Shown: one piece after another, positions 1 to 64,000 of the stretch
Position numbering within the stretch: position 1 is the first letter of the stretch
Layout: each line of letters begins with the position of its first letter
Origin: Eubacteriales bacterium
Lineage (GTDB): Bacteria; Bacillota; Clostridia; Christensenellales; Aristaeellaceae
NCBI GenBank assembly: GCA_031548115.1
Contig: JAVBRJ010000004.1
Coordinates: 8,181-72,180, forward strand
DNA length: 64,000 nt
Direction: 5' to 3'
Translations under genes and position numbers: made by a program
The notes under the pieces: model-generated
The model's database searches: none
Seen by the model: only the letters and a program-made list of their open reading frames with translations
Told to the model about the DNA's origin: nothing

Positions 1-398
1 GGGTACAGCTCCTGGGGAATTTTTAGCTCCGTGGCGGAGCAGAGCATGCCCTCGCTGACCGTGCCCCGCAGCTTGCCCTTTTTGATCTTCATCCCGCCGG
101 GGAGCCTCGCCCCGTCCAGGGCCACCGGCACCAGCTTGCCCGCCGCTACGTTAGGCGCGCCGCAAACGATCTGCAGCAGGGCCTCCTGGCCCACGTCCAC
201 CGTGCACACATGCAGGTGGTCGCTGCCCTCCAGGTTTTCGCAGGTGATGACCTTGCCCACCACCACGTTTTCGATCTCCTCGCCCATATCCTCTACGCCC
301 TCTACCGCAGTGCCAGTCATAATCATCCGCTCGGCGTATTCAGCGGGCGTTACGGAAATATCCGCATACTCCCGAAGCATTTTCAAAGAAAGTTTCAT
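1..398 (-). CDS. pheT: Phenylalanine--tRNA ligase beta subunit, N-terminal part (gene continues past the left edge)
   Basis: The minus-strand frame is open from the ATG at 398 to position 1. It translates MKLSLKMLREYADISVTPAEYAERMIMTGTAVEGVEDMGEEIENVVVGKVITCENLEGSDHLHVCTVDVG..., which matches the tRNA-binding N-terminus of PheRS beta. It starts 15 nt after the pheS stop. It is absent from the ORF track because no stop lies in the window. Confidence 0.85.
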   Translation of the reverse strand, partial: MKLSLKMLREYADISVTPAEYAERMIMTGTAVEGVEDMGEEIENVVVGKVITCENLEGSDHLHVCTVDVGQEALLQIVCGAPNVAAGKLVPVALDGARLPGGMKIKKGKLRGTVSEGMLCSATELKIPQELY

Positions 399-413
399 AT
401 GTCCTGTACCTCC

Positions 414-1442
414 TTACCGCAGTTGAGACAGAAGCCGTGCGTCGCCCTCGTATAAAAGCCGCATATCCCGGATGCCGTAGCGCTTCATGGCGATACGCTC
501 CAGGCCGATGCCAAAGGCGAAGCCGCTGTACTTGGTGCTGTCGATGCCGCACATTTCCAGCACCTTGGGGTTCACCATGCCGCTGCCCAGCATTTCGATC
601 CAGCCCGTACCCTTGCAGATGCGGCAGCCCTTGCCATGGCATTCCACGCAGGTCAGGTCCACCTCGGCGCTGGGCTCCGTGAAGGGGAAGAAGCTGGGCC
701 GGAAGCGAATGGCGGTGTCCTCGCCGTACAGCTTCTTGGCGAAGGCTTCCAGGGTGGCCCGAAGGTTGGCCATGGAGGCGTGCTCGTCCACTACCAGCCC
801 CTCCATTTGATGGAAGACCGGGCTATGGGTGGCGTCCACCTCGTCCGCCCGGTACACCCGGCCGGGACAGATGATGCGGATAGGCGGCTTGCGGGTCAGC
901 ATGGCCCGAGCCTGCATGGGGCTGGTGTGGGTACGCAGCACGATATTATCGTCCATATAGAAGGTATCCTGGGCATCCCGGGCGGGATGGTTCTTGGGCA
1001 GGTTCATCAGCTCGAAGTTATAATGGTCCAGCTCCACCTCCGGGCCTTCCATCACCTCAAAGCCCAAGCCCGTAAAGCATTCGATCAGCTCATTCATCAC
1101 CAGCGTGATGGGGTGGGCGCTGCCCACCTTGGGCAGGGCGTGGGGCTCGGTCACGTCGATGGTCTCCGCCTGCAGCGCCAACTGCATCTCCAGGCTTTCC
1201 AGGCGCTTTTGCCTTTCCTCCAGCAACTGCTCCACCCAGCGGCGCACCTCGTTGATCTGCGCGCCCGCCACAGGCCGTTCCTCCGGGGACAGCTGGCCCA
1301 GATTCTTCAGCAGTGCCGTCAGGTCGCCCTTCTTGCCCAATATTCTCACCCGCAGGGCCTCCAGGGCCGCCGTGCCCTCCAGCACTTCCATATCTTCCGC
1401 TGCCCGGCGCTTGATCTCCTGCAACGTTTCCATGATCGTCAT
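414..1442 (-). CDS. pheS: Phenylalanine--tRNA ligase alpha subunit
   Basis: 342-aa ORF with class II motifs (FYMDDNIVLRTHTSPMQAR, FRPSFFPFTEPSAEVD, GFAFGIGLERIAM). RBS AAAGGAGG lies upstream, and pheT and a T-box leader are adjacent. Confidence 0.97.
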   Translation of the reverse strand: MTIMETLQEIKRRAAEDMEVLEGTAALEALRVRILGKKGDLTALLKNLGQLSPEERPVAGAQINEVRRWVEQLLEERQKRLESLEMQLALQAETIDVTEPHALPKVGSAHPITLVMNELIECFTGLGFEVMEGPEVELDHYNFELMNLPKNHPARDAQDTFYMDDNIVLRTHTSPMQARAMLTRKPPIRIICPGRVYRADEVDATHSPVFHQMEGLVVDEHASMANLRATLEAFAKKLYGEDTAIRFRPSFFPFTEPSAEVDLTCVECHGKGCRICKGTGWIEMLGSGMVNPKVLEMCGIDSTKYSGFAFGIGLERIAMKRYGIRDMRLLYEGDARLLSQLR

Positions 1443-1454
1443 AACCCATCCTCC

Positions 1455-1790
1455 TTTTCTCCATAGAAAAAGCCTTCACCCCATGGCATACATGGGACGA
1501 AGGCGAATTGCCGCGTGGTACCACCCAAATTTCACACAGGGAGGGCCTCGCCCTTTTTTCCCGATGTGCTCATTGCCGATAACGGGGCTGAACCGCTTCC
1601 CTCTACTCAGCTATTCGGCCGCCCGCTGCCTACGGCAGGGTCGCGGCTATGCGCAGCCTTTCAAAGAAAATGCTCAGAAGTGAATGTCCCGGGATCACAG
1701 TGGGCGGCTTTCAGCCTGCTTTCGCATGCCGCCTTCTCTTGCCAGCGATCCTTGCCGGGCGCTTGTCTTCGTCATAGCAAGGGGTTGAAA
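1455..1790 (-). promoter_or_regulatory. T-box riboswitch leader (Phe specifier) of pheST
   Basis: The T-box sequence AATTTGGGTGGTACCACGCGG is the reverse complement of 1511-1531. A terminator hairpin CCTTCGTCCCATG/CATGGGGTGAAGG plus T5 lies at 1467-1502. K-turn-like ATGACGAAGA and AGAGA elements are present. The candidate specifier TTC followed by A lies at 1682-1684. Confidence 0.85.
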
Positions 1791-1798
1791 TTGGATGC

Positions 1799-1827
1799 AT
1801 TATAGCACGTGGAGGCAAAGTTTGCAA
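1799..1827 (-). promoter_or_regulatory. Sigma-70 type promoter for the pheST leader
   Basis: On the minus strand: TTGCAA (1822-1827), 17-nt spacer, TGC-TATAAT (-10 at 1799-1804). Confidence 0.6.
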
Positions 1828-1963
1828 GCTGAATGCACTTTTTTAAGCGTGCTTTTTGTCAGGCTTATTTTCTTCTTGCCATTTTTTCTTTTCCTTTGTT
1901 ATTATAGTTTCATATTACATCCCCTTTTTATACTGCACTTATCGACTACTTAGGAGGAACAGC

Positions 1964-3571
1964 ATGGCGATCTATCTCAAAAACGGCACCCTCTACGACG
2001 GCCTGGGAAATCCCCCCGTTACTGGTGGCCTGCTCATCGAAGGCGACCGCATCACGGCCCTCACCGATCCCCTGGCAGATGCTCCGAATACCCCGCCCTG
2101 TGGCTCGGACGTGACCACCATCGACTGCACCGGCAAGTGGGTCATGCCTGGCTTTATTGATGCACACTCTCACAACGATTTCTTTGCCCTTCGCCAGGAC
2201 AGCGAAAAATTCTTTAAGCCCTTTGTCCAGCAGGGCATCACTTCCTTTGTGGTGGGCAACTGTGGCTTCTCCGCCAGCGGCTTTGATCCGGCCTCCCCGT
2301 ATGCTCAGCAGATCGGCGGCGGCCTGTTCGCCCTGGATGAAGAAAGCCTGGCCCTGGGGGCCTACCCTGCCTGGACCAAAGCGGCCAACGCCTGCGCCTC
2401 GGCCAATCTGGCCCCGCTCGCAGGCCACGGCACCGCCCGCATCGGTGCAAACGGCAAGGGCAGCCAGCCCTTGACCCCGGAGCGCAGGCAGGAAATGCTG
2501 GCCCAGCTGGATATCGCCCTTCAAAACGGTGCGCCCGGCTGCTCCCTGGGCCTTATGTACGAGCCGGGCATCTTTGCCCCTCAGGAGGAGCTGCTGGAGG
2601 TGGCCCGGTTGGTCAAAAAACACGACCGCATCCTCACCGTACACCCCAAGGCGGAAAGCACCGTCTCCCTCTCCTATCCCCTTTTGGGCAAGAGCCACCT
2701 GCTCCGCGCCCTGGAGGAGCTGGCGGATATCGTGCGCCAGACGGGGGTGCGCCTCCAGTACAGCCACCTGATCTTTGTTGGCCGCCGGACCTGGAGGGAC
2801 GAGGACAAGGCCTTGGCTATTTTCAAACAGCTTAAGGACGAGGGCTTCGATGTCCAGTTTGACATGTACCCCTTAAACTACGGGGCCTCTGTCATTACCG
2901 TGGTGATGCCGGAATGGTTCATGAAGCTGCCTGCCGAAAAGCGCCTGTCGAAATGGACCCGCCTTAAGCTGCGGGTGATGATCCAGGTGACCACCGCGCT
3001 GCTGGGCTTTGGCTTCCCGGATATCACCATCGCCTACGCCGGGGATGAACACCCGGACTGGATCGGTAAGACCATCCCGGAGCTGGCGGATATGTGGGGC
3101 TGCTCTCATTTCAACGCCTACCTTCGCACCTGTGAGGAAAGCGGCTTCCAGGCGGCGGTGCTCCAAAGCGGCTACCAGAACCAGGGGCTCATGCGCCGTC
3201 TCATGCGCCATCCTCTGTCCCTGTATATGACCGATGCCTGGGTGACGGAAAAGGGCAAGCAAAACGGTGGCATTTACGGGGCCTTCCCCATGTTCCTGGA
3301 GGAGGCCCGCGCCATAGGCGTGCCTATAGAGGCAGCCGTTGCCAAAATGACCGGCCTTACCGCCAAGCGCTTCCAGCTTAAGGACCGGGGCTTGCTGCGG
3401 CCCGGAGCCTTTGCGGATGTGACTGTGGTAGACCCCGCCGCCCTCAAGAGCCGCATCGACGAGGAGCTTCCGCCCCTGGGCATTGAGCAGGTGCTCATGA
3501 ACGGCCAGTTTGTCCTTAGGGATGGGGCCTTTGTTGGCGGGGTCAAGGCGGGGCAGGTCTTGACGGTGTGA
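1964..3571 (+). CDS. N-acyl-D-amino-acid deacylase (D-aminoacylase) family amidohydrolase
   Basis: The start is taken at ATG 1964 behind TAGGAGG; the longer ORF-track start at 1856 has no RBS. Family features include the GFIDAHSHND metal motif, an N-terminal composite beta-barrel pattern (LKNGTLYDG...IEGDRI) and the C-terminal RGLLRPGAFADVTVVDP. Confidence 0.85.
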   Translation: MAIYLKNGTLYDGLGNPPVTGGLLIEGDRITALTDPLADAPNTPPCGSDVTTIDCTGKWVMPGFIDAHSHNDFFALRQDSEKFFKPFVQQGITSFVVGNCGFSASGFDPASPYAQQIGGGLFALDEESLALGAYPAWTKAANACASANLAPLAGHGTARIGANGKGSQPLTPERRQEMLAQLDIALQNGAPGCSLGLMYEPGIFAPQEELLEVARLVKKHDRILTVHPKAESTVSLSYPLLGKSHLLRALEELADIVRQTGVRLQYSHLIFVGRRTWRDEDKALAIFKQLKDEGFDVQFDMYPLNYGASVITVVMPEWFMKLPAEKRLSKWTRLKLRVMIQVTTALLGFGFPDITIAYAGDEHPDWIGKTIPELADMWGCSHFNAYLRTCEESGFQAAVLQSGYQNQGLMRRLMRHPLSLYMTDAWVTEKGKQNGGIYGAFPMFLEEARAIGVPIEAAVAKMTGLTAKRFQLKDRGLLRPGAFADVTVVDPAALKSRIDEELPPLGIEQVLMNGQFVLRDGAFVGGVKAGQVLTV

Positions 3572-3594
3572 TGGGCCTTTTATCATAAGCTCTA

Positions 3595-3640
3595 CAGAGG
3601 ATGTCTCAGAGGATTGAGGCATCCTCTGCTTTGTCTTGTG
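3595..3640 (+). terminator. Hairpin terminator candidate after the deacylase gene
   Basis: CAGAGGATG (3595-3603) pairs with CATCCTCTG (3620-3628), followed by a T-rich tract CTTTGTCTTGTG. Confidence 0.5.
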
Positions 3641-3859
3641 TGTGCCCAAGTGCTCCCAAGTGCTCCCAAGTTGCCCCCAAGTTGTCCTAACAAATTCTTG
3701 CATCTTTCCCCAAGCTGTGCTATCATGCTTTTATTACTTGTATTCTTTATGCACACGGAATTTTACACAAGCCCGCCCCATTATTTCCCTTTTTTAGTTC
3801 GCTGAATTTGTCTGATTTTATTACGGCAGGGTCCTTCCCCGCCGCAAGGAGGCTTACCC

Positions 3860-4933
3860 ATGGATCCCAAATACCAAGCCGTTGCCGACGCACTCCGCCG
3901 GGACATTGCCGCAGGGGTCTACCAGGACGGGGAGACCCTGCTCACCGAGGCGGAGCTTAAGATCCGCTTCGGGGTCAGCCGCCAGACCGTGCGGCAGGCC
4001 ATTGCCCTTCTGGAGAGCGACGGGCTGGTCATCCGCCGCCGAGGCAGCGGCACCTACGTCAGCCATGGCCCCCGCAAGCGCACCGGTGTGGTGCAGGTAG
4101 GGGTCATTACCACCTACATCACCGACTACATCTTCCCCTCCATCGTCCGGGGCATCGAAAGCGTCCTCTCCACGGAAAACTGCATGATGAGCCTTTCCGC
4201 TACCTACAATCATACCAGCCGGGAAAGGGTCCTGCTGGAGCGCTTTTTGGAATCCCCGGTGGATGGCCTCATCATCGAGGGCACCAAGACCGCCCTGCCC
4301 AATCCCAACATCGCCCTGTACGAAAAGCTTTGGGAGCGGAACATCCCCTTCCTTTTCATCAACGGCTTCTATCCCCAGCTGCACCACAGCACCCACGTGG
4401 TCACCGATGATGAGGCAGGAGGGCGGTTGGCTGTGGAGAGCCTGGCCGCCAAGGGCCACACCCGCATCGCGGGTATATTCAAAAGCGATGATATGCAGGG
4501 CCACCTGCGCTACCAGGGCTTTTCTGCCGCGCTGCAGGGCCTGGGTCTCCCTGTCCGGGACGAAAACATTTGCTGGTTCACCACCGAAAACAAGCTCACC
4601 TTCCTGGGCGAGGGCACGGGCAAGGCCTTCCTCAGCAGGCTTCGGGGCCATGTGGATGCCCTGGTATGCTACAACGACGAGATCGCCCTGCGGCTGATGG
4701 ATGCTCTCAAGGAGGCGGGCCTGTCAGTGCCGGAGGATGTCTCCCTCATCAGCTTTGACAACAGCGCCTATGCGGGCATCTGCACCCCCCGGCTCTCCTC
4801 CCTCAGCCATCCCAAGGACGAGTTTGGCCGCATCGCCGCCTCCAAGCTCTTGAAAATGATCAGCGGCGAAAAGGAAACTAGCTCCGTCATGGGCTGGCAG
4901 CTGGTGGCGCGGGACAGCATCCGTTCCCGATAA
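3860..4933 (+). CDS. araR: AraR-type regulator (GntR HTH N-terminus plus LacI/PBP1-like sugar-binding C-terminus)
   Basis: The N-terminus YQAVADALRRDIAAGVYQDGETLLTEAELKIRFGVSRQTVRQAIALLESDGLVIRRRGSGTYV is a GntR wHTH. The C-terminal 280 aa is periplasmic-binding-fold like. The gene lies directly upstream of araA-araD. Confidence 0.85.
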   Translation: MDPKYQAVADALRRDIAAGVYQDGETLLTEAELKIRFGVSRQTVRQAIALLESDGLVIRRRGSGTYVSHGPRKRTGVVQVGVITTYITDYIFPSIVRGIESVLSTENCMMSLSATYNHTSRERVLLERFLESPVDGLIIEGTKTALPNPNIALYEKLWERNIPFLFINGFYPQLHHSTHVVTDDEAGGRLAVESLAAKGHTRIAGIFKSDDMQGHLRYQGFSAALQGLGLPVRDENICWFTTENKLTFLGEGTGKAFLSRLRGHVDALVCYNDEIALRLMDALKEAGLSVPEDVSLISFDNSAYAGICTPRLSSLSHPKDEFGRIAASKLLKMISGEKETSSVMGWQLVARDSIRSR

Positions 4934-4960
4934 ATTTTCGTTCCCCCACACCCTTTCCTC

Positions 4961-4989
4961 TTGTCAGGCGGAAGCATTTGTGGTATGCT
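4961..4989 (+). promoter_or_regulatory. Promoter of araA-araD
   Basis: TTGTCA (4961-4966), 17-nt spacer ending in TGG, TATGCT (4984-4989). Confidence 0.55.
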
Positions 4990-4997
4990 GTTTTCAT

Positions 4998-5015
4998 AAT
5001 TAGTACGTACAACTA
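4998..5015. promoter_or_regulatory. AraR operator candidate
   Basis: AATTAGTACGTACAACTA contains the GTACGTAC palindromic core of the Bacillus-type AraR box (A-TTGTACGTACAA-T). It is positioned just downstream of the -10. Confidence 0.6.
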
Positions 5016-5062
5016 TGTTGTTTCCATACCCCCTATTTTACTATAACAAGGAGGCTTTCCCA

Positions 5063-6541
5063 ATGAAACTTAAGCAGTACGATTTCTGGTTTATCTGCGG
5101 TACCCAGGCCCTGTACGGAGACGAATGCATCCGCCAGGAGGAGGAGCATTGCCGCATCATGACCGAAGCCCTCAACAAGGACGAAAGCATCGTGGGCAAT
5201 ATCGTCTTTAAGGGCGCGGTGCTGGACAGCCAGTCCATCACCGACGTGATCATCCAAGCCAATGCCGACCCGGACTGCGCCGGCATCATCGCCTGGATGC
5301 ACACCTTCAGCCCCAGCAAAATGTGGATCAGCGGCCTGACCAAGCTGCAAAAACCCTACCTGCACTGGAACACCCAGTTTAGCCGGGATATCCCCTGGGG
5401 CTCCATAGACATGGATTACATGAACCTGAACCAGTCCGCCCACGGCGACCGGGAGCACGGCTTCATCGGCGCCCGCCTGCGCCTGCCCCGCAAGGTCATC
5501 GCCGGTCACTGGGAGGATGAGAAGATCCGCGGCCGCATGAGCCACTGGATGCGCAGCGCCATTGGCGCCCTGGAAAGCCGCAAGCTGAAGGTATGCCGCT
5601 TTGGCGACAACATGCGCGATGTGGCCGTCACCGAAGGCGATAAGGTGGAAGCCGAGATCAAGCTGGGCTGGAGCGTTAACACCTGGGGCATCGGCGATCT
5701 CATCGCCCGGGTGGATGCCGTTACCGAAGCCCAGATCGACGCAAAAATGGCCGAGTACAAAGAAAAATACGACCTCAAGACCGACAATATCGACGCGGTC
5801 CGCTACCAGGCCAAGGAAGAGGTGGCCCTGGAGCAGTTCCTCACCGAGGGCGGCTTCGGCGCTTTCACCGATACCTTCCAGGACCTGCAGCAGCTTAAGC
5901 AGCTCATGGGCCTGGCCACCCAGAACCTGATGGGCAAGGGCATCGGCTTTGGCGGCGAGGGCGACTGGAAGATCGCCGCTTTGGACCGCATCATGAAGCT
6001 GATGGCTCAGGGCCTTAATGGCGGCACCGCCTTTATGGAGGACTACAGCTATCACATGGAGCCCGGCAACGAAGGCATCCTGGGTGCCCACATGCTGGAG
6101 GTTGACCCGGATATCGCCGCCGATCGTCCCTGGATCGAGGTGCATCCCCTGGGTATCGGCGACCGCGAGGACCCTGCCCGCCTATGCTTCAACACTGGCG
6201 ACGGCAAAGCCATCGTAGCCACCCTTATCGACATGGGCGACCGGTTCCGCATGATCGTCAACGATGTGGAGGCCTGCTCCCCCTTCCAGGATATGCCCAA
6301 GCTGCCCACCGCCCGCGTTATGTGGAAGCCCCTGCCCGACCTGTCCACCTCCGCCGAGGCCTGGATCCTGGCTGGCGGCGCCCACCACACCGTGCTCAGC
6401 TATTCCCTGGATGCCGAGCATATGCGCGACTTCTGCGAGATCATGGGCATCGAATTTATCCACATCACCAAGGATACCACCATCCCACAGCTTAGCAAGG
6501 AGCTGCAGTGGAATGATATCGTGTGGAGAATGCGCGGGTAA
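5063..6541 (+). CDS. araA: L-arabinose isomerase
   Basis: Start ATG 5063 lies behind [28 protein letters not shown]..., [11 protein letters not shown] and [14 protein letters not shown] are characteristic AraA segments. About 492 aa. Confidence 0.95.
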
Positions 6542-6665
6542 CCAGGGCTTCGCCCTGGACCCTTCTTTGACTGCGCTACGCCCAGTCAAGACTTTCGTCA
6601 ATTGCAGCATGCCTGTGCCTGAAAAGATCCAGGTGCAGGCATGCCTTTTAAAAAGGAGAAAGCCT

Positions 6666-7370
6666 ATGCTTGAACAGCTAAAAAAAGAAGTCTATGAAGC
6701 CAATATGCTGCTGCCCCGGCATCAGCTGGTCACCTTCACCTGGGGCAATGTCTCCGGCATCGACCGGGAGGCGGGCCTGTACGTTATCAAGCCCTCCGGC
6801 GTGCCCTACGAGCAGTTGGCCCCAGAGGATATGGTGGTCATGGACCTGAACGGCCGCAAGGTGGAAGGCAAAATGAACCCCTCCAGCGATACCCCCACAC
6901 ATACGGTCCTGTACAACCGCTTTCCCGGCCTGGGCGGCATCGTGCACACCCACAGCCGCTGGGCCACCATCTGGGCCCAGGCCGGCCGAGAGATCCCCGC
7001 CTATGGCACCACCCACGCGGATTACATCTACGGCCCCGTGCCCATCACCCGGGCTCTCACCCAGGAGGAGGTGGAGCGGGCCTACGAAATGGAGACTGGC
7101 CATGTAATCGCCAGCCATTTCGAGGATAATGGCATCGACACCGCCGCTGTGCCCTGCGTGCTGGTCCGCAACCATGGCCCCTTCACCTGGGGCAAGGATG
7201 CCATCGAGGCCGTCCATAACGCCGTTGTCCTGGAGGAGGTCGCCATGATGGCCTGGCACACCGAGGCCCTCCCCGGCGGGCCCTCCGATGGCCGCCGCCT
7301 GCCGGAATACGTAAAAGAAAAGCATTACACCCGCAAGCACGGCCCTAATGCTTATTATGGACAGAAGTAG
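6666..7370 (+). CDS. araD: L-ribulose-5-phosphate 4-epimerase
   Basis: Start ATG 6666 lies behind AAAGGAGAAAG. The class II aldolase/epimerase pattern is present: [41 protein letters not shown]. 234 aa. Confidence 0.93.
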
Positions 7371-7418
7371 ACCGGAACCCCAGTAGGGGCTCCGCCCCTG
7401 CGCCGTTCCCCCGCTCAT

Positions 7419-7465
7419 AAAAAAACGGCTTCCTTCTCCTATTTGGAAAGAGGAAGCCGTTTTTA
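7419..7465. terminator. Bidirectional rho-independent terminator
   Basis: A 10-bp stem ACGGCTTCCT (7425-7434) / AGGAAGCCGT (7451-7460) is flanked by an A-run and a T-run. It sits between convergent araD and the DUF1540-like gene. Confidence 0.7.
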
Positions 7466-7475
7466 TGGGTAAAGC

Positions 7476-7643
7476 TTACTTAGTGTGATAGCTGGAGCAC
7501 AGGCTCTCCTCGCAATCGCCGCTGGCGCAGCCGTCCCGGGGGGCTACCTTGATGCTCTCCAGCTGGCACAGGCTTTTGCCGTCGTGATGCTTGCAACTGG
7601 CCACATCGCAATGGATACATTGGTTGTTCTTAGGGAAGGACAT
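7476..7643 (-). CDS. Small Cys-rich protein, DUF1540-like (55 aa)
   Basis: It is not in the ORF track because it is under 60 aa. ATG 7643 lies behind AAAGGAGGTG. Translation: MSFPKNNQCIHCDVASCKHHDGKSLCQLESIKVAPRDGCASGDCEESLCSSYHTK. The C-x2-C...C-x...C spacing resembles DUF1540 proteins of Firmicutes. Confidence 0.6.
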   Translation of the reverse strand: MSFPKNNQCIHCDVASCKHHDGKSLCQLESIKVAPRDGCASGDCEESLCSSYHTK

Positions 7644-7729
7644 TTCAAACACCTCCTTTGATGCTCACAGTATGCCCGAAGCCAAGACGGCCCATGCACG
7701 GTAATGCCGCCATCCAGCCAATAGCAACG

Positions 7730-7856
7730 CTGCCAACACACCGCCAACAACACCGTCAACACAACACCGACAACAACACCGCCGACACAACGCCGTCAAC
7801 AACACTGACAACAACACTGACAACACAACACCGTCAACACCACCACGCCGCCAACC
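7730..7856. repeat. C/A-rich degenerate tandem array (unit about 12 nt, CAACAACACCGN)
   Basis: Read directly: CAACACACCGC CAACAACACCGT CAACACAACACCGA CAACAACACCGCCGA CACAACGCCGT CAACAACACTGA CAACAACACTGA CAACACAACACCGT CAACACCACCACGCCGC. It lies in the divergent intergenic region between the DUF1540-like gene and queT. Confidence 0.6.
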
Positions 7857-7947
7857 CTACAATGGACCTCGACTGAAAACCCGCTTCGTGGTATACTTAA
7901 TGGGCTTGTGCGGCTTTGCGCAGGCTACTACAAAGGAGGCCTTTTTT

Positions 7948-8430
7948 GTGAACAACCGCTTTTTTACCGTCAAAAATTTGACCCTTTCCGCCCTTATTGC
8001 AGCGCTTTATGCCGGACTGACCCTTCTTTTCCAGCCCATCAGCTATGGGGCGGTCCAGTTTCGCATTTCCGAAGCCCTGGCGCTTTTGCCCGTGCTTTTC
8101 CCGGCGGCTGTGCCCGGCCTGACAGTGGGCTGCCTGCTGGCTAACCTCATCGGCAGCGCCACCCCCTGGGATATTGTTTTCGGTACCCTGGCCACGCTGC
8201 TGGCCGCCCTTATGACCCGCCGCCTCCGCCATAACGAGTGGCTGGCCGCGCTGCCCCCTGTCCTTTTCAATGCGGTCATCGTGGGTCTAGTGCTGCATTT
8301 TACGCTGGCGTTGCCCCTTTTGCCCACCGTCCTTACCGTGGGCCTTGGGGAGCTGGTGGTGGTCTATGTGCTGGGAGTACCCATGATCAAGGCCCTGAAA
8401 AAAGCCAAGCTCCCGTCCTGGCTCTCCTGA
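7948..8430 (+). CDS. queT: QueT family queuosine-precursor transporter
   Basis: Start GTG 7948 lies 8 nt after AAAGGAGG. The protein is a 160-aa polytopic membrane protein; FRISEALALLPVLFPAAVPGLTVGCLLANLIGS...WDIVFGTLATLLAA is typical of QueT. Confidence 0.8.
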   Translation: MNNRFFTVKNLTLSALIAALYAGLTLLFQPISYGAVQFRISEALALLPVLFPAAVPGLTVGCLLANLIGSATPWDIVFGTLATLLAALMTRRLRHNEWLAALPPVLFNAVIVGLVLHFTLALPLLPTVLTVGLGELVVVYVLGVPMIKALKKAKLPSWLS

Positions 8431-8533
8431 TCTTTTGGAAATAATGGACCGCATCAGGAAAGCTTTTTCCATGGAAAATCGTTGTATATAGTGGATACTC
8501 TTTTGGGGATCGGGCAATAAGGAGGGGAGCCAA

Positions 8534-11500
8534 TTGTTACATCGTTCTATTTTCCGCAGCTGTGCGGCGTTTATTTCTCTGTGCCTATGTCTGGCGCTTA
8601 TTACGGGCATGGCCTTTTCAGCTGAACTGACGACTGCTGCGCCGGAGGCCTCTGTCGCTTTTCAAGCTTCGGATACCCCCGCGCCTTCGGATACCCCTGT
8701 GCCTGCAGCCGTGCCTGCAGCGGGCACCGCCGTTCCGCCTGTGCCGGATGTCCCTGCCTCAAATACCCCTACGACGGACACCCCCGTTCCGCCTGCGCCA
8801 GGCACTCCTGCCGCAGACACCCCCGCCCCGGATACTCCATCACCGGATACCCCATCACCAGACCCCGTCCCTTCCGAGGGCACGGCCCTGCCGCTCCAGG
8901 AAGAGACCTTTTCCCCTGAGCCGGTCCTGACCCCGACTCCCTCTGCGGCGACGCCCGCCGCGCCTGTGTGCGATATCCCGGATTGTCTGCATCTGGCCCT
9001 GGTTGAGGACGGCACTCAACAGGCCCTTTGCCCCCTGGGCGAATGGATGCTTTTGCAGGGCATGGGCCGGCCCGGTATGATGCTGATGGCCGCCACCAAT
9101 CCCTCGGTCATCGCCCTGCCCAACGGGCCTTATACCCTCTACCGCAGCGGCACCTACGAGCTTTCCGGCGGCGGCCCAAACTGCGTCCTAACATTGAACG
9201 CCAATATCGTAGTTTCCCTCAAATGCACTGATAATACCACGCTAAAGGCCCTTAAGGCCTCCGACCACACCGTGGCGGAGATCAGCCTGACCGGGCACAC
9301 GTCCATCGTCGCTATCGAGCGGGGCACAGACACCGCCCTGACCTTTATGGGCAACGGCAGTCTTACCGCAGGCAGCCTGAATGACACGCAAAATATTACC
9401 GTCACCGGAGGAAGCGTCCAGCTACCCGGCGGCTTCACCTCCAAAAACGGACTTAAAGCCTATGCCTTCCCAGCTGCGGGCACCTCCGCTGCTACTGTAA
9501 ACGGCGGGGCCTATCCTTATACCCGGCCCTGCCCGGATAAAAACGCCTATCTCTGGTTGCCCGCCCCTTCCCAGGGCCATAGCTATCAAAGCCTTATCAA
9601 AGGCGGCGTGCTGACGGTCTACACGGAAGAGCCCAAGCCCACGCCATCCCTTGATTACGACCTTTCCAGCGCCATACCGCCCTTTGCGCCGGACGCAGAC
9701 AAGGCATACCGCCTATATGCCAGCGGTGTGCCTGCCCCTCAGACCCTGGACATCGTCAATAGCGGCGTAGTGCTAAACCTGGATACCGATCTTGCGGCCC
9801 CCGGAGTCCGGCTAAAGCCTCAAAGCCCTGTTACGCTGTACCTGTCCGGGGCCAACGCCCTGGACGCGCTGGAGGCGGGCAGCCTTGTGACCCTGTCGGG
9901 CAGCGGCAGCCTAGCCCTTACGGACCTATCCACAAATGTGGCGATGGGAGACGGCGTGACGCTATCCTTCCTAAGCGGCACGGTTCCAGCGGGGCTGCAG
10001 GCCGTCCCCGTGGAAGGCGGCTCGCTGAGCATCAGCGTCCGGGCCACCTTTAACGAAAAGCCCATCGGCCTTTTGTACCAGGTGGGCCAGAAAACCACCG
10101 CCTACCTCCCCCTGCCGCAGCCCCAGGGCGTAAGCTACAAGGCTGTCCTTACCGGTACCACCCTTAAGGTCACGACGGTCCCCACAGGGGAGACCTCCTT
10201 TGTGCTGGGGAATGCCGACCTGCGCATAACCGCCAGCGGCACCTATCACATCACTTCCTCTGGCCATGTCAGCGGAAGCATCCTAGTGGACCCCAAGGTC
10301 AAAGCCACGCTTGTGCTCAGCGGCCTTTCCACCAGCGGCAGCCTGACCGTGGAAAATAGCGCCACCGTTACCCTGCTCCTAGAAAAGAGCAATATCCTGG
10401 GCAAGGTCCTGCTGGGCAAACTGTGCAACTTTTCTGTGGAGGGCAGCGGTGCGCTGTACACCTCGGCTATTGCCAAATCCGGCGATCACAATCTGACCAC
10501 CAGCTTGAGCACCACCACCAGCATAACCCTGGCCTCCGGCACTACTATCGCCGGGACCGGTGTTAAGCCCAGCATCATCCACATCACCGATGACAGCGGC
10601 GCCCCTATGAAATATACTCAGATCGTGCTAAAGCTGGGGCGGGAAAAGCCCTTCACCACGGTCACCGACTCCAAGGGCAATATTTGCCTGTGGCGCAGGC
10701 AGCTTATCAGCGGCGTGGACGCGGTGGTGCTCTCCCAGGCGGATACCTACGCCACCATTTTGGTAGGCGGCAGCGGGGACCCTGATGCCCTGCCCACCAT
10801 TACGGACGTAAAGCATAACGCCTACTCCGCGATCACCTATACCGTCACCGGCGCCCAGACCTCCGGCATCCAATATTATGTGAATCCTTCCAAGGAAACC
10901 ATGCCCGACACCTATCTGGCCAATGCGGGCCACCTGCTGATGCAGTCCGGGGAATGCAACATCCCGGGCCTGAAAAACGGCGACAGGGTGGTCTGCCGGG
11001 TCTTTGCCACGGCGCTGCCTGGGGCGGTATTATCCCCCGATACGGTGGATGCCTTCCAGTTCAGCGAGACCTATGTCTTTACCGCCAGTGGCATTCGGGT
11101 CCCCTTCACCTTGAAGGCCCAAAGCAAGGTGTACGACGGCCACGCCTTCGCCTTCGCCTCCAAGCTGATCCCCGGGGAGGCTACCGTCACCTGGTTCCAC
11201 AACGGCGCCCCGCTTTCCGGCGCGCCAAAGGACGTGGGCTCCTACATCGCCAAGGTCTCCATTCCCACAGGCCATAGCCAGTACCTGCCCGGGGTAACGG
11301 AGGTCCCCGTCTCTATTACCGGCTACGTAGTATGGATCTATCCCGATTTTAACAGCAAGATAGAGCGGCGACCGGAGCCTGCCCTGGGGTACAGCTATAG
11401 CGAGATGCCCTTTGGTGGGGAGATCGAAGGCCGTCTGACCCGGGAGCCAGGCGAAAAGGCAGGCAACTACCCCTATTCCATTGCCTCTCTGACCGCGCCC

Positions 11501-12589
11501 AGCTGCTACACCCTTAAGCTGGACCCGGACAGCCCCATGTTCTATATCTCCTACCGTCCTTCTCATTTCCTCCCCTATGATCCGCTCTCCCGCATAGACC
11601 CTGTTCATGAGCAGGTGATCTTCAGCGATGGCAAAAAGCTGGACATGATCCACGCCACCATGGAAAAGCTGAGCGTCAGCGGCAGCAATTACGGCGAAAT
11701 GATAACGGACACGGAGGATAGGCAGGTGCGGCCCTTCACCCCTTCCCTGCGCTTATATCCGGGGTATAACGCGGCGCTGCTGATCCTGGAGGCGGAACCG
11801 GAGCTGAACCGAGACGGGGGCTATGCCACTGACCTGGACGGCAACGTGCAGCTTCGCGGCCGCAGCCTCACCCTCACCTATGCCCACCTTACCATGCTGA
11901 AAAAGCAGCGCATTTCCCACATCGCTCTCCAATTAGGCGATACCACCTGCTTCCTGGAGGTACAAGAGCTGCAGGGAGAATATGTGGACACCCTGATGCA
12001 GGAAAACGATATGTCCCGCATCGGCACCCGCTTTGTGATAACGCTCGAGCCCGTTTCCGGCTCAAACCTACCGGAGGATGCCTTGACCCGCCTGCCCTTG
12101 GGGCAAGGGCTCATGCGCGTGCGCATCGAGGCCCACAACCGCGGCCAGCAGCTGGACCTCACCCCTGCCCTTTATACGGCACGGCTGCTTATGGGCGCAG
12201 GCACTGTGCTGGAGACCGCTTCTCAAACGGAGGACCCGGACATTCAGGAGACCGTCATCGGTCAAAGACCCGCCGCCCAGCCGGATGCCTCCGCCCAAGA
12301 GCAGGCCGCCCTTAAGCAGGCCGCCGCCACCCTCAGCGGCAGCATAGAGCCTACGGAGGCGCTGCTGGAGGAAGCCCGGCAGGCCGTGGAAAGCCGCATC
12401 GACGAGCTGGGCTATACCCTCATATATTTCGGCGATACCGCCTTCCCGCTTGACAGCACTTTGGTTGTGCCCTATACTGCTTCCGAGACCTCTTTGGCGC
12501 TGTATACCGCCATCCAGCGTACGCAGCCCTACCTTATGACACCCCTTGTCCGCGCTGGTCTGTACGGCCTTGGCGCGGCGCATCCCTAA
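8534..12589 (+). CDS. Large secreted or cell-surface protein (1351 aa) with a Pro/Thr-rich linker and adhesin-like beta repeats
   Basis: TTG start lies behind AAGGAGGGGA. A signal peptide (LCLCLALITGMAFSA) is followed by a PAP/TP-rich region, then long Ser/Thr/Gly-rich beta-type repeats. Two segments resemble MBG-type adhesin repeats (KVYDGHAF..., GNYPYSIASL...YTLKL). No LPXTG or C-terminal TM segment was seen. Confidence 0.75.
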   Translation: MLHRSIFRSCAAFISLCLCLALITGMAFSAELTTAAPEASVAFQASDTPAPSDTPVPAAVPAAGTAVPPVPDVPASNTPTTDTPVPPAPGTPAADTPAPDTPSPDTPSPDPVPSEGTALPLQEETFSPEPVLTPTPSAATPAAPVCDIPDCLHLALVEDGTQQALCPLGEWMLLQGMGRPGMMLMAATNPSVIALPNGPYTLYRSGTYELSGGGPNCVLTLNANIVVSLKCTDNTTLKALKASDHTVAEISLTGHTSIVAIERGTDTALTFMGNGSLTAGSLNDTQNITVTGGSVQLPGGFTSKNGLKAYAFPAAGTSAATVNGGAYPYTRPCPDKNAYLWLPAPSQGHSYQSLIKGGVLTVYTEEPKPTPSLDYDLSSAIPPFAPDADKAYRLYASGVPAPQTLDIVNSGVVLNLDTDLAAPGVRLKPQSPVTLYLSGANALDALEAGSLVTLSGSGSLALTDLSTNVAMGDGVTLSFLSGTVPAGLQAVPVEGGSLSISVRATFNEKPIGLLYQVGQKTTAYLPLPQPQGVSYKAVLTGTTLKVTTVPTGETSFVLGNADLRITASGTYHITSSGHVSGSILVDPKVKATLVLSGLSTSGSLTVENSATVTLLLEKSNILGKVLLGKLCNFSVEGSGALYTSAIAKSGDHNLTTSLSTTTSITLASGTTIAGTGVKPSIIHITDDSGAPMKYTQIVLKLGREKPFTTVTDSKGNICLWRRQLISGVDAVVLSQADTYATILVGGSGDPDALPTITDVKHNAYSAITYTVTGAQTSGIQYYVNPSKETMPDTYLANAGHLLMQSGECNIPGLKNGDRVVCRVFATALPGAVLSPDTVDAFQFSETYVFTASGIRVPFTLKAQSKVYDGHAFAFASKLIPGEATVTWFHNGAPLSGAPKDVGSYIAKVSIPTGHSQYLPGVTEVPVSITGYVVWIYPDFNSKIERRPEPALGYSYSEMPFGGEIEGRLTREPGEKAGNYPYSIASLTAPSCYTLKLDPDSPMFYISYRPSHFLPYDPLSRIDPVHEQVIFSDGKKLDMIHATMEKLSVSGSNYGEMITDTEDRQVRPFTPSLRLYPGYNAALLILEAEPELNRDGGYATDLDGNVQLRGRSLTLTYAHLTMLKKQRISHIALQLGDTTCFLEVQELQGEYVDTLMQENDMSRIGTRFVITLEPVSGSNLPEDALTRLPLGQGLMRVRIEAHNRGQQLDLTPALYTARLLMGAGTVLETASQTEDPDIQETVIGQRPAAQPDASAQEQAALKQAAATLSGSIEPTEALLEEARQAVESRIDELGYTLIYFGDTAFPLDSTLVVPYTASETSLALYTAIQRTQPYLMTPLVRAGLYGLGAAHP

Positions 12590-12629
12590 GCCACCCGCTT
12601 GACTCCCACTACTTAAGGAGGAACCCTAT

Positions 12630-13802
12630 ATGGCCCGTTTTGCGAAACGCTTTATGTCCCTGCTCCTATGTATCCTTTTGGTTTGCTCCGGCTCCCTCCT
12701 GGCTATGGCCAGCTCCCTGGACACCAACACCGATGAGGACCTGGCGGATTTCATCCCCGAGGACCTTTCCCCGGAGGAGTTGGCCCAATGGGAAGAATGG
12801 TCCGATGCAGAAGCGGCGGACACAAACGCCAACGCCGAGAACGCGGCGGAGCTGACCCCGGAAGAGGAAGCCCTTATGGCCGAGCTGGAATCCACCATGA
12901 GCGAGAACGCGCCTATGGACGATGTGGACATGTCCAACCTGGAGCCTAACGAGCAGCTTCCGGACAACGTGGTCAACATCCTGCTCCTGGGCGTGGATAA
13001 CCGTTCCACTCAGCTGGAGCGCGGCCTTTCGGACGCGGTCATCATCTGCTCCATCAACAAGGATACTGGCAGCATCAAGCTCACCTCCATCGCCCGGGAC
13101 ACCGCCGTTATCGTCCCCGGCTTTAAGTCTAAAAACCGCATCAACGTGGCCTATAAGCGTGGCGGCCCTGAGCTGGCCATGAAGACCGTCAACCGCAATT
13201 TTGACATGAACATCCAGCGCTATGTAGTGGTCAACATCCACGGCCTGGCCGACATTATTGATGCCCTGGGCGGCGTGGACATGGACATGACCAGCAAGGA
13301 AGCTGGCCGCATCAACTATGAGCTGCGCAAGGAGCCCATGGACAAGGTCAAGCGCGCCAAGGTGGAGGCCAAGAATGGCGTACAGCACCTGGACGGCATG
13401 CAGGCCGTTACCTTTGCCCGCATCCGCGGCATCGACAGCGACCTGGAGCGCACCGGCCGCCAGCGCAAGCTGCTGGAGACCCTGCTCAAGCAGGTTATGG
13501 CGGATATGAGCATCGACACCTTTATGAATCTTATCAAGACCGCCCTGCCCTATGGCCAGACCAACCTGACCCTGGCCGAAATGCTGGAGCTGGGCACCCT
13601 GGTGCTGGGCGGCGAGGCCATGCAAAACCTGCAAGGCGGCGGCAATGTCCTGGAGCAGCTGCGCATCCCTATGGACAAGAAATTTGGCTATAAGGAGTTC
13701 GGCGGTGCCAGCCTCATCTACCTCAGCGACAAAAACCTCAAGCTGAGCATTGAGGAGATCCACAATTTCATCTACGGCGCCACCTACCTGGAGGCAAAGT
13801 AA
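12630..13802 (+). CDS. LCP family (LytR-CpsA-Psr) cell-wall glycopolymer ligase
   Basis: An N-terminal TM segment and an acidic linker are followed by NILLLGVDNRS...LSDAVIICSINKDTGSIKLTSIARDT...INVAYKRGGPELAMKTVNRNFDMNIQRYVVVNIHGLADIIDALGGV. Confidence 0.9.
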   Translation: MARFAKRFMSLLLCILLVCSGSLLAMASSLDTNTDEDLADFIPEDLSPEELAQWEEWSDAEAADTNANAENAAELTPEEEALMAELESTMSENAPMDDVDMSNLEPNEQLPDNVVNILLLGVDNRSTQLERGLSDAVIICSINKDTGSIKLTSIARDTAVIVPGFKSKNRINVAYKRGGPELAMKTVNRNFDMNIQRYVVVNIHGLADIIDALGGVDMDMTSKEAGRINYELRKEPMDKVKRAKVEAKNGVQHLDGMQAVTFARIRGIDSDLERTGRQRKLLETLLKQVMADMSIDTFMNLIKTALPYGQTNLTLAEMLELGTLVLGGEAMQNLQGGGNVLEQLRIPMDKKFGYKEFGGASLIYLSDKNLKLSIEEIHNFIYGATYLEAK

Positions 13803-13914
13803 GCCCCCGGAAGCGCTAAGCGCACTGCCCAATGCGGTCTTTCAAGGGGCTGTGACGGGCGCAGGCGCGGCGGCAGCGCAAAACTATACAGCATAAAAGC
13901 TATGACTTCAATTT

Positions 13915-13949
13915 AAGGATGTCTCAAAATGATTTGGGACATCCTTTTT
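13915..13949 (+). terminator. Hairpin terminator candidate
   Basis: AAGGATGTC (13915-13923) pairs with GACATCCTT (13938-13946), followed by a T-run. Confidence 0.5.
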
Positions 13950-14024
13950 GATACCGTCCATATAAAGAGGCCGCCTCAAAAATTTATTTTGAGACGACCC
14001 TATCCCCTTTGCTATTCAGCCATG

Positions 14025-15647
14025 CTACTCCATCAAGCTTTTCAGCTTATACAAATACACATGCTCATACCAAAAGCCCTCCGGGGTATCCACTGTAGCC
14101 ACCAGCTGGTAGTTATCGGTGATGCTGTCCGGCTGCCTGCCCCGGGTCACCACATAGTCGCAGACCCCTTCCTCGATATAGCGTTTTTGCTCGTCCAGCA
14201 TCTCCTGCAGAGGCACGTTGGTCTGATGGAAATACTTCACATTAGGCACGATGCCTGCCGCCGTATAAAACCCTGCGTCCATAAAGCCGTAGTTGAGCAT
14301 CGTAGCGCCGGGGGTCTCCGCCATGACAGCCGCAAACTGATACTGCATGGTCTTTTCCTTTGGCTGCAAAAAGGCGTTGTTTTCGGTGGTATTCGGGCTC
14401 AAGGGCCAGCACAGCCCGATGGTGGCCACAGTCATGATCGCTATTGCCACCCCGCGTACAGCTCGGGCCGCGCTCAAGCCCAGCGCTTTTTTGGGGACCT
14501 GTACCTTGCCCATGTCCGCCGCCTTCCCGTCCACCCATCGGCCCAAGGGAATAAAGCCCAGGGCGGCAAAGGGAGCCAAAATAAGACCATAATAGAGATA
14601 GGCCTTCCCTGCGGCAAACACCGCCAGCCCGCCAAAACCCAGCATCATGAGCAGGCTCCAGCGTTCCCCTTTCCCCGCGCCCTTTCTAAAGACGCACCAC
14701 AGGAAGCCGCCTGTCAGCAGCAGCGTGTAGCGCAGGTTCCCGGCCCACCATTCCGCCCCCGCCTTTACCATCGCCTTGATCCGTCCCGCCAGGCCCAGGG
14801 CCTCTTCCCCGGCGGAATAGAGAAAAAGATTGTCGTACAGGTAGGTTTTCAGCCAAGGGAGCAGCGCGCCCTGACTTCCAAAATAGATCAGCCACGGCAC
14901 AGTAGCCGCCGCCACCCCGCCCCCGAACGACAGCAGGCTCATCCAGGCAGCCTTCCACTGCCGCCGGGCAGCCAAACTCAAAAACACCGCCAAAACCCAG
15001 CCTACATATAGCCCCAGCAGTGTAAACTTGATCCACAGCACACAGCCGCACATAAACCCATGGATCATCAAGGTCTTCGGCGGCATCGGCCTCAAAGGTG
15101 TACTATCGGATGGCGCAGCGCTACACGGCGCAGCCGCAAAGGATGCGCCCTTAAAATGCTTGAGCAACGCATACATCGACCCCATCAGCAGCGGCAGGCA
15201 CAGCTCCTCCGCACTGTCCCCCTGCTGAAAGCTCAGGGAGGTCAGCACCACCAGCGCCAGCACAGGCAGCATAAGCCACCGGCTGCCCTTCATATCGTAC
15301 AGACCCCAAAGCTGGTAAGCGGCCAGCAGAAACAGGGCAAAGGCCAATACCTCCAGGATAAACACCCCTAAAAAGGACAGGGGGCTCATAGCCGCGCACA
15401 AGGCATGCAGCGCATAGAGCAAAGGACCCTTGTGGTCGTATAGGTCCCGGTAGACCACCTGCCCCTGGAGCATACCCTTGCCAATGGAAAAGTATATATT
15501 TGCGTCCGACCAGTCGTTAAGCGGATACAGGGGCGAGGATTTGCTGCAAAACAGCAAACAACCCAGGGCGATGATCCCGCACAGGCCAAAGGCCGCCCAA
15601 AGGCTAGTCGCCCTCGCAGGCGCTGCGGACGTTTCTTTTTTATTCAT
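14025..15647 (-). CDS. Polytopic membrane glycosyltransferase, GT-C fold (family 39 / PMT_2-like), putative
   Basis: Start is taken at ATG 15647 behind GGAGGG; the ORF-track start is 15686. There are more than 10 predicted TM segments. The N-terminal loop YPLNDWSDANIYFSIGKGMLQGQVVYRDLYDHKGPLLY is typical of this family, and a soluble C-terminal domain follows. Confidence 0.65.
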   Translation of the reverse strand: MNKKETSAAPARATSLWAAFGLCGIIALGCLLFCSKSSPLYPLNDWSDANIYFSIGKGMLQGQVVYRDLYDHKGPLLYALHALCAAMSPLSFLGVFILEVLAFALFLLAAYQLWGLYDMKGSRWLMLPVLALVVLTSLSFQQGDSAEELCLPLLMGSMYALLKHFKGASFAAAPCSAAPSDSTPLRPMPPKTLMIHGFMCGCVLWIKFTLLGLYVGWVLAVFLSLAARRQWKAAWMSLLSFGGGVAAATVPWLIYFGSQGALLPWLKTYLYDNLFLYSAGEEALGLAGRIKAMVKAGAEWWAGNLRYTLLLTGGFLWCVFRKGAGKGERWSLLMMLGFGGLAVFAAGKAYLYYGLILAPFAALGFIPLGRWVDGKAADMGKVQVPKKALGLSAARAVRGVAIAIMTVATIGLCWPLSPNTTENNAFLQPKEKTMQYQFAAVMAETPGATMLNYGFMDAGFYTAAGIVPNVKYFHQTNVPLQEMLDEQKRYIEEGVCDYVVTRGRQPDSITDNYQLVATVDTPEGFWYEHVYLYKLKSLME

Positions 15648-15945
15648 TCCATTCCCTCCGCCTCTCGCTATCGTGCCTTCGTTCATCTGTCTCGATCCCC
15701 TATACGGTCTTTAGCATAGCACAATTCCCAAAACCCGACAAGTCGACTCGGTCTCTTTGCCTATAAAGCATATTTCGCTCACGTGGAATGCACTGGCTTT
15801 TTCCATTATCCCCGATATAATAAAATTATGGTTTGGCTATGGAGTGTCGTATATTGCTTTGTTCCTGCGGATACACTCCGTCGTTTCAATGCTATGTAAA
15901 AAACGGCATCTGCCTAACAACTTCCAAAAAGCAGGAGGTAATCTT

Positions 15946-16353
15946 ATGAAGAAAATGGTAGCCCTTGTATTGTCCCTTATGCTTATAATGTCCCTGTTCA
16001 TGTTCCCTGTACAAGCGATGGCGGGTACCTACACCGTGAACCTTCAGGTGCTCAGCTATCTCTACCTTGACGTTTTGGAGCTGTATCTTGCGCCTTCCAG
16101 CGGCGAAGGCTGGGGGGAGAACCGTCTCACTGGTCCTCTGCCTCATGCGCAGCTTTGCAACTTCTCCTTTAGCGCGGATGAAAGCGTCGGCAGCTTGTGG
16201 GATGTAAGGTTGGTAACCGACGGCGACAATGAATACTGCGCCTATCAGATTGACGTAAACCAGATCCATGCCATTACCTTTACCTTAAACATAGAGGCTG
16301 AATCTGAAGAGGATGCTTTATCTATTGATATGCAAGCGCAGCCTCTCATCTGA
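15946..16353 (+). CDS. Small secreted protein of unknown function (135 aa)
   Basis: ATG 15946 lies behind GCAGGAGG. The signal peptide is MKKMVALVLSLMLIMSLFMFPVQAMA. I recognise no family. Confidence 0.55.
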   Translation: MKKMVALVLSLMLIMSLFMFPVQAMAGTYTVNLQVLSYLYLDVLELYLAPSSGEGWGENRLTGPLPHAQLCNFSFSADESVGSLWDVRLVTDGDNEYCAYQIDVNQIHAITFTLNIEAESEEDALSIDMQAQPLI

Positions 16354-16486
16354 TCGCCCTTGGCTGATCAAAGGATCGAATGGCTCAAGGAAGGGTGCAA
16401 TGCCCTTCCTTTTTTGTGTGCCTTTTATTTCCTGACGTACTCCTCTTGCTATGCTTATCCTAATATATACTTATGCTTGTTCGCCT

Positions 16487-16927
16487 TTAGAGGGCCCTTT
16501 TGAGATACACCATATCCCTAAGCTGCACCCCGCCCTCAACGATGGGGTGATCATACTGTAAAAAGAAATCCGGCACCCGGTGGGAGATCACAAACCCACA
16601 CTTTTCATAGAAGGGCAGCGCCAGAGGGCTATCCCCAGTGCCTACCATCAGCGTATGCCCTCGGCCCTTTGCCCAGCCGCTCACATAGTCCAGCATGGCC
16701 CGGCCATAGCCCTTCCCCTGGGCCTCCGGCGTGGTGGCCAGGTTTTTCACCTCCAGCACGCCCTCCCCTTCGTCGGTGACCACGCATACCGTCTTAAGGT
16801 CACCGTCATGCAGCACGAACAGCTCCCCCCGCTCCAGGTATTTATCTATCATGGATTCCTGCTCGTCCGCCAGCAGGAGCAGCTCCAAATAGTCCTTTTT
16901 ATTTTCTTTTACAGTGCGAAAATCCAT
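16487..16927 (-). CDS. GNAT family N-acetyltransferase
   Basis: 146 aa with the acetyl-CoA motif LATTPEAQGKGYGRAMLDYV and FYEKCGF. Confidence 0.9.
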   Translation of the reverse strand: MDFRTVKENKKDYLELLLLADEQESMIDKYLERGELFVLHDGDLKTVCVVTDEGEGVLEVKNLATTPEAQGKGYGRAMLDYVSGWAKGRGHTLMVGTGDSPLALPFYEKCGFVISHRVPDFFLQYDHPIVEGGVQLRDMVYLKRAL

Positions 16928-16967
16928 AAGGCCCTCCTTGGGTTTTTATCAAGTATATCACAGATCG

Positions 16968-17020
16968 AAAAAAAGCGCCTCCCTTAGGAGACGCTCGTCT
17001 TTCGCGGGAGGCGCTTTTTA
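16968..17020 (-). terminator. Rho-independent terminator after lacZ
   Basis: GCGCCTCCC (16975-16983) pairs with GGGAGGCGC (17006-17014). T-runs lie on both strands, with 7 T on the minus strand. Confidence 0.7.
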
Positions 17021-17029
17021 TGGCTCTTC

Positions 17030-20104
<3,075 letters not shown>

Positions 20105-20125
20105 TCATTTCGTTTGTAATGCCAC

Positions 20126-20986
20126 TTATTTTACCGCACCAGCAATGCCCTCCGCAAAGCTCTTTTGCAATACGAAAAACACGATCACCGTGGGCAGCGT
20201 GCAGATGGTCACGCCCAGCATCAGCATACCATAGTCGGTCACATATCCGGCGATCAGGTTGGCTACCAGCATGGGCATGGTGATGGATTCGTTGGTCTGC
20301 ATAATGACCTTGGGCCACAGGTAGTTGTTCCAGGCGTTCATGAAGGTGATGGTGGCCGCAGCCGCATAGGTAGAGCGCATGGTGGGAATGAACATGCGGA
20401 AAAAAATCTGCAATTCGCCCAGGCCGTCGATCCGCGCCGCCTCGATGATATCATGGGGGAAGTTGCGGGAGGACTGCCGGAACATCATAATAAGGAACGG
20501 GGTAGAAATAGCCGGGAGCATAAAGCCCATGGCGCTGTTCAAAAGCTTCATCTGAGAGAACATTTGAAACAGGGGGATCATGGTGGCCGCAAAGGGTACC
20601 ATCATCGCCAGCAGCAGCAAGGACATCAGCCGGTCCTTATGCTTATCGTGGAAAATTTCGAAGCCATAGCCTGCGGTGGAGCAGACCAAAAGCGCCACAA
20701 TGGTTTGGGAAAGGGCGTACACGAAGGAGTTTTTCATCGCCGCCCACAGGGGCTGCTGGCTTAACAGCTTTTGATAGTTGGCAGCCAGGTTGCCGCCGGG
20801 CAGCAGCCAGCCGCTCAACACCTTCTGGCTGGTGTTGGTCGCACCGGAAAGCATATACCACATCGGGAAAACGGAAAGCAGCCCTACTACGATCAAAAAC
20901 AGGTACTTAAGCACTTCCCCCACCGTTACATGGTGCCGGTTCATGCGGGGCTTTACCTCTTTCTTATGCTCAATCACGCTTGTCAC
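20126..20986 (-). CDS. Carbohydrate ABC transporter permease
   Basis: 286 aa with 6 TM segments and the EAA loop IIEAARIDGLGELQIFFRMFIP. Confidence 0.9.
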   Translation of the reverse strand: MTSVIEHKKEVKPRMNRHHVTVGEVLKYLFLIVVGLLSVFPMWYMLSGATNTSQKVLSGWLLPGGNLAANYQKLLSQQPLWAAMKNSFVYALSQTIVALLVCSTAGYGFEIFHDKHKDRLMSLLLLAMMVPFAATMIPLFQMFSQMKLLNSAMGFMLPAISTPFLIMMFRQSSRNFPHDIIEAARIDGLGELQIFFRMFIPTMRSTYAAAATITFMNAWNNYLWPKVIMQTNESITMPMLVANLIAGYVTDYGMLMLGVTICTLPTVIVFFVLQKSFAEGIAGAVK

Positions 20987-21875
20987 CCACTTTCATTTGG
21001 ACAAAGGCCAAAATGCCCACCAAAATGAAGATAACGTAGCTCATGGCGGCGGCATACCCAAACTTGGGCACGCCCTCAAAGGCGGTCTTGAAGATATAAT
21101 GGGACATGGTAATGGTCGTATTGCTAGGCCCGCCGCTGGTAAGGTTTACAGACTCGTCAAAGAGCTGTAGCGTACCGTTGGTGGACATAATGGCGGTAAG
21201 CAAAATAATGGGCTTAAGCAGCGGGACCGTGATCTTGGTAAAGGTCTGCCGGGCGTTGGCCCCGTCGATGCGGGCTGCCTCGTAGATGGAATGGTCGATA
21301 TTTTGCAGCCCGGACAGGTAGAACACCATGTTATATCCCGTCCACCGCCAGATCAGCGCGATGATGATGACCATGCGGGCGGTACCCGTTGAGGTGAGCC
21401 AGTTGATGCCAGTGGCAATAAGGCCCGACTTGATAAGCATGGTATTGACAAAGCCTTCCAGGCTGAACAGCGCCCGGAACACGATGGCATAGCTGACCAG
21501 CGATGTGGCGCAGGGCAGGAAGATCAGCGTGCGGAACAGGCCGCGAAATTTAAGCTTCGGGTCGTTAAGGAGCTGCGCTAAAACCAATGCGCAAAACAGC
21601 ATGAGAGGTACCTGGCAGAGCAGATAGATGAAGTTGTTGGAGATGGCCTGGCCAAAGATCTTATCCTTGATAAGGTACTGGTAATTGCTGAACCCCGAAA
21701 AGGTAAGGCGGTTGCCTTGGCCGCTTTGCAGAGAAAGCACAAAGGCTTTGATCATCGGGTAAAAATTCATCCAAACGATCAGAAGGGTGGCAAGCGCCAA
21801 AAAAGCCCAGCCTGTTAAGCTTTGCCTCTGGGAACGGCTCAGGCCCTTCCGCTTTGGGGGCGTGATCGTGGTCAT
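20970..21875 (-). CDS. Carbohydrate ABC transporter permease
   Basis: Start ATG 21875 lies behind AAGGAGG; the ORF-track start is 21911. The EAA loop is YEAARIDGANARQTFTKITVP. Confidence 0.9.
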   Translation of the reverse strand: MTTITPPKRKGLSRSQRQSLTGWAFLALATLLIVWMNFYPMIKAFVLSLQSGQGNRLTFSGFSNYQYLIKDKIFGQAISNNFIYLLCQVPLMLFCALVLAQLLNDPKLKFRGLFRTLIFLPCATSLVSYAIVFRALFSLEGFVNTMLIKSGLIATGINWLTSTGTARMVIIIALIWRWTGYNMVFYLSGLQNIDHSIYEAARIDGANARQTFTKITVPLLKPIILLTAIMSTNGTLQLFDESVNLTSGGPSNTTITMSHYIFKTAFEGVPKFGYAAAMSYVIFILVGILAFVQMKVGDKRD

Positions 21876-21940
21876 ATAAGCTTCCTCCTTGAGGTGGGCA
21901 GGCGGCAGCACAGTCCGCTTTGCCGGTTTTGATAAAAGCT

Positions 21941-21971
21941 GGGGCTACCCTTAGCCTTTAAGGGTAGCCCC
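21941..21971 (-). other. Intra-operon stem-loop between the binding-protein and permease genes
   Basis: A 12-bp perfect stem GGGGCTACCCTT / AAGGGTAGCCCC. Such hairpins commonly follow ABC binding-protein genes and act as a stabiliser or partial terminator. Confidence 0.5.
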
Positions 21972-21988
21972 GATAGCTGCGCGATGGA

Positions 21989-23248
21989 TCAGATGCCCAT
22001 CTGGAAGCGCAGGGTATCTTCCGCTTCTTGCAGGGCAGCGGTCATATCCTGGCCACCCAGGTAATTGTTGACGGCGGTGGCAATGCAGTCACGGCCTTCG
22101 TAGTAGTAAGCGCCGGTAATATTGCTGGGGATATTGCCAGCAAACTCGGTGATGTCTGCGAATACAGCCTGGCCGCCGAAGAACTCGGAGGGCGCGGCAT
22201 ATACATCGCTGGCACCAGCGGGCAGGTAGGTGGCCAGTGCGCCGGAGCTGGGCAGGATGGTCTCGTACAGCGCCACGGAGCCAGCGAAGGTATTGGCCAG
22301 GAAGTCGGAAGCCAGTTCCAGGTTGGCGGTAGAGCTTACGGCCCAGCTGGAGCCGCCGTTGTTGGAGTAGTTGCTAGCGCCGTCCACGCCCACGAGGCTG
22401 GGCATGTTGGTCAGGCCCCATTTGCCGCTCTGGTCGGCGGAGGTCTGGATGGAGGCCAGGATCCAGCAGCCATTGATGGTGCCGGCCACGGTCTCGTTCA
22501 CGATGGTGCTGATGTAGGAATCCCAGTTGGTGGTGTTGACCAGAACGCCTTCCTTAACCAGCTTAGCGTAGATCTCCAGCACAGCCGCCAGCTTGTCGTT
22601 GCCGACGATGTTGGGGGAGCCGTCCTCGTTGAAGAGGGAGCCGCCGCAGGACTGGAGCAGGATCATGATGGTATCGGGCTCGCCGCCCACGTCGGACATG
22701 AGGGGCTTGCCGGTCTTAGCCAGAACGTCCTTGCCGATCTCCAGGAAGCGATCCCAGTTAATATCGGTCAGATCGGCCAGGGTGTAGCCAGCCTCGGCCA
22801 AAACGTCGGTGCGGTAGCAGGCCACCACAGCGCCGTTGTCAAAGGGCACGCCGTAGTTCTTGCCGTCTACTACGGAGTAGGCGGTCTTGGCGGCGCCGAA
22901 TTGGTCAAAGGCGATGGAGGTGCCGGTCAGATCGGCAAACATATCCGGGAAGTAGAGCACGTTCTTCTGGAACGCATTATCCTGCATCAGGAAAATATCA
23001 GGCAGGGTGCTCAGGTCATTGGCCATGCCGGCGGTGGTCAGCTTGGTCTGCAGGTCGTTCCACGGCACCTCTACCACTTCCAGCTCGAAATCGGGATGGG
23101 TCTCTTTGTATACCTTGCCCGCTTCTTCCATAGAGTAGATGTTGAAAGCAGGGTCCCAGCACCAAACGGTCAGCTTCTCAGCCAAAGCAGCGGTGCAGGA
23201 GAGGGTCATTGCTACGACGAGCAACACGGAGAGCCACTTTTTCATCAT
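21989..23248 (-). CDS. Extracellular solute-binding protein of a sugar ABC transporter
   Basis: 419 aa with a signal or lipoprotein-like N-terminus MMKKWLSVLLVVAMTLSCTAALA and a family 1 SBP pattern. Confidence 0.9.
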   Translation of the reverse strand: MMKKWLSVLLVVAMTLSCTAALAEKLTVWCWDPAFNIYSMEEAGKVYKETHPDFELEVVEVPWNDLQTKLTTAGMANDLSTLPDIFLMQDNAFQKNVLYFPDMFADLTGTSIAFDQFGAAKTAYSVVDGKNYGVPFDNGAVVACYRTDVLAEAGYTLADLTDINWDRFLEIGKDVLAKTGKPLMSDVGGEPDTIMILLQSCGGSLFNEDGSPNIVGNDKLAAVLEIYAKLVKEGVLVNTTNWDSYISTIVNETVAGTINGCWILASIQTSADQSGKWGLTNMPSLVGVDGASNYSNNGGSSWAVSSTANLELASDFLANTFAGSVALYETILPSSGALATYLPAGASDVYAAPSEFFGGQAVFADITEFAGNIPSNITGAYYYEGRDCIATAVNNYLGGQDMTAALQEAEDTLRFQMGI

Positions 23249-23311
23249 GATTTCCTCCTAAGTTGTTAATTATGTTCGACACAGATACGCATCCGTGTTG
23301 AATCCATATTT

Positions 23312-23327
23312 ATGTAAACCTTTTCAT
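23312..23327. promoter_or_regulatory. LacI-type operator candidate O1
   Basis: ATGTAAACCTTTTCAT. Its reverse complement ATGAAAAGGTTTACAT matches O3 at 13 of 16 positions. It lies immediately downstream of the ABC-operon -10. Confidence 0.5.
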
Positions 23328-23333
23328 GCGCCT

Positions 23334-23362
23334 ATCATATCATCATCTTAAAAATTTGTCAA
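23334..23362 (-). promoter_or_regulatory. Promoter of the sugar ABC-lacZ operon
   Basis: On the minus strand: TTGACA (23357-23362), 17-nt spacer, TATGAT (23334-23339). Confidence 0.6.
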
Positions 23363-23475
23363 CACTTTAGCATTATTTTTATCTATATTTACTCTAAACC
23401 TCCCTTAAAATGCAGTCTTGACCCTGCTTTTATCCCGTCCAGGCTGATTTTCTTCATTTGTCCTTTTTTTCTGTA

Positions 23476-23510
23476 TGTAAATTTTACACTCTCAATGAAA
23501 GTTTTTACAT
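23476..23510. promoter_or_regulatory. LacI-type operator candidates O2 and O3
   Basis: O2 is TGTAAATTTTACA (23476-23488), a perfect 6-1-6 palindrome. O3 is ATGAAAGTTTTTACAT (23495-23510). Both lie just upstream of the regulator promoter. Confidence 0.5.
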
Positions 23511-23517
23511 TCCTCTC

Positions 23518-23546
23518 TTGCGAAAGAACGGGAAATGCAGTATAGT
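23518..23546 (+). promoter_or_regulatory. Promoter of the LacI-family regulator gene
   Basis: TTGCGA, 17-nt spacer, TATAGT. Confidence 0.5.
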
Positions 23547-23593
23547 AAGTAGCATACAAATTATTTTTCGCTTTTACCAAGGAGGCCTTTTTA

Positions 23594-24616
23594 ATGACAA
23601 GTCGCAGCAATATATTTGATATCGCCAATGAGGCAGGGGTCTCCATTGCAACGGTCTCCCGCGTTATGAGTGGTCAGCCAAATGTAAGGCCCGTCACCAA
23701 GGACAAGGTGCTGGCCGTAGCCCGCAAGCATGGCTACCGGCCCAATCTGCTGGCTACGGGCCTGGCGCAGCGGAAGCATAAGGCCATCGGCGTAGTGCTG
23801 CCCCTGATCGACAACCCCTTCTATTCCAAGCTATATATCAAGATCCACCAGGAGGCCGAGGCCCTGGGCTATACCGTTACCCTTTTTCAGATCCGCCGAG
23901 GCTCCTACTCGCTCAATGCCATGATGGACGATCTGATCGGCCTGCGGCTTAGCGGTATTATCCTCTCCGGCGATACCATGAACGAGGATTCCTACAGCCA
24001 GGATTCAGAGCTTGTGGCGGAGCTGTCTCAGAACATGCCCGTGGTGCTTATCAATACCCCCCTGCCCACCTCCTTGCCCTGCCTTTCTACTAGCCTGGCG
24101 GAAGGCGCGCGGCTGGCCGTGCGGCATCTAAACCGTCTGGGCCACAAGCGCATCGCTCTTTTAGGCGGCATCAACACCCCCACCTACGAAAACACCCGGG
24201 AATATGGTTATCTGGATGAAATGCGCCGTTTGGGCCTGGAGGAGTACATCTACCCCTTCTCTGCTGGCGAAAGCCTGTTTGAAGGCTCTATGTGCATCAC
24301 CCGCATGCTTTCCACCTACTCCAAGGATAAGCTGCCCACCGCCATCTTTGCCTTTAACGACCTGGTGGCCATGGGGGCCATGCGACAGCTGCAAAAGGAG
24401 GGCTACCGGCTGCCGGAGGATATGGCCATTGTAGGCTGCGATAACCAGCCCGTCAGCGCCTATCTCAACCCCGCCCTCACCACCATCGACCTTCACATCG
24501 AGGAGATCGGCTGCGCGGCGGTAAACCTGCTCATCAATACCGATCGCCAGCAAGAAACCGGCTTTTCCCAGTCTATCCAGCCCACGCTCATCATTCGGGA
24601 GTCCTGCGGGGCCTAG
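23594..24616 (+). CDS. LacI family transcriptional regulator
   Basis: The N-terminal HTH is [26 protein letters not shown]1 sugar-binding domain follows. The gene is divergent from the ABC-lacZ operon. Confidence 0.9.
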
Positions 24617-24776
24617 ACCGCCGCCCAAAAGCGCCTCTCCCTTGCTTTTCGCTTTAACTTGTATTGTAATGTTATATTTATTTTCCAAATCTGCCCTCAG
24701 GTACTTGCTACCCGTGGGCTTTTTGGTTATACTTGGCGAGGAAGATTTATTCGCGCGTACAGGAAGGGGAGTCGTC

Positions 24777-26873
24777 GTGACCAATCCATGTGAGATATTT
24801 GGAGAATCCGTCTTTAACGATGCGTCCATGCAGGAGCGCTTGCCCAAGGAGACCTACAAAGCCTTAAAGCGCACCATTGAGCAAGGCCGCTCGCTGGATC
24901 CCGCCATTGCCAGCATCGTGGCCAACGCCATGAAGGACTGGGCCGTGGAAAAAGGGGCTACTCACTTCACCCACTGGTTCCAGCCCATGACCGGGGTCAC
25001 CGCAGAAAAGCACGATGCTTTCATTTCTTTTAAGCCCGAAGGCGGCGTTATTTTGGAGTTCAGCGGCAAAGAGCTGGTCCGGGGCGAGCCGGACGCCAGC
25101 TCCTTCCCCTCCGGTGGTCTTCGGGCCACCTTTGAGGCCCGGGGCTATACCGCCTGGGATCCCACCAGCTACGCCTTTATCAAGGATGGCACCCTGTGCA
25201 TTCCCACGGCCTTTTGCAGCTACGGCGGCCAGGCCCTGGATAAAAAGACCCCGCTGCTCCGCTCCATGGAGGCCTTGGGCAAGCAGGCCCTGCGCATCCT
25301 GCGCCTTTTTGGCAATGTGGAGGAGGGCCTTAGGGTGCTGCCCACGGTAGGCCCGGAGCAGGAATATTTTCTGGTGGACAAGGCCACCTGCCGCAAGCGC
25401 CCGGACCTGATCAACACCGGCCGCACGCTGTTCGGCGCCAAGCCCCCCAAGGGCCAGGAGCTGGACGACCACTATTTCGGCGTGATCAAGCCGCGGGTAC
25501 AGGCCTTTATGAACGACCTGAACCAGGAGCTGTGGAAGCTGGGGGTCCTGTGCAAGACCGAGCACAACGAGGTAGCCCCCGGTCAGCACGAGATGGTCCC
25601 CGTATATACCACCGTCAATATTGCCGCCGACCACAACCAGCTGGCCATGGAAATGCTCAAGAAGGTGGCTGACCAGCACGGCCTCGTATGCCTCCTGCAC
25701 GAGAAGCCCTTCGGCGGCGTAAACGGCAGCGGCAAGCACAACAACTACGCCCTGTCCACCAACACCGGCGTTAACCTGCTGGACCCCGGCGATACCCCCA
25801 GCGAGAACGCCCAGTTCCTTTTGTTCCTCACCGCCGTTATCGAGGCTGTGGACGATTATCAGGACCTGCTGCGCATTGCCGTGTCCGGCCCCGGCAACGA
25901 CCACCGCCTGGGCGCCCACGAGGCGCCCCCTGCCATCGTCAGCATTTTCCTGGGCGATGAGCTCAACGCCATCTTCCATTCCATCATCAATGAAAGTGCC
26001 TACGCGAATCCCGAGCGCACCAACATGCGCCTTGGGGTCCACGTGCTGCCCAAGTTCCCCAAGGATTCCACCGATCGGAACCGCACCTCCCCCTTTGCCT
26101 TTACCGGCAACAAGTTCGAGTTCCGCAGCCTGGGCAGCTCCGCCTCCATCAGCGAGCCTAACGTAGTTCTAAACACCGCCATTGCGGAAAGCCTCCGGAC
26201 CTACGCCGACGAGCTGGAAAGGGCCACGGACTTTACCGCCGCCCTCAACGCGCTCATTCGCAGGGTGCTGTCAAAGCATATCCACATCATCTTCAACGGC
26301 AACGGCTACGACGAGGAATGGGTGAAGGAGGCCGAAAAGCGCGGCCTTCTCAATCTCCCCGATACCGTGGTGGCCCTGCCCTACTACCTCAAGGAGAAAA
26401 ACTTCCGGCTCTTTGAGACTCACGGGGTCCTGAGCCGCCAAGAGGTTCAGAGCCGCTACGAGATCTATCTGGAAAACTATGTCAAGGTCATTGATATCGA
26501 GGCCCTGTGCATGCTGGATATGGCTCGCCGGATGATCCTCCCCGCCGCCATCGCCTATTCCAAGGACGTGGCCAAGGAAGCCTCCCTGAAAAAGGCGCTT
26601 CTGGGGGATGACAGCCTGCTGGCCACCGAAACCCAGCTGCTCAAGGCCATCAGCCATGAAATGGCCCAGCTGACCCAGTACGCCGATAACCTCGACAAGG
26701 CCCTGAAGGAGCAGGATACCTCCGCCGACAACCTGGCCCAGGCCGAGTACACCCGGGACGTGATCCTTTCCGCCATGTCCGGCCTGCGCAAGGCCGGGGA
26801 TGCCCTGGAGACCTTGGTCGGCGCGGAGTACTGGCCCATGCCCACCTATCAGGAGCTGCTGACGAACGTATAG
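24777..26873 (+). CDS. glnA: Glutamine synthetase, type III
   Basis: Start GTG 24777 lies behind GGAAGGGGA; the ORF-track start at 24642 adds a hydrophobic artefact. [23 protein letters not shown]..., [17 protein letters not shown] and a length near 698 aa are typical of GSIII. Confidence 0.9.
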
Positions 26874-26962
26874 AGGGCGGGCAAACGCAGGGGGACGGTT
26901 CCTGGCCTACAGTGCAGGGACTTCGCCCCTTGCGCCGTCCCCGCCCTCCCTACCGTCCCACG

Positions 26963-26998
26963 CAAAAGCAGCGATCCCTTTCGGGATCGCTGCTTTTC
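26963..26998. terminator. Bidirectional rho-independent terminator
   Basis: AAAAGCAGCGATCCC-TTTC-GGGATCGCTGCTTTT, between convergent glnA and rplQ. Confidence 0.75.
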
Positions 26999-27021
26999 GT
27001 ATACGCCTATGTCGCCTAAAA

Positions 27022-27531
27022 TCAGATGATCTCGATAACGCACATTTCGGCAGCGTCACCGCGACGGGGTCCAAGCTTGTAGATGCGGGTGTAACCGCCG
27101 GCGCACTTCTTTTCCTCGTTGCGCTTCTTAAACTTGGGGCCGATCTCCCGGAAGAGCTTCTCCACTACGGGGTATTTGATACCCTCGGTGCGCTCTTTCC
27201 AGTCCGCCTTGTCCTCATCCTTCTTTTGAACATCTTTCAGCTCGTACAGATAGGACATGATCATGCGGCGGGCATGCAGCTTAGAGGGGGCGTCGTTCAC
27301 CACGTTCAGGGTGACCAGCTGGCCCTTGTCGTTATGGGTTTCCTTGGTCGCTTCAACGGTGTTGTCACACTCGTTGATGGCCAGGGTGATAAGCCGTTCG
27401 GCAGCGCGCCGTACTTCCTTGGCGCGGGCTTCAGTCGTCTCGATGCGACCGTACCAGATCAGGTTGGTTACCTGATTGCGAAGCAGCGCTTTACGCTGGT
27501 CAGCAGTACGGCCCAATTTCCGTTGTGCCAT
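27022..27531 (-). CDS. rplQ: 50S ribosomal protein L17
   Basis: [41 protein letters not shown]... It is the last gene of the alpha operon. Confidence 0.95.
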
Positions 27532-27564
27532 GGTATATATCCTCCTTTGCCGGAATGTGCATTG

Positions 27565-28509
27565 TTAATCGTCGCTGGGGCGCAGGCCCAGGCTCAACGC
27601 TTCGAGCTTCTGCTCTACTTCTTCCAGGCTCTTGCGGCCCAGATTGCGAACCTTCATCATGTCCTCTTGGTTGCGCTGCACCAGCTCGGCCACGGTGTTG
27701 ATACCAGCGCGCTTGAGGCAGTTGTAGGCCCGCACGCTGAGATCAAGCTCCTCGATGGTCATTTCCAGCACCTTTTCCTTCTTGTCGTCCTCCTGATCGG
27801 TAAACGCGATAGGCATCACGTTATCGGTGAGGCTGGCGAAAAGGCTCAGGTGCTCGGTGAGTATCTTAGCCGCAAGGCTTACGGCCTCGTCGGGCTGTAC
27901 GCTGCCATTGGTCCACACTTCCAGGGTCAGCTTGTCATAGTCGGTGATCTGCCCTACGCGGGTATCCTCGACGGTGTAGTTGACCTTGCGGATAGGCGTG
28001 AAGATGGAGTCGATGGGGATGACACCGATGGGCTGACCGGCGGACTTGTTCTTGTCGGCGCTTACATAGCCCCGGCCCTTGTCCAGCGTCAGCGTCATTT
28101 GCAGGTGCGCATCTGCGTTCAGCGTGGCAATGTGCAAATCAGGCTGAACGATCTCCAGCTCGTCGTCTCCGGCAATATCGCCAGCGGTCACATCCGCGGG
28201 GCCCTTTACGTTCAGGTAAACGGTCTTGGGCTGATCGGAGTACAGCTTGGCGGAGAGGTCCTTCAGGTTGAGGATCATCTCGGTCACATCCTCAGTCACG
28301 CCGGGCACGGTTGAAAACTCGTGCTGGATACCTTCGATGTGGATATTGGTCACGGCGACGCCGGGAAGAGAGCTAAGCAGCACACGGCGCAGTGCATTGC
28401 CCAGGGTGTGGCCGAAGCCGCGCTCCAGGGGCTCGATGATGAACTTGCCGTAGCTGTTGTCCGGGCTCATTTCTACACGTTCGATACGCGCTTTTTCGAT
28501 TTCGATCAT
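27565..28509 (-). CDS. rpoA: DNA-directed RNA polymerase alpha subunit
   Basis: 314 aa, with [18 protein letters not shown] and the C-terminal domain [20 protein letters not shown]. Confidence 0.97.
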
Positions 28510-28562
28510 TCGTTTTACCCTCCTGTTTCAAACCGTTTGATTGAGGGAGTAGTGCCTCATCA

Positions 28563-29189
28563 TTAACGAGAGTAGAACTCGACGATCATGTTTTCCTGCA
28601 GCGTCAGATCCACATCATCGCGGGCAGGCAAAGCGCTGACCGTTGTGGTCAGGTTGGCTGCGTCGGTGGTGAGCCACTTGGGGACCACGCGGCTGATGCC
28701 TTCCTTAACGATCTTGAAATGCTCCATATCCTTGCGGGTAGCCTTCACGGTGATCACATCGCCCACCTTGGTGTTGAAAGAGGGGATGTCCACCTTCTTG
28801 CCATTGACGGTCATCAGGCCGTGGCATACGAACTGACGCGCCTGGGCACGGCTGGAAGCCAAGCCGCTGCGGTATACTACGTTATCCAAACGCAGCTCCA
28901 GCAGCTGGAGCAGGTTTTCGCCGGTAATACCCTTCATGCCGGTAGCACGGATGAAGGTGCGCTTGAACTGGCCTTCCATCAGGCCATACGCGCGACGCGC
29001 CTTTTGCTTTTCACGAAGCTGCAGGCCGTATTCGCTGGCCTTCCGCTGCCGGGCCTGGCCGTGCTGGCCAGGAGGGGTGGGACGGCGGGTTACCGCGCAC
29101 TTAGACGAGAAGCACTTTTCACCTTTCAGGAAGAGCTTCGTGCCCTCGCGGCGGCACAAACGGCATACGGAATCTGTATATCTTGCCAT
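28563..29189 (-). CDS. rpsD: 30S ribosomal protein S4
   Basis: [26 protein letters not shown]..., 208 aa. Confidence 0.97.
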
Positions 29190-29213
29190 GGAAATTGTAC
29201 CTCCTCGATTTAC

Positions 29214-29615
29214 TTACACTCTTCTACGCTTGGGCGGACGGCATCCGTTGTGCGGAATGGGTGTAACGTCTTTGATCATGTTTACTTCCAAGCCAGCGGC
29301 CTGCAAGCTACGGATGGCGGCTTCACGTCCGCTGCCGGGGCCCTTTACGTAGACCTCAACGGTCTTCAGGCCGAACTCCATCGCGGCTTTGGCGGCGGTT
29401 TCAGCGGCCATCTGCGCGGCGAAGGGGGTGGACTTTTTGCTGCCACGGAAACCGAGGCCGCCGGCGCTGGCCCAGGACAGGGCGTTGCCATTGGTATCGG
29501 TCAGGGTTACGATGGTGTTGTTAAAAGAAGAACGGATATGCGCGGCGCCGCGTTCCACAAGCTTTTTCTCACGACGCTTGCGCGATACCTTCTTTAGCTT
29601 CTGCTTGGGTGCCAT
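29214..29615 (-). CDS. rpsK: 30S ribosomal protein S11
   Basis: [46 protein letters not shown]. Confidence 0.97.
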
Positions 29616-29670
29616 TTTGTTAATCCCTCCATGTCACATCAACATTGGTTTTGCCTGGAATAAAAGGCGA

Positions 29671-30048
29671 TTACTTACCGACCTTTTTCTTTCCGGCGAT
29701 GGTGCGCTTGGGGCCCTTACGGGTCCGGGCGTTGGTCTTGGTCTTCTGTCCGCGAACGGGCAGGCCGCGACGGTGACGTACGCCACGGTAGCAGCCGATC
29801 TCCACCAGACGCTTGATGTTGAGGGAAACCTCGCGACGCAGGTCACCTTCCACCTTTACATTGTGTTCGATGTACTCACGAAGCTTGCTGATTTCCTGTT
29901 CGGTCAGGTCCTTAACGCGGGTATCGGGGTTGATCCCAGTGCCGGCAATGATCTCTTTCGAGGTCGCAAGGCCGATACCGAAGATGTACGTAAGTCCGAT
30001 CTCCACACGCTTTTCTCTGGGCAGGTCTACGCCCGCAATACGTGCCAT
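29671..30048 (-). CDS. rpsM: 30S ribosomal protein S13
   Basis: [26 protein letters not shown]..., 125 aa. Confidence 0.97.
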
Positions 30049-30275
30049 GTGTGGTTACACCTCCTGAAATTGTGTCTACCTTTGCCCTCTAGGGCTGGGG
30101 GGTCTCTTGAAGTTGGTGATGCTATTGTAGAGTATGGGTCGCATCACCCAAGACCCCGCATGGCGTTAGGAAACGACCATGCTTTGTTAGTGCTGTTGAC
30201 TTGTCTCAGCCTATGGTCACGCCCGAAAAATTCGCGCATGCAGCCGCCCACAGCTCTGAGTGTAGCCTAACTTTC
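30049..30275 (-). promoter_or_regulatory. Structured 5' leader of the rpsM-rpsK-rpsD-rpoA-rplQ operon (candidate ribosomal-protein autoregulatory leader)
   Basis: About 225 nt lie between the predicted -10 and the rpsM ATG. An H-type pseudoknot can be drawn at 30115-30157: GGGTC..GACCC interleaved with GGTGATGC..GCATCACC. Further stems are present (CATGG..CCATG, CTCAG-AGC-TGTGG..CCATA-GGC-TGAG). Confidence 0.45.
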
Positions 30276-30277
30276 AA

Positions 30278-30305
30278 AGTATAGCATGCTTTTTATAGGT
30301 TGTAA
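30278..30305 (-). promoter_or_regulatory. Promoter candidate of the alpha operon
   Basis: On the minus strand: TTACAA (30300-30305), 16-nt spacer, TATACT (30278-30283). Confidence 0.5.
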
Positions 30306-30393
30306 ATGCTTTTTCTACTTTGCTGAAAAGATTTTTTGATTTTTTTATTACATTATTTAGGGGCGGTGGCGGCGCACAGGGGCGGCGCAGCAA

Positions 30394-30429
30394 AAGGGCT
30401 GCCCCAAAATTTCTTTTGGGGCAGCCCTT
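30394..30429 (-). terminator. Hairpin terminator candidate after the vWA gene
   Basis: A 16-bp stem AAGGGCTGCCCCAAAA / TTTTGGGGCAGCCCTT with a short loop, then TTTTG on the minus strand. Confidence 0.6.
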
Positions 30430-30498
30430 GCCGCGCTGAGACGCTTCTTGCCGCCCTAAGACGCTTCTTGCCGCCGTAGGGCGAACCCTACCGCTTCT

Positions 30499-31155
30499 TT
30501 ATGCCTTGGTGCGGGAGTAAAAATCCGTGTCGATGTTCCGCTTCCATTGGGAGGTCATCCGTTGGCTGGGGGCCGCCCGCATGCTGCATACCGCATTGCT
30601 GATCGCATCGTATACGACCTCAGTGCCCTGCCGGTCTGCGTGATAATTGGCAACCCGGTCCGCCTCAAAGCCAAACTGGCTGGCGACCTCAAGCGCATCC
30701 ATGTTGGCCCCTATAAAAAGGAACTCCCAGCCTTCCTTTTCCTTTTGCATCTCCACCATGGCCTTGACCTTGCCAAAGTTATACTCGCGGCTGGCGTTCT
30801 CCATACCGTCCGTGGTAATAACAAACATCACCTTTTCGGCCCGCTCCTCCTCCGCCGTGTGCTTTTGGGCGTTCTCGATCTTGCTGATGGTACGGCCGAT
30901 AGCGTCCAGCAAGGCCGTGGACCCCCGGACAAAGTATTCCTTGGCCGTAATGGGCCGGATGCCCTTTAGGGAAATGCGGTCATGCAAAAGCTCGTAGTGG
31001 TCATCGAACAAAACGGTGGTGATGATAGCCTCTCCCGGCTCATTCTTTTGCTTTTCCAGCAAGGCGTTGTACCCACCGATGGTGTCCTTCTCCAAACCGG
31101 ACATGGAACCGCTGCGATCCAAAATGAAAACCAACTCAGTCAAACCCTTTTTCAT
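30499..31155 (-). CDS. Cytosolic von Willebrand factor A (vWA) domain protein
   Basis: Start ATG 31155 lies behind GGAGGA. The MIDAS motif is LVFILDRSGSMSG, and STALLDAIG and VITTDGMEN are also present. 218 aa, no signal peptide. Confidence 0.85.
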   Translation of the reverse strand: MKKGLTELVFILDRSGSMSGLEKDTIGGYNALLEKQKNEPGEAIITTVLFDDHYELLHDRISLKGIRPITAKEYFVRGSTALLDAIGRTISKIENAQKHTAEEERAEKVMFVITTDGMENASREYNFGKVKAMVEMQKEKEGWEFLFIGANMDALEVASQFGFEADRVANYHADRQGTEVVYDAISNAVCSMRAAPSQRMTSQWKRNIDTDFYSRTKA

Positions 31156-31273
31156 GCTATTATCCTCCGTTCCGTCCGGGTTTCTCCCCTGCGACAGCCT
31201 AAGGATAACCAATTTTGGGTTTAAATGGGTCGCCTGTCAGGCGACATCTATTTTATGTTCGCGCCCCTTTGCC

Positions 31274-32452
31274 CTACGAGCCCAGCAAGCTTTGGCCAAA
31301 GGCAAACAGCACCTCGTTGATCTCAAAAATATTGTACTTGTGCTCCGTAATAAAATAGGTAACGATCACGTCCAGCTTATGGCTTTGGGACAGCGTATAG
31401 CCTGCCGTCTTTAGCAGATCCAGCGTATCATCCAGGGAAAGCTCCAGGGCGACGGCAAAGGCCAGGGCAGTATTCTTGCCGGGATGATAGCGCAGGTTAG
31501 ACCGTATCTTGGAAAAGAGCCGGCGGTCCACATTGGCGCGCTTGTACACCTCGGCATCGCTTTTTCCCCGCTCGTCAATAAGCCGTAAAAGCCGGCTGGT
31601 AAAGGTCTCCTCCAGTTGCTCCAGCCTGCGGCGCAGGCCACCTGGCACCGCAGCCATGGGTCTGATCCCACTTTGAAGCGATCTGACCCGCTCTTCAAAC
31701 GATTCCTCAAACGCCCCCTCAAACGCCTCGTCACACGGCTCGTCAAAAGGGAACGCCTGAAACGGCTCGGCATTTTGCTTCGTATCATAAAGGGACATTT
31801 CGCAGGGAGGGTCGTCCCCATAATATGGCCTCAAGCTGTGTACATCAAGGGTCGTTTTTCTTTGCGCTGCCCCGCCGGATGCCTTGGGTGCACTGCAATA
31901 TTCCGGCTTTTCATAACGGGGGGCTTCATAATGCTCATCAATATACGCTTGAATGTCGCTTTGCAGCGCCGCGCTCAAGGCAAAGGCCCGTCTATCAAAG
32001 ACCACCAGCCAAACTTCCATGTCACTGTCCAGCAGAAAATCCTCTATGGCCGCTATGGCCACCTCCAGCGCCAGCGCGTTGGGATAGCCATTGATGCCTG
32101 CTGAGATCAGCGGAAAGGCAATAGAACTCAGGCCCTTTTCTTGGGCCAGCGCTAAGGCGTTCTTATAGCAGGCGTAAAGCAACTCCCGCTCGCCTTGCTC
32201 TCCGCCCTGCCACACTGGGCCCACCGTATGGATAATAAACCTGGCGTGCAACCTGTAGCCCTTGGTGATGACCCCTTGCCCTGTTTCGCATCTGCCGATC
32301 CTCCGGCATGCCCACCGGAGCCGATACCGCCCCGCAGCCTCAAAAATAGCGCCGCTGACCCCTCCATCAGGCCGAAGCTCATGGTTGCCTGGGCTAACGA
32401 TGGCATCCTCCCAGCGCTTGGTAATATCGCCGTGGACAATGGTAAACGGCAT
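31274..32452 (-). CDS. Macro domain (MacroD/YmdB-like) protein fused to a C-terminal HTH domain
   Basis: The N-terminal 160 aa carries GDIT...DAIVSPGN...GGVSGAIFEAAG...IIHTVGPVWQGGEQGERELL...SIAFPLISAGINGYP. An acidic linker follows. The C-terminal part LLRLIDERGKSDAEVYKRANVDRRLFSKIRSN...ALAFAVALELSLDDTLDLLKTAGY is XRE-like. Confidence 0.85.
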   Translation of the reverse strand: MPFTIVHGDITKRWEDAIVSPGNHELRPDGGVSGAIFEAAGRYRLRWACRRIGRCETGQGVITKGYRLHARFIIHTVGPVWQGGEQGERELLYACYKNALALAQEKGLSSIAFPLISAGINGYPNALALEVAIAAIEDFLLDSDMEVWLVVFDRRAFALSAALQSDIQAYIDEHYEAPRYEKPEYCSAPKASGGAAQRKTTLDVHSLRPYYGDDPPCEMSLYDTKQNAEPFQAFPFDEPCDEAFEGAFEESFEERVRSLQSGIRPMAAVPGGLRRRLEQLEETFTSRLLRLIDERGKSDAEVYKRANVDRRLFSKIRSNLRYHPGKNTALAFAVALELSLDDTLDLLKTAGYTLSQSHKLDVIVTYFITEHKYNIFEINEVLFAFGQSLLGS

Positions 32453-32516
32453 AAAAGTTCCTCCTTAAAAAGCCCTGTTCCATAAAGGAAACAGGGCGAT
32501 ACCCCGGCGCGCAAAA

Positions 32517-33137
32517 TTACTGTTTATGGATAAAGACTTCCAATACATCCGCCACATCCGCAGCCTTCATGTGATCCGTTCGAAGCATCAGGTCGTAATT
32601 GCTCCGGTGGCCCCAATTGCCATCGGCAAAAAAATTGTAGTAATTTTGCCGCTGCTTATCCACCTTGCGCACCTGCTCCTTGGCCTTATCCTGGGTCAGG
32701 CCTTCCTTTTCCATAATGCGCTGGATGCGGGCCTCCACGCTGGCATACAGGAAGATGTTGATAACGTCATTGCGCTCTCTGAGCACATAGTCCGCGCAGC
32801 GGCCCACGATCAGGCAGGGGCCCTCATCCGCTATCCGAGTAATGGCATCAAACTGTGCCAAAAATATGCGATGATTAAGGGGCAGGCTCATGCCCAGGCT
32901 GGCCCCTTCCGCCGTCATCGACAGGCTAGCGCCCAGGGACAGCAGGTACGCGGACTGCGCCTTTTCATCGTAATGCTCGAACAGGTCCTCGCAGATGCCG
33001 CTGTTTTTGGCTGCCAGGGTCAATATTTCCTTGTCATAAAATGGAAGCGCTAATTTTTCTGCCAAAATCTTTGCGATCTCATGACCGCCGCTTCCATACT
33101 CCCGGCCAATGGTAACCACCCTTTTACCGGTGTCCAT
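32517..33137 (-). CDS. Cytidylate kinase-like family protein (P-loop NTPase)
   Basis: Start ATG 33137 lies behind GAGGTGAGG. VVTIGREYGSGGHEIAKILAEKLALPFYDKE is typical of the Cytidylate_kin2 family. Confidence 0.8.
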   Translation of the reverse strand: MDTGKRVVTIGREYGSGGHEIAKILAEKLALPFYDKEILTLAAKNSGICEDLFEHYDEKAQSAYLLSLGASLSMTAEGASLGMSLPLNHRIFLAQFDAITRIADEGPCLIVGRCADYVLRERNDVINIFLYASVEARIQRIMEKEGLTQDKAKEQVRKVDKQRQNYYNFFADGNWGHRSNYDLMLRTDHMKAADVADVLEVFIHKQ

Positions 33138-33240
33138 TTTCCTCACCTCTTCAATTAATCATACTACAAACGGCTTTCTATGCGATCAGTATACAACAAA
33201 TTGCGCCGGGGTTCAAGTTTTCTCATCATATTATAAAGAT

Positions 33241-33269
33241 TTGACAATCCCCTCCCGCACTGGTAAAAT
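33241..33269 (+). promoter_or_regulatory. Promoter of guaB
   Basis: TTGACA, 17-nt spacer ending in TGG, TAAAAT. Confidence 0.6.
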
Positions 33270-33299
33270 AGGCGCAATCTAAGGAATAGGAAAGGATGA

Positions 33300-34769
<1,470 letters not shown>

Positions 34770-34782
34770 GCTTACTAAGATC

Positions 34783-34816
34783 AAAAAGGGCGCTGACCGA
34801 TCGGCCAGCGCCCTTT
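34783..34816. terminator. Bidirectional terminator hairpin
   Basis: GGGCGCTG (34788-34795) pairs with CAGCGCCC (34806-34813), flanked by A5 and T3. It sits between convergent guaB and the 34829-35833 gene. Confidence 0.6.
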
Positions 34817-34828
34817 ACCTATCCTCTA

Positions 34829-35833
34829 TCAATTTCCAAATGGGCTGATCATCAGCAGTGCCCGCTGGCGATCCTTCACCACCATGGATATGGCGTATAT
34901 CTCATACTCCAGGCTCGTGCTCCGCTCCGGGCCTGCATCCGCCGCCGCAAGCCCCGCTTCCAGCTGCTCCAGGAGCATATCCGCCCTTTCGCTGTTCACC
35001 GTGGGATCTGCTGCGATAAGCATGTAGCGCTCCAGCTCTCTCACCACGGCATAATAGGGCGACGCTTCATCCACATTTACGCCATAGCCCAGGAATATAT
35101 CTCCCAGATATATTTCCAGCCACCACACCTGCGGCAGTATCTCCCACATTTGCTGCATACCCACATCCACATCGGATGTCTTCAGCGGCTCGTCCGCCAC
35201 GGGGAACTCAAGCATCTTAAGGATCGACAGGAAGCGGCTATAGGTGTTGTCGATCCGCGCCGTGCAGCCGTTGATGGGCTCCGTCTGCGGGATATCCGCA
35301 GGCATGATGAACAGCGTAGGGCCATCCCCCTGGTCCAGGGTCGTCAGCGTCAGCAGCCACCGCCCATACTGTATCCGGGCCACATTGGCGCCCTCCGCCA
35401 CCTCTTCCAAGCTGAACAGCAGCTCTTGCACCAGCTCATAGGCAACGGCCTCGGTCAGCGCAGGCTCCATCGCCTGCACAAAGCAGAGCATAAACATCCA
35501 CATATGGTTATTCTGGAAGGCCTCTGTGCTTTGGGAGGTAACGATGTACATGGGTTGCTCCCCGTACTGGGGCAGATAGAGGGCCGACACGCTCAGACCC
35601 TCAATGGGGGTATAGTTAACGGTCTGCTCTTTGGGCCCAGGCACGTAGGGCGCAAAGACGAAAAGCCCATTCTGGTTTTGTATTTCACAGAATGCTTCAA
35701 AGCTCCTCGCGGCCTCATCCATAAACGCTTGCGGCACAGCCTCCGCCTCTACGATCACTTCCGCCACCCCTGAAAGCATAGCCCCTATCCCGATCAGCAG
35801 AACCATCACGAACGCCATAAACCGCTTTGCCAT
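34829..35833 (-). CDS. Secreted or membrane-anchored protein of unknown function (334 aa)
   Basis: The N-terminal hydrophobic segment is MAKRFMAFVMVLLIGIGAMLSGVA. I recognise no family. Confidence 0.55.
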   Translation of the reverse strand: MAKRFMAFVMVLLIGIGAMLSGVAEVIVEAEAVPQAFMDEAARSFEAFCEIQNQNGLFVFAPYVPGPKEQTVNYTPIEGLSVSALYLPQYGEQPMYIVTSQSTEAFQNNHMWMFMLCFVQAMEPALTEAVAYELVQELLFSLEEVAEGANVARIQYGRWLLTLTTLDQGDGPTLFIMPADIPQTEPINGCTARIDNTYSRFLSILKMLEFPVADEPLKTSDVDVGMQQMWEILPQVWWLEIYLGDIFLGYGVNVDEASPYYAVVRELERYMLIAADPTVNSERADMLLEQLEAGLAAADAGPERSTSLEYEIYAISMVVKDRQRALLMISPFGN

Positions 35834-35927
35834 TTGTGCACCCTCTTCCTTTTAGGCTAGAGAAAACGATTGCTGGTCTACAGCTTGCCTTATATTTCTA
35901 TGAATGTGCAAGGCTTTGCCGTCAGAT

Positions 35928-36245
35928 TTATTCTTTTTCCTGTGAAAACTCCAGCATCGTATCATAGATAATGCGTTTTTGCTCTGGTGATAAGGTGCCC
36001 CAGAGGGTCAGCGTTTTTATTTGCTCTGAGGTAAGCACTACCGCTTCCCCTTCCTCCGCAAAGAATTGAGCTACGGTAATGCCAAAGGCATTGCAAATAG
36101 CTTCAATGGTAGTATAGCTTGGAGCATTGTTTCTGCGAAACATATGCGAAATGGTAGATTGCGACACATCCGCCATCTTTGCCAATTTGTATTCCGACCA
36201 GCCCATTTGCTCCATCCGTTGACGAACCCGCTCCTGAATGGTCAT
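35928..36245 (-). CDS. XRE family HTH transcriptional regulator
   Basis: Start ATG 36245 lies behind GGAGGG. The HTH is MGWSEYKLAKMADVSQSTISHMFRRNNAPSYTTIEAICNAFGITVAQFF. Confidence 0.85.
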   Translation of the reverse strand: MTIQERVRQRMEQMGWSEYKLAKMADVSQSTISHMFRRNNAPSYTTIEAICNAFGITVAQFFAEEGEAVVLTSEQIKTLTLWGTLSPEQKRIIYDTMLEFSQEKE

Positions 36246-36350
36246 AATACCGCCCTCCATGCAACTATTATAGATTGCAAAAGGATTGCAAAACAGTTGC
36301 ATTGGGTATCGTTATTATAGTACAATTGGACTATATATATTTAGGAGGAA

Positions 36351-36659
36351 ATGAGGATGGACTACACCGCACTAGGCCAGCGCATACGCACCCAGCGTAC
36401 CGCCTTGAAGCTGACGCAACGGGACCTGGCCGAAAGAACCAACACTTCTACCAGCTTTATTGGTCATGTGGAGCGGGGTACCCGCAAGGCCAGTTTGGAA
36501 ACTTTGATACAGATCGCTAATGCGCTAGCTATGCACACGGACGAGCTGTTACAGGATTCCCTGCAATCGTTTATTCCGATAAAAAATATAAGCGATGCGG
36601 AACGTGCCTTTTTGGCAGCCGTCCTGCAAGCGCTTAGGTCGTATAGTTCCAGAAGATAA
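36351..36659 (+). CDS. XRE family HTH transcriptional regulator
   Basis: LGQRIRTQRTALKLTQRDLAERTNTSTSFIGHVERGTRKASLETLIQIANAL. RBS TTAGGAGGAAATG. The gene is divergent from the previous gene. Confidence 0.85.
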   Translation: MRMDYTALGQRIRTQRTALKLTQRDLAERTNTSTSFIGHVERGTRKASLETLIQIANALAMHTDELLQDSLQSFIPIKNISDAERAFLAAVLQALRSYSSRR

Positions 36660-36782
36660 GGATCCATCGGCGAAGTCGAGGGTATAGCAATATCATCAAA
36701 TTCGATATAGACTCCCAAATTGTTTCTTATATGCCGTTGATATATATGCCGTATACTTTACTATATTTTCGGGGGTGATTTC

Positions 36783-37046
36783 TTGATCCAAAAAATGCTG
36801 GGCGAGCGGATCCAAAGCCTTCGTAAAGAAACTGGCCTTAGCCAAGAAAAATTTGCGCTAAAAATTGAGATGGATAGAACATACTTTGCTTCCGTAGAAG
36901 CAGGAAAGAGGAATATTGCTATCCAAAATATCAAAAAGATTGCTGATGGGCATAGACAAGCCAACTTACAACGTCCCTTTTATACTAACGCTAATGGGTG
37001 CAGTTACTCCGCCCCTGCCTTCCCTTCCTACTTCCACATCCCGTAA
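36783..37046 (+). CDS. Short XRE family HTH protein with an atypical C-terminal tail
   Basis: TTG start. The HTH is LGERIQSLRKETGLSQEKFALKIEMDRTYFASVEAGKRNIAIQNIKKIADG. The last 30 aa are low-information and overlap the 3' end of convergent nadE by 19 nt, so the gene may be degenerate. Confidence 0.5.
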   Translation: MIQKMLGERIQSLRKETGLSQEKFALKIEMDRTYFASVEAGKRNIAIQNIKKIADGHRQANLQRPFYTNANGCSYSAPAFPSYFHIP

Positions 37047-38923
37047 CCCATATCGCTGGGCATCCGCAGGTCCCCCCTGGGGGAAAGCCCGATGCTGCCC
37101 ACCTTGGGGCCATCCGGCACACAGTTCCGCTTGAACTGCTGGGTAAAAAACCTGCGAATAAAGGTCCCCAGCTGCTCGTGTATCTTCTCCGCCCCATAGA
37201 CCCCGTCAAAGGCCTGGGCCGCCAGCATTTCCAAGCGCTCGGGCGCGCTGCCGCTGTCCATCATGTGGTAGAGAAAGAAATCATGCAGGGCGTAATCGCC
37301 CAGGATATCCTCCGTCCGCTGGCTCAGCTCGCCCTGCGTAACGGGCAGCAGCTCCGGGCTGATGGGCGTATCCACGATATCCAGGCATACTTCCCCCGCT
37401 GCGCCGCTAAAGCGGGTCTCCGCCAGATGCCGCACCAGGGTCTTAACGAGGGTCTTGGGCACGGAGCAATTGACATTGTACATGCTCATGTGGTCGCCGT
37501 TGTAGGTGCAAAAGCCCAGGGCGGCCTCGCTCATGTCCCCGGTGCCCAGCACGATGCCGTTCACCTTGTTGGCGTAATCCATCAGTATTTGTGTCCGCTC
37601 CCGGGCCTGGCTGTTCTCATAGGTCACATCGTGGACACTTTCGTCCTGGCCGATGTCCTCAAAATGCTGCAGCACCGCCTTGGCAATGGATATCTCCGAT
37701 GCCTCCACCTTAAGGGCCTCCATCAGCGCATCGGCATTGCCCTTGGTGCGGGCGCCGGTGCCCATGCCGGGCATAGTGATGGCGTGGATGCCCTTGCGGT
37801 CATAGCCTAGCTCGTCATAGGCCAGCACGGCGATCAGCAGCGCCAGCGTACTGTCCAGCCCGCCGGAAACGCCGATCACCAGGTCCTTACAGGAAATAGC
37901 GGTGAGGCGGGTCTTAAGGCCGCTGACCTGAATATTCACGATCTCGTCCAGCTGCTCCGCCGCCGCAGGCCCTTGGGGCACAAAGGGCAGGGGCTCCAGC
38001 CGCCGCCTAAGGGGCAGGGGCTGCACAGCTGAGCCGTCCATATATACGGTCTTCATGCTGATGCAGGTCTCCTGGGGCTGCTGGTAAAAGCTGCCGTTGC
38101 GCTGGCGGTGGAACCGCAGCCGCAGCACGTCGATATCCGCAATAGCCTGCCCGCCGTCCATCTGGAAGCGGGGGCCTTGCGAAAGGGCCCGGCCATTTTC
38201 ATATACTCCGGTATAGCCGCAAAAGACCAGGTCGCTTGTGCTTTCCCCAAAGCCCGCGCAGGCATAGGCGTAGCCCGCATATAGCCGCGCGCTTTGCTGG
38301 GCCAGCAGCGCCTGGCGGTAGGGATGCTTGCCCACCAATGCGTTGGAGGCGCTGGGGTTCACAATGATATCCGCGCCCATAATGGCGTAGTGGGAGCTAG
38401 GGGGAATGGGGGTCCACAGGTCCTCGCAGATTTCCACGGCAAAGCGGAAATCCCCCATGTCAAACAGCAGCGCCGGGGCAAAGGGGACCTGCTCCCCCTC
38501 CAACAGGGCAAAACCGCCTGTGGCCTGACAGCCGCTGACGAACCACCGGGTCTCGTAAAACTCATTGCCGTTGGGCAGGAAGGTCTTGGGCACGATGCCC
38601 CGCACCTGGCCGCCTTTCAGTACAGCGGCGCAGTTGTACAGCCGTCCGTCTGCGCTAAAGGGCAGACCAATGACCACCGCCATATTTTCTGTTGCCCTGG
38701 CGATGCGCACGAGGGCCTCCCGGCAGCGGCGCTGCACCAGCTCGTGGAGGAACAGGTCCCCCAGGGTATAGCCGGTCAGGCATAATTCAGGAAAGACCGC
38801 TACCTCCACCCCTTGTGCCTGGAGGGCTTTCATAGCGGTCAACACTTCCTGTTCATTTTTCTCAACGTCCCCCAGATGCACCCGCAGGCTGGCGGAGGCG
38901 ATCCTGGCAAAGCCTTGATTCAT
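37028..38923 (-). CDS. nadE: Glutamine-dependent NAD+ synthetase
   Basis: 631 aa. The N-terminal CN-hydrolase domain contains VAVFPELCLTGY. The C-terminal synthetase domain contains the PP-loop GVSGGLDSTL. Confidence 0.95.
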   Translation of the reverse strand: MNQGFARIASASLRVHLGDVEKNEQEVLTAMKALQAQGVEVAVFPELCLTGYTLGDLFLHELVQRRCREALVRIARATENMAVVIGLPFSADGRLYNCAAVLKGGQVRGIVPKTFLPNGNEFYETRWFVSGCQATGGFALLEGEQVPFAPALLFDMGDFRFAVEICEDLWTPIPPSSHYAIMGADIIVNPSASNALVGKHPYRQALLAQQSARLYAGYAYACAGFGESTSDLVFCGYTGVYENGRALSQGPRFQMDGGQAIADIDVLRLRFHRQRNGSFYQQPQETCISMKTVYMDGSAVQPLPLRRRLEPLPFVPQGPAAAEQLDEIVNIQVSGLKTRLTAISCKDLVIGVSGGLDSTLALLIAVLAYDELGYDRKGIHAITMPGMGTGARTKGNADALMEALKVEASEISIAKAVLQHFEDIGQDESVHDVTYENSQARERTQILMDYANKVNGIVLGTGDMSEAALGFCTYNGDHMSMYNVNCSVPKTLVKTLVRHLAETRFSGAAGEVCLDIVDTPISPELLPVTQGELSQRTEDILGDYALHDFFLYHMMDSGSAPERLEMLAAQAFDGVYGAEKIHEQLGTFIRRFFTQQFKRNCVPDGPKVGSIGLSPRGDLRMPSDMGYGMWK

Positions 38924-39001
38924 ATAGCGTCCTCCCCATATGTACGAAGGGATCCCAAAGGGCCATAGCCCTTTGGCAGGGCCTGAGCCAGCGGCCCAGT
39001 G

Positions 39002-39994
39002 CTATCTCACCTTGATGAGCATGGTCTTTTGCTCGTCCATTTCCACGGCCAGCATTCCGTCCTTTTCCAGGGCCTTCAGCACATCGCTGAACCGCTTGTA
39101 CCCCAAGGTGCGCTCTGCAAAATCCGGATAGGCAGCCTGCACATCCGCCTTCAAAATGCTGGGATTGATCCGCTCAAACCCATCCTCCTTGTAGCGGCAC
39201 AGCTGCTCCCGGAAGGCTTCCTTCCAGTTTTCCTTGGTCAGCTGGGGCGCAGCCTCCTTGCCCTGCTGGGCCACAGAGACCATGATGTTGAAATTATCGC
39301 TGCGGACCCTAAGGGTGCTAAACTTCTGCCCCAGCTTGTCCAGGAGCTTGAGGAAGGTGGCGCAGCCGTAAGCCTTTTCGTTAAAATCCGGCCGCAAGCG
39401 CAGCAGAATGCCTTTCAGCTCGCTGGCGTACAGCTCGTCCTTGTCGGTCTGCTCTTCCAAAATGCTGGTGAGCATTTTGTTCAGCTCCTGCTCGTCCAAG
39501 GGCTCCTTGTCGGCGGCGTTCTGCTTTTTCTTAGCAGGGGTGCTGCGGGTGCGTCCGCCTACGTTCTCCAAAAACTGGAATTCGTTACAGGCGTTGATGA
39601 AAATATTACTGGCAGCCTCGGAGCGGCTGATGCCCAGCACGAACTTGCCCATGCTTTTCAGGCGGCCTACCAGCGGGGTATAGTCGCTGTCGCCGGAAAC
39701 GATGCAAAAGCTGTCGATAAGCGGGTTGGTATATGCCACCTCCAGCGCGTCCAGCACCAGCAAAATATCTGCGTTGTTCTTCTGGCTGATGCCATAGCGC
39801 AGGCTGGGGACCACAGTGAAGGTGTTGGACAAAAGGACCTCTTTCAGGTCGCTGAACTGGTCGGTATAGCCATATACCTTGCCCAGCAAAATATCCCCTC
39901 GGATCTTGACTTTTTCAAGCACGCTTAAAAGCGTTGCGACCTTTGCGCCGCAGTTCTCCAGATCCACAAATAGGGCAAAACGAGATGTACTCAG
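39002..39994 (-). CDS. NYN (LabA-like) nuclease domain protein with OST-HTH/LOTUS domains
   Basis: NYN acidic motifs are FVDLENC and CIVSGDSDYTPLV. Two LOTUS-like segments follow (LKGILLRLRPDFNEKAYGCATFLKLL, PDFAERTLGYKRFSDVLKAL). The ORF track starts at GTG 39967 with no SD. I extend to CTG 39994, which lies 6 nt after GAAGAGG and restores the first beta strand RFALFVD. The start remains uncertain. Confidence 0.75.
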   Translation of the reverse strand: MSTSRFALFVDLENCGAKVATLLSVLEKVKIRGDILLGKVYGYTDQFSDLKEVLLSNTFTVVPSLRYGISQKNNADILLVLDALEVAYTNPLIDSFCIVSGDSDYTPLVGRLKSMGKFVLGISRSEAASNIFINACNEFQFLENVGGRTRSTPAKKKQNAADKEPLDEQELNKMLTSILEEQTDKDELYASELKGILLRLRPDFNEKAYGCATFLKLLDKLGQKFSTLRVRSDNFNIMVSVAQQGKEAAPQLTKENWKEAFREQLCRYKEDGFERINPSILKADVQAAYPDFAERTLGYKRFSDVLKALEKDGMLAVEMDEQKTMLIKVR

Positions 39995-40019
39995 GGAAAA
40001 CCTCTTCTTTCTGACCGCA

Positions 40020-40736
40020 TCAAATGCGGAAGGTAAATTTATCGCCGCGTATCCATTGGCGGCTGGTGTGGAGGGGCTGCTCCTGCTGGTCCATAACGGT
40101 CTCGTCCAGGATCAGCAGCGCCTCTCCCAGGGCGGTGCCCAGATGCCTGCTTACCAGCGGCGTGGCATGGCCCAAGGAAATATCGTGGGTGGCATGGCTG
40201 GGGATGAAGCCCTGGCTGCGCAAAAGGGGATACAGCGAGGCGTTCAGGTTCTCCTGCTCCAAAAACGCAAAGCGGGACCCAAACCGGTTGATCTCCAGCA
40301 TGACGGGCTCGCCGTCGCAAAGGCGCACCCGGCAGACCTCCAGCACTTCCTCGCCCTCCTGGGCCCCAAGCTTTTCCACATCGTCCGGCTGCGCGGCCTC
40401 CCGGGTCACGCTGATCAGCTTGGTCCCGGCCGTGCGGCCCATGTTGCGGCAGGCATCAGAAAAGCTGGTGATGTGCTGCAGGTCCCGTTGCAGGCGCTTG
40501 TCCGCCACAAAGGTGCCCTTGCCCTGCCGGCGCACCAGCAGCCCCTCCTGCACCAGGTCCAGGAGGGCCTTGCGCACGGTGACCCGGCTGACCCCGTAGG
40601 TCTCGCACAGCAGCTGCTCGCTGGGTATGCGCCCGCCAGGGGGATATACGCCCGCAATGATATCGTTTTTAAGCCGAAGCATCAACTGTTGATACAACGG
40701 GCTCTGGCTTCTTTTTTCGAGCAAACTATCCTGCAT
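40020..40736 (-). CDS. GntR family regulator, HutC subfamily (UTRA effector domain)
   Basis: Start is ATG 40736. The wHTH is PLYQQLMLRLKNDIIAGVYPPGGRIPSEQLLCETYGVSRVTVRKALLDLVQEGLLVRRQGKGTFV, followed by a UTRA-like C-terminus. Confidence 0.9.
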   Translation of the reverse strand: MQDSLLEKRSQSPLYQQLMLRLKNDIIAGVYPPGGRIPSEQLLCETYGVSRVTVRKALLDLVQEGLLVRRQGKGTFVADKRLQRDLQHITSFSDACRNMGRTAGTKLISVTREAAQPDDVEKLGAQEGEEVLEVCRVRLCDGEPVMLEINRFGSRFAFLEQENLNASLYPLLRSQGFIPSHATHDISLGHATPLVSRHLGTALGEALLILDETVMDQQEQPLHTSRQWIRGDKFTFRI

Positions 40737-40807
40737 TGGCTCTCCCCCTATCCGTTTGGTATTAGTATATCCTAAAACCCGTTCCAGGGCAACCGCCGCT
40801 TGCGCGG

Positions 40808-42196
40808 TCAAAGCCCCAGCGCTGTAAGTATCTCTTTTTCTTTCAAAAATTGGATCGTATCGCTGATCATCCGGGGGGACATCTCCAGCACGAAGGGCAT
40901 GGCCGACAGGGCTAATGTGGCCGTATAGCGCTCCTTGTATTCCTCCAGAAAGCTTTCGTTGAGGCAGAAGAAGTCCAGCTGGGGATATATTTCTTCTTTG
41001 AATACGCTCCAGTGGGATTCGTCCATGTCCGCCTGATAATTCAGGGAAAGCATGGGCTTCTCCGTCTGGGGATGCAGGGCTTCCACCACCAGAGACAGGT
41101 GATAGGGCAGCGCCGCCTGGTCCTTGGACCAGCGGAAGCCAAAGCTCTGGGGGGCCATGGGCTTGACAGAGTTCCCGCCCAGGCTGAGGGTCACCTTGCC
41201 CTCGCCCTGGATATCGCCCTCCAAGGGCAGGCCCTGGCCGTCGATGCCCACGGTGATGGCCTCCTGGCCGGACATGGCAAGGCCCAGCTTGGCGGTAAGG
41301 CTTGCGCCGGCCTCACTCGGCTCCCATTTGTACTGGAAGCTCAGGTCGTACCCGCCGCAGTCCGGCAGGTTCAGGGTAAGCTCCGTTACGCCTCCGGCGT
41401 GGCTTTCCTCAAAAACCTGGGTGGTGCCCAGGGTGTAGGTGGTGTTGTCGCCGCTGACGGCAATGACCATGCCCTCCTGCTCCGGGTCCAGCATGTCCAG
41501 GTAGTCCTCCAAGGCCCCCAGCCATTCCAGGGTGCTGTCGGCGGCGTACATCTCCGTCAGCAGAGAGGTAAAGTAGAAATAAGCCCGCTCGTAGTGGGGG
41601 TCGTCACTTGCGATCAGGTCCAGCGTCTCGCACAGCTCGTACAATTTCTCATAGGGCACCACCCGGCTGCCGGTGCCCTGCAAGGCTTCCTTGATGGGGG
41701 TAAAGTAGCTGTCGGCGATATAGTAGGTGGCCTCCGGGTACATGAACAGGGCCATGTACTGGGTAGGCAGCTCCATGTAGTAATAGGGCTTGAGCATGAA
41801 CTCAAAGAAATTGTGCATTTGGAAATGCAGGCTGTCGCCCCGGATGGCGGGGCTTACGAAATAGCGGTAGCTATGGTATCCGTCATAGATAAAGGGTATG
41901 CGGTTCACGTCCTTGAGATACACCCCTGCGTTCACGTAGACCCGGCTTTCCGGGTTCAAAAACTCGGAGGTGTTGGCATAGCCCTTGATGGCGATCTTGC
42001 CCAGGAAATCCTCCCAGTCCTTCAGGCTCTGGGTGGCCTCCGGAAACCCATCGGCATGCAGCTTTAACCGCAGGGTAAAATCCGAGTGGGTCACAGAAGG
42101 CTCCGCCTGTTCGGCTTCCTCCCCCAAGGCGGCAACGGGCAGCAGGCAAAGGCACAGCATCAGGGATAGAACACCCTTCAAGAACCTGTTTTTCAT
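40808..42196 (-). CDS. Secreted protein of unknown function (462 aa)
   Basis: Start ATG 42196 lies behind AAGGAGGAAG. The signal peptide is MKNRFLKGVLSLMLCLCLLPVAALG. I recognise no family. Confidence 0.6.
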   Translation of the reverse strand: MKNRFLKGVLSLMLCLCLLPVAALGEEAEQAEPSVTHSDFTLRLKLHADGFPEATQSLKDWEDFLGKIAIKGYANTSEFLNPESRVYVNAGVYLKDVNRIPFIYDGYHSYRYFVSPAIRGDSLHFQMHNFFEFMLKPYYYMELPTQYMALFMYPEATYYIADSYFTPIKEALQGTGSRVVPYEKLYELCETLDLIASDDPHYERAYFYFTSLLTEMYAADSTLEWLGALEDYLDMLDPEQEGMVIAVSGDNTTYTLGTTQVFEESHAGGVTELTLNLPDCGGYDLSFQYKWEPSEAGASLTAKLGLAMSGQEAITVGIDGQGLPLEGDIQGEGKVTLSLGGNSVKPMAPQSFGFRWSKDQAALPYHLSLVVEALHPQTEKPMLSLNYQADMDESHWSVFKEEIYPQLDFFCLNESFLEEYKERYTATLALSAMPFVLEMSPRMISDTIQFLKEKEILTALGL

Positions 42197-42309
42197 AGCT
42201 TCTTCCTCCTTCACCCCTGCCACCTGAGGGCAGGGCACGCAAGTCATGGCTGGCCCTACCCTGGAGGGCCGGTGGTTTGTTGTTTGCTTCTGTGGGCAAA
42301 GCCTTAGGC

Positions 42310-44133
42310 TTATTGCTTGCTTCTGTGGGCCGCCCGGGCGCGCTGCTCGTGGTTCAGCTCCCGCTTGCGCATCCTGAGGTTTTTGGGGGTGATCTCCAGC
42401 AGCTCATCGTCGTCGATAAACGCCAGGCACTCCTCCAGCGTCAGGGGATGCACGCTGACCAGGCGCATATTATCCTCGCTGGCGGAGGCATTGCGCATGT
42501 TGGTGACGTGCTTTTGCCTGCACACGTTTACCACCAGGTCATCTGGGCGGGCGTTCTGGCCGCAGATCATGCCCTTGTACACAGCGGTTTGGGCGCCGAC
42601 GAACAGGGTGCCCCGCTCCTGGGCGTAGAACAGGCCGTAGCCGGTGGCCTCGCCGTCCTCAAAGCAGACCAGCGCGCCTACGTTGCGGTGGGGAATATCG
42701 CCCTTCACTGGCTCGTAGTTTTCAAAGACCGCGCTCATGACGCCCTCGCCCCGGGTGTCGGTCATAAACTCACTGCGGTAGCCGAACAGGCCGCGAGAAG
42801 GCACCAGGAACTCCAGGCGCACCCGGTCCAGGCCGTGCATGCTTTCCAAAAGGCCCCGACGGCGACCGATCTTCTCGATAACGGCTCCGGCATAGGCCTG
42901 GGGCACGTCCGCCACCATCCGCTCCATAGGCTCGCACTTCACGCCGTCGATCTCCTTATACAGCACCTGGGGCTTTGACACCTGGAACTCATAGCCCTGG
43001 CGGCGCATATTCTCGATGAGGATCGACAGGTGCAGTTCGCCCCGGCCCCGTACCTCAAAGGCATCCGGGGTCTCGGTCTCGTTCACCCGAAGGCTCACGT
43101 CGGTCTGCAGCTCCTTCATCAGCCGCGCCCGCAGGTGACGGCTGGTGACATACTCGCCCTCCCGACCTGCAAAGGGGCTGTTGTTGACGCTAAAGGTCAT
43201 GGAAACGGTGGGCTCGGAAATGCTTACAAAGGGCAGGGCCTCCGGGGCCTCCGGCGCGCATACCGTGTCGCCGATGGACAGGTCCTCGATCCCGGAAATG
43301 GCCACGATGTCGCCCATGCTGGCCTCGGTGCAGGGCAAGCGCCTCAGGCCATCAAAGGTATACAGCGCGGACAGGCGCAGCTGCTGGCTGGTCTCCGCGG
43401 AGTTGTAGTTGGTCTTTACCGCCATCATGCCTTCGATGAGGGTGCCCCGGGTGATACGGCCAATGCCGATGCGGCCCACATACTCGCTGTAGTCGATGGT
43501 GGAAATAAGCGCCTGGGCAGCGCCTTCCATGTCGCCCTCGGGGGCGGGGATGTACTTAATGATGGTGTCAAAGAGGGGCTTCAGGTCCTCCCCCTCCTGA
43601 GCCATATCCAGCGTTGCGGTACCCTTCCGGGCGGAGGCGTACACGATGGGCCTGTCCAAAGCGCTCTCGTCTGCGCCCAGCTCGATGAACAGGTCCAGCA
43701 CCTCGCCGATGACCTCGTCGCAGCGGGCATCCGGCCGGTCGATCTTGTTGATGACCACCAGCACCGGCAGCTTCAGGCTCAGCGCCTTTTTCAGCACAAA
43801 GCGGGTCTGGGGCATCGGGCCTTCAAAGCTGTCCACCAGCAGCAGCACGCCATCCACCATTTTCAGCACCCGCTCCACCTCGCCGCCAAAATCGGCATGG
43901 CCAGGGGTGTCTACGATGTTGATCTTGATGTCGCCATAGTGTACAGCCGTGTTCTTGGCCAAAATGGTGATGCCGCGCTCCCGCTCGATGTCGTTGGAGT
44001 CCATCACCCGCTCGGCCACCTGCTGGTTCTCCCGGAACACGCCGCCCTGCTTGAGCATTTCATCTACCAGGGTGGTCTTGCCGTGGTCAACGTGGGCAAT
44101 AATAGCAATATTTCGGATATCGTTACGAATCAT
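42310..44133 (-). CDS. typA: Translational GTPase TypA/BipA
   Basis: Start is ATG 44133. IRNIAIIAHVDHGKTTLVD, DTPGHADFGGEVER and NKIDR are present. 607 aa. Confidence 0.95.
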   Translation of the reverse strand: MIRNDIRNIAIIAHVDHGKTTLVDEMLKQGGVFRENQQVAERVMDSNDIERERGITILAKNTAVHYGDIKINIVDTPGHADFGGEVERVLKMVDGVLLLVDSFEGPMPQTRFVLKKALSLKLPVLVVINKIDRPDARCDEVIGEVLDLFIELGADESALDRPIVYASARKGTATLDMAQEGEDLKPLFDTIIKYIPAPEGDMEGAAQALISTIDYSEYVGRIGIGRITRGTLIEGMMAVKTNYNSAETSQQLRLSALYTFDGLRRLPCTEASMGDIVAISGIEDLSIGDTVCAPEAPEALPFVSISEPTVSMTFSVNNSPFAGREGEYVTSRHLRARLMKELQTDVSLRVNETETPDAFEVRGRGELHLSILIENMRRQGYEFQVSKPQVLYKEIDGVKCEPMERMVADVPQAYAGAVIEKIGRRRGLLESMHGLDRVRLEFLVPSRGLFGYRSEFMTDTRGEGVMSAVFENYEPVKGDIPHRNVGALVCFEDGEATGYGLFYAQERGTLFVGAQTAVYKGMICGQNARPDDLVVNVCRQKHVTNMRNASASEDNMRLVSVHPLTLEECLAFIDDDELLEITPKNLRMRKRELNHEQRARAAHRSKQ

Positions 44134-44157
44134 ATCTTTTCTTCTGTCCTTTCTACC

Positions 44158-44344
44158 GCAAGGGGTTTCACCCCTTGCATCCCGACCAAAGGGACAAGTC
44201 CCTTTGGAATCCCATGGTTGCCTGCGTTGCACGCAGGCAAGTCTCATTATCTGCTAAAGCTATTTCCCCTTGACCGCGTGTAACGCGGTCATAATGGGTC
44301 AAGGGCAAAGCCCTGGGCAGGGTCTTAGGGGCAGCAGCCCCTAA
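44158..44344. repeat. Cluster of independent GC-rich stem-loops in the prfC-typA spacer
   Basis: H1 is 44158-44178 (GCAAGGGG/CCCCTTGC). H2 is 44186-44207 (CCAAAGGGAC/GTCCCTTTGG). H3 is 44218-44240 (TTGCCTGCGT/ACGCAGGCAA). H4 is 44266-44304, with nested alternative pairings CCCTTGACC/GGTCAAGGG and GACCGCG/CGCGGTC. H5 is 44325-44344 (TTAGGGGC/GCCCCTAA). Confidence 0.55.
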
Positions 44345-44365
44345 CGTCCCCTCGTCGCCCCGTAC

Positions 44366-45988
44366 CTATTCGTACACCTGCCGGGTGGCGGTCTCCGCCA
44401 GCTCAAGGCCCTCGTTGTTTTCCTGGGCCAGGCGGATGGACCATTCGTTTTCAAAGAGGAGCACCTGGCGCTCCTCGCTGTCGAAGGCCTTGCCACTGGT
44501 GGAGGTGAGCTTCAGCTTGTCTATGGGAATGGGGCTCTTGGTCACCCAGCGCACGTAGCGGAAGGGCATCCGGTCCATAAGCATGGTCACGCCATACTCG
44601 GTCTTGAGGCGGTGCTCCAGCACCTCGAACTGCAGCACACCCACTACGCCCACCAGGAATTCCTCCCGCCCGGTCTCGGTGCGGCGGAAGGTCTGGATAG
44701 CGCCCTCCTCCGCCAGCTGAAAAATACCCTTGAGAAACTGCTTGCGCTTCATGCTGTCCTCGGGGCGGACCCGGGCAAAATGCTCCGGGGCAAAAACGGG
44801 GATGGAGCTGAAATGCAGCTTAGGTCCAGTGGACAGGGCATCCCCCAGGTGGAAGCAGCCGGGGTCAAAAAGGCCGATGATGTCCCCGGCGTAGGCGGTC
44901 TCCACGCTTTCCCGCTCGTCCGCCATGAACTGCTGAGGCTGCTTGAGCTGCATCGACTTGTCCGTGCCGGAGTGGTATACGGTCATGCCCTTTTGAAACT
45001 CGCCGCTTACAATGCGCACAAAGGCCAAGCGATCCCGGTGGGCCGGGTTCATATTCGCCTGAATTTTGAAAATAAAGCCGCTGAAATAATCCTCCGTCGG
45101 GGTCACCAGGCCCACATCGCTCATGCGGGGCAGGGGCGGGGGCGTGATGGAAAGGAAGGCCTCCAGGAAGGGCTCCACGCCGAAATTGGTAACGGCGGAG
45201 CCGAAGAACAGGGGGGTCAGGTTGCCGGAAAGCACGGCCTCCTGGTCAAAGGCGTCCCCTGCCACATCCAAAAGCTCGATCTCGTCCCGCAGGCGGGTCC
45301 TATAATGGGCGGCCAGCACCTTTTCGGCCTCGGGGCTATTAAGGGGCACGGACATTTCCTCGGCCATGCTCATGCCGTGGTTGCCGCCGCTGTAGAGCAG
45401 CACGCTGCCGGTGTTCCGCTGGTACACGCCCTGAAAATCGCCATCCACGCCTATGGGCCAATTCATGGGGCAGGCCCGGATGCCCAGCACGTTCTCCAGC
45501 TCCTCCATGAGGGCGAAGGGGTCCTTGCTGGCCCGGTCCATCTTATTAACGAATGTGAAAATAGGAATATTGCGCAGGCGGCAGACCTTGAATAGCTTTA
45601 GGGTCTGCTCCTCAACGCCCTTGGCCGCGTCGATGAGCATCACCGCCGCGTCCGCCGCCACAAGGACCCGGTAGGTGTCCTCGCTAAAATCCTGATGCCC
45701 GGGGGTGTCCAGGATATTGATGCGGAAGCCGTCAAATTCAAACTGCATGGCGCTGGAGGTAACGCTGATGCCGCGCTGCTTTTCGATCTCCATCCAGTCG
45801 CTGGTGGCGTGGCGCTCGGCCTTGCGGGCCTTGACGCTGCCGGCCTGCCGGATGGCTCCGCCGTACAAAAGCAGCTTCTCCGTCAGGGTGGTCTTGCCGG
45901 CATCAGGGTGGCTGATGATGGCAAAGGTTCTTCGGCGCTGGATCTCGCCGTATATCTCGGGGGTGGTCTGGCTCTGGGTCTCAGTCAT
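44366..45988 (-). CDS. prfC: Peptide chain release factor 3
   Basis: RRRTFAIISHPDAGKTTLTEKLLLYGGAI, DTPGHQDFSEDTYR and NKMDR are present. The start is ATG 45988, or possibly 46015. Confidence 0.95.
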   Translation of the reverse strand: MTETQSQTTPEIYGEIQRRRTFAIISHPDAGKTTLTEKLLLYGGAIRQAGSVKARKAERHATSDWMEIEKQRGISVTSSAMQFEFDGFRINILDTPGHQDFSEDTYRVLVAADAAVMLIDAAKGVEEQTLKLFKVCRLRNIPIFTFVNKMDRASKDPFALMEELENVLGIRACPMNWPIGVDGDFQGVYQRNTGSVLLYSGGNHGMSMAEEMSVPLNSPEAEKVLAAHYRTRLRDEIELLDVAGDAFDQEAVLSGNLTPLFFGSAVTNFGVEPFLEAFLSITPPPLPRMSDVGLVTPTEDYFSGFIFKIQANMNPAHRDRLAFVRIVSGEFQKGMTVYHSGTDKSMQLKQPQQFMADERESVETAYAGDIIGLFDPGCFHLGDALSTGPKLHFSSIPVFAPEHFARVRPEDSMKRKQFLKGIFQLAEEGAIQTFRRTETGREEFLVGVVGVLQFEVLEHRLKTEYGVTMLMDRMPFRYVRWVTKSPIPIDKLKLTSTSGKAFDSEERQVLLFENEWSIRLAQENNEGLELAETATRQVYE

Positions 45989-46045
45989 TGAGGTACGTTC
46001 CTCCGCTTCCTGCATTGATCCTTAAAAAGTATCTACAAACAAATT

Positions 46046-46075
46046 ATTGTACAATGGAAAAGCAAAGGATGTCAA
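46046..46075 (-). promoter_or_regulatory. Promoter candidate of prfC
   Basis: On the minus strand: TTGACA (46070-46075), 18-nt spacer, TACAAT (46046-46051). Confidence 0.45.
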
Positions 46076-46141
46076 GCATTTGGCAATAAAGGGTCCATTG
46101 GGACAGCCCGCAAACGGGCCGCCGAGGATAGCAGGCGGCAG

Positions 46142-46173
46142 CAAAAAGCAGGGCGAGGTGATCCCCGCCCTGC
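46142..46173 (-). terminator. Rho-independent terminator after the ABC-2 exporter genes
   Basis: GCAGGGCG (46147-46154) pairs with CGCCCTGC (46166-46173), then T5 on the minus strand. Confidence 0.65.
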
Positions 46174-46191
46174 TTATCCGCCTTGCGCGGC

Positions 46192-46950
46192 TTACTTCCC
46201 GGCTTTGTCGATGGCTTCCTCGTATGCGTCCAGCACTTCGTTGGCTTCGCCATCCATGCGGATCTTTCCGCCATCCAGCCAGATTACGCGTTCGCAAAGC
46301 TCTCTGAGCGTATTGGTCGTATGCGAAACGATCAATACCGTTTTGTCCTTGCTTACGATGAGCGACTGCATCTTCTCCGCGCTTTTTTTCTTAAACCTGC
46401 GGTCCCCCACGCTAAGCGTTTCGTCCACCAGCATAATATCGGTCTCCATAATAGCGGTAATGGAGAAAGCAAGCTTTGAATGCATGCCGCTGGAATAGCT
46501 GCGGACCGGCTCGTCGATAAACTCCTCCAGCTCTGAAAAATCAATGATCTCGTTCATTTTCTCTTCTATCTGCTGCTTGGTAAAGCCCATGAGCATACCG
46601 GACAGGTACACATTATCCCGGCCGGAGAGATCGTTCACAAAGCCTACGCCGATAGCCATCAGGCCCACGGAGTTCCCGTGTACATCAATGGAGCCGGTAT
46701 CGGGGGAGTAAATATTGGCAATCGCGCGGAGCAGCGTGCTTTTACCGCTGCCGTTTTTACCGATCATCCCGACGATCTCGCCACGGTCGATCTCAAAGCT
46801 GACGCCTTTGACGGCTTTGAAATATTTGCCTTTCCTCTTGCCCTTGCTCTTTTTCCTAAAAATGTCCAGCAGCGCAATGGGTCTGACCACGCGGTATGCA
46901 ATGGTGACATCTTGAACAGAAAGCGAAATTTCTCTCGTATCTTTGGTCAT
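46192..46950 (-). CDS. Polysaccharide/teichoic-acid export ABC transporter ATP-binding protein (TagH/Wzt-like)
   Basis: Walker A is GKNGSGKSTL, the signature is YSSGMHSKLAF and Walker B is IMLVDE. The family-typical FKAVKGVSFEIDRGE is present. Confidence 0.9.
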   Translation of the reverse strand: MTKDTREISLSVQDVTIAYRVVRPIALLDIFRKKSKGKRKGKYFKAVKGVSFEIDRGEIVGMIGKNGSGKSTLLRAIANIYSPDTGSIDVHGNSVGLMAIGVGFVNDLSGRDNVYLSGMLMGFTKQQIEEKMNEIIDFSELEEFIDEPVRSYSSGMHSKLAFSITAIMETDIMLVDETLSVGDRRFKKKSAEKMQSLIVSKDKTVLIVSHTTNTLRELCERVIWLDGGKIRMDGEANEVLDAYEEAIDKAGK

Positions 46951-46954
46951 AACA

Positions 46955-47737
46955 TCAAATCGCCTTTACATAGTTTTGTTCGTACCTGTGTATCAGGGAT
47001 ACGCCAAGCGCGGATATAGCAATGCCCACCACGAGCCAGATGCCCAGCAGTGGGAGGTTAGGCGCTGTTTTATATAAAAATACATTCCGCATCTCGTTCA
47101 TAAACATAGCTACAGGGTTTAAGGTCAAAAGCAGCGTGGAATAAGGCTTAGGAACGCGCTTGGTCACATTGAAAAACACGCCGGACAAATAGAAAACCAA
47201 CCGCAAAAACACACTGACGATATTGCTGAAATCCCGGGCATATACACCGATGTGCAAAACCACACAGCACAGGCCAAAGGTGACCACCAGCAGGTCCGCC
47301 ATGATCACCGGCAGCCAAAGGATATACCATGAAAACTCTACCTTGTCGATGATGGCGACGATAAGGCCTAGGCCCAGGGTGATCAGAAACTGGATCATGT
47401 TCTCAAACAGGGTAGAAAACAGCAGGATGTACTTGGGCAGATAAATGCGGGACAGCACGCTTTTATTGCTGCGTACCAGCTTTACGCTTTGATTCACCGA
47501 ACGGTTGAAAAAGTTCCACGCACCAAGGCCTACAAAAACGAACGGTACAAAGTGCGGCTCACTTCTGCCAAAAACCACAAGGGAAATAAAGCTGTATACC
47601 ATCATGAAAAGGAAGGGGTCCAGTATCCACCACAGCCAGTTAAAGTACGAGCCGCTGACATCCGCCCGCAATGATGCAACGGCCGAATAGGCTGCATATC
47701 CTTTATATCTTCGTAAATTTTCGAGAAATTGCTTCAT
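46955..47737 (-). CDS. ABC-2 type exporter permease (TagG/Wzm-like)
   Basis: Start ATG 47737 is preferred because the predicted TSS is near 47808. YFNWLWWILDPFLFMMVY is typical of ABC-2 permeases. 6 TM segments. Confidence 0.85.
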   Translation of the reverse strand: MKQFLENLRRYKGYAAYSAVASLRADVSGSYFNWLWWILDPFLFMMVYSFISLVVFGRSEPHFVPFVFVGLGAWNFFNRSVNQSVKLVRSNKSVLSRIYLPKYILLFSTLFENMIQFLITLGLGLIVAIIDKVEFSWYILWLPVIMADLLVVTFGLCCVVLHIGVYARDFSNIVSVFLRLVFYLSGVFFNVTKRVPKPYSTLLLTLNPVAMFMNEMRNVFLYKTAPNLPLLGIWLVVGIAISALGVSLIHRYEQNYVKAI

Positions 47738-47814
47738 AATATAAAACGCGACTCCTACTCTTTTGCAATGATAGCCTATGCTTATCAGGCATTTGCCATA
47801 CAATCAAGGCCTGT

Positions 47815-47844
47815 AGTATAGCATCCGCCATCCAGCATTGTCAA
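47815..47844 (-). promoter_or_regulatory. Promoter of the ABC-2 exporter genes
   Basis: On the minus strand: TTGACA (47839-47844), 18-nt spacer, TATACT (47815-47820). Confidence 0.55.
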
Positions 47845-47990
47845 GTTCAACAGGGCTGTCCGCCACCCATAAAATACACATACGATACACCCCGGCGCAA
47901 GCAGGCTGTTGCCGCAGCTTGCGCCGGTAAAGGGCTGAGTCCATAAGAGGCTGAGTCCGTAAAAGGCCGAGACCGTAAGAGGCCGGGGCC

Positions 47991-48032
47991 AAAAAAGGCT
48001 CCGGCCTGGTTTGTCCGGGCCGGAGCTTTTTT
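47991..48032 (-). terminator. Rho-independent terminator after the ECF-SIMPL operon
   Basis: GCTCCGGCC (47998-48006) pairs with GGCCGGAGC (48018-48026). T6 runs lie on both strands. Confidence 0.7.
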
Positions 48033-48050
48033 GAGGTGTGATATAGGCAG

Positions 48051-48752
48051 TTATTTCAGATAGTAAACGCTTTGCACCGTAGCCTCCACGGTAAGGGTAC
48101 CTGCCATGATGGGCGTGCCCCCGGTGGCCCCATCCATCATCTTGGCGGACATGACATATTCGCCCCGATATCCGCCGGTTTGCTCGGTCACAGCTTTCAG
48201 GCCGCGAAGTTCCTTGCCAGTGGCTGCTGCCATCAGCTCCGCCTTGCGGGCGGCCTCTTGAACAGCCATTTGCAGGGCCTGGTCATAGGCCTCTGCCCGA
48301 CGAGTGCTTTCAAAGGTCAGCCCGTAGCTTTGGTTGGCCCCGGCGGCCATGGCCCCGTCCAGCACCCTTGATACATCATCCAAAACGCGCACTGTGACAG
48401 ACAGGCTGTTGTCCACCCGGTAGCCTGTCACCTGCTCGCTGCTTCCCATGGAGCTATAATCATATATGGGATTAATGCTGAAATAGCTGGTTTGGATATC
48501 CTCATCCTTGATCCCCATGGCCTTCAGCGCTTCCAGCAGCTTGGTCATCTGAGCGGCGCTCTGGCTTTGGGCCTCGCTTACGGTGCTGGCCTGGGCACTG
48601 ACCCCCAGGTTTAACGTGGCATAGTCGGGGATCAGCGTCACCACGCCTGTGCCGGAAACTGTCAGCACCGAATCCTCCTCGTCCGCCAGAGCGGCAGGCA
48701 GCGTAACCAGCAGCGCCATGATCAAAAGCAGCGCACATAGGGTCTTTTTCAT
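48051..48752 (-). CDS. SIMPL (DUF541) domain secreted protein
   Basis: After a signal peptide come LTVSGTGVVTLIPDYATLNLGVSAQ...TVSEAQ and GYRVDNSLSVTV, which are typical of the family. Confidence 0.88.
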   Translation of the reverse strand: MKKTLCALLLIMALLVTLPAALADEEDSVLTVSGTGVVTLIPDYATLNLGVSAQASTVSEAQSQSAAQMTKLLEALKAMGIKDEDIQTSYFSINPIYDYSSMGSSEQVTGYRVDNSLSVTVRVLDDVSRVLDGAMAAGANQSYGLTFESTRRAEAYDQALQMAVQEAARKAELMAAATGKELRGLKAVTEQTGGYRGEYVMSAKMMDGATGGTPIMAGTLTVEATVQSVYYLK

Positions 48753-49313
48753 TTAGTTTCCTCCTCTTTGTCCTGTAGCATCTTTCTTGTCTGGCCGTGC
48801 TTTCCGTTTCTTTCGTCCCCAAAGCACGGTCCACGCCCCAAGGCCCACCCCGGCGGCCACGCACAGCGTGGGGATCAGCCAGCCAGTCTCTGGCTCGGCA
48901 GGCACCTCCGCCTCCGCGCTATAGCCCATGCTGGCTTCGGCTTCCGCCCCTGCGGGTTCCTCATAGGCGGCATCATAGGCACTATAGGCAGCCATTCTCC
49001 GGGTCTGCATCGGCTCCGGCTCCTGCGTTCTGGAGCGTATCGCCGGGCTGAATAAAACCGTGCCCACCATTAGCACCACAGCGGCCACGGCAGGCATAGC
49101 CCGCCGCCATAGCAGGGCACTTCCTCTGGGCCTGTCCTTTTGAGCCTTAAAAGCGGCCTTCTGCCTTACAGCACCGCGCCACCGGGTCTCAAAGCCTTCG
49201 CCGGGGGCCTGTTGATACGCGGAGGCCAGCGCTTTGTCCAGGGTATCGCGGATATCCTGCCCATTCAAGGTATTCCGGCCTGCTGGGGTCTTCGGCTGGT
49301 TTAAATCCTTCAT
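48753..49313 (-). CDS. Membrane protein, putative anti-sigma factor
   Basis: It lies immediately downstream of the ECF sigma gene. It has two hydrophobic segments (AVAAVVLMVGTVLF, LIPTLCVAAGVGLGAWTVLW). Its stop abuts the SIMPL start. I recognise no zf-HC2 motif. Confidence 0.5.
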   Translation of the reverse strand: MKDLNQPKTPAGRNTLNGQDIRDTLDKALASAYQQAPGEGFETRWRGAVRQKAAFKAQKDRPRGSALLWRRAMPAVAAVVLMVGTVLFSPAIRSRTQEPEPMQTRRMAAYSAYDAAYEEPAGAEAEASMGYSAEAEVPAEPETGWLIPTLCVAAGVGLGAWTVLWGRKKRKARPDKKDATGQRGGN

Positions 49314-49380
49314 GGCTGACCTCCTTTCCCTAGATTAGACGAGCGTTCTTTCGATTTGTTCCCTGTTTTGGCCATAAGTT

Positions 49381-49947
49381 TTATGGGGTTCCAGCGTCCT
49401 GCTGCTCCAAAAGCCTTCTCAGCCGTTCCTTGGCCCGGTTCAGCTTGCTTTTCACCGTGCCCTCCCGAAGGCCCAGGGCCTTGGCCATTTCCTCGTAGCT
49501 CATGTCCTGGCCATAGCGAAGGGTAAGGATAGCCTGCTGATCCTTGGGCAGCTTTTTGACAGCCTCCCATAGACGGCGGCCACTTTCCCGCCGCACGTAA
49601 GCCTCCTCCGGCCCTTCTTCCCGGCTGGGCGGCTCAAAGCCATCTTCCCTCAACTGCTCCATGGAGGCGGCCTCGCTGCGCCGGGCTGGACGTTTTAAGA
49701 TATCTAGGCAGGTGTTATGGGCAATGCGGAACAGCCATGTGGCCGTGCCGCTTTGCCCCATAAAGCGCGGCATAGCACGAAAGGCCCGCAGCATAGCCTC
49801 CTGGGCCGCGTCCTCCGCGTCGGCGGGGTGGCCCAGCATTTGCAGGCAGTGCCTGTACACCATCGGCGCATAAGGCCCGCAAAGAGCCTCAAAGGCCTCC
49901 ACCTCACCCCGGCGCGCCCGGCTCAGCAGTTGGCTTTGTTCTTCCAT
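49381..49947 (-). CDS. ECF-type RNA polymerase sigma-70 family factor
   Basis: Region 2 is YRHCLQMLGHPADAEDAAQEAMLRAF...WLFRIAHNTCLDILK. Region 4 is ILTLRYGQDMSYEEMAKALGLREGTVKSKLNRAKERLR. Confidence 0.9.
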   Translation of the reverse strand: MEEQSQLLSRARRGEVEAFEALCGPYAPMVYRHCLQMLGHPADAEDAAQEAMLRAFRAMPRFMGQSGTATWLFRIAHNTCLDILKRPARRSEAASMEQLREDGFEPPSREEGPEEAYVRRESGRRLWEAVKKLPKDQQAILTLRYGQDMSYEEMAKALGLREGTVKSKLNRAKERLRRLLEQQDAGTP

Positions 49948-50076
49948 GGGCCTCCCCCCTCTCCGTGCGGCATCATTTCGTCTGAAAACTTGCCCCTCTA
50001 TCCCTCAAAACAAAAAAAGAACGATTTACAAAGGCCGATGTTTCCCAGCAAATACCCTTTTCGCCCCAATGTACGC

Positions 50077-50105
50077 TTGACACCGTCCCAGCCAAGCGGT
50101 AGGAT
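50077..50105 (+). promoter_or_regulatory. Promoter candidate of the amidohydrolase gene
   Basis: TTGACA, 17-nt spacer, TAGGAT. Confidence 0.5.
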
Positions 50106-50138
50106 GGGTACGTATGTTACAGCAAAGGAGCGCTCCCC

Positions 50139-50930
50139 TTGACCATTATCGACACTCACGCCCATATTTATCCTGACGCCATCGCCCAAAAGGCGGCTGC
50201 GTCCATCGGCGAATTCTATGATATCCCCATGTGCAAGGATGGCACTTTGGGCACCCTTTTGTCCCTTGGGGATGAGGCGGGCATCTCCCGTTTTCTGGTG
50301 CACAGCGTAGCCGTCACCTGGGAGCGGGTGCACAGCATCAATGATTATTTGATGCGCACCGTTTCGGAGCATCCCGACCGGCTGATCGGCTTTGGCACCA
50401 TGCACCCGGACCATCCCCAGGCCCGGGCGGAGCTGGAGCGCATCAAGGCCGGAGGCCTTAAGGGCGTGAAGCTGCACCCCGATTTTCAATATTTTGACCT
50501 GGACGATCCCAAAGCCATTGCCCTGTTTGAGGAAATGGCGGACCTGTCCCTGCCGCTGCTCACCCATATGGGCGACAAGCGCTATACCTACAGCCAGCCT
50601 GCCCGTCTGGAAAGGGCCCTTAAGGCCGTGCCCGATCTCCGGGTCATTGGCGCGCATTTGGGGGGCTGGTCCGTATGGGACGAGGCCTGGAAGACCCTGG
50701 CCGGGCATCCCAATGTGTGGGTGGACTGCTCCTCCAGCCTGTACGCCCTGGGGCCGGAAAAGGCGGCGGAGATCATCCGCCGCTATGGCACGGACCGGGT
50801 GTTCTTTGGCGCAGATTATCCCATGTGGAACCCCGTGGAGGAGGTGCAGCGGCTCTTGGCGCTGCCCTTGACCCCCGATGAGCAGGAGGATATCTTTCAC
50901 CGAAACTTCGAAGCCTTTATGCCTCTTTAA
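50139..50930 (+). CDS. Amidohydrolase family protein (Amidohydro_2 / TIM-barrel metal hydrolase)
   Basis: TTG start lies 8 nt after AAAGGAG. IIDTHAHIYP, GVKLHPDFQ, LLTHMG, IGAHLGG and FGADYPMW are present. Confidence 0.85.
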   Translation: MTIIDTHAHIYPDAIAQKAAASIGEFYDIPMCKDGTLGTLLSLGDEAGISRFLVHSVAVTWERVHSINDYLMRTVSEHPDRLIGFGTMHPDHPQARAELERIKAGGLKGVKLHPDFQYFDLDDPKAIALFEEMADLSLPLLTHMGDKRYTYSQPARLERALKAVPDLRVIGAHLGGWSVWDEAWKTLAGHPNVWVDCSSSLYALGPEKAAEIIRRYGTDRVFFGADYPMWNPVEEVQRLLALPLTPDEQEDIFHRNFEAFMPL

Positions 50931-52065
50931 CGGCGTCCTCGTCCTTGGGCGCATCCTTCGGCGCATCCTTCCGCCCCAAGGAGAAGGGCAGCAGCCAGCG
51001 GACGGCCTCCGTCCCCGCGCTAAAGAGCATCCCCAGCATTTTGCGAACATCGTGCCGGGCCTCCGGGTCCAGCTCCCGAAGCGCCTCCAGCATCCTGCGG
51101 GCGCTTTCGTGCCATTCGTGCACCAAGCCGTTGACGGTCTCTGCCTGGGAGGCGGCCACCACCTGGTACAGCGTGTCCACCAGCATCCTACGGGAGTCCA
51201 TGTCCATTTCCTTAAGCCAGGTATGGATAGCCTCATCCGTCAGCCTGCCGGTGAAATTCAGGTTCTCCAGGGCTATGAACGCTCCGTCCTTCACCTGCCA
51301 GGTCATGGCGTCATGCTGCAATATCCCCAGGCTCTTGCCATAGACCACAGTATAGACCGGGTGATAGTGCAGCAGCATGCCCACCACGCTGCTTTGTGGG
51401 ATATAGCTCTGTATCCGCTCCCGGACCAGCTCGTAGCCGATGCTGGCCAGGGTGTCCTCGTCCATGCCCGGGCCATCGAAGCTATATATCCGCTGGACCC
51501 TATCCCGCGTGTCCCCGTCGGCATTGGCTCCGGCGTATACGGCCAGGTTGCCGCCCTTGCTGTGCCCAGCTAGGAGCAGTGCGTGGCCGTTTTGGGCGGC
51601 GACCCGCTGGAGGTACTCCACCGCCTCCTGCTGAGAGGGCACCACCATAAAGGACATGTTCAGGTCCTCTTTCCAGCCCGCCAGGGTCAGATCCGTCCCC
51701 CGGTAGGCGATAGCCATCTGCCCCATAGGCATATCAAAGGCGCACACGGCAAACTGCATCTCCCGCTGTACGTCGATCGTATTAACATAATCATGGATCT
51801 CCCAGCGCTCATACCTGGGCTGGGTGGCGCACAGCTCGGTGAGGGCATAGCGCTTACGCTGGAAGGGGTCGGTAAAGCTGTCCGGGTAAGCGCCACTTAA
51901 AAATATCCACAGCTCCTGAATGGTGGCCCTTTCCCCGTGGTCCAGAAAGCCCTCCATGGGCATATATACGATCTGGGTCAATACCAGGGCATCCAGCTCG
52001 TCAAAGGGGCGCTCCTCCAGGGTCTTATGTCCTATGGCGACTACGTGATCCTCAATATTCGGCAT
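50917..52065 (-). CDS. DUF2974 (Mbeg1-like) alpha/beta-hydrolase family protein
   Basis: Start ATG 52065 lies behind AGGGGGA. IAYRGTDLTLAGWKEDL and the nucleophile elbow LAGHSKGGNLA are present. The 3' end overlaps the convergent amidohydrolase gene by 14 nt. Confidence 0.85.
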   Translation of the reverse strand: MPNIEDHVVAIGHKTLEERPFDELDALVLTQIVYMPMEGFLDHGERATIQELWIFLSGAYPDSFTDPFQRKRYALTELCATQPRYERWEIHDYVNTIDVQREMQFAVCAFDMPMGQMAIAYRGTDLTLAGWKEDLNMSFMVVPSQQEAVEYLQRVAAQNGHALLLAGHSKGGNLAVYAGANADGDTRDRVQRIYSFDGPGMDEDTLASIGYELVRERIQSYIPQSSVVGMLLHYHPVYTVVYGKSLGILQHDAMTWQVKDGAFIALENLNFTGRLTDEAIHTWLKEMDMDSRRMLVDTLYQVVAASQAETVNGLVHEWHESARRMLEALRELDPEARHDVRKMLGMLFSAGTEAVRWLLPFSLGRKDAPKDAPKDEDAVKEA

Positions 52066-52166
52066 TTGTATTTCCCCCTTTATACTTCCAGTATAACGGA
52101 TTGCATCCCGCCTGGCAATGGTGTATACTACTGTTAAGTCTTTCACACTGAAAGGAGACCTCTTGT

Positions 52167-52700
52167 ATGAAAAAAATAGCCGTTATGCTACTGGCTGCCC
52201 TTATTTGTCTCAGCACTGCCTGTGCCCTGGCCGCAGATTATACCTCCACCGCTGGATTTGCCATCACCTATGACGACCAGGTATATACCCTGGACGACCA
52301 GACCTACCTGGAGGAGAACCCCAACGACGAGCTGCGTTGGCTTTTCATGCTCTACGATGATAAAATGATCATCGAGTCCGAGATCGAAAAGCTGCTGGAC
52401 TACCCTGAGCTGGATTTCCGGACCGCCAGCGAGGAAGATCGGCAAAGCTATATCAATTACTTTATGGATGCCTGCGCCGATGAAAACCCCATCCTGGTCA
52501 ACTCGCTGATCACCGAGGACCAAAACCTGCCCATCCTGGTCTTCTCCCTGGAGGACGAGGAGGGCACCTATTACATGGCGGAAACCGTACTGGACGGCTG
52601 CGCTATTGATTTCTACTGCTACTACGATGTTGGCAACGTGGACAGCCAGCTCCTGGATCAGCTGGAAGGCGTTATGCTTTCTTTTATGACAGTGGAGTGA
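52167..52700 (+). CDS. Secreted acidic protein of unknown function (177 aa)
   Basis: The signal peptide is MKKIAVMLLAALICLSTACALA. RBS GAAAGGAGA. Confidence 0.55.
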   Translation: MKKIAVMLLAALICLSTACALAADYTSTAGFAITYDDQVYTLDDQTYLEENPNDELRWLFMLYDDKMIIESEIEKLLDYPELDFRTASEEDRQSYINYFMDACADENPILVNSLITEDQNLPILVFSLEDEEGTYYMAETVLDGCAIDFYCYYDVGNVDSQLLDQLEGVMLSFMTVE

Positions 52701-52704
52701 CCTT

Positions 52705-52770
52705 CCGCCCATAGAAAACCTCCCAAGGCAGCATGCATGAGCTGATCTTGGGAGGTTTTTCTATGGGCGG
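52705..52770 (+). terminator. Long inverted repeat, terminator-like hairpin
   Basis: CCGCCCATAGAAAACCTCCCAAG (52705-52727) pairs with CTTGGGAGGTTTTTCTATGGGCGG (52747-52770), giving 23 bp with a 1-nt bulge. The 19-nt loop contains GCATGC. Confidence 0.5.
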
Positions 52771-52956
52771 TATACATACGCTTATACCGTTTTTGTGCCT
52801 GCGGTGCTAAAGAAGCCTAAGGAGTGATAGGCCAGGGTGTCAGCATCTTTAAACACAATGGTTGAGTAAAAATCACTTTTTAAGTCAAGGTGGGTATCTT
52901 CCAAGGAACGGTCTTGCGCATAGGCCGGCAGCTTCCACATGCGCCCGGGCTTTTTC

Positions 52957-54420
52957 TTATTCGGCCTCCAGCATTCCCAGCATGATCTCCCGCAGCTTCT
53001 CTGGGTCGGCCTTGCCCTTGGTGGCGGCCATGGCCTTGCCCATCAGCGCCTTTTCCACGCTCGTTTTGCCCCCCCGGTAGCTTGCTGCCATGTCCGGGTT
53101 CTCCGCGATCACCTGGGCCGCCGCCGCCCTCAGCGGGCCCGCATCCGTCATAGAGAACAGATCGTGCTCCGTAGCATAGGCCTCCGGGTCCTGATCGGCT
53201 TCAAACAGCGCCGCCAATATCTTCTTCCCGGTGGAGCTGTTCACCTGGGCCTGGGCCATCATGTCCGATAGCTTGGCCAGGTTTTCCGGCGCAATGGGCA
53301 GAGAATCCGCATCCCGCTCCCCGGTGTGCTCGGTATCCCGCAGGGTCAGCTGGGCAAAGACCTCTCCTAGTATCAGGTTTGCAGCGGCCACGGGGCTTTG
53401 GGCCGCCTGGGCTGCCTTTTCAAAATACTCCGCCAGCCACCTTTCGGCGGTCAGCTGCTCCGCCGCGTAGGCGGTGAGCCCGTAGTTCTCCATGTACTGG
53501 GCGCAGCGGGCATCTGGCAGGGTGGGGATGCGGCCCCGTATCTCCGCCAGCTCCTCCGGGGAAAGGTACACCTCCGGCAGGTCCGGCTCCGGAAAATAGC
53601 GATAGTCCGCGCTGTTTTCCTTCCGGCGCATAGAGATGGTCTTGCCGCTCTTCTGGTCGTAGCGGCGGGTCTCCTGCACGATGGTCTCCCCCGCGTCCAG
53701 CAGTGCCGCCTGCCGCTGGTACTCGGCGGCGATGGCCTTTTCTACGCTCTGGAAGGAGTTGAGGTTCTTCATTTCCGTGCGGATGCCAAAGGGCTCCCCG
53801 GGCTTTCTTAGGCTCAGGTTCACATCGCAGCGCAGGCTGCCCTCGTTCATCTTGCAATCGCTGACCCCGGTATAGGTAAGGATAGCCCGAAGCTTTCGCA
53901 GGTAGGCCACGGCCTCCTCGGCGCTGCGGATGTCCGGCTCCGACACGATCTCGATCAGTGGCACGCCGCAGCGGTTCATGTCCAAAAGGGTGCCGTTCAC
54001 GCTGTCGTGAAGCAGCTTGCCTGCGTCCTCCTCGATATGGATGCGGGTGATGCCCACCTTCTTCTCTCCCTGGCTGGTGTGGATGATCAGGTGACCGTTT
54101 TCGCAGATGGGCCGGTAAAACTGGCTGATCTGATACGCCTTGGGCAGGTCGGGGTAAAAATAATTTTTCCGGTCAAAGCGGCTTCGGTGGTGCACATGCG
54201 CATCCAGCGCCATTCCTGCCATGGCCGCCAGCCACAGGGCCTTACGGTTGAACACCGGCAGGGCCCCCGGCAGGCCCATGCACACCGGGCATACATGGGC
54301 GTTGGGCTCGGCCCCAAAGGCGTTCCTGCAGCTGCAAAAGACCTTACTTTCCGTGCGCAGCTCCACGTGGGTCTCCAGGCCGATGACCATTTCATAGGCG
54401 TGCTTTGATATCGTGGTCAT
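52957..54420 (-). CDS. gatB: Asp-tRNA(Asn)/Glu-tRNA(Gln) amidotransferase subunit B
   Basis: YEMVIGLETHVELRTESKVFCSC... 487 aa. The ATG overlaps the gatA stop (ATGA). Confidence 0.97.
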   Translation of the reverse strand: MTTISKHAYEMVIGLETHVELRTESKVFCSCRNAFGAEPNAHVCPVCMGLPGALPVFNRKALWLAAMAGMALDAHVHHRSRFDRKNYFYPDLPKAYQISQFYRPICENGHLIIHTSQGEKKVGITRIHIEEDAGKLLHDSVNGTLLDMNRCGVPLIEIVSEPDIRSAEEAVAYLRKLRAILTYTGVSDCKMNEGSLRCDVNLSLRKPGEPFGIRTEMKNLNSFQSVEKAIAAEYQRQAALLDAGETIVQETRRYDQKSGKTISMRRKENSADYRYFPEPDLPEVYLSPEELAEIRGRIPTLPDARCAQYMENYGLTAYAAEQLTAERWLAEYFEKAAQAAQSPVAAANLILGEVFAQLTLRDTEHTGERDADSLPIAPENLAKLSDMMAQAQVNSSTGKKILAALFEADQDPEAYATEHDLFSMTDAGPLRAAAAQVIAENPDMAASYRGGKTSVEKALMGKAMAATKGKADPEKLREIMLGMLEAE

Positions 54421-56024
54421 TTCCCGTTCCCTCCCTTCACCGCGTCATAGGGGCGCAGACCCTTGTTTACTTCATATCGGCTTTCATAGGCCGCCCCGAT
54501 GCTCAACAGATGCGCTAGGCTATCTCGCGCCCCCATCAGACTCAGGCCGATGGGCAGGCCCGTTTCCGTCAGCCCACAGGGCAACGACAGGGCAGGTAGC
54601 CCCGTGATATTGGCGGGGACGGTGTAGATATCCCCCATGTACATAGCCATGGGGTCGCTTTTTTAGCCCAGCGTGTAGGCGGCGGTGGGGGTCACCGGGG
54701 TCAGCAGGCCGTCGCAGTCCGCAAGGGCCTGATTCACCTCGTCCCTAAGGATCTCCCGGACCTCCTGGGCCTTTAAATAATACTGGTCCTGATAGCCGCT
54801 GGACAGGGCGAAGGTGCCCAGCAAAATGCGGCGCTTCACCTCCAGGCCAAAGCCCTCCTGACGGCTCTTGCGATATAGCTCGTCCAGGTCCCCATACTCC
54901 GCCCTGCGGTAGCCGTAGCGCACGCCATCGAACCGGGCCAGGTTGCTGGAGGCCTCCGCGCTGGAGATCACGTAATAGGCAGGCAGGGCCGCAGACAGCG
55001 AGGGAATGGATACCTCCTTCACCTCCGCCCCCATGGCCCGGAAGCTATCCGCCGCTTTAAGCAGCGCGTCCCTCACTTCGCAGTCCAAGCCCTCCCCAAA
55101 GCACTCCTTGGGGAGGCCTAAGCGCAGACCTTTCAGGGGCAGGTCCTGGGGACAGGGCGGGGCATCCGCCTCCATCGCTCCGAAGGCCCCGGCCAGGCTC
55201 CCATCGCTGGTGGCATCGTGCTCATCCTCTCCGGCGATAATATCCAGCACCAGGGCGGCATCCTGCACGGTCTTGGCGATAGGCCCGATCTGGTCCAGGG
55301 AGCTGGCAAAGGCGATGAGCCCATATCGGCTGACAGTGCCATAGGCGGGCTTCACCCCCGCCACCCCGCAAAAGGCCGCAGGCTGGCGGATACTGCCGCC
55401 GGTGTCGCTGCCTAGGGCCACGGGGGCCATCCCTGCCGCCACCGCCGCCGCGCTGCCCCCGGAGGAGCCGCCTGGCACGCAGCTAAGGTCCCAGGGGTTC
55501 TTGGTCTTTCCAAAATAGCTGGTCTCGGTGCTGCCGCCCATGGCGAACTCATCCATGTTCACTCGGCCCAAAATGGGCATCCCTGCGGCCTTAAGCTTTG
55601 TGATCACCGTCGCGTCATAGGGGGACACAAAGTCCTCCAGCATTCGGCTAGCACAGGCGCTCGTATGGCCCTTGATGACGATATTGTCCTTGATGGCGAT
55701 GGGAATGCCGTCCAGACGGCTCAGTGGCTTGCCTGCTGCCCGGCGGGCATCCGAGGCCGCCGCTTCCTTCAGGGCCTCCTCCTCAAACACCTCCAAAAAG
55801 GCGTTAATATTTTTATTCTGCAAGGCAATGCTTTCCAGGTAGGCCTTTACGATGTTAACAGAGGTGGTCTCGCCCCTGTCCAGCAGCCTGCACAGCGCCT
55901 CCACCGTCCGCCCGCACAGGGCCGGTATGGCTTCCCCCGCTTTTGGCGTTGCGTTGGCTGCTTCCGTTGCGTTGGCTGCTTTCGTTGCGTTGGCTGCCTC
56001 CGTTGCGTTCATTGTTTTCGTCAT
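54417..56024 (-). pseudogene. gatA: Amidotransferase subunit A with one in-frame TAA (54663-54665)
   Basis: The two ORF-track pieces (54663-56228 and 54417-54650) are in the same frame. The sequence reads ...[41 protein letters not shown]. Amidase signature GGSSGGSAAAVAAG is present. Start ATG 56024 lies behind AAGGAGGGG. Confidence 0.85.
55948..56009 (-). repeat. 18-bp tandem repeat x3.4 inside the 5' end of gatA
   Basis: The plus-strand units are GTTGCGTTGGCTGCTTCC, GTTGCGTTGGCTGCTTTC and GTTGCGTTGGCTGCCTCC, followed by a partial GTTGCGTT. They encode NATEAA-NATKAA-NATEAA-NAT. Confidence 0.85.
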
Positions 56025-56037
56025 GCGCGTCCCCTCC

Positions 56038-56322
56038 TTACTCAAAGGTCCTGGGCACGGTGATATACCGCCCGCTGGTAGTCCTGGCGTTCCCAAGCAC
56101 CGCCTGGGTGGATAGCCCTTCCTTCGCCACATCCTCCCGCATGGGGGCGGGCTGAGGCTTAGGCCGGTCCAAAGGCGCTTCCTTCTGGATAGCGCCCAGC
56201 GCGCCGGCAAAATCCACGATGCTGCCAAACTCGGCGGCCATGCGGCCCTCCTCCGCCTGGGACAGCGTCAGCATGGACAGCAGGGCGGCGGTCTCCACCG
56301 TCTCCTTGGAGCGCTTGCGCAT
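56038..56322 (-). other. gatC: GatC-like segment with its own internal RBS and ATG
   Basis: AAGGAGG lies 5 nt before ATG 56322. The 94-aa product is MRKRSKETVETAALLSMLTLSQAEEGRMAAEFGSIVDFAGALGAIQKEAPLDRPKPQPAPMREDVAKEGLSTQAVLGNARTTSGRYITVPRTFE. Its size and pattern (V..A.L..L.L...E......F..I..F...L, ...REDV..., ...Y..VPR..E) match GatC. Confidence 0.75.
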
Positions 56323-58116
56323 GTGCTCCTCCTTGGCGTCCTGGGCACTGTCCACGCCAAGCCTCAGGGCAGCCAGCTGGGCCGCGTCCACAAAATCCGG
56401 CGCACCGGTCAAAAAGCAGCTGGCATCCCGGACCTTGGGAAAGGCGATGACCTCCCGCAGGGAGCTGGCCCCTCGCAGCAGCATGCAAAGTCGATCCACC
56501 CCAAAGGCAAAGCCCGCATGGGGCGGCGTGCCAAAGCGGAAAGCATCCAGCAGGAAGCCGAAGCGCTCCTGGGCCTCCTCCTTGGAGAAGCCCAGGGCCG
56601 TAAAGACCTGGCTTTGGATGTCCCCCCGGTGGATACGGACGCTGCCGCTGCCCAGCTCCACACCGTTTAGCACCACGTCGTAGGCCTGAGACCGGACCAG
56701 GGGCTTGGTGGCATCATCCAGCATCTTATCCACATCCTCTAAAAAGGGCATGGTGAAGGGGTGGTGCATGGCGGCGTAGCGGCCCTCGTCCTTCTTGTAT
56801 TCAAACATGGGGAAATCCGTCACCAGGGCGAACTGGAAGGCGGTTTTGTCTATCAGGTCCATGATCTCCCCGCATCGGACCCGAAGACCCGATAGCACCC
56901 GGCGGACGGTGTCCAGCTCATCCGCGCAAAACAGCAGGAAGTCCCCGCTCTCCACACCCATTTTTTCTTCCAGGGCACGCAGGCCGTCCTCCGTAAAATA
57001 TTTGGGCAAGATGGAGTTGATCTCCCCGTTTTCCTTATACAGTATCCAGGCCATGCCCTTGGCCCCCAGCTTTAAGGCCAGGTCTGTCAGCTGGTCGATG
57101 GTGGAGCGGGTAAAGACGCTATTTGCGCCCTTGACGTTGATGCACCGCACCACGCCCCCGGCCTTGATGGCCGCGGTAAAGACGGAGAAGTGGGTTCCTC
57201 CGGCGATGTCCGATACATCCACAATGGGCAGCTGGAAGCGCAGGTCCGGCTTGTCGTTGCCGTAGCGGTCCATGGCCTCGTGCCAGGTCAGCCTGAGGAA
57301 AGGCCGCTCCAGCTCCTTCCCCATCACCCGCCGATACAGCCCCGTAAACAGCCCTTGCAGGAAGGCCAGCATATCCTCCTGGTCCACGAAGCTGCGCTCC
57401 ATGTCCACCTGGGTAAACTCCGGCTGGCGGTCTGCCCGCAGGTCCTCGTCCCGGAAGCACCGGGCCACCTGGTAATATTTCTCCACCCCGGATACCATCA
57501 GCAGCTGCTTGTAAATTTGAGGGCTTTGGGGCAGGGCGTAAAAGGTGCCGGGGTGCACCCGGCTGGGCACCAGGTAATCCCGGGCCCCCTCAGGGGTGGA
57601 TTTGCAGAGTATGGGGGTCTCCACCTGCAAAAAGCCGTCGTCATCCAGCATACGCTGGGTCTCCCGGATAAGCATGTGCCTGAACTTTAAGTTTTCGTAC
57701 ATTTGGGGCCTGCGCAGGTCCAGGTAGCGGTATTTCAGCCGCAGCTCATCCCGCACGGGCTCCTCGTCCGTCAGGGAGAAGGGCAGCGTATCCGCAGCGC
57801 TGAGCACCTCCATATGGTGGGCCTCCAGCTCGATCTCTCCCGTGGGCAGCGCCGGATTGTAGGTGCTCTCATCCCGTAGGCGCACCTTTCCCGTAATCCG
57901 CACGCAGCTTTGGTTTTTCAGTTTTTCGGCGGCAGCGAAGCTGTCTCCCGTGGCAATAGCCAGGTCGAACACCGTTTGCAACGTGCCCTCCCGGTCCCGC
58001 ACGTCCACGAAGATGATCCCGCCCATATCCCGTCGGGTCAGTGCCCAGCCGCAGATAGTGGCCTCCTGGCCGATGTGCATCCGGCGTAGCGCGCCGCAAT
58101 CGTGGGACTTAAACAA
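56038..58116 (-). CDS. aspS: Aspartate--tRNA ligase continuous in frame with a GatC-like C-terminal module (692 aa)
   Basis: Start TTG 58116 lies 7 nt after GGAGGG. The AspRS body runs from FKSHDCGALR...GWALTRRDMGGIIFVDVRDREG to ...IAFPKVRDASCFLTGAP. There is no stop before the GatC-like segment. The TAA at 56038-56040 overlaps the gatA RBS. Confidence 0.85.
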   Translation of the reverse strand: MFKSHDCGALRRMHIGQEATICGWALTRRDMGGIIFVDVRDREGTLQTVFDLAIATGDSFAAAEKLKNQSCVRITGKVRLRDESTYNPALPTGEIELEAHHMEVLSAADTLPFSLTDEEPVRDELRLKYRYLDLRRPQMYENLKFRHMLIRETQRMLDDDGFLQVETPILCKSTPEGARDYLVPSRVHPGTFYALPQSPQIYKQLLMVSGVEKYYQVARCFRDEDLRADRQPEFTQVDMERSFVDQEDMLAFLQGLFTGLYRRVMGKELERPFLRLTWHEAMDRYGNDKPDLRFQLPIVDVSDIAGGTHFSVFTAAIKAGGVVRCINVKGANSVFTRSTIDQLTDLALKLGAKGMAWILYKENGEINSILPKYFTEDGLRALEEKMGVESGDFLLFCADELDTVRRVLSGLRVRCGEIMDLIDKTAFQFALVTDFPMFEYKKDEGRYAAMHHPFTMPFLEDVDKMLDDATKPLVRSQAYDVVLNGVELGSGSVRIHRGDIQSQVFTALGFSKEEAQERFGFLLDAFRFGTPPHAGFAFGVDRLCMLLRGASSLREVIAFPKVRDASCFLTGAPDFVDAAQLAALRLGVDSAQDAKEEHMRKRSKETVETAALLSMLTLSQAEEGRMAAEFGSIVDFAGALGAIQKEAPLDRPKPQPAPMREDVAKEGLSTQAVLGNARTTSGRYITVPRTFE

Positions 58117-58144
58117 TGGTTTTCCCTCCGTTCCTTGTTGGGGG

Positions 58145-58431
58145 AGGGTCAAAAAAAGCCCTCGCCCCCATGTCGGGGCGAAAGGCTGCTATTACATACC
58201 TTCCGCGGTACCACCCGCGTTGAACGCCAAGGCGTTCCTCTCTTTGACGGAAACAGCGGCGTCCCGCGATTTCCCTACGCTATATCGGGCGCGCCCGTCC
58301 GCGTCTACTAGGCCAAAGCCGTTTGGGCGGATGCTCAGGGCTGTTCTTCCCCCCTGCGAGCCTGCCGCGCTTCCACCGTCCGCAGCTCTCTAAAAAGCTC
58401 CTGCAAAGGCTACTCTTCCCGTCATTGCCTT
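58145..58431 (-). promoter_or_regulatory. T-box riboswitch leader with apparent Asn (AAC) specifier, controlling aspS-gatCAB
   Basis: The T-box sequence CAACGCGGGTGGTACCGCGG is the reverse complement of 58203-58222. The terminator GCCTTTCGCCCC-GACAT-GGGGGCGAGGGC plus T7 lies at 58151-58186. The K-turn element is AATGACGGGAAGAGTAG, and AGAGAG and GGTGGAA distal elements are present. The specifier segment GGGAAGAACAGCCCTGAGCAT aligns with GGGACATTCACTTCTGAGCAT of the pheS leader, placing AAC (58343-58345) opposite TTC. Confidence 0.85.
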
Positions 58432-58437
58432 GGACGT

Positions 58438-58466
58438 AGTATAGGCGCGGAAGGGGTAAAAGTCAA
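58438..58466 (-). promoter_or_regulatory. Promoter of the aspS T-box leader
   Basis: On the minus strand: TTGACT (58461-58466), 17-nt spacer, TATACT (58438-58443). Confidence 0.6.
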
Positions 58467-58667
58467 GAGGGGATGCAACGGAAAAACAATCATTTCTTTC
58501 ATTCTTTTTCCAGCAGGGCGGTGGCCCGCAGCACCCGCCTCCGGTTTTTTTCATTACGATACTATCTTCGGCTTTTTTCATTGAAAGCGCAACGTGTTTC
58601 GCACATAATGCGTCCAGCCTCATAAGCCATCAGGGCCTATAGCGCTACGCCATAAAGCACACCCCCC

Positions 58668-58702
58668 CAAAAAAGAGCGCGGCCTGAAGGCCTGCGCTCT
58701 TT
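58668..58702 (-). terminator. Rho-independent terminator after the 1428-aa gene
   Basis: AGAGCGCGGCC-TGAA-GGCCTGCGCTCT is an imperfect stem, then T6 on the minus strand. Confidence 0.6.
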
Positions 58703-58713
58703 TGGGTTATGGT

Positions 58714-61700
58714 TTAGAGATTATCCGTGTCGTTGCCTTCCGCGTTTTGGTACCGCTGCGTCCGGCTCACCCGGCGGCCTGTCGTAGGCGAAGCCGCCTC
58801 AGGCGCTGGGCTGTCCCCTGCGATGCCCCCAGCTAAAGGCTGCGCAAAGGGATTGCTGCTGGCCGGAGTGGCAGGGGTCGCGGCAGGGCTAGTGGACGCC
58901 GAAGCGCCGGGAGGCGTGGTGGGGGGCAGCGGCGCGGCGGGCTTCAGCGGGCCCTCGCTGCTTGCGTCCGTTTGGCCCAGGCTGCCCAGGGCCCCCATAA
59001 GGCTGCTGCCCGTTGCCGCAGGCCCGGTAGCCCTGAAGGGGTTAGTTGTGGCCGCAGGCCCGGTAGCCCCAAAGGGGTTGGTTGTGGCCGCAGGCCCGGT
59101 AGCTCCGCTATCTCCAAAGGGGCTGGGGCTACCCGCAGGCCGTGCGTATGGGCTTTGGCTGCCCGCTGCAACGCCGCCCAGGGGAGCGCCGAACACGCCC
59201 GGTGTGGTGCTATTTATGCCATTGCCGGTCCCGGTGCTGCCGAAGGGGTTCGCCTGGCTGCCCGTAGCGCCGGTGGGCCTTTGCTGGGTTCCGCCTACAG
59301 GCGGCGCGGCCACGGCCCGACGGGCGTAGGGGCTTTGCGCGCCTGCCGCGCCGGTGGCCCCGTTGGCAGTGCCGCTGCGCTTGGCGGCGGCGGCCCGGGC
59401 GGCGGCCTTGCGCTTCTTGTTCTGGTTAAGGGCGTAAGCGTACACGCCGCCTGCGCCGCCGATCAGCACGATGCCAGCACCGATCAGGCCCCAGGGGGAC
59501 GAACCGGTCTGGGTCTCCTTGCTCTCGTCATCATAGGTGATGGGGATCATCGTGCCGATGACAAAGGTCGCGGCAGGCTCCGTGGTGCTGGCCGTGCTGG
59601 ACGGGTCAGGGGTGGCGCTGGGGGCGGGAGTGGCATAGGGATCAAATGGTTCGTAGCTGGTGTTGATACCGCTGTTTTGCCACTGGCCCAGGTTCCAGTC
59701 CTCCAGCGAGGAGATCGCGCCTGCGGAGGCGCTGCCGCCGCCAGAGGTGCTGCCACCACCGGAGGTGCTTCCACCAGAGGTGCTACCGCCAGAGGTGCTT
59801 CCACCAGAGGTGCCGGAATTATTGGTCAGGCCTTGCAGATATTCGTTGCTGTTAACGAAGGTGCTCAGCTCTGTCAGGTTCATGTTCTTGAAGAAGTCGC
59901 CGCTGATCCAGCCGATGGTGCCGCCCTGGTTGATGTTGTACCAGACGGTCCCGTTCACTTCCTTTGTGCCGTAGATCAGCGCAAAGGCGTATTGGTTCAG
60001 CTTCTTGATCACACTGCCATTAGGCGTAAGGCGGAAATTGACCACGTTTTTGGTCACATAGCCGTAGCTGGACTTGGCATAGGGATCGTAGGGAGCGGGG
60101 GTATTGGCAGGGGAGGCGGTAGGCTTGGTGAGGGAATCCTCGTAGGCCTTCACTTCCCGGTCGCTCATCTTCCGCAGCTGATCGCCCCGGATATAGCCAT
60201 GCTGGCCGCCGTAGCTGCTGATATGCCAGGTGATGCCGTCCCTGAACAGCTGGCCGCTGACATACACCACCGTGTCGATAGGCAGGCGTGCCAGGATCTC
60301 TGCGTATTGGTCATTCACCCGGCGCAAGGGCGCGTCCCTGACCGTGGTGATGAAATATCCCATCACCTGCTCGGGGTCCGGCTCTACCACGGGTTCGGGC
60401 TCGGGATGGGCCTTCTTATAGGCCTCGATGAGGGCATTGGCCTCTTTATCTGTAATTCTGATGACCTGGCTGTCCAGCACAAAGCCGGGCTGCTGGTTAT
60501 CACCCAGCACTACCTGGGCGCCGCTCCAGAGGTTGCCGCCGTTCTCCACCTGACCGTTGATGAACAGCAGCGTTTTGTCCTCCAGCATGGTCATAATGGT
60601 GCTGTCGTCCAGCTTCACGGCGCTGCGCAGGGCCACCTTTCCCTTGGTGAGGGCATAGCCTCTGTAGATGTCCTTTTCCTTTTCCTGATACATAAAGTTC
60701 AGGTTGGCCAGCTCAGGCTTTTCTAGCTTGCCGTTTTTCACCGTTACATCATAGGATACGGAGCTGCCTGCGGTAAGCTCGTAATTTTCAGGTACATAAG
60801 CCGCATTGGGCGTAATGATATACGTGCCGTCGCCCTTTTTCAGGATCTCCGGGCCGCCGATGGGCTTGCCGGACTTATCCAGATAGTTCACCGTAATGAT
60901 GGCCGTCGGCACTTCCGGCAGGTCGTAGGTGAAGGTCACCTCTTTGGGGGTAGCTACGCCCTGGGTGTCTACCTTTACCTGTACGCTGGCTGGGCTGGTG
61001 AGCTTGTAGTCGGCGATCGCTTCTCCGCCCTCGGGGATAATGTCGTGGGTGCCCGGCTCCAGGTCCCGAGTCTGGGGGCTTATGATGTTAACGCCGTTTG
61101 CTTTATAGTATATCTCTATGGTGGCCTTTTTCACGGTCTCCCTCTCGTAAAGGAAGGTGACCGGGTTTACGCTGGCCTTGCCGTCCTTCACCTCCACCGT
61201 CACAGAGGCAGGGCCGGTCTCCGACAGCACATAGCCCTCCGGGGTGGGATAATCGCTGGCCTTGATCTCATGGGTACCCACGGCAAGCTGTATCGTCACA
61301 TCATCGGCCAGCTTGCCATTGAGGGTATCCTTAAACTCCAGGGTCACAGGGACCATCACGGCTTCCTTCTCATAATAGAAGGTGACCGTATCCGGGGTCG
61401 CCTTGCCGTCGCTACCGATCGTTACCTCTACGGAGGTGGGGCTGTCGGCGGCAAGCTTGTATCCGCTGGAGAGCAGGTCCTGATTGGGCCCTACCTGATA
61501 GGTACCCTCAGTCCTTGTCACCCGCTGGGGATCACCGATGGTTTTTTGGGTGGTCACGTCCACATGGTTGATGGTGAAGCTACCCTCGGCCGCTATCCGC
61601 TGGACCTGGAACACTACCTTGGCAGGGTCGGCCTTGCCGGCTGCGGATATCTTCACCGTGACGGCGCTGTCGTCCAACAGGGTATATCCCGGTACAAGCG

Positions 61701-63000
61701 CGGCATTGGCGTTAATGAGCATTTGCTCCCCTGCGGTGCAGGGCACAGGGCTATCCTCAAATATGGTCTTGCCCGTTCCGGCTTCCACGTATTGCACCGG
61801 CACCATTACCTCTGTGGGCTGCTCAGGCACCGGAGGCTCCTGACCGGCCTCCTCCGCGGCATGGGCATCGCTTTCCGCCTGGCTTAACAACTCCACGAAC
61901 TTCGCCATTACAAAGCATTCGGTGCCGTTGTAGGAGATAGCATACCATTTTTCATTGTTTACGGTCAGTTCGGTCTTGACCCAGCAATACTCGCCCTTTT
62001 TCACCTTGCTGAAAACAGCTTTATTGTCGGTGCTGGGATCGCCCCGGAAATTGACCTCAGTGGTCGTTTTCCCGTACAGGTTAATGGGGGTCTCCTGGGC
62101 CGCCGGGTCGGGGTCGGGATCGGGGTCAGGCTGCGGGTCCGGGTCCGGCTGTGGATCAGGATCGGGCTGCGGGTCCGGCTTCGGGTCGGGATCAGGCTGC
62201 GCTGCAGGCTTTTGGAAATAGAAATTCACCGCCTCAGGGTATGCGAAGCCGTCCTGGTCTACGTCCACTCTGCAGGACGAATCGCCCTGCAGGATATATC
62301 CCTCGGGCACCTTTTTGCTGTTGACTTTGATGATGTTCTCCTGGCCATAATGGCAGGATACCTTATCGGAATAAAAAGTCACGCCGTCGTTGTCGATATA
62401 GCTTACCGGCACGTCAACGGATACCTCTACCGGCTCGGGATCGGGCTGCGGGTCTGGGTCGGGCTGGGGATCGGGATCCGGCTGCGGGTCCGGGTCGGGC
62501 TGCGGGTCCGGGTCGGGCTGCGGGTCCGGATCGGGCTGCGGGTCCGGATCGGGCTGCGGGTCCGGGTCGGGCTGGGGACCAACGCTGGGCTCCGGCATCG
62601 GCTGGCTGGACAAATACAGGTAGTAGCTTTCGCCGGCTACCTCAAGGGGCGCTATGATCGCGCTGGGAACTGTAAAGTCCACAGCGTCGCCCCCCACGAT
62701 CGTTCCATTGTCAGGCATGTATGTATAGCCATTGTTCGAAATAATATCAAGCACAATGGGATAGCTAAACGCCTCCAGAGGCAGCGTCGCCCAGTACACT
62801 ACCTGCTGTTCATTCATTAAGGGCCCTACCGTCAAAGTCCGCTGATCACCCTCAGCCATCTGATAGGTAAGCAGCACAGTGGGTAAGGTGGTCAGATCCG
62901 GCACTGCCAAAGCAGCCAACGGCAACATCACCTGTACTGCCAAAAGCAGCAGGCAGGTCATCCATGCGGCGATCCGACGGCGTAAAATGCGACGTGTCAT
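58714..63000 (-). CDS. Giant type I membrane-anchored surface protein (1428 aa): signal peptide, PDPDPQ linkers, MucBP-like beta repeats, SH3b-like domains, one TM segment and a disordered cytoplasmic tail
   Basis: ATG 63000 lies behind AAGGAGG. The signal peptide is LLLLAVQVMLPLAALA. There are about seven repeats of the pattern V.Y.......I........G......N....VP.GY.L. There are four SH3b-like segments (e.g. VNFRGDPSTDNKAVFSKVKKGEYCWV...WYAISYNGTECFVMAKFV). The TM segment WGLIGAGIVLIGGAGGVYAYAL is followed by NQNKKRKAAARAAAAKR. Confidence 0.85.
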   Translation of the reverse strand: MTRRILRRRIAAWMTCLLLLAVQVMLPLAALAVPDLTTLPTVLLTYQMAEGDQRTLTVGPLMNEQQVVYWATLPLEAFSYPIVLDIISNNGYTYMPDNGTIVGGDAVDFTVPSAIIAPLEVAGESYYLYLSSQPMPEPSVGPQPDPDPQPDPDPQPDPDPQPDPDPQPDPDPQPDPDPQPDPDPQPDPEPVEVSVDVPVSYIDNDGVTFYSDKVSCHYGQENIIKVNSKKVPEGYILQGDSSCRVDVDQDGFAYPEAVNFYFQKPAAQPDPDPKPDPQPDPDPQPDPDPQPDPDPDPDPAAQETPINLYGKTTTEVNFRGDPSTDNKAVFSKVKKGEYCWVKTELTVNNEKWYAISYNGTECFVMAKFVELLSQAESDAHAAEEAGQEPPVPEQPTEVMVPVQYVEAGTGKTIFEDSPVPCTAGEQMLINANAALVPGYTLLDDSAVTVKISAAGKADPAKVVFQVQRIAAEGSFTINHVDVTTQKTIGDPQRVTRTEGTYQVGPNQDLLSSGYKLAADSPTSVEVTIGSDGKATPDTVTFYYEKEAVMVPVTLEFKDTLNGKLADDVTIQLAVGTHEIKASDYPTPEGYVLSETGPASVTVEVKDGKASVNPVTFLYERETVKKATIEIYYKANGVNIISPQTRDLEPGTHDIIPEGGEAIADYKLTSPASVQVKVDTQGVATPKEVTFTYDLPEVPTAIITVNYLDKSGKPIGGPEILKKGDGTYIITPNAAYVPENYELTAGSSVSYDVTVKNGKLEKPELANLNFMYQEKEKDIYRGYALTKGKVALRSAVKLDDSTIMTMLEDKTLLFINGQVENGGNLWSGAQVVLGDNQQPGFVLDSQVIRITDKEANALIEAYKKAHPEPEPVVEPDPEQVMGYFITTVRDAPLRRVNDQYAEILARLPIDTVVYVSGQLFRDGITWHISSYGGQHGYIRGDQLRKMSDREVKAYEDSLTKPTASPANTPAPYDPYAKSSYGYVTKNVVNFRLTPNGSVIKKLNQYAFALIYGTKEVNGTVWYNINQGGTIGWISGDFFKNMNLTELSTFVNSNEYLQGLTNNSGTSGGSTSGGSTSGGSTSGGGSTSGGGSASAGAISSLEDWNLGQWQNSGINTSYEPFDPYATPAPSATPDPSSTASTTEPAATFVIGTMIPITYDDESKETQTGSSPWGLIGAGIVLIGGAGGVYAYALNQNKKRKAAARAAAAKRSGTANGATGAAGAQSPYARRAVAAPPVGGTQQRPTGATGSQANPFGSTGTGNGINSTTPGVFGAPLGGVAAGSQSPYARPAGSPSPFGDSGATGPAATTNPFGATGPAATTNPFRATGPAATGSSLMGALGSLGQTDASSEGPLKPAAPLPPTTPPGASASTSPAATPATPASSNPFAQPLAGGIAGDSPAPEAASPTTGRRVSRTQRYQNAEGNDTDNL
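59015..59105 (-). repeat. 36-bp tandem repeat x2.5 (encodes ATGPAATTNPFG units) in the cytoplasmic tail
   Basis: The plus-strand units are GCCGCAGGCCCGGTAGCCCTGAAGGGGTTAGTTGTG and GCCGCAGGCCCGGTAGCCCCAAAGGGGTTGGTTGTG, followed by a partial copy. Confidence 0.8.
59725..59812 (-). repeat. 15-bp tandem repeats encoding (GGSTS)n
   Basis: The plus strand reads ...CCAGAGGTGCTGCCACCACCGGAGGTGCTTCCACCAGAGGTGCTACCGCCAGAGGTGCTTCCACCAGAGGTGCC. The protein reads GTSGGSTSGGSTSGGSTSGGGSTSGGGS. Confidence 0.8.
62104..62200 (-). repeat. Degenerate 18-bp repeats encoding (PDPDPQ/K)n, array A
   Basis: GGGTCGGGGTCGGGATCGGGGTCAGGCTGCGGGTCCGGGTCCGGCTGTGG... The protein reads PDPDPKPDPQPDPDPQPDPDPQPDPDPDPDP. Confidence 0.8.
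62433..62575 (-). repeat. 18-bp tandem repeats encoding (PDPDPQ)n, array B, about 8 units
   Basis: GGGCTGCGGGTCCGGGTC is reiterated with few substitutions. The protein reads QPDPDPQPDPDPQPDPDPQPDPDPQPDPDPQPDPDPQPDPDPQPDPEP. Confidence 0.85.
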
Positions 63001-63254
63001 ATTAAAATCCTCCTTTTATGCCTAAAGCGTATATCCGGCACACTGGTATAAAGTCTTATGGAATTGTCCCTTCATTGTATCGGGCCATCCTCAGCTTGTC
63101 AAGAAAGCAAACTGTCTGTTTATGTAAATCGGACAAGGTTCCGCTCGTTTTCTGTCTGGGTTTTCCTTTGTATCCGTTACACTCGTTACAAGGACTTAGC
63201 CTGGCGGCAGCGAATATACTTATGTAGACACCTATTCGCTAAGGAGGACCTCCC

Positions 63255-63806
63255 ATGACCCCTGATACGCAACTGTTGGAAACTCCCATTTCCGATGAGG
63301 TCGTTTTCCGTGGTAAACTGATCAACGTAAGCCATATGGAGGTCCGCCTGCCCGATGGACGGACTGCCCTTAGGGAAGCCGTTCACCATAACGGCGGCGT
63401 ATGCATCGTCCCTGTGGATGATAGCGGCAATGTCACCATGGTGCGCCAGCACCGGGTGGTGGTGGATGCCGTTACATTGGAGATACCCGCTGGCAAGCTG
63501 GATTCTCCCACCGAGGACCCCCTCAGCGCCGCCAAGCGGGAGCTGGAGGAGGAAACCGGGCTTCATGCCAAAAGCATAGAGCTGCTCACCGTTATGCTGC
63601 CCACCCCGGGCTACTGCACTGAGCGGCTCAGCATTTTCCTGGCCACAGGGCTTACCCAGCACAAGGCCCATCTGGATGCGGATGAGTTTCTCGGCGTTAC
63701 CCAGCTTCCTCTGGACCAGGCCGTGGCCCGGGTCATGAGCGGGGAACTGTGCGATGGCAAGACCGCCCTAGGTATCCTGATGGCCCAGCAGCGGCTCAAG
63801 GGCTAA
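63255..63806 (+). CDS. nudF: NUDIX hydrolase, ADP-ribose pyrophosphatase type
   Basis: RBS TAAGGAGG. The Nudix box is AGKLDSPTEDPLSAAKRELEEETG. The N-terminal VFRGKLINV...DGRTALREAVHHNGGV is typical of NudF/YqkG-like enzymes. Confidence 0.85.
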   Translation: MTPDTQLLETPISDEVVFRGKLINVSHMEVRLPDGRTALREAVHHNGGVCIVPVDDSGNVTMVRQHRVVVDAVTLEIPAGKLDSPTEDPLSAAKRELEEETGLHAKSIELLTVMLPTPGYCTERLSIFLATGLTQHKAHLDADEFLGVTQLPLDQAVARVMSGELCDGKTALGILMAQQRLKG

Positions 63807-63923
63807 ATACCGCCGCTGGTCAGGGTTCCTTGGATAGGCTCCATCTCTTCAACTAACGTTTAATCCTCCTGTTTGTATCCCGCATTTGCGAAAAAATGGT
63901 TTTTCCCGAAGGGAGTTGATCTC

Positions 63924-64000
63924 ATGGCTCTTCGTTCATCCTCTGACCGGCGGCGCATTACCCCTTTCATCTGGGTGCTTATCATCTTCTCTGTTATTTT
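63924..64000 (+). CDS. 5' end of a membrane protein gene (runs off the right edge)
   Basis: ATG 63924 lies after GAAGGGAG. Translation: MALRSSSDRRRITPFIWVLIIFSVI... Only 25 codons are visible. Confidence 0.3.
   Translation, partial: MALRSSSDRRRITPFIWVLIIFSVI

Follow-up and report, generated by a model that had tools for sequence, protein, structure and literature searches.

In silico analysis of the window, i.e. the whole 64-kb stretch of DNA under study, revealed an operon on the minus strand composed successively of a T-box leader, an aspS-gatC fusion, gatA and gatB (Table 1). The T-box leader is a full-length match scoring above the gathering threshold and lies directly before an aminoacyl-tRNA-related gene. 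In the Rfam alignment the specifier loop has the sequence GAA-G-AAC-A, with AAC followed by the usual purine, which gives asparagine (AAC) as the predicted specifier. Within the aspS-gatC fusion, the aspS profile PRK00476 matches residues 14-601 with 789 bits and the gatC profile TIGR00135 matches residues 616-704 with 42.6 bits, while the profile for the bifunctional enzyme, PRK12820, matches residues 19-699 with 603 bits, below its cutoff of 1379. The gene context of gatA is the one known for this gene, as the GatC domain ends the upstream open reading frame and gatB overlaps the gatA stop codon.

Apart from a stop codon inside gatA, the operon is intact and belongs to a known type, T-box(Asn), aspS-gatC / gatA / gatB, with a role in tRNA-dependent charging of Asn and possibly also of Gln. 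The remainder of the operon had already been judged intact in an earlier note made on this DNA, and this judgement is now backed by profile or model matches for the T-box, aspS-gatC and gatB. The flanking genes encode prfC, typA, an ABC exporter, an ECF sigma factor and an Mbeg1-like protein.

Table 1. Features of the operon and positions at which the window differs from independent sequence data
Feature	Position	Strand	Description
T-box leader	58171..58434	-	RF00230, 97.1 bits against a gathering score of 93, model positions 1-219; upstream of aspS-gatC
aspS-gatC fusion	56038..58152	-	704-codon ORF ending in TAA; PRK00476 and TIGR00135
gatA	54417..56024	-	Asp-tRNA(Asn)/Glu-tRNA(Gln) amidotransferase subunit A; TIGR00132 match, one TAA inside
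In-frame TAA of gatA	54663..54665	-	Codon 454; GAA (Glu454) in the independent contig
gatB	52957..54420	-	Intact; PRK05477, 607 bits, residues 8-485; 4-nt overlap (ATGA) with the gatA stop
gatA Thr451	54673	-	Window-private; ACG (Thr) in the window, AAG (Lys) in the contig
gatA Arg374	54904	-	Window-private; AGG (Arg) in the window, ACG (Thr) in the contig
typA/bipA Ala	42422	-	Window-private; GCG (LAFIDDDEL) in the window, GAG (Glu) in SRR23967709 and X2
Leu	5774	+	Window-private; CTC (Leu) in the window, ATC (Ile) in SRR23967709 and X2

Interruption of the gatA gene

The gatA frame opens with an ATG at 56024, just past the TAA of the upstream aspS-gatC and 7 nt behind an AGGAGG, and closes with a TGA at 54419-54417. 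Between them lie 453 codons, a TAA and 81 further codons, giving a read-through length of 535 codons. Around the break the minus strand reads GCC TAC ACG CTG GGC TAA AAA AGC GAC CCC ATG GCT ATG TAC ATG GGG GAT, so that a run of six A directly follows the stop on the coding strand. Slippage on this run, whether transcriptional or translational, was rejected as a cause, the run being too short and the stop, at its 5' edge, remaining in any case.

The read-through protein scores 588.1 bits against the NCBIfam equivalog TIGR00132 (cutoff 481.1), the match covering residues 47-517 and thereby spanning both pieces. The gatA product can also be aligned end to end with the GatA of Staphylococcus aureus (PDB 2df4, E=6.5e-146), the stretch LGEE...DP..MY.ND of the latter being placed against LG*K.DP..MY.GD of the window. 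The amidase-signature motifs IAIKDN, GGSSGG and TGGSIRQP align identically with 2df4 and are all located in the N-terminal 453-aa piece; we take the catalytic residues to be the Lys of IxIKDN, the cis-Ser of GGSSGG and the nucleophile Ser of TGGSIRQPA.

The public NCBI record encodes the truncated product of 453 aa. Such a protein, if real, would still contain the Lys, cis-Ser and Ser motifs and lack the conserved C-terminal core, and it would presumably be inactive. The 81 residues beyond the stop include the near-invariant Asp465 (113 of the 114 homologues described below), which is aligned with Asp425 of S. aureus GatA, presumably a glutamine-binding residue.

Conservation of the region around the break

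Homologues found by a protein search and chosen for a length of at least 470 aa were aligned, 114 in total. The column of the stop is occupied by Glu in 92 of them; the others have Gln (8), Asp (7), Ala (6) or Ser (1). The columns flanking it are strongly conserved (G453, K455, D457, P458, M461, Y462 and D465), and so is the KxDPxxMY...D motif that follows. The earlier note had described a single in-frame TAA splitting gatA into two pieces of one frame, at the edge of an A6 run and in place of an expected conserved Glu. Frame, coordinates, homopolymer and consensus all proved right, and the proposed comparison with relatives gave a conserved column at the stop, followed by a GatA-like piece, on the evidence of both the homologues and TIGR00132.

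Two readings in which the stop belongs to a working gene have to be set against this alignment. According to the first, GatA would be made as a 453-aa N-terminal piece and a 77-aa C-terminal piece that assemble together, the latter restarted at an ATG at 54650. This ATG is the fifth codon past the TAA, the frame from it (54650..54417) is open to the normal end of gatA, and all three catalytic motifs fall within the N-terminal piece. Upstream of the ATG, however, the sequence is GGGCTAAAAAAGCGACCCCATG, with no purine-rich Shine-Dalgarno element, and the gene of the same organism is unsplit in an independent contig. Moreover, each of the 114 homologues, picked as they were at a minimum of 470 aa, is uninterrupted across the site, the nearest relative beyond the organism's own copy being 71% identical. 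A functional split GatA, raised as an option in the earlier note, is thus very improbable.

According to the second reading, full-length GatA would be produced from the TAA-containing mRNA by programmed readthrough or by reassignment of the codon. In favour of this reading, the stop coincides exactly with a sense position and the frame beyond it is conserved. Against it, TAA terminates aspS-gatC (56038), gatB (52957), typA (42310) and about 20 other long open reading frames in the window, and gatA is the only gene seen with an in-frame TAA interruption. No tRNA genes were found in the 64-kb window, hence no suppressor tRNA lies nearby, and the independent contig simply reads GAA. That reassignment is unlikely had been argued before from the use of TAA as a normal stop, and the argument holds; the low-level readthrough suggested alongside it found no support. 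The probability left for either form of recoding is close to negligible.

Independent sequence data for gatA

Among the indexed runs, the gatA locus was found in a single sizeable DNA run, SRR23967709 (X1), a 2023 metagenome of an invertebrate gut that contains 0.96 of the sampled words. The missing share is approximately what three substitutions in gatA would remove. The run was compared in the form of Logan contigs, i.e. at contig level. The RNA runs listed are X2 and X3, both from 2023; X2, a metatranscriptome from the same study as SRR23967709 but from a different sample, holds part of the gatA stretch.

The contig SRR23967709_2676984 (3378 bp, word depth 11.3) covers 54155-57532 and differs from the window by exactly three bases, at 54665, 54673 and 54904, all within gatA. 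At 54665 the plus strand has C in the contig and A in the window, i.e. G and T, respectively, on the coding strand. The contig therefore carries GAA at the position of the stop, reads AAYKLGEKSDP in agreement with the family consensus, and encodes an intact GatA of 535 aa (P0121). This full-length protein is the one other sequence that shares a 90% cluster with the 453-aa GatA of the window. The frame interrupted in the window is accordingly uninterrupted in an independent contig of the same organism. The single G-to-T change without frameshift, by which the earlier note had explained the break, corresponds exactly to the GAA of the contig, and the sense codon that it had proposed to look for at 54663-54665, as evidence against a real break, was found at the level of contigs.

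The window allele at 54665 was absent from the SRR23967709 contigs, the other letter accounting for a depth of 11.3 out of a total of 11.3. Between 54636 and 54702 each 31-mer contains a window-private base, and the two words sampled from this interval, representing the TAA allele, occur in no indexed run. A 46-mer of gatA with N at both variable sites gave no match in genome contigs or metagenome contigs. Look-ups by identical protein with the truncated GatA and with GatB gave no record, possibly because the window's own record lies outside their coverage. The disruption was thus not reproduced in the independent data, comprising the SRR23967709 contigs and the words of the indexed runs. Contigs of X2 match gatA perfectly at 54428-54650 and 55573-55836, flanking the variable sites; matches on both sides of the stop are consistent with transcription there, and carry-over of DNA is possible.

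Logan contigs, the form in which the run was compared, leave out rare variants, so that TAA may be present in the sample as a minority allele. The window allele could also be real if the deposited genome came from an unindexed sample other than SRR23967709.

Substitutions private to the deposited assembly

The comparison of SRR23967709 contigs with positions 4001-64000 of the window revealed five substitutions separating the window from the main contigs of the run, a rate of about one per 10 kb. The other differences over this span are those of contigs from other organisms and a 12-bp difference in repeat copies between window and run at 48960.

All five substitutions are transversions (from contig to window: C>A, T>G, G>C, T>G and A>C) and all are nonsynonymous. 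Transitions abound in natural polymorphism, which at conserved sites is for the most part synonymous. Four of the five changes give the window a stop or a residue that the protein family does not allow, at positions where the run has the conserved residue or residue class. Column 451 of GatA contains R, K or P in 108 of the 114 homologues and Thr in none, whereas column 374 is A, V or T in all 114 and Arg in none. Likewise, the solved structures of BipA have LEFIDDDEL throughout. The private changes hence resemble unselected, non-biological base changes, and five transversions that all alter amino acids point to a problem of assembly quality rather than to the biology of gatA.

The two changes outside gatA are of particular weight, as at both 42422 (depth 23.6) and 5774 (depth 68.9) X2 sides with SRR23967709 against the window. 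Contradicted by two runs, these positions indicate that a private change in this assembly cannot in general be taken as real. The other three lie within one 240-bp stretch of gatA. Under uniform random error, three of five changes would fall in 1.6 kb of about 50 kb with a probability of about 3e-4; such clustering needs a local cause, which could in principle be biological.

A chimeric assembly, in which the alleles were copied from the gatA of another organism, was considered and rejected: the window residues occur in no homologue, and a 110x contig of another species overlapping 54906-54945 has G at 54904, like SRR23967709. A diversity-generating retroelement was rejected as well, the changes not being adenine-specific and no such element being seen nearby.

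Origin of the stop codon

The best explanation for the TAA of gatA, with a probability of about 0.8, is a base change particular to the deposited metagenome-assembled genome, most likely an error of consensus or assembly and at most a rare allele. It is most likely neither recoding, nor a designed split gene, nor an established pseudogene, and not a real biological feature. The sequenced population would then carry an intact gatA of 535 codons with GAA (Glu) at codon 454, and the technical cause might lie in k-mer paths of low coverage or in a single poor read pair spanning 54665-54904. Consensus errors at a depth of about 11x are uncommon for standard short-read assemblers. Of the two causes favoured in the earlier note, a very recent event and an error, the evidence now leans to the latter, or to a non-representative variant.

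The very recent event would be a true nonsense allele, a nascent pseudogene by which a T-box(Asn)-controlled gatA was inactivated in a subpopulation or in the sample. The truncated product does stand in the public record, the stop would remove the 81 conserved residues together with Asp465, and three private nonsynonymous changes are clustered in gatA, as loss of function might leave them. The loss would be tolerable if the genome also had an AsnRS, a supply of Asn from the gut or a second gatCAB, as Clostridium acetobutylicum has. Redundant sets of gatCAB and aspS are known from Clostridia (Saad et al. 2012, as cited in PMC4206432). On the other side, GAA is present at full contig depth in the only DNA run found to hold the genome, and the private changes in typA and at 5774 are contradicted by two independent runs. 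With a background divergence of about 1e-4, three changes within 1.6 kb cannot come from relaxed selection, a set consisting of transversions only is atypical of natural mutation, and gatB, aspS-gatC and the T-box are untouched. The nonsense allele is therefore considered unlikely.

A stronger form of this reading, rated as somewhat more doubtful, takes the TAA, Thr451 and Arg374 as real and linked in a gut subpopulation, i.e. as a knockout of the T-box(Asn)-controlled GatA that arose naturally and very recently. If this were true, life in the invertebrate gut would not require the tRNA-dependent Asn pathway, or would select against it, and the all-transversion spectrum would hint at a mutator lineage with oxidative damage (mutT/mutY-like).

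Under the preferred explanation, an assembly-private error, the finding chiefly concerns data quality. In this genome gatA would be labelled a pseudogene by annotation pipelines, which could wrongly infer the loss of the indirect Asn/Gln-tRNA pathway. With about one private, unselected transversion per 10 kb, other apparent gene defects in this assembly deserve the same suspicion. A real stop would represent a modest case of the recent loss of a redundant transamidation operon.

Comparison with known systems

The pattern described here is similar to that of consensus errors in metagenome-assembled genomes of low coverage, in which isolated substitutions are private to one assembly, are contradicted by independent assemblies of the same or sibling samples, and show no selective filtering (all are nonsynonymous and conserved residues are struck). 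It differs in the 240-bp clustering of the three gatA changes, which such errors do not explain in detail.

With the GatA subunits of known GatCAB enzymes (S. aureus 2df4/2f2a, Aquifex 3h0l and Thermotoga 3al0), the window protein shares the full-length match, the signature motifs and the place of the gene between gatC and gatB, as well as the Glu, the Lys and the DP..MY..D motif around the break. Unlike this family, the deposited sequence has a TAA at Glu454, a Thr at 451 and an Arg at 374. In addition, an N-terminal extension of about 35 residues, built of NAT(E/K)AA repeats, distinguishes it from the homologues, which are without it.

The aspS-gatC fusion is similar in domain order and length to the bifunctional AspRS/GatC (NCBIfam NF009460, PRK12820). 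However, with a score far below the cutoff, it represents an analogous or divergent fusion and no member of this equivalog.

The presence of a T-box(Asn)-regulated aspS-gatCAB transamidation operon has been described for Clostridium acetobutylicum (Saad et al. 2012, J Biol Chem 287:20382, as cited in PMC4206432). As outlined in PMC4206432, that operon corresponds to the present one in its AAC-specifier T-box, followed by aspS, gatC, gatA and gatB on one strand. In contrast to this arrangement, gatC is fused here to the 3' end of aspS in one open reading frame of 704 codons. The same layout as in the window is found in a relative, the Eubacteriales metagenome-assembled genome GCA_028693055.1 (71% identical), which encodes an AspRS-GatC of 693 aa, a GatA of 503 aa and a GatB of 483 aa behind a T-box with the same GAAGAACA as the T-box of the window.

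Differences between the window and independent sequencing runs

The features analysed here are collected in the table below. The two further window-private transversions (5774 and 42422), i.e. bases differing from the assembled contigs of the gut metagenome DNA run SRR23967709, are contradicted by this run and by the RNA run, a metatranscriptome of a different sample. Judged with these two positions, private substitutions in the window assembly are indicated to occur at roughly 1e-4 per base.

Features of the analysed region
Feature	Position	Strand	Remarks
Window-private transversion	5774		Leu replaces Ile
Window-private transversion	42422		typA (TypA/BipA); Ala replaces conserved Glu of LEFIDDDEL
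Putative anti-sigma-like ORF	49313..48753	-	Downstream of ECF sigma factor
ECF sigma factor	49947..49381	-
Mbeg1-like protein	50917-52146	-	PF11187, 247 bits
18-bp tandem repeat	55947-56009	-	3.5 copies; 5' end of gatA
aspS-gatC fusion ORF	56038-58152	-	AspRS + GatC, one 704-codon ORF
T-box leader	58171-58434	-	Upstream of aspS-gatC
1428-codon ORF	58714-63000	-

At 5300-6800, a strongly expressed region, the contigs of the DNA run are short and in part of half depth (~6 vs 11), and the RNA run carries several variants close by (5098-5125, 5344-5353 and 6406-6407). These observations suggest true polymorphism among strains or the presence of a related organism. In the putative anti-sigma-like ORF, for which no family match was found, the DNA-run contig contains one more copy than the window of the 12-bp unit TCATAGGCGGCA (48960-48985), a difference of four codons in frame. 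The gene of the Mbeg1-like protein has gatB on one side and the ECF sigma module on the other.

The NCBIfam search with the 1428-codon ORF returned no match, and its Pfam hits were limited to a weak repetitive-protein one (PARP-like acidic repeat) and a faint one to SH3_3. Its coverage by Logan contigs is poor at >=97%, which suggests a repetitive or variable surface protein.

Organization of the gatCAB operon and comparison with known systems

The 18-bp repeat of gatA, identical in the window and the independent contig encoding intact GatA, codes for NAT(E/K)AA repeats forming an N-terminal extension of ~35 residues. Homologues of ~500 aa lack this extension. The AspRS-GatC equivalent in the 71%-identical relative (L002) has 693 aa. 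The window fusion is similar to NCBIfam PRK12820 (bifunctional AspRS/GatC), yet its score of 603 bits is far under the family cutoff of 1379. The specifier loop of the T-box leader is GAAGAACA, in which the predicted specifier is AAC (Asn); the octamer is also present in L002 (~1370-1380). A GAA (Glu) triplet overlaps the AAC specifier, an arrangement reminiscent of the “two-codon T-box” that has been described in C. acetobutylicum.

Follow-up and report, generated by a model that had tools for sequence, protein, structure and literature searches.

A conserved AspRS-GatC gene fusion heads a T-box-preceded operon in Clostridia and probably encodes a tethered asparagine transamidosome

The window, the whole 64,000-nt stretch of DNA analysed here, carries on its minus strand a single open reading frame of 692 codons (TTG 58116-58114 to TAA 56040-56038) that encodes a complete bacterial-type aspartyl-tRNA synthetase (AspRS) followed by a complete GatC. 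On the evidence of its homologues, the AspRS-GatC fusion is genuine and has been conserved in evolution. Its function is most likely that of a covalently tethered asparagine transamidosome, predicted to be switched on when tRNA(Asn) is uncharged. The protein parts of an Asn-transamidosome are all found in one operon, two of them in one chain, as known here from the genes. Taken as a whole, a conserved fusion, a T-box operon and a tethered AspRS-GatCAB would be the best explanation of the locus, and one in which we have considerable confidence.

The minus-strand frame is uninterrupted from 58152 to 56038, both in the ORF listing and in the sequence itself. The TTG codon lies 7 nt past a GGAGGG Shine-Dalgarno (SD) motif (58124..58129, minus strand; duplex dG -10.0), and the resulting 692-aa product is the same in length and sequence as the gene-caller product P0001. 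The AspRS module (residues 1-598; 56323..58116, minus strand) was recognized by Pfam, NCBIfam and PDB matches and comprises an OB anticodon-binding domain, a class II catalytic core and a GAD insertion. The corresponding Pfam domains were tRNA_anti-codon (residues 20-105), tRNA-synt_2 (123-562, E 2.5e-115) and GAD (313-407). Residues 1-598 also gave full-length matches to two AspRS equivalog models, both above their cut-offs (NF001750, 789.1 bits versus 443; TIGR00459, 731 versus 373.9). These results, together with the GatC models matched by the tail, bore out the claims of an earlier note on this DNA that AspRS and GatC share one stop-free frame, and that a complete AspRS of about 598 aa starts at TTG 58116. 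The top PDB match was 4wj3_M, the non-discriminating (ND) Asp/Asn ligase of Pseudomonas aeruginosa (8e-171), with the discriminating (D) E. coli enzyme 1eqr marginally behind (1e-167), a margin too small to separate an ND from a D AspRS. The position that we take to correspond to His31 of P. aeruginosa AspRS is Met in the window protein, which is likewise uninformative for this distinction. From its context, namely the Asn-specific T-box described below and the gatA and gatB genes that always adjoin it, we infer that the AspRS module is probably non-discriminating.

More than 100 protein clusters showed the same fusion, as did 62 distinct junctions representing about 50 species-level Clostridia genomes. 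The best 120 homologue clusters had 56-100% identity at 100% coverage and were nearly all 690-699 aa long, and PF02686 (GatC) was precomputed beside the AspRS domains in about two-thirds of them. A single fused ORF was found at 50 of 80 species-representative genome loci and at 17 metagenome loci, with fused junctions ranging down to about 30% tail identity. The assemblies came from NCBI, ENA, JGI and Logan and included the isolates Fusibacter sp. 3D3 and Tissierellaceae HCP3S3_D8 as well as a closed 3.46-Mb chromosome; the carriers are many gut and bioreactor Clostridia. In fused relatives no stop codon separates the two parts, and in the nearest ones the KEEH or KAEH motif continues straight into the tail. 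By these clusters and loci, the covalent AspRS-GatC product put forward in the earlier note is one that has been conserved in evolution.

Fused and unfused synthetases form distinct groups. In a neighbor-joining tree, one bipartition split all fused AspRS domains (46/46) from all unfused ones (30/30). In every fused locus where the contig allows, gatA and gatB lie directly downstream and the fused GatC is the only GatC in the locus, while gatA or gatB was not found next to aspS at any unfused locus. A separate gatC behind an unfused aspS was considered as an intermediate, and none was present within 5 kb downstream (plus strand) at about 30 unfused loci. Locus L061 gave a tblastn match to residues 1-130, but this did not represent an ORF for GatC.

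Upstream of the operon is a T-box leader (58171..58434, minus strand; Rfam RF00230), whose 3' end carries a terminator hairpin and a U-run. The match covered the full model (1-219) with 97.1 bits versus a gathering threshold of 93 (E 4e-20), and the leader sequence contains a T-box core, GGGUGGUACCGCG, as well as a terminator, cgccccgacatgggggcgagggcttttttt. The earlier note made no mention of this leader. In the Rfam alignment columns the specifier codon of the Stem I loop is AAC (Asn; 58343..58345, minus strand) in the context GAA-G-AAC-A, followed by a purine. All nine cmscan-aligned relatives had AAC in the same columns, where an unrelated T-box taken as a control had UUC. A T-box core occurred upstream of 47 of the 57 fused loci versus none of the 46 unfused loci, and an AAC specifier could be recognized by pattern in at least 43 of those 47. 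A GAA (Glu) triplet overlaps the AAC specifier by one base in the window. The base before AAC varies among relatives, being A in loci L032 and L036, and since this G is not conserved, a two-codon GAA/AAC reading is not a trait of the family. With AAC as the specifier, the established T-box mechanism predicts readthrough into the operon whenever tRNA(Asn) lacks its amino acid. The Asn-specific T-box is the strongest functional clue, and would link the module to the supply of asparagine and not to Asp-tRNA synthesis in general. No tRNA gene was found within the 64,000-nt window.

We propose that the aspS stop codon and a short spacer before gatC were at some point turned into coding sequence. 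The native C-terminus of the AspRS, a bacterial-type enzyme with a GAD domain, would then have been joined to the native GatC N-terminus with only a few residues added in between; in profile comparisons, AspRS homology stops at residue 588 of 590 of the E. coli enzyme and GatC homology begins at residues 2-4. The fused gene opens the T-box-controlled operon aspS~gatC-gatA-gatB, in which the presumably non-discriminating AspRS module would make Asp-tRNA(Asn) and the attached GatC may wrap GatA-GatB as free GatC does. A dimeric synthetase could in this way carry two amidotransferases, as (AspRS-GatC)2(GatA)2(GatB)2. If true, the tethered transamidosome would be a dedicated machine for making Asn-tRNA(Asn) and asparagine. 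It is plausible, and we suggest tentatively, that in this clade the GatCAB of the operon assembles only on the AspRS C-terminus, with 2:2:2 stoichiometry, as a permanent and tRNA-independent Asn-transamidosome, and that an internal SD and ATG in the lineage of the window release free GatC and so adjust how much amidotransferase is tethered and how much is free.

At the junction the DNA reads GAC GCC AAG GAG GAG CAC ATG CGC, in which an SD-like AAGGAGG (56328..56334, minus strand) is followed by the spacer AGCAC and an in-frame ATG (56320..56322, minus strand) encoding Met599, a possible lineage-specific internal start. Initiation at this ATG could yield two products from the locus, with free GatC serving GatAB and the fused copy being secondary or regulatory. 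Several features would fit such a role. In profile alignments Met599 coincides with Met1 of free-standing GatC, and the internal SD (dG -11.2, 5-nt spacer) is similar in strength to the ribosome-binding sites (RBSs) of gatA (-11.6) and gatB (-12.1). The combination exceeds what chance usually produces: of 501 in-frame ATGs lying inside long ORFs in the window, only 6 (1.2%) have an SD this strong (dG <= -11.2). However, the arrangement is not conserved. A scan of the 62 distinct junctions for SDs and start codons found the strong SD with ATG in the window alone; 28 junctions had no ATG, GTG or TTG at the GatC start position, and one further junction had any start with an SD of -9 or lower. The closest relatives read KEEH-RRVQ or KAEH-ERVM and have no internal start. 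The SD also corresponds simply to Lys-Glu-Glu codons in a charged linker, and the full fusion has been retained by selection. Since the SD-ATG is confined to the window and so many junctions are without a start, free GatC would be at most a lineage-specific extra, and a primary role for it is rather doubtful. The earlier note had claimed that the gatC RBS and ATG are preserved inside the frame, which holds for the window, with its strong SD and an ATG aligned with Met1, and does not hold for the family: a conserved internal gatC RBS and ATG was rejected by the junction-by-junction scan. On the preferred reading, that of a tethered AspRS-GatC, some free GatC may also be made, in this genome only, from the strong SD and ATG where GatC once began.

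The downstream genes are closely packed. The TAA stop of the fusion (56038..56040, minus strand) is embedded in the gatA RBS, TAAGGAGGGG, and gatA (amidase subunit; 54417..56024, minus strand) starts at ATG 56024. Its TGA (54419-54417) overlaps the ATG (54420-54418) of gatB (kinase/transamidase subunit; 52957..54420, minus strand; Pfam GatB_N 5e-119, GatB_Yqey 3e-31). The earlier note was right about these overlaps, but missed that gatA is not intact: it is broken by an in-frame TAA (54665-54663), with Pfam Amidase matches on both pieces. The gatA N-terminus also contains an 18-nt tandem repeat of 3.5 copies (55947-56009).

The TAA is codon 454 of gatA and replaces a conserved Glu (LGEK) that is present in 37 of 47 relatives, whose gatA genes are intact and encode 499-505 aa. 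Were this stop genuine, the genome would have a defective amidotransferase, and the operon could be in decay, a recent pseudogene cluster in which the fusion has no current function. This is unlikely given that the TAA is a single substitution within an A-rich run, and that gatA is otherwise intact, as are aspS~gatC, gatB, the RBSs and the T-box, with full-length model matches. In addition, a quick and noisy scan for ORF pairs separated by in-frame stops, judged by eye, showed no obvious second disrupted gene in the window.

The GatC module (residues 599-692; 56041..56322, minus strand) was identified by PF02686, TIGR00135 and PDB profile matches. PF02686 aligned to residues 618-687 with 34.7-35.9 bits (cut-off 23). 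The 94-aa tail alone scored 48.0 against TIGR00135 gatC (cut-off 47.1) over model positions 2-93 of 93, and when scored within the whole 692-aa protein it reached 42.7, slightly below that cut-off. A profile of the family matched four solved GatC chains, among them Staphylococcus aureus 2df4_C (residues 3-94, E 2.4e-20) and 3h0l_C (4.9e-20), along with 4wj3_C and 3kfu_G. A junction-profile search of protein representatives confirmed the GatC boundary; this search gives no family size, as full-length fusions sit inside 50%-identity AspRS clusters. By these matches the tail qualifies as a true GatC of full length, with predicted binding to GatA-GatB.

It is very improbable that the 94 residues are instead an extension of AspRS peculiar to this lineage, similar to GatC but no longer able to bind GatAB. 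The GatC of the window subclade is divergent in its middle third and has lost the DT.GV.PT.H stretch, Pfam matches are weak or absent in some relatives, and PF02686 is not precomputed for many members of the Limiplasma group. The AF2 monomer model also gives the tail a pLDDT of 35-68, but such values are expected for a GatC modelled without GatAB. Against an extension stand the end-to-end matches to PF02686 and TIGR00135 and the four matched structures, as well as the strict co-occurrence of the fusion with gatA-gatB and the absence of a separate gatC from the fused loci. A sequencing or assembly artefact, in which a base error removed the stop between separate aspS and gatC genes, is effectively refuted because the fusion is conserved across independent assemblies from several sources, including isolates and a closed chromosome, even though the window protein forms a cluster of its own in the protein collection, no same-species metagenome contig was found for cross-checking the junction and the gatA TAA (best match 54% identical), and that suspicious TAA lies in the same operon.

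Transamidosomes are a textbook case of substrate channelling, in which the mischarged tRNA is kept from the ribosome, and the known bacterial-type complexes are tRNA-dependent and dynamic. The non-covalent Asn-transamidosomes of Thermus thermophilus (3KFU), P. aeruginosa (4WJ3) and Helicobacter pylori contain the same parts, AspRS, GatC, GatA and GatB, as separate chains, whereas the genes described here predict a GatC covalently attached to AspRS. In H. pylori, the components of this dynamic complex do not associate in the absence of tRNA(Asn) (PMC3367201). With GatC covalently attached, association would be tRNA-independent and its stoichiometry fixed. A conserved covalent version may serve as a natural experiment on permanent association in channelling, and the pre-assembled fusion would be a convenient target for structural and kinetic work.

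Two other joined forms of GatC offer a comparison. In the crystal structure of the Thermotoga maritima Gln-transamidosome (PDB 3AL0), chain C is an engineered GatC-linker-GluRS that likewise ties GatC to the misacylating synthetase, but it is artificial, contains GluRS instead of AspRS and has the reverse order, with GatC N-terminal and the synthetase C-terminal. A GatC-GatA fusion in Mycobacterium smegmatis, selected in the laboratory, arose when the gat operon lost a stop codon, and it raised mistranslation (PMC7541841). That mutant protein is joined at the GatC C-terminus, whereas in the family described here the joint is at the GatC N-terminus, and is ancient and conserved.

A protein of the same architecture is already named at the database level, although the earlier note was aware of no described covalent AspRS-GatC fusion. 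The model NF009460 (PRK12820; bifunctional aspartyl-tRNA synthetase/aspartyl/glutamyl-tRNA amidotransferase subunit C) aligns at positions 26-718 of 723 with residues 7-687 of the window protein. The window protein scores 602.8 bits against it, below the cut-off of 1379, and nine other Clostridia fusions score 620-672. With all ten so far below the cut-off, NF009460 covers another, narrow lineage. No papers on an AspRS-GatC fusion were found in the open-access literature searched.

The T-box-regulated transamidation operon of Clostridium acetobutylicum is reportedly the subject of Saad et al. 2012, 2013. It is under a T-box in which the Asn and Glu codons overlap (PMC4052509). As in the window, where GAAC holds overlapping GAA and AAC triplets, a T-box sensing tRNA(Asn) precedes tRNA-dependent amidation genes. 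Two secondary sources on that operon (PMC4206432, PMC4052509) do not mention an aspS-gatC fusion.

In public records, proteins of the fusion family are named only 'aspartate--tRNA ligase'. Annotated as AspRS alone, they leave the carrier genomes apparently without gatC, and both GatC and tRNA-dependent Asn/Gln synthesis could thus be scored as missing in many gut and bioreactor Clostridia.

The AspRS-GatC fusion is real, conserved and functionally coherent, with clear regulatory logic. On the minus strand, the ORF listing gives a single open frame at 58152-56038, with a likely aspS-gatC start at TTG 58116-58114, 7 nt past a GGAGGG (SD duplex dG -10.0). The 692-aa product from this TTG is identical to P0001 (692 aa), the gene-caller entry for the protein and its sole database copy. 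The junction reads GAC GCC AAG GAG GAG CAC ATG CGC, and the first stop after it is the TAA at 56040-56038, which sits within TAAGGAGGGG, the gatA RBS. gatA starts at ATG 56024 on the same strand, and the gatB ATG at 54420 overlaps the gatA TGA. The AspRS module contains the OB anticodon-binding domain, class II core and GAD insertion (Pfam) and matches NCBIfam AspRS equivalogs over their full length (789 and 731 bits). Pfam GatC matches residues 618-687 with 34.7 bits (cut-off 23), and the 94-aa tail alone passes the TIGR00135 gatC model (48.0 against a cut-off of 47.1, model positions 2-93 of 93). The uninterrupted frame described in the earlier note is therefore borne out, although that note missed an in-frame TAA in gatA.

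The best 120 homologue clusters drawn from NCBI, ENA, JGI and Logan share 56-100% identity at 100% coverage, nearly all are 690-699 aa long, and PF02686 lies beside the AspRS domains in about two thirds of them. Scanning species-representative genomes with A1, a profile of the junction, gave 80 loci, and 50 of these carry one ORF from the VIAFPK motif through to the GatC end. Hosts include Eubacteriales, Ca. Limiplasma (among them a closed 3.46-Mb chromosome), Oscillospiraceae, Christensenellales, Tissierellia, Ca. Epulonipiscium and Clostridiaceae MAGs, as well as the isolates Fusibacter sp. 3D3 and Tissierellaceae HCP3S3_D8. A further 17 fused loci came from a metagenome scan, and all fused loci together show 62 distinct junction sequences. 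This conservation across clusters, genomes and metagenomes rules out a sequencing or assembly artefact. In a neighbor-joining tree of the AspRS domain, built without bootstrap, one bipartition parts all 46 fused from all 30 unfused sequences, a pattern that fits a single old fusion in the sampled sequences.

Against E. coli AspRS, the family profile match reaches residue 588 of 590, then continues into solved GatC chains from their residues 3-6 and into free-standing 95-aa GatCs of a representative library from residues 2-4. These limits indicate that AspRS runs to its native C-terminus and GatC begins at its native N-terminus, with only about 4-8 extra residues between the two, as loss of the aspS stop and a short intergenic spacer would produce. 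Fusions of this type, in which adjacent genes for interacting proteins are joined, are common. AlphaFold2 models the AspRS body confidently and the GatC tail as two helices and an extended segment with pLDDT 35-68, as expected for GatC modelled without GatAB.

The earlier note also proposed a preserved gatC RBS and ATG at the junction, and this holds in the window genome only, not for the fusion family. Here an internal SD, AAGGAGG (56334-56328, minus strand), is followed by a 5-nt spacer and the ATG of Met599 (56322-56320), which aligns to Met1 of free GatC. Its dG of -11.2 is comparable to those of gatA (-11.6) and gatB (-12.1), and of 501 internal in-frame ATGs in the window's long ORFs only 6 follow an SD of that strength. 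At the junction, the nearest relatives have KEEH-RRVQ, KEEH-ERVM or KAEH-ERVM. Within 17 codons around the canonical start, 28 of the 62 junctions have no ATG, GTG or TTG; the window alone has an ATG with an SD of -11 or stronger, and only one other junction, with a GTG at locus L053, reaches -9. Free GatC made from this site is a rather doubtful product, possibly a lineage-specific extra and not a conserved output.

Where the contig allows, gatA and gatB lie directly downstream in every fused locus, an arrangement absent at all unfused aspS loci examined, and the fused tail is the sole GatC-like ORF within each fused locus. Upstream of the operon is a T-box leader (RF00230, 97.1 bits versus 93) with canonical core and terminator. 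In the model alignment its specifier is AAC (Asn) at 58345-58343 on the minus strand, where the loop reads GAA-G-AAC-A, and all nine relatives aligned by cmscan have AAC in the same columns. An unrelated T-box on the relative locus L011 has UUC there, a control that confirms how the columns were assigned. A pattern scan places a T-box core upstream of 47 of 57 fused loci and of none of 46 unfused ones; at least 43 of those 47 have AAC as specifier. The Asn-specific T-box in the window and its relatives thus ties the operon, as read from sequence, to the charging state of tRNA(Asn). The L011 leader (1813-2046, minus strand, Oscillospiraceae MAG, Phe specifier) is divergently oriented and lies about 1 kb upstream of the fused operon's Asn T-box. 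Within the specifier context GAAGAACA (58341-58350, minus strand), a GAA (Glu) triplet overlaps the AAC (Asn) one. The C. acetobutylicum transamidation operon is described as T-box-controlled with overlapping Asn and Glu codons (PMC4052509; PMC4206432 ref. 18), a parallel both in the control of transamidation genes and in the two-codon overlap. L032 and L036, two loci of relatives, have A in place of the G ahead of AAC, which shows that the overlap is not conserved.

The AspRS module is presumed to charge tRNA(Asn) with aspartate; the order of its PDB matches, in which a non-discriminating enzyme only marginally outranks the discriminating E. coli AspRS, is uninformative on this point. The covalently attached GatC would recruit GatA-GatB and, AspRS being dimeric, the predicted assembly would be (AspRS-GatC)2(GatA)2(GatB)2. 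In Helicobacter pylori, association of the bacterial-type ND-AspRS with GatCAB requires tRNA(Asn), and the resulting complex is dynamic (PMC3367201). Those partners are separate and tRNA(Asn)-dependent, whereas the covalent AspRS-GatC would make the association permanent and tRNA-independent. The family profile also matches PDB 3AL0 chain C, the engineered 'GatC, Linker, Glutamate--tRNA ligase 2' of the crystallised T. maritima Gln-transamidosome; this artificial single chain likewise tethers GatC to a misacylating synthetase, but in the opposite domain order.

NCBIfam NF009460 (PRK12820) is named 'bifunctional aspartyl-tRNA synthetase/aspartyl/glutamyl-tRNA amidotransferase subunit C'. Although the alignment of the window protein spans this model end to end, its 602.8 bits lie below the cut-off of 1379, and nine other Clostridia fusions score 620-672 bits; this indicates that the architecture is already catalogued and that the large family here is a different lineage. 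The suggestion that no covalent AspRS-GatC fusion had been described thus fails at the database level; public records call family members only 'aspartate--tRNA ligase', and no paper on a natural fusion was found in mostly open-access full text, which does not prove absence. The closest fusion literature is a selected GatC-GatA fusion of M. smegmatis that raises mistranslation (PMC7541841). The family would be an attractive natural covalent transamidosome, uncharacterised as far as the open-access search shows.

The in-frame TAA in gatA (54665-54663, minus strand) falls at codon 454 and leaves pieces of 453 and 81 aa. One G-to-T change within the A-rich run GGCTAAAAAAGC accounts for it, at a position that is Glu (LGEK) in 37 of 47 relatives, whose gatA is intact at 499-505 aa. 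The rest of the operon is intact, and the TAA may reflect an error in the consensus sequence, variation between strains or inactivation in the very recent past; neither the metagenome scan nor the protein collection yielded an independent assembly of the species. The gatA N-terminus also contains an 18-nt tandem repeat (55947-56009, minus coding, 3.5 copies, 93% matches) encoding NAT(E/K)AA repeats, which adds to GatA some 30 aa that relatives lack; their alignments start only at residues 28-40 of the window GatA.

In the window/Limiplasma subclade, the canonical GatC stretch 'DT.GV.PT.H..P..NV' is replaced by a Pro/Lys/Arg-rich segment (QKEAPLDRPKPQPAPM; A1 columns ~90-110, fusion residues ~645-665), which suggests that constraints on GatC were relaxed or altered after fusion. 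Precomputed Pfam omits GatC for many proteins of this subclade.

Adjoining the T-box on its upstream side is a 1428-aa ORF (58714-63000, minus strand). Its product, probably a surface protein, contains long tracts of low complexity, (PDPDPQ)n and Gly/Ser/Thr-rich; it is predicted to begin with a signal or TM segment, has a TM-like segment at the C-terminus, and gives no domain match beyond a weak one to SH3_3. Downstream of gatB, a 409-aa protein (50917-52146, minus strand) with a strong Mbeg1-like match (PF11187) appears unrelated to the operon.
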